Of a DNA stretch of 64,000 nt, positions 1 to 64,000 are shown piece after piece. Origin of the DNA: Octopus vulgaris (taxonomy: Eukaryota); contig OX597838.1 of assembly GCA_951406725.2 (NCBI GenBank), forward strand, positions 43,400,001 to 43,464,000, written 5' to 3'. Below the pieces are notes generated by a model. It worked only from the letters and a program-made list of their open reading frames with translations. It had not been told where the DNA came from and ran no database searches. The position numbers were made by a program, and so were the translations under genes. Every line of letters starts with the position of its first letter. The stretch's first letter is position 1.

Positions 1-600
1 AAACCACTGAAAATTGTATTGATGGTTCTTGTAAATATTTTTTGTCTAATTCCAAGTACATTGTCATAATTCCCATTTCGAAATCTTCACAACAGACAGA
101 TAGTATTACCCTTGTATAAATTATCTTTACTTCAATATTGCAGTGTTACAACACTACCCCCACCCCCAACAACTTGCCAATATTTGAAGACATCATCTTC
201 TCTTGTCTTGGTTGTTGCACAGTTCTTGTGAATAAAGATAGGACAAACAAAAAAGAAAAAAAACCTTTTGGCTTTCAATCTTTGATACCGACTGCTGTTT
301 CCCCCACCCCTCTACTACTACTGCTACACATACACACACACACACATACACACACACACACAACGTGCCAAAGTCTGGCATTCATCACCACAGTTCTTTG
401 GTTGGGGTTATTTTTTTTATATATATATATTGAACCAACAACCTCTACAGCTGTTTCGCAGTGTACACTTTCTGATTTCATTCCATTTCTCATGTTTTCT
501 CATTCTTAATATTTTACACTACCATAAATAATAAAATATATATATATATTCTCAACTTACATTGTCCCTTTTTTATATTTTCCTTTTGTTCATTTATATA

Positions 601-643
<43 letters not shown>

Positions 644-1640
644 ACGACCAACTGTAAAAGTAAAAACAGGTACAACGCATTGCTAGAAACACCAGTGACC
701 CATTTGTTGTGTTTTACCTACCAGAATTGAATGAACTGAAAAGTTGTGTGTGTGTGTGTACCTCACAAAATATTTTCTATTAAAGGGTACACACGAACGT
801 GACAAACGAAGCTTATTGTGTAAAATCAAAAACCTTATCGAGCAGCCAGCAGCTATGATGCACGTGTGCATATGGTGTGTGTGCGCCCCTCGATGTATTT
901 TGCATTGAAAGACACGAATCTGCTATAATAATACTCTTGTATATTTCTCCGTCACAACATATGAACGAGAAAGGAAGGGGTAATTGATGAATGAGGAAGG
1001 AAGGGGTGATGGCAAACTGGAAGTGGAATGGTGAACATTCAACGCTAAAAAGAAAAATCAAACAGCGTTTCAACTCTGTGTGTGTGTATGTGTGTGCGTG
1101 TACAAGGGAAGTATGTGGATGTTTGTATCTGTGATTATTATGTACCGTATTTTGTGCCTTATTTATATATAACCGTCATTTTTATCTGCACGGGACCACT
1201 CGTGTAATAATATTTAACGTATACAATGAGAAGATCTTAGACCAGCCAACAGCTATGGTGTATGTATATGTAGTGTGTATGTGTATATAGTTTCTGAATG
1301 TATATATGTACGCATATATGTGTGTGTAGTTCTGTACGAAAATGTATGCGAGCGTCTTTATATGTATGTGTATATAAATTGATTTTGTTTGTAAGTTAAT
1401 CTGTGAACAGACGCGAAGAAGAAGACAGGTCGGGGAGAACGAACCGGAGTGTTTGGTCATAAAATATATGGGGAGTCACAGGCACGCGCATACATCAACA
1501 CGAATAGAGAGAAAGACACAACGTAGTTTGGTGGAGTTGTCGCCTGTAAAAGAAATAACATCAAATATTAAGTTGTGTGTGTGTATGTATATGTATGCAT
1601 GTATATGTGCATGTGTGTATATGTGTGTGTGTGTATGGGT

Positions 1641-1932
1641 GGAGGCGCAGTGGCCCAGTGGTTAGGGCAGCGTACTCGCGGTTGTAGGATCGCGGTTTCG
1701 ATTCCTAGACCGGGCGTTGTGAGTGTTTATTGAGTGAAAACACCTAAAACTCCACGAAGCTCCGGCAGGGGGCGGTGGCGATACCTGCTGTACTCTTTCG
1801 CCACAACTTTCTCTCACTCTTTGGCCTGCTCGCTTCGCCAGTGGAGTGGCGTCATTTGAAGGTTAAATGCGAAGCGCATTGTGACCAGCGATGTGTAGCA
1901 ACATCTGATAGCCTGGTCGGTCACGGTGACGG

Positions 1933-1935
<3 letters not shown>
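1641..1935 (+). mobile_element. tRNA-derived SINE, family A
   Basis: Head GGAGGCGCAGTGGCCCAGTGGTTAGGGCAGC with A box (TGGCCCAGTGG) and B box (GTTTCGATTCC); homologous copies at 4087 and 20978. Confidence 0.8.
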
Positions 1936-1972
<37 letters not shown>

Positions 1973-2137
1973 GTATGCATGTATATATATGTGTATGTAT
2001 GTGTGTATATATATATAATATATGTGTGCCTATAAGTATGTATATATGTGTGTGTATATATATGTTTATGTATGTGTGTATAAAGCCAGGAGGTATGAGA
2101 AATGAACGTATATTCATTGAACCACGTGACATCCATA

Positions 2138-2292
2138 GGGTTACGGCTGTTTCGCAGCCTTCATCTAGTATTGATTTCAGTATGGAAGAAATTATGCTTA
2201 CAGGTTTGCTTTAATATGTGTGTTCAGCATTTTACAATACAATTGTATATTCACAAATTGATGCAAGTTAAGAAAGCCAGCTCATCAGTTGA
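2138..2292 (-). ncRNA. Degenerate split hammerhead-like motif with ~128 nt stem II insert
   Basis: Minus strand CTGATGA-GCTGGCTTTC...GAAGGCTGC-GAAA-C-AGCC-G-TA; stem II base pairs, stem I poor. Confidence 0.45.
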
Positions 2293-2349
2293 CCGGAACA
2301 TCGGGGTTACACCGATTTTACTTCTTTGCAATTGGTCGCTATGTGTAGC

Positions 2350-2409
<60 letters not shown>

Positions 2410-2411
2410 CG

Positions 2412-2442
<31 letters not shown>

Positions 2443-2443
<1 letters not shown>

Positions 2444-2654
2444 CGAGAGGCTGCTGAAAAGTTGCTGGCTTTAAGGGTATCGTGAAAGACTTGGTTGGAG
2501 ACTCAACCTTCCGAGGTCTTTCTACAGGACTTAGAAAAATAATTGAAGGACCCCTGCAATAAGTGTGTGAATCTGAGAGAGGAATATCTTAAATTAACTG
2601 ATCCTCCTGTATTTTGTTTTACCCGAAGCCAGAAACTTTTCAACACTCCCCGTG
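2443..2654. mobile_element. mariner-derived MITE / internally deleted mariner
   Basis: Imperfect TIRs TACGAGAGGCTGCTGAAAAGTTGCTGGCTT ... AAGCCAGAAACTTTTCAACACTCCCCGTG, in TA context. Confidence 0.7.
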
Positions 2655-2759
2655 TGTATATTTATGCGATATATACACGCACACGTATTCACAAACACAC
2701 ACTCATACAGACGATATACGCAGCTGGCACATAGACCCACATATTCGAGCACACGAGTA

Positions 2760-3390
2760 CTCACACATAGCTGATAGGTACCCACACTTGTAGATACACA
2801 CACTCTAGCAAACGCACTCACGCACCAACGAATCAAGGGCTGCTCGTGGAAAGCCCTTAAAATCACGGAGACTCTGACCACTAGAGCAAGTGCCCTCTCC
2901 ATATCGTCTGCAGGCGCATTTTTAGAGTAGGCCCGTTCACTCGTACTATTCTTGCCATACTCACCCACCTTTTAACAAAATTGCCGGGAGGCAGCACATC
3001 TCTCTCTCCCTTCACTTTCCTTTTCAAGTAAAACTTGAAAAAGTTGATGAGGGCTTGACCAAAGAAGAAAGTATCTGTCTTCAGCTCTTTCAATCTGGTT
3101 CACTGCACAACTTCTTTCGCTAAGGCCACCAGACTCAGAACACTGTCTGCCCTTCTCGGCCAAAGGAATGAGGCGGGATGACCTTCACAATGGACTCGAC
3201 CGATAGCCGGATCCACGTAACAGCAGGTGTTTGATATAAACCCACAAGTCAGCAATGCCCGGACACTGGACGAGAGCGTGCAGAACAGCTTCGTCACCCT
3301 TCGCGCATCCCGAGGGAGCCCGGCTGACAGCTCTTCCATTCTTGTAGAGATATTCTTGAACTGGCAATGTCCCCCAGTATCACTGCCAGG
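2760..3390 (-). mobile_element. Tx1/L1-like LINE 3' end fragment (ORF2 C-terminal zinc-finger region), decayed
   Basis: Frameshifted peptides CAKGDEAVLHALVQCPGIADLWVYIKHLL and LINFFKFYLKRKVKGER...FVKRW resemble L1/Tx1 ORF2 C-terminus. Confidence 0.65.
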
Positions 3391-3935
3391 CCAAGGATTG
3401 CTGGAAATTATTCATAGACCTCCAGAACTGACCAGCAAGTTGATTCTCATCGATGTCCAGTTTCTCCCCAAATCTTTTCGTTGCCTTTCTTGTATTTTTG
3501 GTCTTTGTCACAAACAATGGCCACTGACGAAACGAATCGAATCCTATTTTCAAACGCCAAACATGCAAAAACTTTTGAATGGATTTCTTTGAACACCAAC
3601 AGAAACAAGACAAACTTGCTACATTTTTTTTTTCTGGTAGAACTGAAGAATTTTCTCAGAGAAAAGAATGGAAAGCATTTCTCAGTGTGAAGAAGTAATC
3701 ATTTCTGAGTTAACATTATCAACGCAAAAAAAATAAACAAAACCAAAAAACAGCAATTGTAGTTTGTACTTATTCTTCACAATCTTATTCAACCGGAAAA
3801 ATCAAAGAAAAACATCAAGTGTTGGAATCAATGACTGGAACCCACGAGACAAAGTGGAAGCAAGGAAGACTGAAGAACATTCTGGAGAGAAACTGCTGCA
3901 AAAGAGAGGATGTGAATCACAGCCATCGACAGTAT

Positions 3936-3970
<35 letters not shown>

Positions 3971-4086
3971 AGGAGGAAAGGGAACTGTGTGATGCTAGGA
4001 ATGGTATCTTTGCTCCACTGGTTTGTCTGATCGGTAAAGACTGACCTCTAAACCCATACAACAACAACAACAGCAGCAACAACAGT

Positions 4087-4280
4087 GGAGGCGCAATGGC
4101 CCAGTGGTTAGGGCAGCGGACTCGCGGCCGGAGGATCGCGGTTTCGATTCCCAGACCGGGCGTTGTGTGTGTTTATTGAGCGAAAACGCCTAAAGTTCCC
4201 CGAGGCTCCGGCAGGGGCTGGTGGCGACCCCTGTTGTACTCTTTCGATCCAACTTTCTCTCACTCTTTCTTCCTGTTTCT
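4087..4280 (+). mobile_element. tRNA-derived SINE, family A (3' truncated)
   Basis: Same head and A/B boxes as 1641. Confidence 0.8.
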
Positions 4281-4829
4281 TGCCCCCGACTTCCTACGCA
4301 TTCATCCACCCGTCGATGCTCTCGGTGTCGAGGGTTGACCTGCTTTCTCTTCTGCGGGTCTTACGAATAGCAAAGGACCACGTTTCGGACTTCTCCCACC
4401 CTGGGACGAAGATCGCTTTGCTCAACAAACAAACAAGCAGCAACAACAGCAACACCTATGTTATACGTTCGGTTGTGATTCTATTGTACTTCCTGTTAAT
4501 CTAGGGCAGCTGTAGTTACATATTGACACGAACCATTCCAAATATGCCACTCTTACCGAAAAACCCGTTGCATTCCTTCGAAAGCAACGTTGGAATTCCC
4601 GTCAACTTGTCAGTCTTTTATGGAATTCTGCTCGGTTGGTTATTGTCTATTGATACATTTTCTTTTTACTAACTAAATCAGTTCGGCAATTACTTACAGC
4701 AGTCGAGCGTGTTAACCTTTAACTGTAGACAACCCAAAATGTTAGTCATTTTAATATATGTGTATGTACCTGCGTGTGTGCGTGCGTGCGTGCGTGCGTG
4801 TGTGTGTAAACATGTATATGTGTGAATAT

Positions 4830-4887
<58 letters not shown>

Positions 4888-5324
4888 TATACATATGCAT
4901 ATATGGGTACAGGACGTCATAAAACATAAACAACATGAAATACGAAAATATGGATACGAACTTTTTTTGCGAACAACGAGAGAAACAAGACAAGTAGCAT
5001 AAAGAACGACTCTTCATCAGTTGTCCGCTGTTTTATCTACTCCACATTTCGAGCAATTACGACAAGATGTGTCTTCAAGAAAACAGTTGCTCCCGCAAAG
5101 CAAATTAAAATTTTGGGATTTGCAGAGGGTCAAAGTTGATAACAAAAACAGGACAGTGAAAACAAACAGGGCTGCTAAGCGCATGAACTTCTTGGATGCA
5201 CGGAACATTTGTATGGACTTACTGCGTTTAGAAAGTAGTCTTAGTCGTTCACTAGTGTCCTGTTAAACTGTTAATTCCATTTCTCTCTCTCCCCATTTCT
5301 CTTTCTCTCTTCATTTTTTCCTCT

Positions 5325-5460
5325 CGTCCCTTTCTGCCGAAGGACGTACGCTCGAAACGTTAACGGCTTTTCCATTCTTCCCGCATGTTAAACTAATATA
5401 CCTGCTTGTTGTTCCCTCACCACTCTTCGTCTTTTGTTTTCTGTAAATTTGAACTATATA
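5325..5460 (+). mobile_element. Short pLTR-like repeat ending in (TA)n
   Basis: Homologous to reverse-strand copies at ~30200-30340 and ~43320-43450; CCGAAG...CTCGAAACGT motif; all abut (TA)n. Confidence 0.55.
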
Positions 5461-5526
5461 TACATACATAAGTGCGTGTGTGTGTGTGTGTGAACGTGCA
5501 TGTATGTTTATAATAATAATAATAAT

Positions 5527-5724
5527 AATAATGATATTTTATAGGCTTAAAGCTTATAAGCGATCATCGTGTAATGACTAAAGAAAATATAGTCTAATAT
5601 TGGGGCATATAAGCCCTCGACGAAAAAAAGTAGGGTTTTCGTACGCATGGGATTTTTAGACTATTTTCTCTAGTCATTACGCGGGGATCGCTTATAAGCT
5701 TAAAGCTTATAAAATATCATTATT
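5527..5724. repeat. ~70 bp inverted repeat (5527-5597 / 5656-5724) next to (TAA)n
   Basis: Arms are imperfect reverse complements, e.g. AAGCTTATAAGCGATC / GATCGCTTATAAGCTT. Confidence 0.9.
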
Positions 5725-5804
5725 TACAGAATTCTAAAAATCGACACTGCTTACCAAAAATTCATAAGAAATAATAAAAACCGATGGTTGTGTTTTTATC
5801 TTGT

Positions 5805-5844
5805 ATTTCAATATTTCGGGATTTAGACCTCCTTTTCAGGAAAT
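5805..5844 (-). ncRNA. Ultra-minimal hammerhead-like motif with G8A change
   Basis: ATTTC-CTGAAAA-GGAGGTCTAAATCCC-GAAA-TA-TT-GAAAT; 5 bp stem I, palindromic AATATT in place of stem III. Confidence 0.45.
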
Positions 5845-6564
5845 CCGAAGATTGTTTTAGCTTAGGGGAAAAAGGCATTTATCTATATCAGACAATGTTT
5901 CGTGCAAACTATATTATTCTACCCCACCCCACGCAACCACCACTACGCATGCGGATGTAAAGAAGGCCTGTGTTCTTGAGTCAGCGAACACCAAAATGTA
6001 ACAACGATGACTGATGGATCGGAGAAATGGTTAAGGAACAATATTGATTTTGACGATGACCATTTATTCAATATGAATTATGATGTTAGTCGTTGCAATA
6101 AACGACATCGTCGCTTCGTTGTGTGTTCGCATTGTTTGTAAAGGTAGCCAAATGTTGTCTGTGGATCCATGGTTCATCCTGTGAGAGAGCAGGTTTCATC
6201 TCTGTGCTACGAGAGAGAAAGAGAAAGACAGGCTAAACGTGGCAGAGACAGCTAGAGATAATGAAAGGAGCAAAAAATTTGCTCCTTGGCCAGCGGCCTT
6301 ATTGATCGATAGAAAGAGATAACTAAACTGCTTGTGTTTTTATATGTTTGCTAATTTAAAGTTGGTCAATTTAAAACAATAGAAGGTCTCCAGAATTATC
6401 TTTCGGACTCTTCCATGACCAGAGAAAGATCAAAAGGTCAACCCTTTCTCATTAATCTCTAAGTGCTGAGAGGAGAAAACAAAAGACCGGAAATTTGTTT
6501 GAAAATTAATAAAAATGTGAATTCGGTTCCGAATCCTTTTGGCCACACTGTAACTGGTCGCTAA

Positions 6565-6650
<86 letters not shown>

Positions 6651-6684
6651 TTCTCCCCTCTCTCCCTCCCTATATATATATATA

Positions 6685-6895
6685 TAATTATTTGAGAGAA
6701 TATTAATCCTAACTTACAGGGAAAAAAATTCAATTTAGAAATACTAAATCAAATTTTACACAATATAATACATATATATAAAAATCAGAAAAAAACACCT
6801 TTTGTCAATTCAAAATTACACCATCTAGAAAATTACATATAATAATTACATACGTTTTGAATTGATAAAAGGTGTTTTTTTCTAATTTATATATA
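6685..6895. mobile_element. Tail plus inverted-repeat element (arms 6774-6815 / 6855-6895) in (TA)n
   Basis: Tail (AACTTACAGGGAAAAA...AATCAAATTT) matches reverse complement of 28030-28095 next to the Penelope relic. Confidence 0.6.
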
Positions 6896-6924
6896 TGTAT
6901 ATGTATAACGAGAGTGAGAGAGCG

Positions 6925-6966
<42 letters not shown>

Positions 6967-7272
6967 ACATTTATTTAACCATTGGAAATTGTTATATCAC
7001 AACACTTGTTTTGCAACTTAAAACATGAATGGATGATTTATTTTATTACATTTTATGGTAAGTAAATTACTTACATCTCTGCATTGATATAAACAATCTT
7101 TAAATTAATGCAGATATTAAGCGAGCTCATCGGATTAGAAGAAAACTCTACGCACTCCTTATCTTGTATATTTTCTCTTGTATCGAACTATATAATCTGT
7201 GTTTTGTAGAATGGTACATTAAGAAGCTTTTTTCGATGAGTCCCACCACTGGATCAGTTGAATCCATATATT

Positions 7273-7317
<45 letters not shown>

Positions 7318-7319
<2 letters not shown>

Positions 7320-7478
7320 GATGGGTTTCTTTCGGTCTCCGTCTAACAAATCCACTCATAAGGCCTCGGTCGGCCTGAGGCTACGGTAGAAGACACCCAC
7401 CCAATGTGCTACGGCGTGGCACAGTGAAAATGTGTTATGGTTGGGAAGCAAGCTTCTTGCCAGACAGCCACGCCTGAG
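7318..7478 (-). mobile_element. SINE family B, 5' half
   Basis: Reverse complement of GGCTGTGTGGTAAG...GGATTTGGTAGACGGAAACTGAAAGAAGCCCGTCG family. Confidence 0.7.
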
Positions 7479-7589
7479 ACTTGTCCTCTTGCATAAAAAT
7501 AAGTTGTATTCACCTTAACCAACTGTAAACTGTTCCAGTTCTTATAAAAGTCAGAATCTGCTGAAAGCCCTGCTTCCAGATAAATAAAT

Positions 7590-7751
7590 GGCGTGGTTGT
7601 GTGGTAAGAAGCTTACTTACTTCCCAACCACATGGTTTCGAGTTCAGACCCACTGCGTGGCACCTTGGGCAAGTATCTTCTAGTATAGCCTCGGGCCGAC
7701 CAAAGCCTCGTGAATGGATTTGGTAGATGGAAACTGGAAGAAGCCGGTCGT
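7590..7751 (+). mobile_element. SINE family B, 5' half
   Basis: tRNA-like head, GGATTTGGTAGATGGAAACTG core, followed by (TA)n. Confidence 0.8.
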
Positions 7752-7783
<32 letters not shown>

Positions 7784-8149
7784 GCTTCATGCAGGCATAA
7801 CATGGATTCGATCCTCGAACGCCAAATTTCACTTAAGAGTTCAACAACACTTTTCTCACGGTAAAACAATAGCTTTTCTGTGAGTGACAGAAGTTACATT
7901 TGCCAGATGCCTTTGCTAAGCAGAATAATGTCTTTGCCAGTTGATCCTTCTAACTTCTTCTAGGCCACCAAAAGCCAGAATAGAGATAACAGAACCCCAA
8001 CGAAATCTATTGTTCTCAAAATAGCTTCTTGCTAGTTTTGGATAGTTATAAATACTAGAACTTGGTAAGGCAAAATCAGTTAGAGAGAGCAACATTTAGT
8101 GAACGGACAACTAGAGTCATGGCCACAAGCGGGCAGCCGCTAAAGACAA

Positions 8150-8236
8150 ACGGCCAGAGCGAGAAAGAAGGATAGAATCGCCAGAGCGAGAAAGAAGGAT
8201 ACAATCGCCAGAGCGAGGAAGAAGGATAGAATCGGC
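8150..8236 (+). repeat. 27 bp tandem repeat, about 3 copies
   Basis: CGCCAGAGCGAGAAAGAAGGATAGAAT repeated. Confidence 0.85.
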
Positions 8237-8731
8237 GACTCTGAGACACAACTTCACTCGACTCTCTCACTCTCAGTTTCTTTTCTCCTGAATCTTACTC
8301 CATCTCTGGCTGTAGGTGGCCACCACACAATGGCAAGAACACAAACACCAACTATATACAGGAAGAAGTTAACTTCTTTTATCTCGCATGCCCTTCCACT
8401 TATATCACACACCTGCCCTTCGAGGTATGGCATTGTGTCAGGTAACGGTGAATAAATATTTGTTTACAACTTCGATCACTGTTCTTCTTTTATCTTGCAC
8501 ATCTGCAACAGCAACACCCGTTGCAACTGGCAACAGCCGGCACCAACATTATATCATAATACCAACCGCTACTACTGGTGACCACTGACTACCACCTTAG
8601 TAAAACCGTTACACACACATACACATATACATACACACATACATACATACATACATATATACATACACACACACACACACAAACAAACACACACATACAC
8701 ATACATACATACACACACATACATACATACA

Positions 8732-8765
<34 letters not shown>

Positions 8766-9911
8766 CATACATACATACATACATTCATACATATACACAC
8801 ACACATATATATATAGATAAATAAATAGATAGATAGATACAGACATACATACATACCTGCGCGCGGGCTTGTATGTATGTGTCTCCCTCCCCTGCCTGAC
8901 AACAAGCGTTGGTGTGTTTATGTCCCGTAACTTAGCGGTTCGGCAAAAGATATCGATAAAATAAGTATTAGGTTTAAAAAAAAAAGTACTGGGATCGATT
9001 TATTCGACCGAAAATTCTTCAAGGCGATGCCCCAGCATGGCCGCTGTCAAATGAAATAAACAAATAAATAAATAAAGGAATGAATGAATAGATAAAGGTT
9101 TGTATTTTGTGAGGATATCAAAGTCCGTTCGACCTACATTTTGTTTTAAAGAAATAATCGATGACAACCTGTTGAAAATTTAAAATTGATCCCCATAAAA
9201 AGAAAGCCGTCAGCTGCAGTGAACAACCACCACGCCCTTCGCCTCCTCAAACCATTCATATCTATTACTTTACCTAGAAATTGTTGGAATGTCATTCTTA
9301 AACGTTGGCCTTCCATACATTTCGTTGTATTGTGCAAAGTGTCTATAAAATTATAAAGATGACGAGTTTGCTCGCGACGGCATGCAGAGGGATTGAACTC
9401 CAAACCCTGTTGTTTGGAAGCAAACTTTTTATCACACAACCCTGCCTGTATGTGTGTGTGTGTGTGTATGTGTGTGTGTGTGTGTGTAGTGATAATAATC
9501 TTTTCTATTATAGGCAAAAGGTCCGAAATTTGCGAGGAGGAGGGGGGTAAGTCGATTACACCGACCCCAGTGCGTAGCTGGTACTTATTTAATCGACCCC
9601 GAAAGAATGAAAGGCAAAGATCATCCATGTAGAGCAAATGTTTAATTTTTCTCTTCCTATTTCTGGCCTTTGCCTTCCTTCATACGAAACTAACGAGGAG
9701 GATCAACCATAAAACAAACATTGAAGGGGTCAACGAGCTTCCTTGAGAAATTCCTCTCTTGGTATCAACTTTCCTAAAGACTGAGTCACCCGAGGAGAGA
9801 TCTACTTTCTATTCCTTCATGCCAAAGCTAATTAATTCTCTTATGCTGTCTGCCATACTGAATACACTCAAAAATTCACTTCTCCATGAATGCGGGGTCA
9901 TGTCATAGGTT

Positions 9912-10296
9912 TGGCTGTGTGGTAAGTAGCTTGCTTACCAACCACATGGTTCCGGGTTCATTCCCACTGCGTGGCATCTTGGGCAAGTGTCTTCTACTAT
10001 GGCCTCGGGCCGACCAAAGCCTTGTGAGTGGATTTGGTAGACGGAAACTGAAAGAATCCCGTTCTATATATGTATATATATATATATATATGTGTATATG
10101 TCCCCCCCCCAACACCGCTTGACAACCGATGCTGGTGTGTTTACGTCCCCGTAACTTAGCGGTTCGGCAAAAGAGTCCGAGAGACTAAGTACTAGTCTTA
10201 CAAAGAATAAGTCCTGGGCTCGATTTGCTCGACTAAAGGCGGTGCTCCAGCATGGCCGCAGTCAAATGACTGAAAGAAGTAAAAGAGGTAAAAGAG
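9912..10296 (+). mobile_element. SINE family B, full bipartite copy with internal microsatellite
   Basis: 5' half + (TA/TG)n + 3' half ending CAGCATGGCCGCAGTCAAATGACTGAAAGAAGTAAAAGAG; about 15 full or partial copies in window. Confidence 0.85.
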
Positions 10297-10299
10297 ATA

Positions 10300-11440
10300 T
10301 CCATGATTTTTCTTTTTAGACCTTACTTTATTTAGAACTGTTTTGTGTGTGTATAATAGATCATGCGTTCCTCTAGCCTTCTTCCTGCAACCTTTCTGTT
10401 CTTCTAACAGTAAATTCTAGTCGTCGAGGTGCTCGTAAATGCTTTCTGGAAGCACTCCTGTTAACAGCCACACTAATGGTAAGCAAGTGATTAGTCTATA
10501 ATTGCTAGTTATCTATTTACCCTTGCACTTATCTATTCATAAAGAGTATCGTCCTCCCTCTAGTCATCCAATCTGGTATTATTCCTCCGTTAAGGCAATC
10601 CTGAAGTTGTTCCCTCAGCCTCCCATGTAAATTACTAAATTTCTTTAGCCAGTACCCTTGAAGTAAATCTGGTCCTGGGCCCTTCCAATTCGGCATTTTC
10701 CCTAATACTTTACTCATTAATGCACAAGTTAGTCTTAGATTTGGTTGCTTTTCACTCTCTACTTCTTCCCCCACTTTATTTAACCATACTGCATCTCCAT
10801 TATGATTGACTGGCTTATCCCAAATATTACTCCAGAACTTTCTAGCTTCTTCTGCATTAGGTTTCTCATCTTCACTACTTCGTTCTCCACTATTTATTTG
10901 GTTATAAAATCTTATCTGATCTGTCTCAAATAATCTATTCTGTTGATACTGATCTATTCTTTTTCTGATATCTAGAGAGCTTGCCTGCTACTTCTATGAT
11001 ATGCTGTTTCAGCTCTTCTATTACTGTCCAAAACCCTTTCTTTTTGACTAAGTATCTTTTCTTAAGGGAAGATTTACATCTTATGTTTCCTAACTTGTTC
11101 AGTTTCCAGGCTTCTATTCGACCCAAATCTTATCTTAAATTCTCTTTATTTTATCGTCTCTTTTCCACATTTGCTCTTTTTAATCATTCCCTGTGAGATA
11201 GCTAATCTTCTAGTGACTACTGCCCCTCCTTACAGAGATCAATAAGTTAGTGTCTCCTATATTTTTAGTATCTATCCTATCGATAACATAATCTACTTTC
11301 CTAGTCATTTCTAGCAGCTTCCTTCCTTTTATTGCTGGCAATCTTTTTCTTACTTCTCTACTCATTATTTCCTGCAACTCATCTAAAATCTGATCTTCAC
11401 TTAAATCACTTAAGTCGCTGGTGCCAGTCGTCCATTCCGT
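10300..11440 (-). mobile_element. R4/Dong-like non-LTR retrotransposon, pre-RT/RT N-terminal fragment, decayed
   Basis: KMPNWKGPGPDLLQGYWLKKFSNLH...IPDWMTRGRT and NYRLITCLPL motifs; starts beside (TAA)n. Confidence 0.8.
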
Positions 11441-11451
11441 AATGGTAGCGC

Positions 11452-11530
<79 letters not shown>

Positions 11531-11531
<1 letters not shown>

Positions 11532-12300
11532 GAGCTACTTATTTTGGTGGATATGATGGAAAGTGTCAGCTGTCCACAGCCGGCAGACTAAGGTGACACT
11601 TGTTTACTAGACATGCTTCAAGAACCCTGCCAAGAATTCTTGCAGTTCCAAGCAATGCTTATTTTTCTAGGTGTTCTACCTTCAAACTTGTACCAATCTT
11701 TTTCAGTCATACTGATAGTTGAGTGCTGATACTTCCAACTGCACCAATTACTACTGGTATCATGTCTACTCTCCTCGTTGACCTCAACCTTCCTATTTCC
11801 CACTTCAAATCATCATAGTTGTTCAATTTCTCTTCTTCTTTCTCTTTGATCCTGTTGTCATCGGGTCATGCTATGTCGATTATCATGTATGTTCTTTCTT
11901 TTTTAATTCACTTCAACAATGTCCAGTTTCCGATGTCTGCTCGGGTGATCGCACTGGGTCATTGCATCCCACAGGATTTTGCAATTCTCATTTTTGGTTT
12001 GCTGATACCACGTCTTTCCTCTTTGTAGGCCGTGATGTCCACAGAGCTCCCAATGGATCATTCTTGACACATGGTCATGGCATCTTTTGTTATCACGTTG
12101 TGCCAATTTCGGGCATTTCCTAACGTTGTTCCATACCGTTTCACCCCTCTCACCGCACATTCTGCATTTGTCGCTATAGGAAGTGTAGTCTATTCTGCAC
12201 TTCAAATAGTTGATCCTTAACGCTTGTTCTTGAGCTGCGCATATGAGTGCTTCTGTCTCTGTTTTCAGGCTACTCCTCCTTATCCATAGCCTGAACAAAT
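11531..12300 (-). mobile_element. R4/Dong-like LINE 3' end (CCHC + restriction-like endonuclease) ending in (TAA)n
   Basis: ETEALICAAQEQAL, CRMCGERGETV..C, KILWD, RKLDIV; 3' end runs into (TAA)n at 11453-11530. Confidence 0.85.
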
Positions 12301-12374
12301 ACTGCAGATTTTTTTTCCAACGCCGTAATAAATTCTAACTGTTCGCCGCCTTGTCTTGTAATTAATTACCCTTT

Positions 12375-12545
12375 CTACGATAGATATAAAGCCTGAAAAA
12401 CTGGGGGAGGGGTAAGTCGATTACCTCGACCCTAGTGCATAACTGGTACTTATTTCATCAACTCTGAAAGGACGAAAGGCAAAGTCGACCTTGATGGAAT
12501 TTGAACTCAGAACGTGAAGACAGACAAAACACCGCTCAGCACATT
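12375..12545 (-). mobile_element. SINE family D fragment
   Basis: ACTGGTACTTATTT..GAAAGGCAAAGTCGACC..GGAATTTGAACTCAGAAC; copies at ~9500, 20065, 20250, 36950, 37420-38000, 41085, 51205. Confidence 0.7.
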
Positions 12546-13204
12546 CTGTTATCTGGTCTTGTTATTAATGATAATAATTCATAATAATTGCGTTAATGGC
12601 AGCAATCATAAAAAAAGCAACAACAACAACAGCATACATAATAACAACAACAAAAAGAAATTAAAAGCAAAATTGAACTCCTGTAAAGAATTTCAAAGCA
12701 ATTGTTACTTGACGGAGAAGGAGAAAGTGTTGTTTAAAAGCAATAACAACGTGAACAGGTGTCATGTTGCGAGGAACAATAAGAACAGCCACAAAAAGTA
12801 TTGGATTGTAAAAGGGATGAGGGAGAGAGAGAGAGAGAGAGGGGGGGCAATCGGTGGATAGACAGTTCACCTGTTATTAGCAGGTATTGTATGGAAGAGA
12901 ATAGGTGTGGTGAAAGAGTTATGATATAGTGAAGGGGGCTGGGGTGAAGCTTAGCAAGACTTATCGGCTGCTGACACATCAATAAACACCTCCATTGACT
13001 CTGTCAGCTGTTGCTAGTTCGTGTGCCATACAGCAAGAGATATGTTACAACCACATACGCTGTTCTATATATATATATATATATATAAAGTTAATCCAAA
13101 CAAGAAAACAAAAAGACAACAACGCGAGGATGTGGAACAAATAAAGTATTATTGGACGCTCAGGAAAGAAGGGAAGAAGGATGTATATGTACACACTCTC
13201 CCTA

Positions 13205-13240
<36 letters not shown>

Positions 13241-13371
13241 CACACACAAACACTCACAGTGATGGCACACATAGATTTACATTTATACGGTCAATCAATC
13301 GTAAAAGTACTTTTGGTACGATTAAAGTTTTTTCCTAATATTTGTTAATTTGAGGAAGAGGGGCCGTTAAG

Positions 13372-13495
13372 GTCCTGTCCCATTAAAACTACGTCCCATT
13401 AACTTCATGTCTCATTAAAGCCATGTCGCATTAGAACTATCCCATTTAAGTTATATCCTATTAAAACTGTCCCATTAAAGTTATCTTTATTAGTA
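13372..13495 (+). repeat. Degenerate ~19-20 bp tandem repeat (GTCCCATTAAAACTAC-like), 6-7 units
   Basis: Recurrent CCCATTAA units. Confidence 0.7.
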
Positions 13496-13794
13496 TTAGA
13501 ATGTATTAGTATGGTCAAAATTTCACCTTACTAATACACTCCCTACTTTTAGGTCACTTTAAATAAAACCCTTGATTCAATAACACTGTGTATAAACTCT
13601 ATACTTGGAATGACCAATTTTAAATGCTATTGGATTTTACTCATAAGGAATTGGAATCTTATATGTATACCATTCTGCCTAAATAATGGATCTACAAATG
13701 CAATATCCTTGCATATCTCACATCTATTTTCACTCCTCCACCTCACTCTCTATTTCGTATCTTATTAACAATTGCTTAACCACCTGCTCACACC

Positions 13795-13842
13795 GTCTCT
13801 GATGAAGGGATGTAAAAAATATCCTAGAAACAGCTGTAAGAC
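13795..13842 (+). ncRNA. Minimal type I hammerhead ribozyme (PLE type)
   Basis: GTCT-CTGATGA-A-GGGAT(loop)ATCCT-A-GAAA-C-AGCT-G-TA/AGAC; palindromic ACAGCTGT stem III; predicted cut after 13838. Confidence 0.8.
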
Positions 13843-13893
13843 CTTCTATTTATAAATGTTCTAAAATCTAAACAGCCTTGATTTTTTATCTCA

Positions 13894-14048
13894 TGGCTGT
13901 GTGGTAGGTAGCTTGTTTACCAACCACATGGTTCCGGGTTCAGTCCCACTGCGTGACACCTTGGGCAAGTGTCTTCTACTTTAGCCTCGGGCCGACCAAA
14001 GCCTTGTGAGTGGATTTGGTAGACGGAAACTGAAAGAAGCCCGCCGTA

Positions 14049-14102
<54 letters not shown>

Positions 14103-14270
14103 GGTGTGTGTGTCAGTGTGTGTCTGTGTGTGTCCCCCTAGCATTGCTTGACAACCGATGCTGGTGTGTTTGTGTCCCCGTTACTTGGCGGTTCGGCACA
14201 GGAGACCGATAGAATAAGTATATGACCGCAGTCAAATGACTGAAACAAGTAAAAGATAAAAGAGAAAAGA
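13894..14270 (+). mobile_element. SINE family B
   Basis: Homology to 9912-10296. Confidence 0.85.
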
Positions 14271-14304
<34 letters not shown>

Positions 14305-14938
14305 CTGACGATGAATGTCCAGAATAACCCGAGAAAAACGTATAAAAAAGTAGCCAAAGGTTTCGCGGATGTTTCCTAATTTCATAAAAAATTTTGCATC
14401 TCAGCTGTTTCAACGGTTAAAGTAGAAACATCATTAATCATATAATTACTTAATTAATATATAAAAATATTTAATTAGTGGAAAATGCGACAAATCCTTA
14501 TTCAGAAAATATAATTGAAACATTTAAATCAAAACGGCTTTTTTGTTATAAATATGACATAAAAGAGAGAGAAAATACATGTCTGTGTATGTATGTGCAT
14601 GTCTGTGTGCATTGTATATATATACATAACTTGACATAAACAAACATACCGTATATATACATGTATATATATGTTTTTTTGTCAAGTTATGTATAAAAAC
14701 ATTTTAACATTAAACTGAAGAGTTACTCCATTCTGTTAAGCAAAGTACGTTTTTGTTCATCTTTCACGTGGATAATGTTGACAGTGACTTCGCAGTTTCA
14801 GCTTGCTTGCTATTCTTAGACTGAAGAAGGCAAGCAAGCCTGGTTGAAAGACGAAGTCTCTCTCCAGATGTACACAGTTGAGAACGTTCCAATCTCTCCT
14901 GCGATACGGTGCGCAATCAGTGCGAATAATCACATGTC

Positions 14939-15225
<287 letters not shown>

Positions 15226-15629
15226 TAGCTGTGTGTGTGTATAAATGTTTTGTTTGTATGTGAAGTTATACAAAAACTATTTAAACTTAAACTGAAGCAC
15301 CTCTCTTTACTTTTAATAGAGTTTATACTTATTAATTTTTGTAAGAAAAAGTTTGAATAGTGATTTCGAAGTTTTGATGGCGGCTTCACACACGCACGCG
15401 CGAACAGAGTTGTCCATCTGCTTAAACAGTGGATAAGATTCCGTGAGTGACCGCGCAAATCAAGATCGCGTAAAGCGAGGCAGAAACTCCTTGACACCAT
15501 CCCGAAGGACACAGTTGTCATCCGCACAACCAGCAAAAAACCTTGAGAACTGGTTTATGATGGTTAGCATATCTCGAACGCCATGTCACCACAGAGCTTG
15601 GATGTACCAGTATGCTATCCTGTCCAAGT

Positions 15630-15935
15630 GAAGGCGCATGGCTCAGTGGTTAGAGCGTCGGGCTCACAATCATGAAGTAGTGAGTTCGATTCCCGGACCG
15701 GGTTGTGTGTTGTGTTTTGGGAGCAAGACACTTTATTTCACGTTGATCCAGTTCACTCAGCTGTAGAAGTGAGTCACTGGTGCCAAGCTGTATCGGCCCC
15801 TTTGCCTTTCCTTGGATAACACCAGTCGCGTGGAGAGGGGAGGCTGGTATGCATGGGTGACTGCTGGTCTTCCATAAACAACCTTGCTCGGACTTGTGCC
15901 TCGGAGGAGAATTTTCGTAACCGAAGAGGGTCCTT
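15630..15935 (+). mobile_element. tRNA-derived SINE, family C
   Basis: GAAGGCGCATGGCTCAGTGGTTAGAGC A box, GTTCGATTCC B box; copy at 39472 and related reverse copies at 45595 and 46042. Confidence 0.8.
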
Positions 15936-15939
15936 TATC

Positions 15940-17830
15940 CTGTCCATGATTTTGTAGTCCCTGTCATTATACGATGTCAGCAGTTAAAACCCTGAAGAAG
16001 AAGATCAGCAGTCTTTTGAAGGTTGGCTTGGCTTGCCAAGGAACCTAAGCTGAATCCTCTGTACCGATCTCTCATCACCTTATGACTTCCATTCAGTGAC
16101 TTCTCATTGGAGTCTGTGGAGTCACGAACAAGAGAAGACATAAAGGGCAATGGTTCTAGGAATTGCAGGAACTGGTCTTGGAGTCTGCAAAGGTTGACAG
16201 TGGAGTGTTGCCAGGGAGTTGCAGATGACAGAGGCACAATTAGGGCAGACGATTCTTGCTGGTAATATGGCAACTTGCCAGATTGTTTACATTTGTACGA
16301 GCTTATGTGAAGTAAATATCTCTTGTGCACTTTTGGGGTGCACAAAGCAATCACTCTCTCGTTCGTTAATTATCCAGATTCTCTACAAGTCGGAAACAAC
16401 AAGACGCAGACGTGAAATATATATATAACTACTTTATTCTCTTTCTTGTTAACAATAACAATAAGTGTGTTATCTGATGTCCTTGATTCGGGCGCGCAAG
16501 GCTGAAAGTTAATAGATTGTAATATTTACAATCTCCAGCCCAAAAACAGAAAGGATTCAAGATGGCGTCGAACAATGGAGACGATGTTGGTCTGCAACAA
16601 TTTTGGTTAAAAGTCTTCGGCCAAAGGACTGCTAGAATCTAATCCTGACGGAGAGAATATATGCGTGACCGTCGCCGTCAATCGCTAAGTCCCAAGTCCC
16701 TGCTTGCTGGACGCTAGCGGTCAAACGTTCTACGACCCCCTTGCCTCGCTAACTGCTACGTAGGCAATAGGGTCGTGCTACCGGTGGTTCGCGCATGCGC
16801 GAGAGGGCCCTTCCTTTCTGTGCCTTGGTGAAGGCACTAACACGCGCGAAATACAAATGGTCGGTGCGCGAGCGCGCACCGTTATAATATCACTACACAT
16901 TAAAGGAAAGCGGCGACAACAACTCTTCCAAGATGACTGTGCAGATGTAGAGGAATGATAGGTTGGTAGAATGGCGGAACTCAGCCAACAAGGAAAGGGG
17001 ACAAGGTGGGCAAATATAGAGAAGCGGAACAGCATTTGATCGGATCTCTGGCAGGTTGATGTCCAGTGCATCGGATTTCTGATTCAGGCTGTCTACGACA
17101 CTTTACCAAGTCGGATAAACCTTCACATATGAGACAAGGGTGAAGACTGAAAGAGGATCCTTTCAACGTTTATTTAGTAGCTGCCCCAAAACCGTAACCG
17201 ATGGCTGCTATCGTTGGCGACATGACCAGATATTCAAGGTGGTCGCAGAGGAAATAACAACAGCCATTAAGTTTGGCAAATACCACGCGAGCCATCACTT
17301 TTCTCAGAGCTCAAGAGTAGCCCAGTTCTGTGAAACACCAACAACTCTGCCTTCTTTCCACAGCCTTAGACTGGCATCTGAGAGTGGATCTCGTTGATCC
17401 ACTGAGGACATCATAACAACGGCACTCTTCCCAAACTTCGTGCTCATCTCAAATTCTACCAAACAGGTGATCATGTTGTTACGTTAAGTTACGCAGAGAG
17501 GAACAAGGAAGAACATTCAGAGGAGAGTGAAGAAAGAAAGCTAACCAAATAGTACAGTAGTACAAAAAGCAAGGCTGGCGGTTAATTTGCGAGGCAGCTG
17601 AAGTGGGTTGCTGTGGTTTTGTGTGGCATTCACTCATCAAGGCACAGAGAAGGCCACCCGATGACTTTGGATAGAGAGGAGAAACTGGTGATTTGTTGAT
17701 ACTGGGATTCGAGCTGGGAGTTGATGAAATCCGACAGGGTCAATTGAGTGAAAGCGACTGATGTCGAAAGATCCAAGATTTTCTAAGATCTCCGAAGCAT
17801 CACAGATGAGGCAACTTAGAACATCCGTAA
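15940..17830 (+). mobile_element. HERO/NeSL-like RLE non-LTR retrotransposon 3' portion, decayed, split by a solo LTR
   Basis: RWLGLPRNLS before the insertion; FLIQAVYDTLPS, SSCPKTVTDGCYRWRHDQIFKVVA, DWHLRVDL after it. Confidence 0.65.
16306..16897 (-). mobile_element. Probable solo LTR
   Basis: TGTAGTGAT...TTCACA termini on minus strand, internal AATAAA, diverged copy at 21382-21961; no clean TSD. Confidence 0.65.
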
Positions 17831-18164
17831 GATGTCTTGGAGCAAATTAGCAAAAGGCACCAACGAAATTGACAAGTTCAGAACGGCACTGATTTATTTG
17901 TACAATATGCAAATTATTCCATCTCGAATCAAAGATCTGTAAATGGGCATTTGATGGAGTAACAGAACCACTGGGCACACCACATCTCCAACAGCAGAGG
18001 ATTTATATTTCCTCTCTATCAGAGGGACGGTGTTAAACACATGGGAATTCTCCACCAATAGATTTTCTTTCGAAAATGGCTGCATCTGTTCTAAATAAAT
18101 ATTTTCAACGCGCAGTCAGTTCCACAGACCATGCTTTATAGGTATGTATTCTTTTGTTCTTGTA

Positions 18165-18424
18165 CTTTTCTTACTTGTTTCAGTCATTTGATTGCGGCCA
18201 TGCTGGAGCAACGCATTTAGTCGGGCAAGTCGAACCCAGGACTTATTCTTTGTAAGCCTAGTACTTATTCTATCGGTCTGTTTTGCCGAAACGCTAGACT
18301 ACGGGGACTTAAACTCACAGGCATCGGCTGTCAAGCGATGTTGGGGGCACAAACATACACACAAACATACATACATACATACATACATACATACATACAT
18401 ACATACATGCATATATATATATAT

Positions 18425-18494
<70 letters not shown>

Positions 18495-18657
18495 CGACGG
18501 GCTTCTTTCAGTTTTCGTCTACTAAATCCACTCAAAAGACTTTGGTCGGCCCGAGGCTATAGCAGGAGACACTTGCCCAAGGTGCCACGCAGTGGGACTG
18601 AACCCGGAGCCATTTGGTTGGTAAGCAAGCTACTTACCACACAATCACTCCTGCGCC
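18165..18657 (-). mobile_element. SINE family B with expanded internal microsatellite
   Basis: Reverse complement of 9912-10296 family. Confidence 0.85.
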
Positions 18658-18663
18658 TATATA

Positions 18664-18725
<62 letters not shown>

Positions 18726-18777
18726 GTAAGATAGGGGTTATGAATGTAGCCCACTATGGGATATATATATATATATA

Positions 18778-18811
<34 letters not shown>

Positions 18812-18952
18812 CATACATACATACATACATACATACATACATACATACATACACACATAGACACAGACTCACACACATATACATAGAATTATATAAATAC
18901 TTATGTATATGTATGTATGAATATATGTATGTATCTCTCTCATTCTCTCTCT

Positions 18953-19058
<106 letters not shown>

Positions 19059-19140
19059 TGTGTGTGTGACCATATATCTTAAGAATGTAAGAACATGATA
19101 TTTTGGGGCAGCTGCTGTGTGTGTGTTTGTGTGTGTGTGT

Positions 19141-19193
<53 letters not shown>

Positions 19194-19518
19194 CGTGCCA
19201 GCGTGCGTGTTTACTGAGCCCTGTGTAGCCATTGATCACCAGTCACTTGTCCTCATCAATCTCTCTCGATCCGATTCGACTTATTGATTTTATCCCTGCA
19301 GTTCTTAACAAACCAGGCAAGCTGTCAGTCAGCAATGAACCGACGGCCCAGTGGAAGGAACAGGTGGGGTCCACATGAGCGCAGAATGCACTAAATACGT
19401 CCACCTGTTGGGAGATGGGCGGACCCTGCAAAAATGATGAACTCTTGCGGGGTTGGGTGGAAATGCATTGGAGTGAAACGATAAAGCTTCCCAGACTGGA
19501 GACACACACACACACACG

Positions 19519-19621
<103 letters not shown>

Positions 19622-20064
19622 GGAACAAATGCTCACGCTCATTATATATATATATATTTATCAATATCTATCTAACTAGCTAAGTATGTATCCATATCCA
19701 TCTATTTAACTAGTTAGCTCTCTCTCGCTCTCTTATTCTCTCTCTCTTTTCCTCTCTCTCTCCCTTTATGTATGTATGTATCTAACTAAATATCTGCCTG
19801 TCTGCCTGCCTGCCTGCCTGTCTGTCTGCCTGCCTGCCTGCCTGCCCGCCTGCCTGCCTGCCTGTCTGTCTGTCTTTCTATCTATCTATCTTACGTCCTC
19901 GTAACCTAGCGACTTAGCAAAAAAAGACCGATAGAATAAGTACTAGGCTTACAAAGAATAATTCCTGGGGCCGATTTGTTCAACTAACAGTGGTGCTCCA
20001 GCATGGCCGCAGTCAAATGACTGAAAGAAGTAAAAGAAAAAAGATGATTTATTATTATTCTGTT

Positions 20065-20463
20065 CTACTCTAGGCACAAGGCCTGAAATTTTGGGGGAGG
20101 CGGGGGCCAGTCGATTAGATCGACCTCAGTACGAAACTGGTACAAAATTTATCGAACTCGAAACGATGAAAGGCAAAGTCGACCTCGGCGGGATTTGAAC
20201 TCAGAACGTAAAGACAGACGAATGATCGATGATTTTTATTTGGAATTAAGGTGGCGAGCTGGCTGAATCGTTAACGTACCGGAAAAAAAGTGTTTGCGGC
20301 ATTTCTTCTGACTCTTGGTTCTGAGATCAAATGCCGCCGGGGTCGACTTTGTCTTTCGTCCTCTCGGGGTCGATAAATTAAGTACCAGTTGAGAGCAAGG
20401 GTTGATATAATCGACTTTGCCCCTCGCCCGAAATTGCTGGCCTTGTGCCAAAATTTGAAATCA
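20065..20463. mobile_element. Two SINE family D copies in opposite orientation
   Basis: 20065-20220 (-) and 20250-20463 (+) share GTCGACTTTG(C/T)CTTTC..CGATAAATT..GTACCAGTT core. Confidence 0.7.
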
Positions 20464-20850
20464 TTATTATTATTATTTGGAATTTCAAAGTTCCACTTCA
20501 GCGTAAAGACATAAGTTTAGTAGTCAAAGAATGTCAAAACTAATTAAAACAACGATATTGACAGGCTGGACCGTCAAAGGTGAGAATGTGCTTATCTTTG
20601 GAATTCCAATTATTTTCAAAGGCACCTCATTTAAATATAAAAGGGTTAAAAGTTAGAGATGGCAGGGGTTATGGCCAGAGAATTCTTGCCTTTCCCACGA
20701 CCGGATTGTCTGTCGTCGCAATTTCACGAATCTGAACACAAAATCGCTTCAGTTTCTCCTCAAGGGACCAAACACAAACAACATTGTTTAATATCACGCA
20801 TTTTTGTGACATTCACTCACAACACACACACACATGCACACACATACGCA

Positions 20851-20891
<41 letters not shown>

Positions 20892-20977
20892 ATGTTTATG
20901 TATATACATATGCGTATATGAGTGTACATGTACTCACACACGTATGTATATGTATATACATGAGTATGTAAGGGTGT

Positions 20978-21300
20978 GGAGGCGCAATGGCCCGGTGGTT
21001 AGGGTAGCGGACTCACGGTGGTAGGATCGCGGTTTCAATTCCTAGACCGGGCGTTGTGAGTGTTTATTGGGTGAAAATACCTAAACCTCCACGGGGCTCC
21101 GGCAGGGGCTGGGGGTGGTGATCCCTGCTTTACTCTTTCGCCACAACTTTCTTTCACTCTTTCTTCCTGTTTCTATCGTACCCGTATTTCAAAGGGGCCA
21201 GCCTTGTGTCACACTCTGTGTCACATGGAATCTCCCCGAGAACTACGTTAAGGGTACACGTGTCTGTGGAGTGCTCAGTCACTGGCACGTTAATTTCACT
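20978..21300 (+). mobile_element. tRNA-derived SINE, family A
   Basis: Same head as 1641. Confidence 0.8.
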
Positions 21301-21381
21301 ATATATATATGCCCCAGCATGGCCTCAGCCGGATGGCTGAAACAAGTAAAAGAGTAAAAGAGTAATATATATATATATATA

Positions 21382-21961
21382 TGTAGTGATCCTATAACGG
21401 CGCGCGCTCGCGCACCGTCCATTTGTATTTCGCGCGTGTTGGTGCCTTTACGAAGGCAGAGAGAGGAAGGGCCCTCTCGCGCATGCGCGAAGCACCGGAA
21501 GAAGAACCCTTTTGCCTACGTAGCAGTTAGCCGAGGCAAGGGGGTCGTAAGACGTTGACCACCAGCGTCCAGCAGCAGCGGCGACTTGGGACAGCTGCGA
21601 CCGAAGGAGACGGACATGTATTCTCGCTGTCCAGCTTTGATAGCAGTCGGCCGAAAGCTTTTAACCAAATTGTTGCCGACCACATTCAACTTCCTTGTTC
21701 GACGCCATCTTGAACCCGTTCTGGTTTTAGCGGCTGAATATTGTAAATATTACAATCGATTAACTTTCAGCCTTGCGCGCCCCGAACCAAGGACATCAGA
21801 TAACCACTTATTGTTATTGTTACCAAGAAAGAGAATAAAGTAGTATATATATATTTTACGTCTGCGTCTTGTTGTTTCTGACTGGTAGAATTGTGGATTA
21901 TTAAAGCAACGGCTAGTGATACCTTTCTTGTACCCCGAAAGTACAAGAGAAGATATTCACA
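21382..21961 (+). mobile_element. Probable solo LTR
   Basis: TG...CA termini, AATAAA near 21834, homologous to 16306-16897. Confidence 0.65.
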
Positions 21962-22458
21962 CTCAAACTAAGTTCGTTACATATATATACGCACACACAC
22001 ACACGTATATGTGTGTATGAATATTTATGTAAGTATGTACGTACGAATGTATGTATGTATAATACACGCGCGTATAAAGTATTTCAACGCTAAATCGAAT
22101 GAAATTCTCGAAATAAGCTCCTGCTAGCATATTAGATGTATACACGCGATGAGGTTCGTAAACCTCCCGGTGTAGCTACGCTTCTGTAACGTCATCTTAT
22201 TGGTAAGGTTTCCTCATGACGTCGCCTACACTTCAGGGAGGAAACTTAGAAAGAACTGACCCCCCCTCCCACACCACAAATATATTTATATACACCCAAA
22301 CACATTCATACACACGAATACACACACACTCCCACTTCCCTCTCTTCACGCACACATATTCATGCGTGTAGCATGTAACATGATGTATAACATGTATGCA
22401 TCTGTGTTTGCGCGCGCGTTTTGAGTGTGTGTGTGTGTGTGTTCTACGTATATTTGCA

Positions 22459-22494
<36 letters not shown>

Positions 22495-22596
22495 ACGAAT
22501 GTATGTATAAAGGTACGTACATATGTGTAATAAAGATATACATACGTATATATATAGGTATTTACATATATGTGTGTGTATATATATATATATATG

Positions 22597-22672
<76 letters not shown>

Positions 22673-22682
22673 TATATATATA

Positions 22683-23078
22683 TGGCTGTGTGGTAAGTAG
22701 CTTGCTAACCAACCACATGGTTCCGGGTTCAGTCCCACTGCGTGGCATCTTGGGCAAGTGTCTTCTGCTATAGCCCCGGGCCGACCAATGCCTTGTAAGT
22801 GGATTTGGTAGACGGAAACTGAAAGAAGCCTGTCGTATATATGTATATATATATATGTGTGTGTGTGTGTGTTTGTGTGTCTGTGTTTGTCCCCCTTTCA
22901 TTGCTGGTGTGTTTACGTCCCCGTCACTTAGCGGTTCGGCAAAAGAGACCGAGAGAATAAGTACTGGGCTTACAAAGAATAAGTCCCGGGGCCGATGTGC
23001 TCGACTAAAAGGCGGTGCTCCAGCATGGCCGCAGTCAAATGACTGAAACAAGTGAAAGAGTAAAAGAGTAAAAGAGTA
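22683..23078 (+). mobile_element. SINE family B
   Basis: Homology to 9912-10296. Confidence 0.85.
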
Positions 23079-23091
23079 GAGTATATATACA

Positions 23092-23169
<78 letters not shown>

Positions 23170-23236
23170 TATACATATATATATACATATACAAATATAT
23201 ATATATATATACATATATGTGTGTATATATATATGT

Positions 23237-23303
<67 letters not shown>

Positions 23304-23344
23304 AAATAGAAACTCCATTTCTTCAATTCACTATATATATATAT

Positions 23345-23866
23345 ATCAACAATTGAGGGAAAAATTAATTAATTAATCAATTTCACCAAGTGTTCAGTAT
23401 GTAAAAGGACCATTTAAGGCGAATTCAAAATATTACATTATATAATTAGGGCTTAGTAAAATAAATTACTCTGCCACATACTGAACTTAGTAGAAATAGC
23501 AGCCAAAAAATTTGTTGACACTGTTAGTTTGGAGTGGTTCATCTGAAGCGACAAGTTCGCTGATAGGTAAAGTTCCTTCTTTTTAGTGTTTCCAAATCCA
23601 AATTAAGAAATTTTGAGCTGACGAAAGAAATGCTGATTTTATTTGGCTAATCTTGAAACGTTGACGTACTCAAACGATCTATGTACTTGTGATATTTTTC
23701 TGTATTTACCTCCAAACCTTCGTGAGCTGTCTGGAGTAAACATTATCTGAGAGAAATTTTCTTTAAGTAGTAGAAATGCTAAGAAAATTTTTTTTGGCTG
23801 CTATTTCTACTAAGTTCAGTATGTGGCAGAGTAATTTATTTTACTAAGCCCTAATTATATAATGTT
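23345..23866. mobile_element. Non-coding inverted-repeat element carrying a hammerhead, inserted in (TA)n
   Basis: Perfect 76 bp arms 23435-23510 / 23790-23865; (TA)n on both sides. Confidence 0.8.
23612..23674 (+). ncRNA. Complete type I hammerhead ribozyme
   Basis: TTTGAG-CTGACGA-AAGA..TCTT-GAAA-CG(TTGA)CG-TA/CTCAAA; all core residues present, 6 bp stem I, predicted cut after 23668. Confidence 0.85.
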
Positions 23867-23898
23867 ATATATATATATATATATATACATACGTATAC

Positions 23899-23957
<59 letters not shown>

Positions 23958-23965
23958 CGTATACG

Positions 23966-24006
<41 letters not shown>

Positions 24007-24014
24007 GCACAAGC

Positions 24015-24407
24015 AAGTAATGTTCGCGTAGCTACGTCAACATGGCTGTTTCGTTCGAACGGACCTTATTACGATCTTTTGACCCCAAGAGGACATCTCT
24101 TCTGGCTGGTTAATGATGCATAACTGGCTCCGATATATTGCTAGCAAGGGGACGAACCCCTACCACCTTCGAGCGACGAGAGCAGAGTAACAGTCTGGTT
24201 TCGGACTATTTCTGTCTCTCCTCAGTACTAGACCCTTCGTCTGCTAGAGATGGCAGTAGCTCACCTCTGCTCGCATCGTATACAAATTGAATCGGAGCCA
24301 GTTATGCATCGTTAACCAGCTCGAAGAGATGTCCTCTTGGGGTCAAAAAATTGCAGTAAATTTCGCTTGAACGGGACAGCTATGTCGAAGTGGTTACGAA
24401 CATTACT
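24015..24407. mobile_element. Foldback/MITE-like element with ~120 bp inverted arms
   Basis: 24015-24134 vs 24292-24407, e.g. TTTTGACCCCAAGAGGACATCTCTTC / GAAGAGATGTCCTCTTGGGGTCAAAA. Confidence 0.8.
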
Positions 24408-24459
24408 AGTACAACCACTGCGATCATTTTAGAAGTCTCTTTTTAGCTTACACACGCGC

Positions 24460-24515
<56 letters not shown>

Positions 24516-24519
24516 TTTC

Positions 24520-24922
24520 TTTTCTTTTTTTTTTATTTGTTTCAGTCATTTGATTGCGGCCATGTTGGAACAGTGTCTCAAAGGGTTTTAGTCGAGGAAA
24601 TCAACCCCAAGACTTATTCTTTGTACGCCTAGTACTTATTCTATCGGTGTCTTTTGCCGAACCGCTAAGTTATTGAGCCATAAACACACCAACATCGGTT
24701 GTCACGCGATGGTGGGTGAACGAACACAAATACAAAGACACACAAACACATACATATATATAAATACGACGAGCTTCTTTCAGTTTCCGTCTACCAAATC
24801 CACTCACAAGGCTTTGGTCGACCTGAGGACATAGTAGAAGACACTTTCTCAAGATGCCACGTAGTGGGACTGAACCTAGAACCATGTGGTTGGGAAGCAA
24901 GCTTCTTAGCACACAGCCACTC
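24520..24922 (-). mobile_element. SINE family B
   Basis: Reverse-complement homology. Confidence 0.8.
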
Positions 24923-25059
24923 CTCTTCAGTTTGCGTCTGTGAGATGGTAGACCAGGTGGTTCAAAGCTATTGAGATACTTGTTAAGGATAGTTTACTAC
25001 TTGTTTGGTGAAGGAAGTTCAAAAGATTATCGATAAATCTTTAAAATTTCATTGCCATC

Positions 25060-25680
25060 CACTTGTTTAATAATTTCTTGATTGATCACGTTATAGCTTG
25101 TTGGCGAGAAGCGGATATTGATATTTCACCAGTATCGCGGGAGTAGCTAACCTTAACGTTGTGGCTATTAAAGAGTTTACGATACTGATGGTTCCTTGAG
25201 AAATGCTATCTAATTAGGAACAGGGAACTTCTGGTGGAAACATCTATACAACATGGAGGATTGAACCAAATGGCTTTCCTTTTCTTACTTTCTTCAGGTT
25301 TGGCGTGGGGGATCCTCCGTTTACAGCAACATCAGTAAAACTATTCCTCGCTAGTGCTTCGTTATAAATGAGGGCAGCCAAGGTGAAGTCTTTTCTTTCT
25401 TGCGATTTATTGGAGATTCGTCGACTGAAAACTGTGACTAGGTTCCTAATTATATCAGGTGGTTGATTGGGGATTCTACGGATGCGAACAGTTTCCTCAG
25501 TATTTTTCTGTAGGGATAAGCATTTGTCGTCTGTCATGAGGTCGTCTAGGGTGATATCCAAGAAGACAGTCTTGGTTAGGTCGGTGATGATAGTCATACT
25601 CAGGCAGAATCTTTTGAAGGTATGTTTATAAGATTCTTTGTGAATTTATCCATGACGTAGGCGTTCATATTGCTCCTAAA
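25060..25680 (-). mobile_element. Penelope-like element RT C-terminal fragment, decayed
   Basis: VFLDITLD, NQPPDIIRNL...RRISN, WFNPP, NHQYRKLFNSHNVKVSYS typical of PLE RT thumb/linker. Confidence 0.8.
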
Positions 25681-26435
25681 AAATCTGGGGCAACGGTAAA
25701 AAGAAAAACTATGTAGGGAAAAAAATTGTACCAAGATGATTTAAGAGTAAACCTTATACATGAGTGCAACATGTACACATTATATACATACATAGAAGTT
25801 CTCTTTTTGTCTTAGATTTAGAATACATTTTGACCGGCCATCTGCTTGGTAGCAAAATTGCGAAGGAAAGCGTATTGTTTCGTTCATCATCCTTCAAATC
25901 TTAAGAAAGTCTTGCAGATTTTTATTGTCCCACATATCGCGATCATTTGTAGCATTTGAATTAAGGATTTGCGTTCTCTTCCCAAGAGTTCAATTTCAGT
26001 CGTACTTTGCTCCAGACGGGTCGGTAGGTATCCTGTTGTTCCAGTAATAATTGGTAAAAAGCTGAAAGTGCATCTTGGATACGGGATTTGCGAACTGTAC
26101 GTATGTATGAATGTATGTATGCGTGTATGTATGTAGGTATACATTCATGCATGTATGTATAAATGACAGCATGCATGCATGTATATATGTATGCATGCAT
26201 GTATGTATGTATTATGTATTATGTATGTATGTATGCATATATGTAGGTACGTACGCATGCATATATGTATACCTGCATGTAAGTGTGTACTCATGTGTGT
26301 ACACATGCATGTATATATGTATGTATGTATGCATGCATTTACGTATATATGTATGTATGTATGCATGCATGCACGTAAGTATGTATGTATGCATGTGTGT
26401 TTGTATGTGCGTACGTATGTATGCATGCATATATG

Positions 26436-26469
<34 letters not shown>

Positions 26470-26762
26470 TGTATGTATGTATGTATGTATGTATACAGTA
26501 AATGTTCGTCTCTGATTCTACTAGTAATTCTACCACACTAATACTTGACATATTTTAATTAATCTTTTTGAAAACGAAGGAAAAGAGAAGAAACAAATGG
26601 TCAAAATGAAAAACACGAAAATCAGGTTTACTTGCCAAACTTGTTTTTGTTTACAACAAACAATAACAACAACACCACCACCAACAACAAAAAAATGATT
26701 AAAAATAGTGAAAATACATCCGAGAGTACAATAGTTTCTCTCTAGACAATCCTACAAAGTTG

Positions 26763-26839
<77 letters not shown>

Positions 26840-27890
26840 TGTTCAGTCACGTCACACTAAAATTCATTCTTGCTCGACCCTTCCCACTTTGCTTCAATGT
26901 AAATTTTAACAGTTATATATCCTGTGATTTTTTTTCCTTTTGCTTTTAACAAAACGAAAACAATTGATCGTCTTGTTCTTTTTTTTTTTATTTCATTTAA
27001 TTTTATATTTCTTCTTATATGTTTTTTTTCAATCCTCTTTTTTCATTTAAGAATTTATTTATTTATTTTAACCTGTGACGTTTTCGTCCGTTGTCATTGT
27101 TTATTTGGAGAGTGAACACCCAGAAATACATACATTAACATGAAAAGCAGATTGTCAAACTGATCAAAAATTCTTTTCAAACGCTTTAAAGTGTCGGCTT
27201 TTATTTATTTATTTATTTATTTGTTTATTTATTTACTTATTCATTCATTCATTCGTTTGTCACAGCAATGGTATTGTTGAACGTAAGCAAGAAGGGAGGC
27301 GTTCAAGTGGATTTACCGTTAACTGTTAGCGATTTTGATAAAGATTGCAGTCAAAACGACATTGTTTGCTTAATGTACTGCTTACTGATTGCGTCGCTAA
27401 AAATAAAGAATGAAGAAAGCACAGAAAACAGGTTTATCACAAAGATGGCCTGGATGGAACTAAACAGACGACATGGGTACCGTCGGGTGTGCGGACCTGC
27501 GCCCATGCAGCGCGTAGTTGTGGTCCCCCTTTGTCAGTATATTTCCTGGTGCTCCTGTGCAGTTTGTCCCCACCTCCGCAAGATACTGTTACATCTGCCG
27601 TGATCTTACGGTATATGGTCGACCCACATGAGCCGTCAACGCAGCCAGGTCCTCAGTGAAGAGAACATGGTAAGCTGGGTCCTAAGTTGGAAAGTCGAGC
27701 AACATGGCCGAACAGTTTAAGTTGGCGCGGCACTCCCGAACCATATAAGGATGCATCCGTGTCGTTGGTTGGATACGAAATTCGACCAATGGCAGCCCAT
27801 AATTCTGCAAAGCGTCCTGGTACCAAAGAAGTTCAGACGGCCCTTAAGGGCCCCGGACAGTGTCCAATAATAATAATATTAATAATAATA

Positions 27891-27932
<42 letters not shown>

Positions 27933-27944
27933 ATATATATATAT

Positions 27945-28095
27945 ATATAAAAATTAAATTAGAGATAAAACCACTATTAGGCAACTCAATAATAATAATA
28001 AACTTTTATCTCTAATTTAATTTATATTTATACTGTGAAATTTGATTAAATCCTAAATCTAATTTTTCCCTGTAAGTTTGGATATACTCCCTAAT
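27945..28095. repeat. Short inverted repeat plus tail upstream of Penelope relic
   Basis: AAATTAAATTAGAGATAAAA / TTTTATCTCTAATTTAATTT; tail homologous to 6685-6770. Confidence 0.7.
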
Positions 28096-28129
28096 ATTAT
28101 TATTATCATTATTATTATCATCATCATCA

Positions 28130-28221
<92 letters not shown>

Positions 28222-28224
<3 letters not shown>

Positions 28225-29940
28225 CATATGCGGGTACAAGATATCATATTTGAAAATGTCTCTAAATGTGTTAACATATTGGATGTAACATTAAATTTGG
28301 ATAACGGCTTATTCTTCCCCTATCATAAGCCTAACAAAACTATTAAGTATATCCACGCCTTATGAAATCATCCCCCAAAGTGTCATTAAGGGGATAATTA
28401 AAGGTATGTCGATAAGAATATCTAATTTATCCGCTAATGACAAAATATTTAACGAGTTTGCACCCCTTTAGTCAGCGGTTTTAACAGTAAAATATACGAT
28501 ATTAAAAACACAATATTTAAAGACAAATTAGGCAAACAGTTTCCAAATGTTACGAATTCTAACATTGACACAAATCCTATGAACAATTCCACACAATATA
28601 GAAACCAACAACACTTTAGAAGACTCTGTAGATTTTTCAAGTATAGCAAAAACGATCCGGGGCAGAATAGGAACTGTTCTGGAAGGAAACTGAAAGTTGT
28701 ATGGTTTACACCCCACTCCTCCCTTCAGGTAAGAAGCCTCCCTAAGGTATTTTTTAGCATTATCAATAGGAACTTCCCACCTGGTCATAAATACCATTCT
28801 ATATTTAATAGATCGTCTCAAATTATCCTATTCTAACACACCCAATCTTGGATCTATCATCGCAGCCGATAATAGACTTAAACTTAGAAATAACGAAACC
28901 ATTAGAGATAACCCAACTGACCCCAATAGAGAGAACAATAATAAGGACTTGGATATCAAAAATAGTAAGACTAAACTCGGAAACAAAATAAAAATATGTA
29001 ATTGTCGTAATCAGGAATTTTGTCCCCTTAAAGGCTTCTGTTTAAGGAGAAATTCCGTATATAAAGTTGAAACGTCAATCCGAAATGAACTAAAAAAAAT
29101 TTACACAGGTCGCACAATCGACTTTAAAAGTAGATCTAGGGCGCGTATAAACTCTTCCACGAAACAAAAAATTCAACCACACCAGCAACCTACATCAGTA
29201 AATTAAAAATGAACGACAAAGAGTTCAGCCGGAATTGGTCTATAATAAGGGAAGCGACACCATCGTAAGACACACGAGAAGAATTGCGATTTATGCACGA
29301 AGGAGGCGATCCACAGAATCCGAGTCAACAAAAATAGTTCACTTAATAAGATATCTGACGTCATAATTACCTGTAGACAACAAATATTTTTCAACGTTTA
29401 AATTTTTCAAAAATAATTAAACTCTAGGATTCTAATTTAGCCTTCCTTCATATTATGGACTCTTTTAAAATTTCATATTATATATAGCGCCGTAATACAT
29501 TTCAGCCTTTCAACATCTTATACCCAAAGAAAATGGTCCGATCAAACATTCGATTTTTAAAAACCATTTAACCCACCATTTCTTTTAAAGCTTTTGTGAA
29601 TCTATTCGCGTTGATGAGAGAAATATAGAGTGTTGCTATGGTTTGAGTTAGCTCACTCAGAGCAACCAATATCTTTTCGAAACTGTCGTAAGACTTTACA
29701 CATAGATTTTGTACGTTTCAGATTCCGTATGAATCATTTTACATTCGCTTTATCCTCCTCTTCATTGATTCAAATTCGAACACCCGGACTTTGCAAGGAC
29801 ATTTATGGATTTATATTTTTATATATTTATATTTAGGAATTTTTTATGTGTTTATAAATTTTTATAGGTCTATGAATTTTTATATATTCAGAAATTTTCG
29901 TGTATATGTATGTATTTATAAATTCTTCAGAAATTTTTTT
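28222..29940 (+). mobile_element. Penelope-like retroelement, 5' truncated (RT thumb + GIY-YIG endonuclease + pLTR), pseudogenised
   Basis: NILDVTLNLDNGLFFPYHKPNKTIKYIH, VVWFTP, HKYHSIFNR, CNCRNQEFCPLKGFCL..VYKVET..IYTG..FKSR, CDLCTKE; begins in (TA)n. Confidence 0.88.
29611..29694 (+). ncRNA. Decayed hammerhead in the Penelope 3' pLTR with long structured stem II
   Basis: TTGATGA-GAGAAATAT..GTTGCT..TGAGT/ACTCA..AGCAAC..ATATCTTTTC-GAAA-C-TGTC-G-TA; C3U change and weak stem I. Confidence 0.65.
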
Positions 29941-30199
29941 ATATATCATATAGGTGATATATAAATTTGTCTTCTTGCCTCCTTAATTTTATATATATAT
30001 GTGTGTGTGTGTGTGTGTTTGTGTGTATCCCCATCATCGCTTGACAACCGATGTTGGTGTGGTTATGTCCCCGTAACTTAACGGTTCGGCAAAAGACACC
30101 GATAGAATAAGTCCTGGCGTCAATTTCCTCAACTAAAGGCAGTGCTCCAGCATAGCCGCAGTCACATGACTGAAACAAATAAAAGAAGATATATATATA

Positions 30200-30345
30200 A
30201 TTGAAATTTAGAGAAAAACAAAAGGCGAAGACAGGTGTATAAGCAACAAACAGGTGTATTAGTTTAATGCTCAGGAAGGTGAGAAAGTCTTTTACGTTTC
30301 GAGCCTATGCTCTTCGGCAGAAGGGAACACAGAAATAAACAAAGA
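30200..30345 (-). mobile_element. Short pLTR-like repeat (same family as 5325)
   Basis: CCGAAGAGCATAGGCTCGAAACGT on minus strand, ends in (TA)n. Confidence 0.55.
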
Positions 30346-30420
30346 GAGGATAAAAAAAAAACTTATAGAGTTAGCGGTCAACATACATACATACATACAT
30401 ACATACATACATACATACAT

Positions 30421-30970
30421 GGTGGCTGCCCCCTCGTTATCGAGTATGGCCATTGCACGAAGCTTAATCAGTGTTGTTATCGTGCAATGCCTGTGCAAGA
30501 ATATTTTTTTTTAAGTGAGGAAAGGCTGTGCACGGAGTCAATCCCACTCACTAAGCAACAGCAGCCATAATCCGAAAAGAAGAACAAGTCAACATCATCG
30601 GTAACCACTGAGCCGCAGGTTTTATGTTGAGTTATCTCAGTTACCTGAGTTACCTTCTCCTAGAAGGATGCCCTAACAAAGGCTAGGAGTCCTTCACTCC
30701 CAAATGGTTTAACCGCGCTATCGGGTATTCAGTCCGATTATTTCTATGTCCCCGCGCATGATACAGCCTTAAGACATTTATTGGATGGCCGTTGACTCTC
30801 AAGAGTTCCTCCGCCCTTTGACGGGTTTTGTTTTTCATCCCACAGGATGTCCAATAAACAGCCTCCTCACCAAGCAAGCTTGGTGGGGTTGCCAGTTTAG
30901 TCGCCGACGACCCGACCATGCAACAGGTTGTACTGGGTTACATGTTACCAGTAGCACTCGAAAGTGACCT
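30421..30970. mobile_element. Unclassified interspersed repeat (family E)
   Basis: GTTTAGTCGCCGACGA(C/T)CCGACCAT core shared with 45355-45540; flanked by microsatellites. Confidence 0.55.
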
Positions 30971-30975
30971 GACAT

Positions 30976-31030
<55 letters not shown>

Positions 31031-31860
31031 ATTTTCTTATTCAAATTCTCTTCCGACAGCCGAGGCACCCAGTTTGTATTCACTTTCTAATTCCCAAAGC
31101 CTTCCGCCATCTTTCGTAAGGCTCTGTGACCACTGTCCAATTGTGTAGCATGAGTAAGAACTGTGTTTAATAGAGCATGATGCAGTGTTTCAACCCTACT
31201 TAAGGCAAAGAACACCACCTCAGTCCCTTTATTGTTCGAACAAAGCTATTTTTATTTGAAGGCCAAGCAATTAATCTGAGTAGTTCGATCTCCATCTTCA
31301 CACAATACAGATTTGATTGGCCAATAAACTGCGAAATCGTTCCCATCCACTCATACTTACTCATTTATTTTCATGTATTTGTTAATCAGAAACACATCAG
31401 TCGTTTGGAATGAAAAAGATGGAAACGTTATAGTTTTTACGTATTTAACGACTGGAACATGAAATAAAGAAAAAATTACTAGAAATATATTAGTCATTGA
31501 CTGATAGCAATAACTTCATTGTTTTTTATTTTTTTATTTTTGCGGATAACGTCTTTGAAGTATTTAATATCTTAACAATAATACACCAACCAATATATAG
31601 CCTCTTACATTTATTTAATCACACTTTCATAACGACTTAGTAGATGAACGTTATATCACACCGACGAGGTCGCAATCGGATGAAAAGTGTCTGCTGTTGT
31701 CTCCCTTATTTCCAGTTAGTTTTTTTTAGGACTCTTTGCCTTAAAATATGTTTACTCAAAACTATTATTAAACTAATGGTAACAAATGATCTGTGAGTCG
31801 AGTATCTGATACGTTTTATACATATTAAATTATTATAGTGTTGCGGTATGTTAACATTGC

Positions 31861-31924
<64 letters not shown>

Positions 31925-31926
<2 letters not shown>

Positions 31927-32458
31927 TTTGAGTGAGAGAGCAGTGCATACCATCAAAGTGACACTGGGGTAAAATATACGAAGCCCAGTATACCCATCAT
32001 GACTACCCGTCTGATAAGAGTACACCAGGCACATGCATCACAACCATATGTGCGCAACGTGCATGGCCTTGCAGGTAGGGGCCCAGTTAGAATTTTATTC
32101 AGGTCGAGTAGCCCATCCCGCTCAAAAGGTCCCTGAATAAGGGTTGTTTAAGGATGTTGAAAGAACCACCCATGTTTCCAGAGGTAAACTATTCAAACCC
32201 CAAAGAATCCCTCTCAACACATGGCTATGATGCTCCCTCACTACTTCTGCTCGTGATCAGAGATGCAAATATCGTCAGCCACTAAGGGACATGCTCAACT
32301 GGTTAAGGTCAAACAACTGACAAGCAAATCTGTGGTATTGAGCAGAATATTTGCTGTCGGCCATCTTTTATACCAAGACAAAACAATGTACATGATAAAA
32401 CTTCCAATCATTTAAGATCAGATGCAATTAGAGCCACTGCCTGGTACTGCATCAGGGC

Positions 32459-32460
<2 letters not shown>
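31925..32460. mobile_element. Non-coding interspersed element inserted in a (TTA)n array
   Basis: Unique-looking ~535 bp segment bounded by (TTA)n on both sides. Confidence 0.5.
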
Positions 32461-32516
<56 letters not shown>

Positions 32517-32654
32517 GCCGTTGTTGCTGCTGCTGCTGTTACAGTTCCTTATAAAAATATTTATATATAATACATAATATAGACACTTATGAGGTGACCT
32601 TGACCTTCAGTATAACAATGGCCCCATCATTCCCAGTCAATTGGTTATTGATCT

Positions 32655-33010
32655 ATACAGGACAGAGTGAACGTGTGTTTAGTGCACTTAGCGATCCGTC
32701 GCAAGCTGAACGATGGAGATTTCGGAAGAGCAAATGTATTTGTGTGAAATTCTGCTTCAGCTTGGGAGAAAAAAATGTTTATAAAGACTTTTTTAATCTT
32801 GTAATGGGCCTTTGGGGAATTTCGTATTTTTCTTTTTTTCATTTTTTTCCCTTCAGTCGCATGCGTGTCACGTCCTGATGTCAACGTTTCAATCGTGAAG
32901 GAGGTCGAAGAGGGAGGAACAATCGTTTCAAGATAATCGAAAGATAACCAAAACGTTCGCCTAATATCGTGGAAGGTCGAACTTTCCACGATAAAGGATG
33001 ACGTTCAGCC
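32655..33010 (+). mobile_element. Highly decayed mariner transposase N-terminal fragment
   Basis: CICVKFCFSLGEK resembles the mariner HTH start (CIKFCFKLGK). Confidence 0.4.
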
Positions 33011-33389
33011 AGCGGAAATGTTTGCTGTAATCCAAGAAAATTGTCCTCTGATTATTCCGTTTTGGGGTCGATCTAATCGACTGGGCCCCTCCTCCAAAAT
33101 TTCGGGAGTAGAAAAAAAATTATATACATGTGACCAATCACATTCAGATATATGAGTGTGTGCGCGCACGCGCGTGTTATTTATTCTTTTCTTTGTTCCA
33201 GTCACTAGACTGCAGCCATGCTGGAGCACCGCTTTGAACGGTTAAGTCGAACAAATCAACCCCAGTACGTATTTTTAAGTCTGGTACTTACCCTACTCGC
33301 TTCTTTTGCCGAAACGCTAAGCTAAGGGGACATAAACAAACCAACACATCAAACGATGGGTGGAAGGTCTCACACACACACACACACGC

Positions 33390-33425
<36 letters not shown>

Positions 33426-33739
33426 TGAGCTTCCGCATAGTTCTACTCCGAAGCCATTTGTCAATTCGAGGTAATAGAAGAAAACACTTGGCCAAAGTGC
33501 GGCGCTGTGGAATTGAACCTCGGGCTCCGAGAAGCGAACTTAACCGTGCATCGAGTGCAGCGTCGAATTGATCATGCACGAGGAACCAGTCAAAAATGGC
33601 ACCTCTTTTTTTTTGAAATCCTGCGAAGAACCTCGAAACTTGCCATCAGTCGAATTTTTGAAAATTCTTCACACTAATGGCGCAGCTGATCGCTTTGTGG
33701 TTCCAATTTATAATAAGCTAGATAAGTACTTTAGAGAAG

Positions 33740-33926
33740 GCGGTCGCGTGGCAAGAAAATTGCTTCCCAGCCACATGGTTCTGGGTTCGGTCTACTGCGT
33801 GGCACCTTGGGCAAGTGTCTCCTACTATAGCCTCAGGCCGATCAAAGCCTTGTCAGTGGATTTGGTGGACGGAGATTGAAAGGAAGTCTGTCGTATATAT
33901 ATATATATATGTGTGTGTGCGTGTGT

Positions 33927-33958
<32 letters not shown>

Positions 33959-34180
33959 GTGTGTCTTTGTGTCTGTGTTTGTCCCCCTACCGTTTGACAA
34001 CCGGTGTTTGTATGTTTACGTCCCCTTTACTTATAGGTTTGGTAAAAAGAGAGCGATAGGATTAGTACCAGGCTTAACAAAAAATAAGTATTGGGTCGAT
34101 TCATTCGACGAAAACATCTTCAAGGCGGTGCCCCAGCATGGCCGTATTCTAATGACTGAAACAAGTAAAAGATAAAAGAT
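33740..34180 (+). mobile_element. SINE family B
   Basis: Homology; further copies at 33185-33545 (-) and 34228-34410. Confidence 0.8.
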
Positions 34181-34731
34181 CTTTCTTTCTATTTGTGTGT
34201 GCATGTGTGTGTACGTGTGTACGTGTGTGTGTGTGTCTTTGTGTTATCCCCCCCCATCGCTTGACAGCCGGTGTTAATTTGTTTACATTCCCGTAACCTT
34301 GCGGATCGGCAAAAGATAACGATAGAGCAAGTATCAAACTTAGAAATAAGTACTGAGGTGGGTTTGTTGACTAAATACTTTAAGGTGGTGCCCCAGCATG
34401 GCCGTAGTTCAATAACGGAATCGTCATGGTAGTTTTCAAGAGAATACCCACAGATCTTAGAATTCTGTAAGATTTCCCGTCGGGTGGTTTTCCCTTAATA
34501 AAGAACTACAAGCTAATGAAACATCACTGCTCCCGTTCCTGTGACTGCCCTTACTTCGCCAACATAGTTTCGGCCGTTATCTTTTCAGTGTTCTGCTAGG
34601 AAGTGCCGTAGACCGGATACGAACCTCTGACTCGGCCATCCATTCATTAAGTCAATCAATTACAATCAAATGAATGTGAATAATTAAATAAATAAATATA
34701 TAAACAAGAATAAATGAGTGAATATAACTCT

Positions 34732-34866
34732 AATCTTACAGCTGTTTCTATTTTGGTGAGGTCCAGAATGCCAAAGTTGGCACATCATACCAATATTACA
34801 CAAAGATTGTACCAAAACTGAACAAAAATTGGACAGGAATTGAACCCCAAAGCTTCATCAGAGAGT
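34732..34866 (-). ncRNA. Discontinuous hammerhead with ~106 nt stem II region
   Basis: ACTCT-CTGATGA-AGCTTTGG...CCAAAATA-GAAA-C-AGCT-G-TA/AGATT. Confidence 0.65.
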
Positions 34867-34874
34867 CAATAATG

Positions 34875-35141
34875 GCAAGAATTAAACAAATAAAAAAGTA
34901 AAATAAAATAATAAAAATACTAAAGAATAAGAAAAAATAAATTCCAAAATAATATCCAGAGGTTGTGAGATCACATCTTGTGGGATCAATCTAATGGGGG
35001 ATATAGACTATATTCCCCCCACACCCCGTTAGATTGAAATAAGTTGTGATCTCACCTCTGGATATTATCTTGGAATTTACTTTTTACTAATCTTTAGTAT
35101 TTTTATTATTTTGTTTTACTTTTTTCTTGTTTAATTCTTGC
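34875..35141. repeat. ~105 bp imperfect inverted repeat (also at ~58299-58565)
   Basis: CAAGAATTAAACAA...ATATCCAGAGG / CCTCTGGATAT...TTGTTTAATTCTTG. Confidence 0.9.
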
Positions 35142-35357
35142 TGGATACGAACCTCTGACTCCACGACAATTTATTCCTGTATCCTTATTGACTCGGCCAT
35201 CCATTTATTAAGTCAATCAAACAGACATCACCTCATAGTCTTTCCTTGCCAACCTTCTTCCTATATTTTTACCTTCCTTTAGTCTTTTCTTTTATTATTG
35301 GTATTTTTTTGTAAGTCTTTTTTTAAGGTACAAAACGGCAGATTTTCGCAAAAGCCG

Positions 35358-35537
35358 TCAAGTGTACTCAATGACCCGGCGTGGAGTTTTGTCTGGTTTT
35401 TGTTGATATTCCGGATTGGTAGCAAGATTCATTGTGCTCTGCTTGAACACAAAGTCACTTTGTTCTTTGTTATAGAAACCACTGACACTTCTGCTCTCAG
35501 GTATATTCGTCCCTCTTTCCAAATTATACTTTATATA
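35358..35537 (-). pseudogene. Putative spliced retrocopy fragment of the exon at 58782-58903
   Basis: Open frame YIKYNLERGTNIPESRSVS-GFYNKEQSDFVFKQSTMNLATNPEYQQKPDKTPRRVIEYT* with no intron at the point where the other copy has an acceptor. Confidence 0.5.
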
Positions 35538-36494
35538 TTAGATTAATATGTACAAATAAATTGAAAGGACATAGAGAAAAAGACTTTTTCTCTGTATCCT
35601 TTCAATAGTGTGAGATTCGAAGCCATATGACAAGCTTTCTGTTAGAAAAACTCTTTCAAATTACCCTTCCAGTTGCTTCCTGTTTATCTCTTGCATAATC
35701 AGTTAATAGTCTGGGGTGCTTAAGTTTTACCACGATCCAGCAGAAGGCAATGATCGTATTGTGGTGGATATCAATGAGGCCAAATTCTCTTTTAATATGT
35801 GATGAAGTTCAAAGAGCTACAATAAAGATTTGTCCCAGAGACTTATGAATACGTAAATGGATCTCAAGGTCCCCCAGTGCTGTCCTTGGCAGTTACCCGG
35901 GGTCTCAAGAGTCTTGAGGCCCGATTCTGATTTATGTACTCTGTGGTTTACTGTTTTGGGATCTCATGGATCTAGGAGCCCAGTTCTATTCTTTGCATTC
36001 TGTAGCTTGCAGTCAGTAAGCAAATAGAATAGGGCCCAATGCGTATAATGTTAATACGGTTCTGGGTCTCCTCCAAAACATGTAATCCTGTCCTCATCTT
36101 AGGAATCATTATTATTCTAAAGTTCTACAGAAGTGCCGTCGATCGATCGGTCGGTCGGTCAGGCCTTTTTTGAGATCCTTGAAAGACGACCAAACCGTCC
36201 TTCACAAATATGTTCAGTGTCCGAGCATCGCTAACATATGGGACTATCTCGGACGGTTCTTATCACATTTAGAACCAATCCGATTCTCGTCCGCGTCTCT
36301 TGTAATGATAGCTCCCATCTAACTCCATTGGCAAGGAGGGGCAGGTTGGTAGTTTCCTCTGTTTTTAGACGAAACCGGTTGCATGGTCGATGTATTTGAA
36401 AGGGTTTAGGTTAGGATTCTGCTACCAAAACCTCCTCAACTTATGGTGAGGGCAAATTTGATGAAAGGTGAGTGTTAAATGGCGAAACAGCTAC

Positions 36495-36593
<99 letters not shown>

Positions 36594-37241
36594 CGGTCTT
36601 GAATTCCGTTTAATTATTGCAATTGGGAGGAAACATCTGTTTCGAGTGCAATCTGGTTGTGGTTTAAGGTATCTCGATCCCTAGGTAACGGTTTCTATTC
36701 GTTGCAAGGACGGACGCCTTTGTATATTCTGTAAATCAATTCTTAATCTTTTCTTCCGATTATTGTACACCCCCCACCCCCACACGCCTTGCTTTGGGGC
36801 CTCAGCTCCTTGTTGGAGTCCAAGGTGCGTCGTCATGACATACAGTATGTCTTGAGCATTTTTGATGTGGTGAAGTTCATTCTTTTCCGGGTGTGACTCA
36901 AGCCGATTTCATACAGAAGAGAGATATACAGAACGAAAAGGGAAACGAAAGAGAAGAATCGACCCCAGTACACGACTGGTATTTTATTTATCAATCTTGA
37001 AAGAATAAAAAGCAAAGTTAACCTCAGCGGGATTTGAACTCAGATAGTAGAAAGCCTGAACGATTAGCACCAACAGTCTCTCCGACACTTAACTCATTCT
37101 GTCAAATGGCCGCCTTATATACGCATGCATACACACCATGTTTGTAATTTTATGTCAATTAAATTGTTTTAAATTTGTATGGTGTGCCCCCTCTTGGTCA
37201 AAAACATTACTGGTGGTGAATTGACAGAATCGTTATTATTA

Positions 37242-37279
<38 letters not shown>

Positions 37280-38180
37280 GTGGCCAGACCACAGCAACAA
37301 AGTCCTCCTCCCACACATCTCGGTCTATCATCACTGCTTCGAGGCCCTGGATGCATTCGAGGCCAGTGTGACGACGTCTTGCTCCATGAAGTTCCACAAC
37401 ATTAATTTGCATGCTTCCAGTTCTGTTACCCTTTTTACGTTCCGAGTTCAAATCCTGCCCACGCTCAACTTTGCCTTTCATCTCTCAGGGCGTCGATAAA
37501 ATAAAGTACCAGTAAAATACTGGGTTCGACTCACTAAACCTTCCCTTTAAAATTGTTGGCTTTGAACCTAAACCAGAAACAATTTTCCGACAAATTGCTC
37601 AGGGGATATTTCTTCCGATTCTTGATGTTCTGGGGTCGAATCCCGCCCGAGGTTAACATTGCTCTTCGTACTTTCGTCGTATCGATAAAATAAAGTTTAT
37701 CACTCGAATAATGCTGGGATCGATCGCATTGACAATTTCCTCTTCCCCTGAAACTGCTGGCCTTGTGCCAAAATCAGAAGCCGTTATTATTGTTGTTGCT
37801 GCTACTACTACTACTGCTGCTGCTGCTACCTTATTTTTCAACGGTTTCATGCGTGTTTTCATTTTTAATATTAGTCTAAATCCTATTCCACCGAGGTCAA
37901 ATTCCCCTTCCATCCTTTCGAGATCGATAAAAGAAGTACCAGTTATACACTGGGATCGAGATAGTCGACCAGCCCCTTTCCCACCAATTTTCAGGAAATT
38001 TACCTGTGGTAGAAAAAAAGATTTTACATTTAAAATTTTTTAATTCTTTTTTTATGTATGTATGTATATAAACATAAACAAGCACACACACACGCACGCA
38101 CACACACACATACGCACGCAAACACACACTCACACACACACACGCACGCACACGCACACACACACACACACACACATTAG

Positions 38181-38972
38181 CGAACTTTAGGCTAGTTAAA
38201 GTATGTTTGTAATATATTTCAACTTCTAAAGGCGAATTCACTGCAGTTACCCTGGAGAAAAGAAATCCTCTCTTATGGTAAAAGGTGTAAAAACACCGTA
38301 TCTGCCCAGTGTTGCTCTCTGTCGGATTCTCAGATGCAGCATTTCGAGCTCTTTAGCCGTTATCAATGGGAAATACCAAAGTGAGGTAACTCTGGATAGA
38401 TTGAAAACCGTAGAATTCACTAAAACAGTCAACAACGTTGACTGAGTTGCACCATTCGACCGCCTGATCAGCAGAAACAGAATTTTGTTAAAGATATTTC
38501 TACAGATATTCTATGGAAATTCTAGCCAGCGCTGATTTTTGCTACAGCGTTTCGTATCGAGACGTCAAATGTAAACAAACATTGAGATCAAAAACAGAAA
38601 TGGGTTATGAGTGTATATACCATATTTTGGGGTTTTTGCCCCTTCATCAGCCCCCGTCTAACCCATTCTCACATCCGAACACATTCCTTATATAGCCACC
38701 GTATACAGCGATGTTAAGTTATTGGACGCACCAATTTACATATCAAACGCATTCCTGGAACTGGTATGTAGACATAAAAACATCAGCGCCAAGCAGTGGT
38801 TGAGAATAAACGAACTTTAGGTTGGTTAAAATATGTTTGTGACATATTCCACCTTTCTAAAGTCAAATTCCTTGCAGTTACCGTGAAGAAAAAAATTTTA
38901 CCATTGGAGAGACTTTTTTTTTTTCTCATGGTAACTGCTGTGAATTTGCCTTTAGAAGTTGAATATATTTAC
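38181..38972 (-). mobile_element. PLE-like non-autonomous element: direct repeat pair plus inverted copy, with HHR-like motif
   Basis: 38181-38270 ~ 38812-38895 direct; 38905-38972 inverted; minus-strand CTGATGA...GAAACGCTGTA at ~38543-38650. Confidence 0.55.
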
Positions 38973-39261
38973 AGGCAGAAGGTGAGAGCGAGAGATGTTC
39001 AATATAGAAAACATGCTGTGGTACTCAAGTGATTTCAACGTAAATTCCGGAATGTTTATCGAGGACCACGGAGTAAAGAGTAGCTATAAGAGGAATCCAG
39101 GGGAGCTGGTTATGGAGATAATGATGCAGATAAACACGATTAGGTTTTGCATATACATATATAAATACACACGCATACGCATGTAGATACATAAAAGTAA
39201 ATATATTCAGTAGCTAAACAAATATGTACAAGCATATCGATATTAATACATGTAGATAGAC

Positions 39262-39423
39262 AAATAAACTAACATAGAACATAAAAAGTACAGAGTACTA
39301 AGGAAAGAATGCATAGTTGTTTTTTTTTACTCGACAGCTGTTTCTGGAAGTTTTCAAGTTAATAAAACTATGCATCGTCTCCTTAGTATTCTGTATTTTT
39401 TATGCTCTATGTAAATTTATTTT
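39262..39423. repeat. ~57 bp inverted repeat enclosing an HHR 3' half
   Basis: Arms 39262-39318 / 39366-39423; minus-strand AGAAACAGCTGTC in the loop. Confidence 0.75.
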
Positions 39424-39432
39424 TTTATATAT

Positions 39433-39463
<31 letters not shown>

Positions 39464-39471
39464 GTTTCTGT

Positions 39472-39800
39472 GAAGGCGCATGGCTCAGTGGTTAGAGCTT
39501 ACGATCGTGCGGTTGTGAACTCGAATCCTGGACTGGGCTGTGTGTTGTGTCCTTGAGCAAGATACTTTATTTCATGTTGCTCCACTTCACTCAGCTGTCG
39601 AAATGATTTGCGATGTCACAGGTGCCAAACTGTATCGACCTTTGCCTTTCCCTTCGATAACACTCGTGGCGTGGAGAGGGGAGGCTGGTATGCATGGGCG
39701 ACTGCTGGTCTTCCATAAACAACCTTGCCCTGACTTGTGCCTGGGAGGGTAACTTTCTAGGTGCAATCCCATGGTCTGTGTCGTGACCGAAGGGGGTATC
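39472..39800 (+). mobile_element. tRNA-derived SINE, family C
   Basis: Homology to 15630-15935. Confidence 0.8.
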
Positions 39801-40080
39801 AGAATATAGTTTCTATTTGTAATCGTGTAACATTTTCTCCGTTTTCTCGTTTTTTTGTCCGTGTTTTCACACATATTCGATCGCTTTCGTCCAGAAAGTT
39901 AATGCCTTTTGCTTAGATTTTGAACAGTCTCAAGTGTAACAGGCCGAAACTGTAATGATGACTGGAAATTTGACTGATGAATACAAAGCCACGAATGTTG
40001 CGTCCTGGTTTTCCTGTCCGTCTTTGTATCGTCTGTATGCTTTCATTACCGTCCGTTACATTCTTGTTCGTTTTTTATAT

Positions 40081-40725
40081 CATAGGCGTACGGTCCATGG
40101 AAGCAAAGGAAGCGATGCTTCCCTTAAAAATTGTAGAAACAAAATTGAAACTATATTACTTATTTTTCATAAGATCGTTCTTCTGATGCTCTCTAAAATT
40201 AATATAAACTACATGACGTCATAGGCTTCAGACTTTTATTGTTGGAATTAGCAAAAGACAACAAGCAGTGGCAGACGACACAAAACAAATCTTGCAAGGG
40301 AAGCAACACGAGCTGTTGCATCCTTTTCGGTGTAACATTTTAACATTTTTTCCCGATAAAAATGCTCTAGTAAGAGCTGATAACGAATAGTTTTAGATGC
40401 TAAGAAATACTTATACGCTAAGATCAAGTTTCTGTTAATTCGCAATACCTATGATATATATAATATTACGTTATATATAATATATATAATCTTACATAGG
40501 AAAAGGGAAGCAAGTTGACATTCTGCTTCCGTCAGAAAAACGATGAAAAGATAACACGCGCAGTTTTCTGCGTTTATTTAACTAATATTCTAAACTTTCT
40601 CAAATTACAGGAAACCCTTAATATAAAATGTGATTTTTTTTTTTCATTTTAAAATTAGCCCTTTAAGTTGAACATGTCAATTTTGGTCATTGCTTCCCCA
40701 GCCAGAAAGATCACCGCTCGCCCCT
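40081..40725. mobile_element. Possible non-autonomous DNA transposon
   Basis: Weak TIRs CATAGGCGTACGGT / ACCGCTCGCCCCTG and subterminal GGAAGC / GCTTCC motifs. Confidence 0.35.
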
Positions 40726-40726
40726 G

Positions 40727-40769
<43 letters not shown>

Positions 40770-41678
40770 TGAAATTATTACCCCCCTCCGCCCCCTTATA
40801 AACAGTTTATTTTAAGGCCTCCAAATCGGGGGGGGGGGTGAAAATCATAATTTGTCCGTGTATTTGTAATAACAAGGAGTTTCATTCGGTAGCCATACGA
40901 ATGATTCGGAGTTAAGACAGAACAGTATAAGAGACGAGGGGGTTCCTTAAAAGATATCGCTTCTTACGAGTATTGAACTGGTTTTGTCAACTCTTTCGCT
41001 TCCTGAGTTCTACTTGCTTTCCATTTCCACATGGCGGAGTTGATGTGTGCTGTTAGTACCGGAGCATTTTTTTTTTCTTTTTTCTATCGGCTCAAGGACT
41101 GAAAATTCGAAGGAGAGGTCCAGTCAAGTACATCGACCTCCCATGCTTACTGGTACTTTATTTTATCGACTCTCAAGAGGTGAAAGACAAAGTCGACTTC
41201 GGTGGAATTTGAACTCAGAACGTATAGCCGGAATAGATGCCGCTAATCATTGTGTCTGGCATGTTAACGATTCTGCCAGCTCACCGCCTTAAACCCAGCT
41301 CGCCATATTGGTGTGGTTTTATTCAGGTGGGTTATTTCCTGCATTGAAGACACCTCGAAGCTGTCGAATGCTTTTCAGTAAATAAAGGCACTCTTTGCTA
41401 ACTTGTCTTCTTCCATTTCCCTCGTCATCTCTCCCCCCCTCTCTCTCTCTCTCTCCTCATCTCTTTCATTCCTTCTCTATCCCTATGTATCTATCAATCT
41501 ATCCGTTTATCTTTTTCTATCTCTCCGCCATTTTTAATCTCTGCGCCCGTCATCTTCCTCTCCACTTCTCCATTATCATCTCGCTTCTCATTTCTTTTTC
41601 TCTCCTCTCAAATCTCTCCATTCACCTTTCTCTGTTAATCTTTTTTCCACTCCTTTCTCTCTTTCTGTCCATCCCCCA

Positions 41679-41744
<66 letters not shown>

Positions 41745-41770
41745 TATATTTCTTTCTTTCATTCTATCTG

Positions 41771-41864
<94 letters not shown>

Positions 41865-43189
41865 ATTCTACCTATCTATCTATCTTTCTTTCTTTCTTTC
41901 CTTCCCTTGATATTCCTGTTTATCTATCAATCCATCGAGCTATCTGCCTCTTTCTATCTCTCCATCACATTTTATCTTTACATCCAGCATCTTTCCCTAA
42001 TTCTCTATTATTATCTCCTCTCTCATCTCTTTCTGCTTCTCTTCAAATCTCGCTCTCTCTCTCTCTCTCTTCCCCTCTCTCTCCCGCTCGCTTTCTCATT
42101 TTCTCTTCGCCTTTTCCCTAGCTTTCTTCCCTGAATTTCCTTCCCCCCAACAAAACTGTCTTTCATTCCTTCTTCCCTAATCTGTCGTCTGCACAATCTC
42201 GCCCCATCACTTCTGTTTCCTTAGCCTTCTGTCTGTCTGCATGTCTGTCTGGCTGTACCTTTCTGTTCCCCCCTCTCTCTCTTTCTCTAAAACACTCTCT
42301 CTCTCTCTCTCTCTCATCTAACCCTCAATTCTCCCTTTCCAACAAAGGTGAACCGGTACGTGAGAACTAATCAACGAGGTGGGGTGGTCATTTTATTTCC
42401 AAACTGTTCATCTGTGGTTTGTGTTTGGGAATTGTGTCGTCAACATATTTTTTTCTCCATTTTATATTGTGAGAACAGCAACTTCTGGAATGTTCGAGAT
42501 TCCCATAAAAAGTAAAATTAAATCATAGATACTCTTCAACATTCTTTGCTTTTTGTTTATATTTATATATATTTGTCTTTTCTTTCTCTTCTTTCATATT
42601 TTACCATTTAAAATGTTCCACAAGTCACTCGGCCGGAGTGAGGTAGCGGAGGGGACGGTGTGGGGTTATTTTTTTATGTTGCCTTTTTGAAAAAATTGTT
42701 CGTATTTTTTTGTTTTTTTCTTGTCTTCTTGATTGATTTATAAATCATGGCAAGTGTTTTATATTTGTTTTGTTTTGGTGTTTTTGTTTTTGTTTTGGGT
42801 TTTCGTTTTGTACTGAATAACCTCGGTTTCCTCTTCCCCAGGCTTTTGAATATGCATTGAATAATACACACACACACAAACGCACATATACATATATTTA
42901 TATATTTATATATAAATATATGTACATACAAACATACATACACGCACGCAGATACACACATACGCACGCGCGCATACACACACACACATACACACACGCA
43001 CATACAAAAATATCTAGGATTAATCGAGGTTTCGATTGAGCTGCCGAAACCTGGGAATCTTCAAAAAAGAATCAAAATTAAAATAAATAAAATATAATAA
43101 CAATTCAGTTTTGCAGGATTTTGAAGAAATTTTCTTTTACAAAAACGCACGCGCACACACACACACACACGCATGAATGTGAACGTATA

Positions 43190-43220
<31 letters not shown>

Positions 43221-43287
43221 ATACATATATTTAGACACATACGTATGTATGTGTATGTGTGTATGTATACATACATATGTGCTTCTC

Positions 43288-43319
<32 letters not shown>

Positions 43320-43527
43320 GTTCAAATTTACAGAAAAGAAAAAAAGACGAAGAGAGGTGTAGGAACCACAAGCAGGTGTATTAGTTTGACGCTCGGGAAG
43401 AATGGGAAAGTCTTTGACGTTTGGCACCTACGCTCTTCGACAGTAAGAGATGAGAGGAAAGCAAAATAGAGAGAGAACGAAAAAACGGAGAAAAGAACGT
43501 GTAACGATTAACGGTTCAGAATGATGA

Positions 43528-43595
<68 letters not shown>

Positions 43596-43689
43596 CGGGA
43601 AGCTTTATGAAAATAGACAAAAGACGAAGGCAGGTGGAAAACAAACAAACAATTGTATATATATATATACACACACACACACATACAAC

Positions 43690-44025
43690 AACCGTTCGCT
43701 TGCTGTGTGCCCAAAACATGTACCGAGGGTGATAACTATCAAACATCCACCCCACATGATAGTGTTTAGAGTGATCACAAGTTAATGCAACGTTATGTCT
43801 CCATTCATCTTCCCACACGGCCTCACACTCAACACAACGGCCTACATCAAGTGTCTGGAGGAGGTAGTGCTGCCCTGGGTGAAGAGGTAGCTGCTGAAAG
43901 ACCCTATATCTGGCAACAGGTCTCTGCACCATGCCCCAGAAGCAGGAGAACCCAGTCATGGTTGTCAGACAATTTCTGCGACCACATTACCCCCCTAACT
44001 CCCCAGACTGCAACCCCCTTGATTA
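43690..44025 (+). mobile_element. Tc1/mariner-superfamily transposase catalytic fragment (DD37D-like), decayed
   Basis: YIKCLEEVVLPWVK, PYIWQQ.SAPC..RRTQSWLSDNF, NSPDCNPLDY. Confidence 0.75.
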
Positions 44026-44127
44026 TTATTTTGGATTTATTTGCGTTTTTAAATTTTGGAATCTATTTTGTGTTTTTTTTTTTCTAGTTAATTTTAGTTA
44101 ATTTTTGTTTATGTTCAGATCATTAAA

Positions 44128-45055
44128 ATGGAATGTCAGGTTAAGAAAAACGAACATTTTCGACACCTCCTTTTTGCTTTTAATCAACGTTCTAACGCCG
44201 CAAAAGCTGCTCGCGACATTTGTGCTGTGTTTGGAGAGGGTGCCATAGCTGGAAGAACCGCTCTTGATTGGTGTGCCAAGTTAAAAAATGGAAATTTAAC
44301 CTCAAAATCGCACCTCGTTCTGGCCGACCAATTGAGTTCGATGGAGAGTGATTAAACCAACTTTTGCACGAAAATTCTCGTCAAACGACAAGGGAACTGG
44401 CAGAGAAAATGGAATGCCCCCACACTGCTATAGAGAAGCATCTTCACTCGATGGGAAAGGTTCAGAAGTATGGAGCATGGGTTCCGCATGCTTTAAGTGA
44501 CAGCAACAAAAATCAACGAGCCACAATCTCCGCTGGTTTTCTTGCTCGTCACAGCTCAACTCATGGACACAAGCAACGATTTCTTTACCGAATCGTTACT
44601 GGCGACGAACAACGGTGCCTGTACATCAAAATGAAGCAGCGTAAGGAATGGCTTAGCCCCGGTAAACAAGCGACACCGCGCGTGAAACAAGTTCTTCATC
44701 CGCGTAAAACGATGTTGTGCGTATGGTGGGACTGGGAAGGGATTATCCATTACGAATTGCTTGAACGGAACTAAACGGTCAACGCGGAACTCTATGTTCA
44801 ACAGATGGAATGACTCAACACGGCTATTCAAGAGAAAAGACCTAAGCGGAAGCATAGAGTTCTTCTGCTGCACGACAACGCTCGCCCTCATATCACCAAT
44901 ATGACCAAGGAAGCCATTCAAACACATGGCTGGGAAGTGCTGCCACACTCGCCGTACTCTCCTGACTTGGCACCAACGGATTTCCACCTCTTTCGATCTC
45001 TTTCAAATGCTATGCGCAGAGTTTCGTTCAATGCTGATGCAGAAATGAGAGCTTT
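44128..45055 (+). mobile_element. mariner (DD34D) transposase pseudogene
   Basis: HFRHLLF..AARDICAVFG, WVPHAL, RIVTGDE, LHDNARPH, YSPDLAPTDFHLFRSL; frameshift and stops. Confidence 0.92.
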
Positions 45056-46719
45056 TGTATAAATGTAGCAATGATGGACGCTTCTTCCAGCAGGTGTTCA
45101 GTGAGCTTACCCCTCATGCTGACACCTGCCTTTGTTCTGCCAAGCAATTTTACCTTTACTGCTTTGCCTTGTTCGGCTTCGGCCGGCCATAGTCTGCAAC
45201 ACATAACAGAGACGTTACCCATTCTCTAAACAGCATATGCATTTGATTAAAATCGAATAGTTTATCTATCGGATGCAAACGAAGTCGCAGACCTTACATC
45301 GTAGTTTTCCCCTTCCTAGAAATATGTTTAAACACAGACTAGGGGTCTTTCACGCTCAGCTGTTGGACGGCGGTTGACTGAGTTCATTAGTCTTTTGGCA
45401 CGGTCTTTTTACCTGTCTTTTAGAGTGTCCAACGAAAAACACCGTTCTTACCAAACAAGCTTGGTAGGGTTGCCGGTTTAGTCGCCGACGATCCGACCAT
45501 TCGACCGGTTCTACTTGGCTGCATATTACCAGTAGCATTATATTTATATATGCATGCACGAAAAAGGATCCACAGTCTTTTTCGAACAATCGGCTCATAA
45601 GGCCAGTTTCCCGAATTCTGTGGCGTATGCCTGGACGGAGCGCCGGTTCGTCGTAGGATAACTCATTTTTGCCAGCTGAATGGAAATGGGAAATGATGTG
45701 CTTTCCTCAAGAACACAACACATCACCTGGTCCAGGAATCGAAACCACAATCTTATGATCATGAGAACAATCCCCAGACCACTGTAGCATAGCATTAGTG
45801 ATTGTACAAGCTGTTAGTCAAGAAGATCTGGTCTTTTTTTAAAGAACCTTTCATGCAGAAACTCATCTCCATGAGTGTTGCAACTTCAAAGGAGCGAAGA
45901 AACTCAAAACGTTGAAGCTACTTTCCTATTCTCTGATCAAACGTTGAGCAGAACCAAAAGCCGTTTCTTCAGAAGTTTTAGAGATGTTTTTCTGTTGACT
46001 GATATTCAGGCAGAGAGGTTTTTCAGTTCTTGAGTATCGGACAACTGGCACTCCGTCGGTCACGACGACGAAGTGTTTCTGGTGGTCCGATCAACAGAAC
46101 TGCCTGCTCGTGAAATTGACGTACAAATGGCTGAGTACTCCATAGACACTCGTACCCTAAAGGGACATTCAGTGTGACACACTGACTGTGATTAACTGAC
46201 CCCTTGGATTACAGGAACAACACGTTTTTGTCATCTGAGTTGATTGAAATAAAGGATGTTCCTCAAGGACACAACTCGCCGCCGGGTATCGAACGCACGA
46301 CCATACGATCATGAACCGAATACCCTAACCACTAAGCCACGTGCCTTCCCTGTGTCCGCCATTCAACGAAGATGGAGAGTTGAGTTTTTACAAATGAAGC
46401 ATCCGGTTTATTTGCAATTAAAATAAAACTGCTTTACTTTTCTTCTATATCAAAGAAGTGCAGTAGTGTAGGGCCTTTGTACTTTCTGAAAACTCAAGGT
46501 TCAACCAGCGTGCCTGGCAGTGAACTGAAATCCCTCATAGGATCCACTCGTGTTAACGGGTATAGTCTGATTTCTTGGGTTTGCTATCGGTAATCCTTTC
46601 CATTCCAAACTAGAGGGTCATTCATTCAAGCCCCTCACACGTTCGTCCTTACAGATTTCTATTCCATGCAAACATTCTCTCTGAATTTGCTCTCTCTTGA
46701 ATGTTTAAACATTCATGTT

Positions 46720-47010
46720 TCTACAGTTCTATATTTAAGAGATGAGGAATTATGTACATTATTTACATTATTTACATTTGACGGGCATATGGTGTAGTGG
46801 TTAAGAGCGCAAAATTCCGAGTTCGATTCCAGGCAGTGACCTGAAGAAGAATAATTATACCAACAACAACAACATTGAAAAATACCTTAGGAATGAGAAC
46901 CCAGGTTCGAAATTTCCCCAAGACCACCTGATGAAGGCTGGAGGGTATATCAGCCAAAACGTTGTGTTAACAACAAACAAGATGAGGGCATATATCCGTC
47001 AAATGTAAAA
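46720..47010 (+). mobile_element. Composite element: tRNA-like Pol III head + hammerhead-like motif, bounded by short inverted repeats
   Basis: A box TGGTGTAGTGG, B box GTTCGATTCC; CAC-CTGATGA-A-GGCTG..CAGCC-AAAA-CG-TT-GTG at 46925-46966; TTTACATTTGACGG / CCGTCAAATGTAAA. Confidence 0.6.
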
Positions 47011-47778
47011 AAAATATTTGTTTGTGTCCTTTCATATGTGACACTGGATGAAGATCTTGTTCACTAACAACACTGATATTCTTAGCGGACTCAAAGAATT
47101 TGAAATTAGCGAACAGCTCTTTCAGAACGCAGCCACATGAATGGCTATTTTGGGTATTTGAATGAAAGCAAAATGTTTTGACCGTGATGAGGATGTAAAA
47201 CGCATCGCCCGATATGGTGGTGTCCGTTTCAACCATTATAAGTTCCAAAACCAGATTTAGTCTTAACAGAAGGATCCGCGTATTCTCTCGAATGAGTTAG
47301 CGTTGAAGTAAAAGAACATTAAATCGTGAAATAATTTTCCCCAAAACACCTTAAGTTGGTTGGCAGTTATTCAGGGATACCAGTGTGAGACAAGATCCTG
47401 GGACAACTTAGGAAAGTAGCAAGCAACATGAAAACAAGCCACTTACTGAAGAATTCAGAATCTCTACTCACTAAAACCTATTCTTCTTGTTGAGGTATTG
47501 GCCCTTGCTTTGGGAACTTATATGGATTTTAGAGAATTCCATCCACAACGCAACAATGGCATTTTCTAATAACACTGATGGCTATATTTTTGATTTGTAA
47601 TATGTTGTGACAGTATTTCTTCATTTTTGGATGTTTTTGTTGCTCCATGCTACTCTTCAGCCATCTTGGAGGAATATTCTCGAGTTGGCCTGGGCTGGCC
47701 ATTGAATCTGAAACATGTGTTTTCTTAACCGGGTCTGATCTGATAAACACTTGCGATATGTAAGTATATGTATACGCA

Positions 47779-47835
<57 letters not shown>

Positions 47836-48016
47836 GACGAGCCTATTTCAGTTTCCGTCTACCAAATCCATTCACAAGGGTTTGGTCGCCTAGGGTCTGG
47901 TCCAAACACACGTAGCGTTGGTCATTCGTTGCTTGGTATACTCTAGGATGTCCCAAGTGTCGTGAATACATTTGGTGTATTATAACCAAATGAATAATAA
48001 CAGACGATAGATTTTG

Positions 48017-48048
<32 letters not shown>

Positions 48049-48329
48049 GAGCAAAACGTATTTTCTCAAAACAACTTGTCCGACCGTCCCATAGGCCTCC
48101 CCTTTGAGAAACACTGATTTAACCTAAACTTGAGACACCAGCAAAAGAAGAAATAAAGATAGACTTTTTTCTATTCCAAAGAAAAACGAATTTTATTCAC
48201 ACAAATATGCAACTGAAGAGTTTAAAGTACCAGTAATGATAAGGCTGTCGACTGGGAGAACACAAACATGGTTTAAACAGTAAGCTTGGCAGGAAAGAAA
48301 CGAAGTTAAGGCAAAACAATTTCCGACAG

Positions 48330-48565
48330 ACAGAACGGATTTTATATAGCAGCTGATGTACTTGCGCGTACAAATGCACGTTACCACGGCTTTATCGATC
48401 GCATTCTCACCTAGAATCGATTTTTGTAATTTTTTCAAGACTTATACACGCCCTGATACCGTCGGTATCTACATATCAAATTTGAGCGCAATCGGATGGA
48501 GGATGCCCGAGATCCTAGAAGACACACACAGAGACAGACAGACCGGATTTTATATAATATATATA
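48330..48565 (+). mobile_element. Helentron/HINE-like non-autonomous element
   Basis: CAAATTTGAGCGCAATCGG...ACAGACAGAC..TTTTATATA layout resembles DINE-1/HINE 3' region. Confidence 0.4.
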
Positions 48566-48631
48566 TGAATGTATGTATGTATGTATGTATGTATGTATGT
48601 ATGTATGTATGTATGTATGTATGTATGTATG

Positions 48632-49250
48632 TACAAAGTATTTAATTTTATAGGTATATTTATAAAATTATAATAAGGGCAACTACTGAATAATGCCACA
48701 AGCTAGAAGAAGATGCCAAATAGCTCTGAAACTACCTTATTTACCACATAGATAGGAGCTGAAAGCGAGGGAATGAACAAAAAATGTTTTTTTTAAAGAA
48801 GTTTAGCCATAGATCCCTTTTTAGTTTAGGGATGTAATACCATATTACCATCCTCAGTTTGACATAAGCAAGAGTACATAGTTATAAGCATTTCAGCTCG
48901 TATCTATGTGATAAATAAGGTAGTTTCAGAGCCATTTGGCATCTTCTTCTAGCTTGTGGCACTATTCAGTAGTTGCCCTTATTATAATTTTATAATTATA
49001 TTTAGAAAATTAAATACTTTGTATTAATTTTTACCTAAATGGTTTTTTACATGCTAGCTGACTTTATAAAATCCTATTTAGATTTTACCCTTCATTATAA
49101 TGATATTTATTTTAACCGTCTCACATCGTCTCTGATGAAGGGATACCCATAGTATCCTAGAAACAGCTGTAATACTATACCGATATATTTTTCCTTATAA
49201 ATGTCCTGCAAACTCCTCACAACTTTGGCTTTGTTATCTCATTTTGTCTA

Positions 49251-49255
<5 letters not shown>
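48632..49255 (+). mobile_element. Inverted-repeat + pLTR/HHR element between microsatellites
   Basis: ~133 bp arms 48632-48764 / 48890-49023, then a tail homologous to 13775-13895. Confidence 0.8.
49128..49175 (+). ncRNA. Minimal type I hammerhead ribozyme (PLE type)
   Basis: GTCT-CTGATGA-A-GGGATAC(CCATA)GTATCCT-A-GAAA-C-AGCT-G-TA/ATAC; predicted cut after 49171. Confidence 0.75.
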
Positions 49256-49304
<49 letters not shown>

Positions 49305-49340
49305 CAAAGTGGAGTTGTGGGGTACCGCACGAGTGGAATT

Positions 49341-49432
49341 ATATACGAAAGAAGGTTTGAAAATGCAATTTAAAAATTTAAATAAACAATTTAAATAAAC
49401 ATCTTTTAAATTGCATTTTCAAACCTTCTTTC

Positions 49433-49438
<6 letters not shown>
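49341..49438. repeat. ~35 bp inverted repeat in (TA)n
   Basis: ATACGAAAGAAGGTTTGAAAATGCAATTTAAAA / TTTTAAATTGCATTTTCAAACCTTCTTTCGTAT. Confidence 0.9.
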
Positions 49439-49492
<54 letters not shown>

Positions 49493-49514
49493 ATGAAAAG
49501 GAACACACGAGTTG

Positions 49515-49860
49515 ATATATATGAAAAAACAAGTCAAGATAGAAAATGCTAAAATAATTTTATAAAGAACATTTCAGTTCCGGTTTCGGTCATTTTGAGA
49601 CCTTTTCAACTGTAACGATTAAATAATTAACGACCTCGAACCCACAAGTGTAAACAAGAGAGACAGAGAAAGGCAGAAACAAGGAAAATGTCACTTGTAT
49701 TTGAACACTTTACAAATATTCCTTTAAAAAAACTTTTCTTTTATTTTTTCTAAATTTAATTATTTAATTGTTACAGTTGAAAAGGTCTCAAAATGACCGA
49801 AACCAGTACTGAAATGTTCTTTATAAAATTATTTTAGCATTTTCTATCTTGACTTGCTTT

Positions 49861-49870
<10 letters not shown>
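49515..49870. mobile_element. ~115 bp inverted-repeat element, each arm containing an HHR variant
   Basis: Arms 49515-49630 / 49756-49870 in (TA)n. Confidence 0.85.
49774..49811 (+). ncRNA. Hammerhead variant with U3/A8 core (mirror copy 49575-49612, minus)
   Basis: CAG-TTGAAAA-GGTC(TCAAAAT)GACC-GAAA-CCAG-TA/CTG. Confidence 0.6.
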
Positions 49871-49908
<38 letters not shown>

Positions 49909-51447
49909 ACATCTCTCTATATCTCTATATATCCATATATATATATGTGTGTGTGTGTATACGTTTCTATCTCACCGCACGCGCACGCGCATACATAGTA
50001 GCATTAAATGCTTGCTTTCATAACAGTGATTTGAATCTGCATCAACCCAACTATTTTTCTTTTAATTTGGAGGTAGGGTTGAAATTGCAATTAGAAAAGT
50101 TACGACAGACAGACAGATAGATTGTGAGTGAGTGAGAAAGAGAGAAAAGGATAAATTGGGCTTGATAAGGCAAAGCTTTGAATGAGGAGCAGGAAGAGGG
50201 ATAGAAAATTGAAACGAAGATTCGGCACTGTAGGGGAAGCAGAGATAAAACCATAGTTACATCCAATGAAGAAAAAGGGATGAGAGAAGAGAGAATGCGA
50301 TAGACATACACTCAAGCAAACTTCCTTTAATAGGGTTTATGTAGCAATCATTCATCTCTCCCCTCACAAACTCTTAGCAAAATCCTTTCAGTTTAAAATT
50401 GCTCTGAAATTTATATTTACACATCGGAATGAAATGAAATGAAAATCTTAAGTGGATGAACGTCAAATTGTCAATTGAAAAATAATCACAACACTTCCGA
50501 TATGATTCATCGATTTCGTTTACCAAGAAACTTGCCCAATAATTTTATGCCCATACATAAATAAAATTAATTTGTCTTGTTTGTGACCCTGAGCCGAAGG
50601 GGGGGAGTAATAAAACAAAACAAAAAAAACAATGACATTGAGGAAAAGCTTGTTGGTTTATTTTCGTTTTTGTTCGTTTGTGTTTCATTAATTTATATAA
50701 TTAGTAATTAACGCTTCTGATCAACTTGTGTCCACATCTGTGCTGCAATTCCCAGGATACGCTGTGCATAAATAACCGGCCGTGGGAGACAACTTTGTCG
50801 TAATTTAATTTATGGACCAATTCAGTTAATAATACAAACAAGTTTCGTCGACATCTTTAATTATTCACTGAAAAACAAAGACTCTGTCGGTGTTTTTTCA
50901 AATGTTTTTGGTTGTTTCTTTCTTTTCGATGGTTAAAATAATCTTAGAAGCAACAAACAAGGGAAGGTGACATTAATGTTTATGACAACTTGCATAGCGA
51001 CGTGGAATAATTTTAGCAAAGTAAAGCTTGCGATACCGGTTTCGATACGAAGATAAATGATCAAATTTCTTCCATTCATCGCATAAAAGAATGACCAAGA
51101 TTTTCACCGAGGATTCTTCTTAGTTATTGCGTAAATTTATCATTAGCTAATTAGTTTTCAAAAAATTATTAGAAAAAAAATTTTTTAATGTTACATAATT
51201 CTTTCTAATATAGGTGCAAGGTTTGACATATTGCAGGGTAGGTGTGCGTACATCGACCCCAGTGCTCGACTGGTACTTATTTTATCGACCTCAGAAAGGA
51301 CGAAAGTCAAAGTCGATCTCGGCGGAATCTGAACAAGGAGCGTAATGAGCCGAAAGAAATGGCACTAAGCATTTTGTCCAACGCGAAAGCGTTTCAGCCA
51401 GATCGCTGCCCTTAATAAATATTTAATAATAATAATAATAATAATAA

Positions 51448-51850
51448 CTGCCGACCAAGCAACACCAAAGTGGTTGACATTGGGTAGGACAGTGCTGTGC
51501 CTGAAAAACATCGAAAAAGGCCATACGGTAGACAATTACAGACCGATATCCTGTTTACCGCTTATGTGGAAGTTATTGACTGGAATACTCGCAGAGTCAA
51601 TGTACATGATCAGCTCCTGATGGATAAAACTGTACTTAGAGACTGCAAGAGGAGGAAAAGTAACTTAGCCATGTCATGGGTCGATTATCGTAAGGCGTGC
51701 GATATGATCCCACATTCTTGGATTAATGAGCGTATGAACCTCTTAGGGATTGCATCGAATATTGAGCGATTGCTTGGAAAAAGTATAGCGAATTGGTGGA
51801 CGGAACTGAAAGCATATGGAAGAAGTTTTGGGACAGTAGAAATTAGGAAG
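51448..51850 (+). mobile_element. R4/Dong-like LINE RT fragment starting at (TAA)n
   Basis: [36 protein letters not shown]; paralogous to ~55185-55630. Confidence 0.85.
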
Positions 51851-54800
51851 GACATCTCCGCGGCTGTTATCGGCCTTTCGCAGCACTCTGAGAGTCGTGG
51901 CAGGCCGTCCAGGTACACAGCGAAGTCTACCTTGTTATCCGTCCTACCATTCGTCCCAAACAGTCGAGCAAAGTGCTGCTGAAAAGCCGCACACATCTGT
52001 TTCGGTTTGAACACCTCGCGCTCGTCCTGGTCAACCAAAGATCGAATGGTGGCTTTATTTCTATGTTTCGCCTCTGCCACGCGGGCCCATCGTGACGCTT
52101 TCGTTCCCTCCCTGCTTAGTGAACGTGCCTTAACTCTGACAACATAACCTTCGTGTTTGGCGTCGAGAAATTGGTCGAGGGTCAACCTCGCTGCCAACAC
52201 ATCGGTTGCGATGCCTGTCCTGAGCGCCTCATCTAGCTTTCTAACTATATCTCCCTCTATTCTATTTCGTTCAGTCATTAATGCCTTGATAAACCTAATC
52301 GATTCTACTCTAATTGCCCTTTTAAGTGCAAACCACCAGTTGTTGACGTCTGCGCCCGTCAACGCCCTCTTAACTAAAACGCTTATCCGGTCTCTGTAAG
52401 CTTGACACACCGGTAACGACCTGTTCATCTTCCAGTATCCGGGACCCTGTCTACGAAACCTATCTAAGTCGACCGTACAGATCATGAAGTTGTGGTCTTT
52501 GTAGTTGACTAAGTGAAACTGGACAACCTATACTATCCTTATCTACTGGTCTACAGAATGCGCTATCTAAGTACGATCTAGATGACCCGATGCGATTTGT
52601 CCAAGTCCACATTGGTACATTCGGGTAATCTAGTCAGTACCTGTTAGACAATTGAAATCGTCTGAGCAGGTTTTTGAGGCTTTTGCACACCCCTCTCCTA
52701 TCAGATACTCCCACGCAATCGAAACGTCCATCTAAGATAGTGTTTCAATCCCCTACTAACACTAAAGTCCGAGACGTTCCCAGGAAGCCCTCCAGACACT
52801 TGAAGTAATCAGACCGCCCTGTCCCTGTCGGAGCATAAGCATCCACCAGTCTGAAGCTATCGCCGTCATTGCTGTTCACATCTAGGACAACCAACTTAAC
52901 TTCTGAATCCAGGAAGACTTTATTTTCAAATCAGACCTTTCCGGAGAAGCACCACAGTACCACCACCGCCCCTTCCCGGTTTATACGGAGATAGAAAAAT
53001 CTCGTATCCACCGAAAAGGGTAATGAGGTCCCGTGGGTCGGATAGACTTGATTCATTAATGGCTGCTACGTCTATACTAAAAGACCTCAGGTCATTTAAA
53101 AGGTGACCTTGTTTCCAAGGCGAACCGAGGCCCCTGACATTTATGCAATCTACTCTGAGCAACACCATGCTGAAAATAAATATTTAAGACGGAGAAGAGC
53201 TCTGTTTACCACTGTTGTCTGGTAGGGCGGCCCCCTTGGTCTTTGGTGTGGGAGTTTCCACAAAGATTTTATAAAGTGTTTTTGAGAAGGTCTTTTAGAA
53301 AGACCCAAAAGCTTTTGGGAAGTTTCTTTTCATTGTGGTGAATGTGTTTTGGGTGAATTTTACAATTTGCATGAGTGATGGTGATGCATTGTGAGTTGGG
53401 AAGACAAAGTCTGCTAATGTGGTGTCTGTATTGTTATATAGATATGTTGTTAGGTCTATGTCAGCTGTGTTGATGGTTGTGAGGTTGGTGGTGTTGTGAG
53501 GTTGGTGGTCTGTGTTGTAGATGCTGCTGTTATTGGTTGTTGTGTGTGTTGCTGCTGTTGGTAAGTTCTGCTTCTTTGCCCCTCCCCCCTTTTCCTTCTA
53601 CTGCCTCTTTAGTCTTTTTCTTTCTTTTCTCGAAGCGGGGGGGGTACTGTCTGCCACTCCCCACTCCCAACCTCAGTACTCGAACAGTCCGAGTTGTTTG
53701 GATCCGGAAGGGGGATTTTCTCTGGCTCGTGGGTTTGTTGGGGTTCGTCCGTTGCTGCTGCTACTCCTGTAGTAGCTGTTGGTGGTGGTGGTGGTGGTGG
53801 TGGTGGTGGTGGTGGTGGTGGTAATCCGGCTGGTGTCATTGTTGTTGGTGGTGTCCTGAGGCGGCTGGAGGAGGCGTCGGTGTTGCTGGCGGTGGTGAAG
53901 ATGGTGTGGGTGTTTGGGTGACCACTGGTTTCTGTTGCTGCTGTTGTTGCTGCTGCTCTACTGGAGGTTCCCCCGGTTCTGGTATCGGCAGAAGGGCCGG
54001 TCGCCTCCCCTTCTTAGAGCAGGAGACCCTGAGGTGGCTTTGGTCACCGCAAAAATAGCACCTCTGCCTCCTGTGGACAGCCATTTGTAGTCTGGTGCTG
54101 TCGGATTGGTTTATTGAGTCAGGGATAGAATTTAAGGCCCCTTGTTCCATTTTAACAAAGAGCTCCAATCCCTGACCCGACCAATTTTGTTGGTGCAATT
54201 TATGAACCCCCAGTATAGTGGTGATGTCCTCTATGTCTAAGAGGACAGCTGCCACCACCCAGCATATATTTATTTCATGGGGAATCCCCCGCCCAATTTT
54301 AACTTTGGTAACGCGCCGACCAAGATATGTCGGCACGAGCAGATCTTCCGAAATCAGTGGCACTGTGGAATGCTGTCTTGCTTCTTCTTCCGTTGCGAAG
54401 CGCACTTCCACAGTGCCGAACCATTTTCCACGAATCACATACGTTTTATTTTTCCATATCGATTTCAGAATCAATTCCAGTTGTTGTGTTGCTCATTCCA
54501 CCCCCCACCCACCCATTTTTTGTTAATACATTTATGTTATTGTTTTTCTGTTGCTGTTCATGATAATTTGTTGTGGAGTCTTTAGGGAGACATCGTTGCC
54601 TTGTCTCACCAATAACTCCTTTGAGTGTTTTAAGTCCTCTAATACGACGCTTATTTTTCTCTTGTCTGCTTCGCTGCGGAAGCGAAACCGTGTGTTGTTG
54701 GATTTGTCTTTCGCGTTTATTCTTCCATTTTCTTCGTCGTTCTTGTTGGTATTCATGGCGTTGGCGGTGTTTTCTCTGTTCTTTTCTTTTTGTATGTTAA

Positions 54801-55000
54801 TGGTGGTGCTGGTGCTGTTGTTTGTGCTGTTCAGAGGGGGGAAATCTTCGAGGTTTTGGCCGTCAAAACAGCCACTGCCACTCTCTTCGACAAACGAAGG
54901 CATCTTGTTTTTCGTTAGACGAGAAACAAATTATTTCATAAGGATCAAAGTGTCCAAAATTGCCTCTAAAAGGGCAGACCTTCAACAAGGAACCCCTTTA
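51851..55000 (-). mobile_element. Tx1/L1-like LINE: ORF1 (CCHC zinc knuckle) + ORF2 APE endonuclease, RT missing
   Basis: ORF1 from 54903 with CYFCGDQSHLRVSC; ORF2 from 53168 CINVRGL..INES, YLDS, DHNFM, GPGYWKMN; ends at CERPITAAE; 5' boundary approximate. Confidence 0.85.
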
Positions 55001-55094
55001 GTTAACAAGAAGGATTCAACAATATCAACAATGAAAACAAAAATCCAACAGCCTTCAAAAGAAAACAACAAAAGTTCCTAATTACGGACCCCAA

Positions 55095-57310
55095 GCAAAC
55101 CAGATGGAGTTCAAGGCTACTGGATCAAAATATTTAGTGAATGCCATGCACGAATAGCTGCACAACCCAACACCTTGTTAAATGTCGACTAAGTAACACC
55201 AGAGTGGTTGACAATGGGTAGGACAGTGCTGTACTTGAAAAACATCGAAAACGGCAATACGGTAGACAATTACAGGCCGATATCCTGCTTGCCACTTGTG
55301 TGGAAATTATTGAGTCAATATATGGACATCTGGAAAAAAAAAGAGTCCTGACACATGAGCAGAAGGGGTGCAAGCGTAAGTGCAGAAGTACCAAGGATCA
55401 ACTCCTGGTAGACAAAACTGTACTTTGAGATTGCAAGAGGAGGAAAACTAACTTAGCCAAATCATGGACCGATTATCGTAAGGCGTACGATATGATCCCA
55501 TATTCATGGATTATGTAGTCTATTTGGTATTGCGTCAAATGTTGAGCGATCGCATAGAAAAAATATGGCGAAGTGGAGGGCGGAACTGACAGCATACGGA
55601 AGAAGTTTAGGGACAACAGAAATCAGGAGAGGCATCTTCCAAGGGGACTGCCTGTCCCCACTGATCTTTGTACTGTGCATGATACTACTAACACTGATTC
55701 TGAGGAAAGCAAATGCTGGGTATGTATTCAAAAGCTCCCAGCAAAAAGGCAATCACTTGTTATTCATGGATGACCTCAAACTGTATAGTGAAGATGAAGC
55801 CCAACTCAGTTTCCTTCGTTGATACAGTGTATACCTTCAGTGCTGATATCAGAATGGGGTTCGGACTGAGAAAGTGTGGTGTGTTAGTCTTGAAGAGAGG
55901 CAAAATCAAATGTATAGACGAGCTAACGATACCGTCGGGGGAGGTTATGAAGCAGATAGAAGAGACGGGCTATAAGTACTTGGGGATTTCGGAAATGGAT
56001 AAATTGATGGAGAAAGAAATGACAGAAAAATTTAAGGTGGAGTACTTGTGCAGACTGAGACTGATCCTTAAGTCGAAATCAAATGAACAGAATAAGATTG
56101 AAACTATCAACACCTGGATGGTTTCACTCCTTAGACACGGAGCAGGAGTAATCGCATGGACAGTAGATGAACTGAACAACTTAGACAGAAAGACAAAGAA
56201 GTTGCTAATTAGATATGAGATACTCCACCCAAAAAGTGACACAGACAGACTGTATATACTAAGAGAAAGAGGGTGAAGAGGACTGATTGCATGCGAACAC
56301 GGCATTAGAGCAAGAGAACATAGCATGGTATGTAAAAAAAAATGCCACAGAACCGCTATTATTAGAAGTAAGAAGGTCATGCTTGTGTAGGCTGGAAAAT
56401 TGCAAAGGTAAAGCACTGAACAAGCACTTGAGAATGAATGAAACTCAAAATAGGTGGATAAAGAAAAGAACGAATGGACAATTTCATAAGGATGTTGAAA
56501 ATAAGACAGACAAAAAAAAAAAAGATGGGTATGGATAACTAAAAGTGATTTAAAACCGGAAACTGAAGCTCTAATCTGTGCTGCCGAAGAGCAAGCATTT
56601 AGAACCAATTACATCAAATACAAAATAGAGAACACATCAGAAAGGGATAAGAGCAGAATTTGTGGACAAAATGATGAAAATGTATGGCATATTACCAGTC
56701 AATGTACGTTACTAGCCCAGAAAGAATATAAGAGACGTCATGACAACATAGCAAGAATTGTCCCTCGGACACATTGCAACAAGTATGGACTTGACAGAGC
56801 AAAAAAGTGGTACGAATATAAACTCGAAGGCATTAGTGAAAATGGTAATGCAAAGATCCTATGGGATTTTATGATTCAGTGTGACCATGAAATAGAGAAT
56901 AGGAAGCCAGACATAGTGTTAATTGAGAAAGAAAGCAAACGATGCTGGAGCATAGATATAGCATGTCCAGCTGACAACAAGGTGTGTGATAAGGAAAAAA
57001 GAAAAGTCGATAGATACGACAGGTTAGCTTGGGAGGTTAAGCAGTTGTGGTCATTGAAAGAAGTGGTAGTAGCACCAATAATTGTCGGAGCCCTGGGAAC
57101 AGTGAGTAAAAATCTTGAGAAGTACATGGAACAAATAGGGGCTGCAATAAGGGTGGAGAACATGCAGAAAACAGCACTGCTTGGAACCGCTCGAATACTC
57201 CGGATGGTGCTTGAAAAATAAGGGGTGCTACCTTAGTTCACTGGGAGTGAACAGCTGGCACCATAGTACTTCTCCAGCGTTAGAAACTGTGCAAAGACAA
57301 TAAATAATAA
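55095..57310 (+). mobile_element. R4/Dong-like LINE (RT + CCHC + RLE endonuclease), 5' truncated, pseudogenised
   Basis: GIFQGDCLSPLIF, HLLFMDDLKLY, YKYLG, RKPDIVL..IDIACP, PIIVGALG; ends in TAA repeats. Confidence 0.92.
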
Positions 57311-57314
57311 TGAC

Positions 57315-57575
57315 ACTACACTGATTTTGGATAGTGAGACTGAATCGTTGAATGCTGAGAATGTAAGAATTTCATGTGGCATTTTCCAGGGCGACTCTCA
57401 ATCACCACTCCTCTTTTGTCTAACTTTAATACCTCTTTCCAAACTGCTCGATGAGGCACAATGTGGATATTAAAATTTTTGACAAAACTATAAATCATCT
57501 CTTTTGCATGAATGATTTAAAGCTTTTTACAAAAAATGACCAGCAACTACAGGGCTTACTAGCAACTGTATAACA
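57315..57575 (+). mobile_element. Second R4-like RT fragment
   Basis: GIFQGDSQSPLLFCL and INHLFCMNDLKLF. Confidence 0.7.
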
Positions 57576-57943
57576 GTATGTGTGTGTATGTGCCTTCATG
57601 CTTGCATGAAGTTGGTCCCGACGATGTTGGAATCGACTTTGCTCAAATCTTTGAACCGAGGAGAAGCAGGAATGGCACCAGCTCGTGCGTTCTGATGCTT
57701 TGTTTTCCGAGGAAGAGAAGGGAATGTTGCATCGCTTCACATTGTCTTTTTGTTTGTCTTTGAAGCGCAAGAGTGGCTTTTCCGAATATTTAGGCACAGG
57801 CGTAATCGTATGGTTTGCTTCCCAACCACATAACTCCGGGTTCAATCCCACTTAAGCAAGTGTCTTCTACTATAACTTCGGGCCGACTGAAGCCTTGTGA
57901 GTGGTTTTGAAAGAAGCACGTCGTATATATATCTACATCTATC

Positions 57944-58022
<79 letters not shown>

Positions 58023-58155
58023 GGCAAGGAAGAAAATGTAGAAGATAATTGACAAACATCAGCTAGATCCATTTATTAATTAATTACAATCAAAGGAATG
58101 TGAATAATTAAATAAATAAATATATAAACAAGAATAAATGAGTGAATATAACTCT

Positions 58156-58290
58156 AATCTTACAGCTGTTTCTATTTTGGTGAGGTCCAGAATGCCAAAG
58201 TTGGCACATCATACCAATATTACACAAAGATTGTACCAAAACTGAACAAAAATTGGACAGGAATTGAACCCCAAAGCTTCATCAGAGAGT
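58156..58290 (-). ncRNA. Discontinuous hammerhead, sense to the putative 3' UTR
   Basis: Same sequence as 34732-34866; predicted cut between 58161 and 58160. Confidence 0.65.
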
Positions 58291-58781
58291 CAATAATGGC
58301 AAGAATTAAACAAATAAAAAAGTAAAATAAAATAATAAAAATACTAAAGAATAAGAAAAAATAAATTCCAAAATAATATCCAGAGGTTGTGAGATCACAT
58401 CTTGTGGGATCAATCTAATGGGGGATATAGACTATATTCCCCCCACACCCCGTTAGATTGAAATAAGTTGTGATCTCACCTCTGGATATTATCTTGGAAT
58501 TTACTTTTTACTAATCTTTAGTATTTTTATTATTTTGTTTTACTTTTTTCTTGTTTAATTCTTGCTGGATACGAACCTCTGACTCCACGACAATTTATTC
58601 CTGTATCCTTATTGACTCGGCCATCCATTCATTAAGTCAATCAAACAGACATCACCTCATAGTCTTTCCTTGCCAACCTTCTTCCTATATTTTTACCTTC
58701 CTTTAGTCTTTTCTTTTATTATTGGTATTTTTTTGTAAGTCTTTTTTTAAGGTACAAAACGGCAGATTTTCGCAAAAGCCG

Positions 58782-58903
58782 TCAAGTGTACTCAATGACC
58801 CGGCGTGGAGTTTTGTCTGGTTTTTGTTGATATTCCGGATTGGTAGCAAGATTCATTGTGCTCTGCTTGAACATAAAGTCACTTTGTTCTTTGTTATGGA
58901 AAC
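58782..58903 (-). CDS. Putative terminal coding exon of an unidentified host gene (phase 1)
   Basis: Polypyrimidine tract + CAG acceptor (TTCTTTTTTTTTATCGTCAG|GT), then FHNKEQSDFMFKQSTMNLATNPEYQQKPDKTPRRVIEYT*; AATAAA ~60 nt downstream; no upstream exon found in window. Confidence 0.5.
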
Positions 58904-59216
58904 CTGACGATAAAAAAAAAGAAAATTTTTACACCTGAACAGAAACAACACCACCAACAACAACAACACCAACAACAATGAATCTGCTAAGAGTTTTTCA
59001 TAAAACAACGCCCAAAACAATTTTCGATTTTCACATTCAATACTGAAGACTCCTTCTTTTCGTTCATTTCCTTCGTGGCTTTTCTTTCTTTTTCCATCTC
59101 TTTCGTAACATTTGTTGCTTTTCCCTTCCTTATTTTATATCGGTTTTCACCCTTGTTTTTTTTATTGTTTTTTTTCTTTTTCCCTATAATTTTGTCGTTC
59201 TTTATTCATATCTTAC

Positions 59217-59290
<74 letters not shown>

Positions 59291-61187
59291 GTGTCTTACT
59301 CCAGCAACAATATATATATATTATGTGTGTGTGTGTGTGTGTGTGTGTACGCACATACATGTATTTATGCACACATATACATACGTTTATATATATATAT
59401 CTATGTATATATGTATCTACATATATGTATGGATATGTACAGTTGCACCCCCCCCCCCCAGATTCCCCTCCCCCACAAGCCAGCATTGCCATACTCCCAC
59501 ACCTATACACATACCGATATCCCACCAACACATGCGGCGCTTTCACCATTCCTCTTTCCACTCGCTTCAATAAACACAAACACTGATGCGTGCACCCCGT
59601 CATTCCTCCGTTCTGGAATCTCCGGCCCCCCCCCCACTCTCTACAATAGCAATCCTTCGACTCCCCCTGCGTCACTTCTGTTTTTATAATTTCAAAATAA
59701 TTTTTAATATATTTTAATTCTAATTTCCTTTTTTTTTTTCGCAAACAGTTTGCGAATTCAAGTGATACCAATTGAAAACTGCATACTTTGAACTATCAGG
59801 CGCCTGGAGTCATTGGGAGAGAATTCGCGCCGTTTGGGGTCCTCCCACTCGACGGCATTATTGTGCACCAGCCCCACTCACTGACATGAAGTCCCGTTTA
59901 CTACATCAACTGGTCACAAGTCCTCACTCAATATTCTTCTCGTCATTGTTCATCGTCTCTTTTTAATCTTTCCTGTCATTCAAAATCTCATACCAAAATA
60001 ATTTAAGGCCCCGAGGTGTTAAAGCTTGCAGTTAATGTTGTCTCGTTCTAATAATTTTATTGATAGTGAAGTTTTTTTCTTTTATTCAGCCGCTTGAGTT
60101 GATGTTTCAAAATTATTCTTTTTCCTCTCAAGATTTTGGGCGCGTAGAGTCTTCGGCATATTTTTGGTAATTTCTCCATGAGATGTCTTTGGTGTGTTGT
60201 GAACTTAATATTCAGCTTGCATCATCTCACAGTGTTTAAATGTCTGATTCTGTGATGCTGGTTGCTTCCCTCTAGTTTCATTACCGACTTCACTTGTTTG
60301 CCTTAACTTATTAGCAAGTCCACTGCAGATATTTCCCAATTTAGCCAACCTCGTGGCACCCAACATCCAACATATTTCGTCAATGGTACCCATCCTGGAG
60401 TCCATAACCACCTACAAAAAGTTTTATAATCAGAAAGGAGCATTTATTTTGCTCATACTCCACCTATAAATCCCTGGGAATGTCGTGAAGATGCAATCAC
60501 TCGCTGTATATAACTTCAGGATGGTGGCCCAGGATGGAGGTACATTGTCATTAGCTTTGATTATTATCTGTTGAAGATTTAGCGAATCGAAAGGCCTCTC
60601 AAGCTTCTATGAGTGAAAGCAGCATCGAATGCTTTCTTAGAAGCTAATCGAATTCTTCTTTTCGTTGTCCTACATTTGTTTTATTGATTAGGAGTTGCTT
60701 AACCTATTTTTAAACACATTCTGTCGTGATTGTGATAATCTTGAGCCGATAATTTCAGACAGGTAGTATATATTTTAGACATTAGATTCTTGTCTGAAAT
60801 TAACCGGCAGCTCTTTGCCATTTAACTGACTTTGTTATTTAGTATTGAACTTATTCCTTCCAATGTCAGACAGCTTAGTATATTTATATTCCCACCGAGG
60901 AAATGTTTAGGCTAATAAGATACCATCGACAGAAAGTCAGGGTTTGTATCACTTCCTGATATTTATTTGCTGAATTTTTCCTATTACAGTCTCAGGTGAG
61001 AGTGCATGCTTTTGGTGTTAAGCAGGGACAACAATTCTTTTGGATATGTGTACATATGTATGCATCCAATAAAAGAGGTGTTTGTACGCACGTGTGCGTA
61101 TATGTATGAGTGTATATGTGATGTATGTATGTATGTATGTATGTATGTATGTATGCATGTATGTACGTATGTATGTATATATGTATG

Positions 61188-62402
61188 TACAGGGTTGGAC
61201 AAAATAATGGAAACACCTTAAAATTTCAAACAAATTTATTTTAATATGCGGTAGGGCCGCCTTTGGCAGTAATTACAGCTTGACTTCTACGAGGTGTGGA
61301 CTCGTACAAAGTTTAAATCGTTTCCAATATCTTGCTAAAATTGCTGTTTCTTTTCAGTTATCATCAGAAAAAGGCTAAAAGAGTCGCCAGTTCTTGTAGT
61401 GATGATGGGGGAGGATATCGATTCCTTCCTTGTTTTTCTAAAATGCACCATAAATGTTGAATAATATTGAGATCTGGGACTGTGGTGGCCAGATAGGATA
61501 TTCAACTTCACTAGAATGTTCCTCGTGCCATTCAGTAACAACATTAACTGTGTGAATTGGTGCATTATCATCCTGAAAGATGGCACTTCTCTCCAGAAAT
61601 AGTTCCGCAACAATAGGATGAATTTGATGAGATAAAATGCTTAAATAGTTTTGACTATTAATTCTGCCATGAAGGGAAACCGTTGGGCCGGCGGATTTCC
61701 AAGATATAGCCCCCCCTCCCCCCGACCGTATACTCGGCCGGTGGTCGGAAATGAGGTAAAGGATGACTCATCCGAGAAAATAACATTATTCCACTGCTCT
61801 AGGGACCAATTTTGTAGGTTTTTACTCCACTCTAAACACTTTGCAACGTTTGTCTTTGAAAGTAGTGGTTTTCTGATTGCAGCCCTCCCGTAAAATCCAG
61901 CTTTGTGCAGCCCCCGGCGAACAGTTTAGCTGGAAACTGGGTTCTCGATGTGGTCATTAAGTTCTGCAGAAATTTTGGGTGCTTTTCTTTGGTGATCCTT
62001 TCTAACAATTCGCGTAAAAGTCCAACGGTCCCTATCTGAAAGTTTTGGTTTTCTTCCAGAGTTTTGTTTCGACGAGGAGGTTTTTCCCTCTTTCTCAAAG
62101 GCTGTCATTACTTTCGAGACAGTACTTCTTGATACACCAAACATTTTGGATGTTTTCGTTACGTTAGCGCTTGCGATACAAGCAACAACAATTTTACCTC
62201 TTTGAAAGTCCAATAGATCTGTCATTTTAATGAATTTTAATTGCCTTTTTCTGATGATATCTCAAAAGAAACAGCAATTTTAGCAAAACATTAAGCAACA
62301 CTAATAATAAATAAAAAAACATAAAAATAAACAAGCTTTTGACAGTTTTATAGATATTTCAAAATTATGATGCTAGGTGTTTCCATTATTTTGTCCAACC
62401 CC

Positions 62403-62406
<4 letters not shown>
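61188..62406 (-). mobile_element. Tc1-like DNA transposon with both TIRs, decayed transposase
   Basis: TIRs TACAGGGTTGGACAAAATAATGGAAACACCT / AGGTGTTTCCATTATTTTGTCCAACCCCTA; DLLDFQRGKIV..GVSRSTVSKV, IFSDESSF, FQDDNAPIH. Confidence 0.9.
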
Positions 62407-63452
<1,046 letters not shown>

Positions 63453-63454
63453 TA

Positions 63455-63884
<430 letters not shown>

Positions 63885-63937
63885 GTATATATATATGTAT
63901 ATTTATATATATGTATATGTATATATATGTATATGTG

Positions 63938-64000
<63 letters not shown>

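Follow-up and report, generated by a model that had tools for sequence, protein, structure and literature searches.

The window analysed here, a stretch of 64,000 nt of Octopus vulgaris contig OX597838.1, carries an insertion of about 520 bp (from 23346 to 23865 or 23870) between two (TA)n tracts (Table 1). It consists of two pieces of one 565-bp repeat unit set back to back. Positions in the unit (u) refer to a reference unit from locus L002, which was mapped onto the loci. The two arms overlap by 2 nt at 23509-23510, and the exact base of the short end of the direct arm is blurred by TA (u472-481). Both flanks are (TA)n, so no target-site duplication can be read. The insertion had been described as an element without an open reading frame (ORF) and indeed holds no frame of at least 120 aa; the only two frames recorded both pass through the (TA)n on its left, one of them reaching into its first 23 bases.

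Table 1. Coordinates of the insertion and its hammerhead motif in the window (u, position in the 565-bp unit)
Feature	Position	Strand	Remarks
Entire insertion, two arms of the 565-bp retrozyme unit	23346..23870		Set in (TA)n; u401-565 minus, then u120-481 plus
Inverted arm, u401-565	23346..23510	-	3' end is the long end, u565, and abuts the left TA tract
Direct arm, u120-481	23509..23870	+	3' end is the short end, u472-481, and abuts the right TA tract
Exact 76-bp inverted repeat, left copy	23435..23510	-	Overlap of the two arms
Exact 76-bp inverted repeat, right copy	23790..23865	+	Overlap of the two arms
(TA)n target tract on the left	23332..23345		Read from the sequence
(TA)n target tract on the right, interrupted	23866..24004		Read from the sequence
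Type I hammerhead motif	23612..23674	+	u223-285; G5 at 23620; cleavage predicted after A23668 (u279)
Helix III	23658..23667	+	3-pair hairpin as monomer; 10-bp self-complementary duplex as dimer

The earlier note saw the insertion as framed by a perfect 76-bp inverted repeat whose identical arms implied a recent event. The repeat is real, and it extends to 81 bp if one mismatch is allowed. It does not frame the element, however. Mapped onto the unit, it is the overlap (about u401-477) of the inverted and direct arms and not a terminal repeat, and the insertion reaches 89 bp past its left copy. The identity of the arms by itself therefore says little about age. The youth of the element stands on other evidence: judging from the nearest copies, which differ from the direct arm at 1-3 of about 323 sites, the retrozyme family is young. 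The copy in the window holds a single ribozyme and lacks u1-119 and is therefore unable to release unit-length RNA alone; it is likely a dead end.

The direct arm carries a type I hammerhead motif, with helices I-III around a CUGANGA/GAAA/UH core and helix I open. All core nucleotides claimed earlier are present, with CUGACGA at 23618-23624, GAAA at 23655-23658 and a GUA triplet that ends at the predicted cut position. A script also confirms the coordinates of the 6-bp helix I (23612-23617/23669-23674) and of the extended, two-part helix II, in which AAGA/UCUU (23625-23628/23651-23654) and GCUGA/UUGGC (23632-23636/23643-23647) are interrupted by a 3x3 internal loop. Helix III has three pairs, counting A15.1-U16.1, and a UUGA loop. 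The closing pair of helix II is A-U instead of G10.1-C11.1; seven of eight aligned variants have A-A at this position, and A-U also occurs in several hammerheads of Penelope-type elements (PLEs) of the same genome.

A descriptor with thresholds fitted to this very hammerhead finds one site in the window and none in 300 locally shuffled windows, and a looser one adds a weak minus-strand match near 61.3 kb. The Rfam hammerhead models give no match at the gathering score and none at E<=10, and the 63-mer hammerhead alone is no more stable than its shuffles (z -0.88). Judged by sequence comparison, the real support for the hammerhead is its conservation across subfamilies, not Rfam or the stability of the 63-mer. 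The earlier note had regarded a core that varies among copies as fatal to the ribozyme; in 11 units, 10 of the 11 core positions are invariant, compared with 78 of 222 positions upstream and 103 of 145 in the 3' domain, although the choice of footprint loci for their hammerhead region inflates hammerhead conservation. Covariation inside the hammerhead alone is weak (one pair, with 31 of 500 shuffles as high). A candidate covariation of positions 11.1 and 17 was rejected, since some subfamilies have U at both.

A search of the 2.8-Gb genome returned 1,610 candidates; the 40 that were scored are about 99% identical, and several lie 565 bp apart. The copy-number search suggested earlier finds the exact hammerhead 22-mer 453 times, with no match to the reversed control. 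A relaxed pattern that includes sister subfamilies matches 669 times, and the shared 3' end of the unit 3,789 times with fragments counted too. A second 21-mer count, meant to measure truncation at the cut site, gave 168 matches and is confounded by a polymorphic site. Mapped with the unit, the loci show tandem and back-to-back pieces, and non-coding tandem units with a type I hammerhead in consecutive units occur, for example, at L002, L037 and L150. The LINE remnant beside the unit in L002 was rejected as a part of the element, its junction being unique among the places scored.

Sister subfamilies have units of 545-571 bp and are about 74-90% identical. The array of one sister (approximately L263:2330-7570) comprises about 9.6 units of 545 bp, with its short end in (TA)n. 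Seven of its eight full units are identical, and the nearest other unit examined is 17 substitutions away. Identical tandem units could alternatively reflect local amplification or assembly. Arrays of up to about 9.6 units contain no ORF.

The unit is predicted to be highly self-paired. Folded as a circle it reaches -151.8 kcal/mol (z -7.3 against 25 shuffles), and two sister units give z values of -5.2 and -5.6. A consensus rod in 11 units has 140 pairs, 20 of them with changes on both sides, part of which relatedness can mimic without selection. The hammerhead is predicted to lie on one branch of this rod with its core paired to the helix III strand, an inactive form.

The ribozyme had been called monomer-competent and its stem III a real tetraloop hairpin. 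The three pairs and the UUGA loop are formally there, but helix III is self-complementary over all of its ten bases, two G-U pairs included, and the dimer duplex is predicted to be far more stable than the hairpin (-10.8 versus -0.7 kcal/mol). Sister subfamilies have perfect 8- or 10-base palindromes at helix III, some with a loop of only 2 nt. Predictions put the active monomer fold at 7% in the 63-mer, 4% in a 23590-23700 construct, 5% in the full unit and less than 0.1% in the window insertion, with magnesium and tertiary contacts left out of the calculations. Monomer competence is thus doubtful, and the ribozyme, on balance, probably cuts better paired than alone. In the literature, a palindromic helix III is tied to dimer cleavage (PMC4209133), and an axolotl motif of two pairs plus tetraloop shows 22% cleavage in monomeric form and far more in dimeric form (PMC7229834).

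Coral and mussel retrozymes with similar helices cleave well as monomers (PMC7229834), and a full core, a formal three-pair tetraloop helix III and exact 76-bp arms would also suit a free-standing, monomer-active ribozyme in a MITE-like element bounded by terminal inverted repeats. This reading is very improbable. The overlap of the arms varies between copies, many of which have a single arm, and this refutes a MITE with fixed terminal inverted repeats bounding every copy. The insertion in the window runs on beyond the left repeat arm, the palindromic character of helix III extends across subfamilies, and few molecules are predicted to adopt the active monomer fold.

From 100 loci we obtained 84 distinct insertions; 80 of these are one- or two-armed and gave 133 arms, and four complex ones were omitted. 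The 3' ends of 127 arms fall at u468-490 or u555-565, and 125 of the 133 end in a TA-rich flank. Adjacent two-armed insertions (n = 51) combine one short with one long end in 44 cases, the others being one short-short, one long-long and five of other kinds. In sister family B, a short end is combined with a long one in all 16 two-armed insertions (30 loci sampled; five at a locus edge omitted, five single-armed, duplicates merged). Arms cross the cut site without stopping: of the 133 arms, three have a 5' end no more than 5 nt away from it, against about 2.6 expected for an even spread, in loci whose selection for the hammerhead region biases them against arms stopping there. More than 565 nt are spanned by 43 of the 133 arms, the longest measuring 1,239 nt, and arms that pass u1 run on into u565 of the unit and not into an ORF.

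The two arms of an insertion also share sequence variants. In the close subfamily (67 of the 84 insertions), opposite arms were compared 85 times at inherited sites; both carry the minor allele in 66 of these comparisons and they disagree in 19, whereas random pairs share it in 842 of 7,644 (11%). Most rare variants are confined to one arm, and five of 67 occur in both. Arms longer than the unit and alleles common to both arms fit the copying of one circular or multimeric RNA.

The template could instead be a linear, uncut multimeric transcript, with a hammerhead that is largely silent or protein-dependent and with no circle. Arms that run across the cut site are what uncut RNA would give, and a helix II closing pair of A-U in the window and A-A in most sisters, not G-C, points the same way, as do eight of nine Xenopus dimers that failed to cleave (Li et al. 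2026, 10.64898/2026.07.22.740005) and the Poseidon element, which uses unprocessed RNA in vitro and has a hammerhead that needs protein (PMC11167929). We nevertheless regard a purely linear template as rather unlikely: the core is conserved while the upstream unit diverges, in the predicted rod the two cut ends come close to each other, and young subfamilies retain long arrays of identical units, which truncation from linear templates would erode.

The genome has intact ORFs of 722-1,091 aa that combine RT-like and GIY-YIG-like parts with a cysteine linker, many of them accompanied by their own type I hammerheads. We take these ORFs to be of Neptune type from their motifs. Atlas look-alikes from RT and GIY-YIG families support the label, as does PMC8557442, and Pfam and PDB searches with the ORFs gave no useful match. 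Among them, several young Penelope-type families (L093, L183-L202) have intact frames of 800-1,090 aa and long type I hammerheads with a palindromic helix III; their proteins are candidate enzymes.

The PLEs leave a footprint similar to that of the unit. Two autonomous families have two fixed end points each, at +126/+247 and +119/+243 from the hammerhead, and 19 of their 20 terminal arms stop at one of these, all in (TA)n. Two-armed autonomous loci (n = 6) have unlike ends in four cases and like ends on both arms in two (L184, L095). The similar two-end footprint in intact Neptune-type PLEs makes Penelope-type copying of the unit likely, and the hallmarks of Penelope mobilisation are all found in the retrozyme family, namely partial tandems, an inverted 5' copy, a tail at one end and a microsatellite target. 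The Penelope partner is inferred by class only.

This likeness raises the question of whether the unit is the pseudo-LTR (pLTR) of an unsampled autonomous PLE and its copies are 5'-truncated insertions of that element, not a free retrozyme. The genome's autonomous elements have the same footprint and hammerheads of similar build, in which a long helix II is interrupted and helix III is palindromic, Xenopus retrozymes are linked to pLTRs (Li et al. 2026), and PLE sampling is partial, with 150 of 5,666 and 134 of 13,336 candidates scored. Within this sample, however, none of the 82 PLE loci examined has the unit as a pLTR; PLEs at L063-L112 and L183-L202 match it only as separate insertions. No RT/GIY-YIG ORF lies within the unit or is joined to it in the loci searched. 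PLE-like coding DNA occurs near the unit in three unit-bearing loci searched, in every case either separated from it by a microsatellite or carried as a passenger fragment. At L206 a microsatellite separates the unit from an old PLE remnant, and L271 and L277 hold a two-armed fragment carried in a PLE 3' UTR, so that all three were rejected as PLEs joined to the unit. The sole unit joined to coding DNA is the one beside the LINE remnant, arms that pass u1 re-enter an ORF-less unit, long arrays are free of ORFs, and the whole unit folds as one rod. A pLTR origin is accordingly quite improbable.

By its genomic characters the 565-bp family is a metazoan non-LTR retrozyme, not an autonomous PLE and not a MITE. 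We conclude that the locus is, with high probability, a single two-armed and truncated insertion of a 565-bp tandem hammerhead repeat of this kind, young and non-coding, likely copied into (TA)n by a Neptune-type PLE enzyme. The unit, its tandem and inverted copies, the two fixed 3' ends in TA tracts, the shared arm alleles, the conserved rod and the palindromic helix III are observed. In the route that we propose, tandem copies would be transcribed and paired hammerheads would cut the multimer after u279 into monomers, which likely close into 565-nt circles with the ribozyme mostly folded off. A Penelope protein would nick both strands of a TA tract, and reverse transcription would start at two UA-rich sites of one RNA and proceed along or around it over distances that vary. 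Back-to-back joining of the resulting two cDNAs would leave their overlap as the inverted repeat.

We further speculate, at somewhat short of an even chance, that a viroid-like 565-nt circle parasitises Neptune-type enzymes. A protein pair would prime both nicked TA strands at two fixed UA-rich sites, roll round the circle and write every tandem and back-to-back copy. The palindromic hammerhead would cut only in multimers and be off in the circle, and the conserved 3' hairpin domain (u420-565) would act as a docking signal.

Metazoan non-LTR retrozymes (PMC7229834; Li et al. 2026) likewise have a non-coding tandem unit of low GC with one type I hammerhead each, a highly self-paired predicted circle, monomer-to-multimer copies and autonomous PLEs alongside. 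Circular retrozyme RNAs are described in PMC7229834, and the axolotl retrozyme hammerhead HHR_Amex2 resembles the octopus motif in its helix III of two pairs plus a tetraloop. The octopus family differs in its long interrupted helix II. Its unit of 565 bp exceeds the 170-400 nt of PMC7229834 but lies within the 51-972 bp of Li et al. Dispersed two-armed (TA)n insertions with two fixed ends also set it apart from the retrozymes of PMC7229834, in the excerpt of which the words "inverted" and "microsatellite" are absent.

Neptune-clade PLEs with pLTR hammerheads (PMC4209133; PMC8557442) share with the octopus family partial tandems, an inverted 5'-truncated copy, a tail on one end, (TA)n targets and a palindromic helix III with a longer helix II. 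Unlike them, the octopus unit has no RT or GIY-YIG ORF, a tail of about 84-93 nt compared with 30-40, A-U or A-A in place of the conserved G10.1-C11.1, and no sequence match to the pLTRs sampled. In Poseidon of Anolis carolinensis (PMC11167929), the Penelope protein cleaves AT-rich DNA on both strands, extends them and initiates at two internal positions in the RNA, which define the tail; as in the octopus family, insertions do not end at the site cut by the hammerhead. Poseidon differs in that it is autonomous and belongs to another clade, and no circle is proposed for it in the excerpted text; its start sites lie in an AC-rich stem-loop lacking homology to the target, whereas both octopus ends are TA-like.

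Penelope mobilisation of animal retrozymes and the copying of circles have so far been proposed from co-occurrence and sequence kinship, according to the excerpts of PMC7229834 and Li et al. 2026. In the octopus family the genomic footprint is sharp: there are two fixed ends, each found on a different arm, some arms exceed the unit in length, and alleles are shared. It agrees with the two start sites that were determined in vitro with a Penelope protein. Together with intact candidate enzymes in one genome, it makes the route directly testable. The window copy taken singly is otherwise ordinary. In the literature on hammerheads and retrozymes in octopus or cephalopods we found no description of the 565-bp family, which may already be catalogued as a repeat, Repbase and Dfam lying outside the search.

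Sequencing runs labelled as four organisms (A-D) contain at least half of the unit's words, and because of this the family may be common to related species. None of the holders of the unit is registered as RNA. Contigs from four runs guessed to be RNA cover parts of the unit and are uninformative on level, strand and ends. In contigs of such runs, L002:1233-1262 (u420-450) shows mostly A>G differences, which could be double-stranded RNA editing or sister-family alleles. Genomic copies of the window's subfamily have no excess of fixed A-to-I edits (A>G 26 versus T>C 32).

A young autonomous Penelope-type family at L283-L294, with copies 97-99% identical and a 722-aa frame in L284:959-3124, contains, within a microsatellite-rich 3' UTR, a sister-unit fragment with two arms (L284:3469-3678). 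The fragment is present in 12 of the 12 copies fetched and is most simply a passenger.

The window contains further repeats. Broken Penelope-type ORF remnants lie at 25244-25645 (minus strand) and 28453-29206 (plus strand), and the second, used as a query, finds many relatives. Just right of the TA tract is a MITE-like imperfect inverted repeat with 108-nt arms (24027-24134 and 24291-24398) that are 82% complementary and 156 nt apart. An inverted pair of a 196-nt interspersed repeat (22683-22878 and 24724-24919; 86%) presumably represents two SINE copies.
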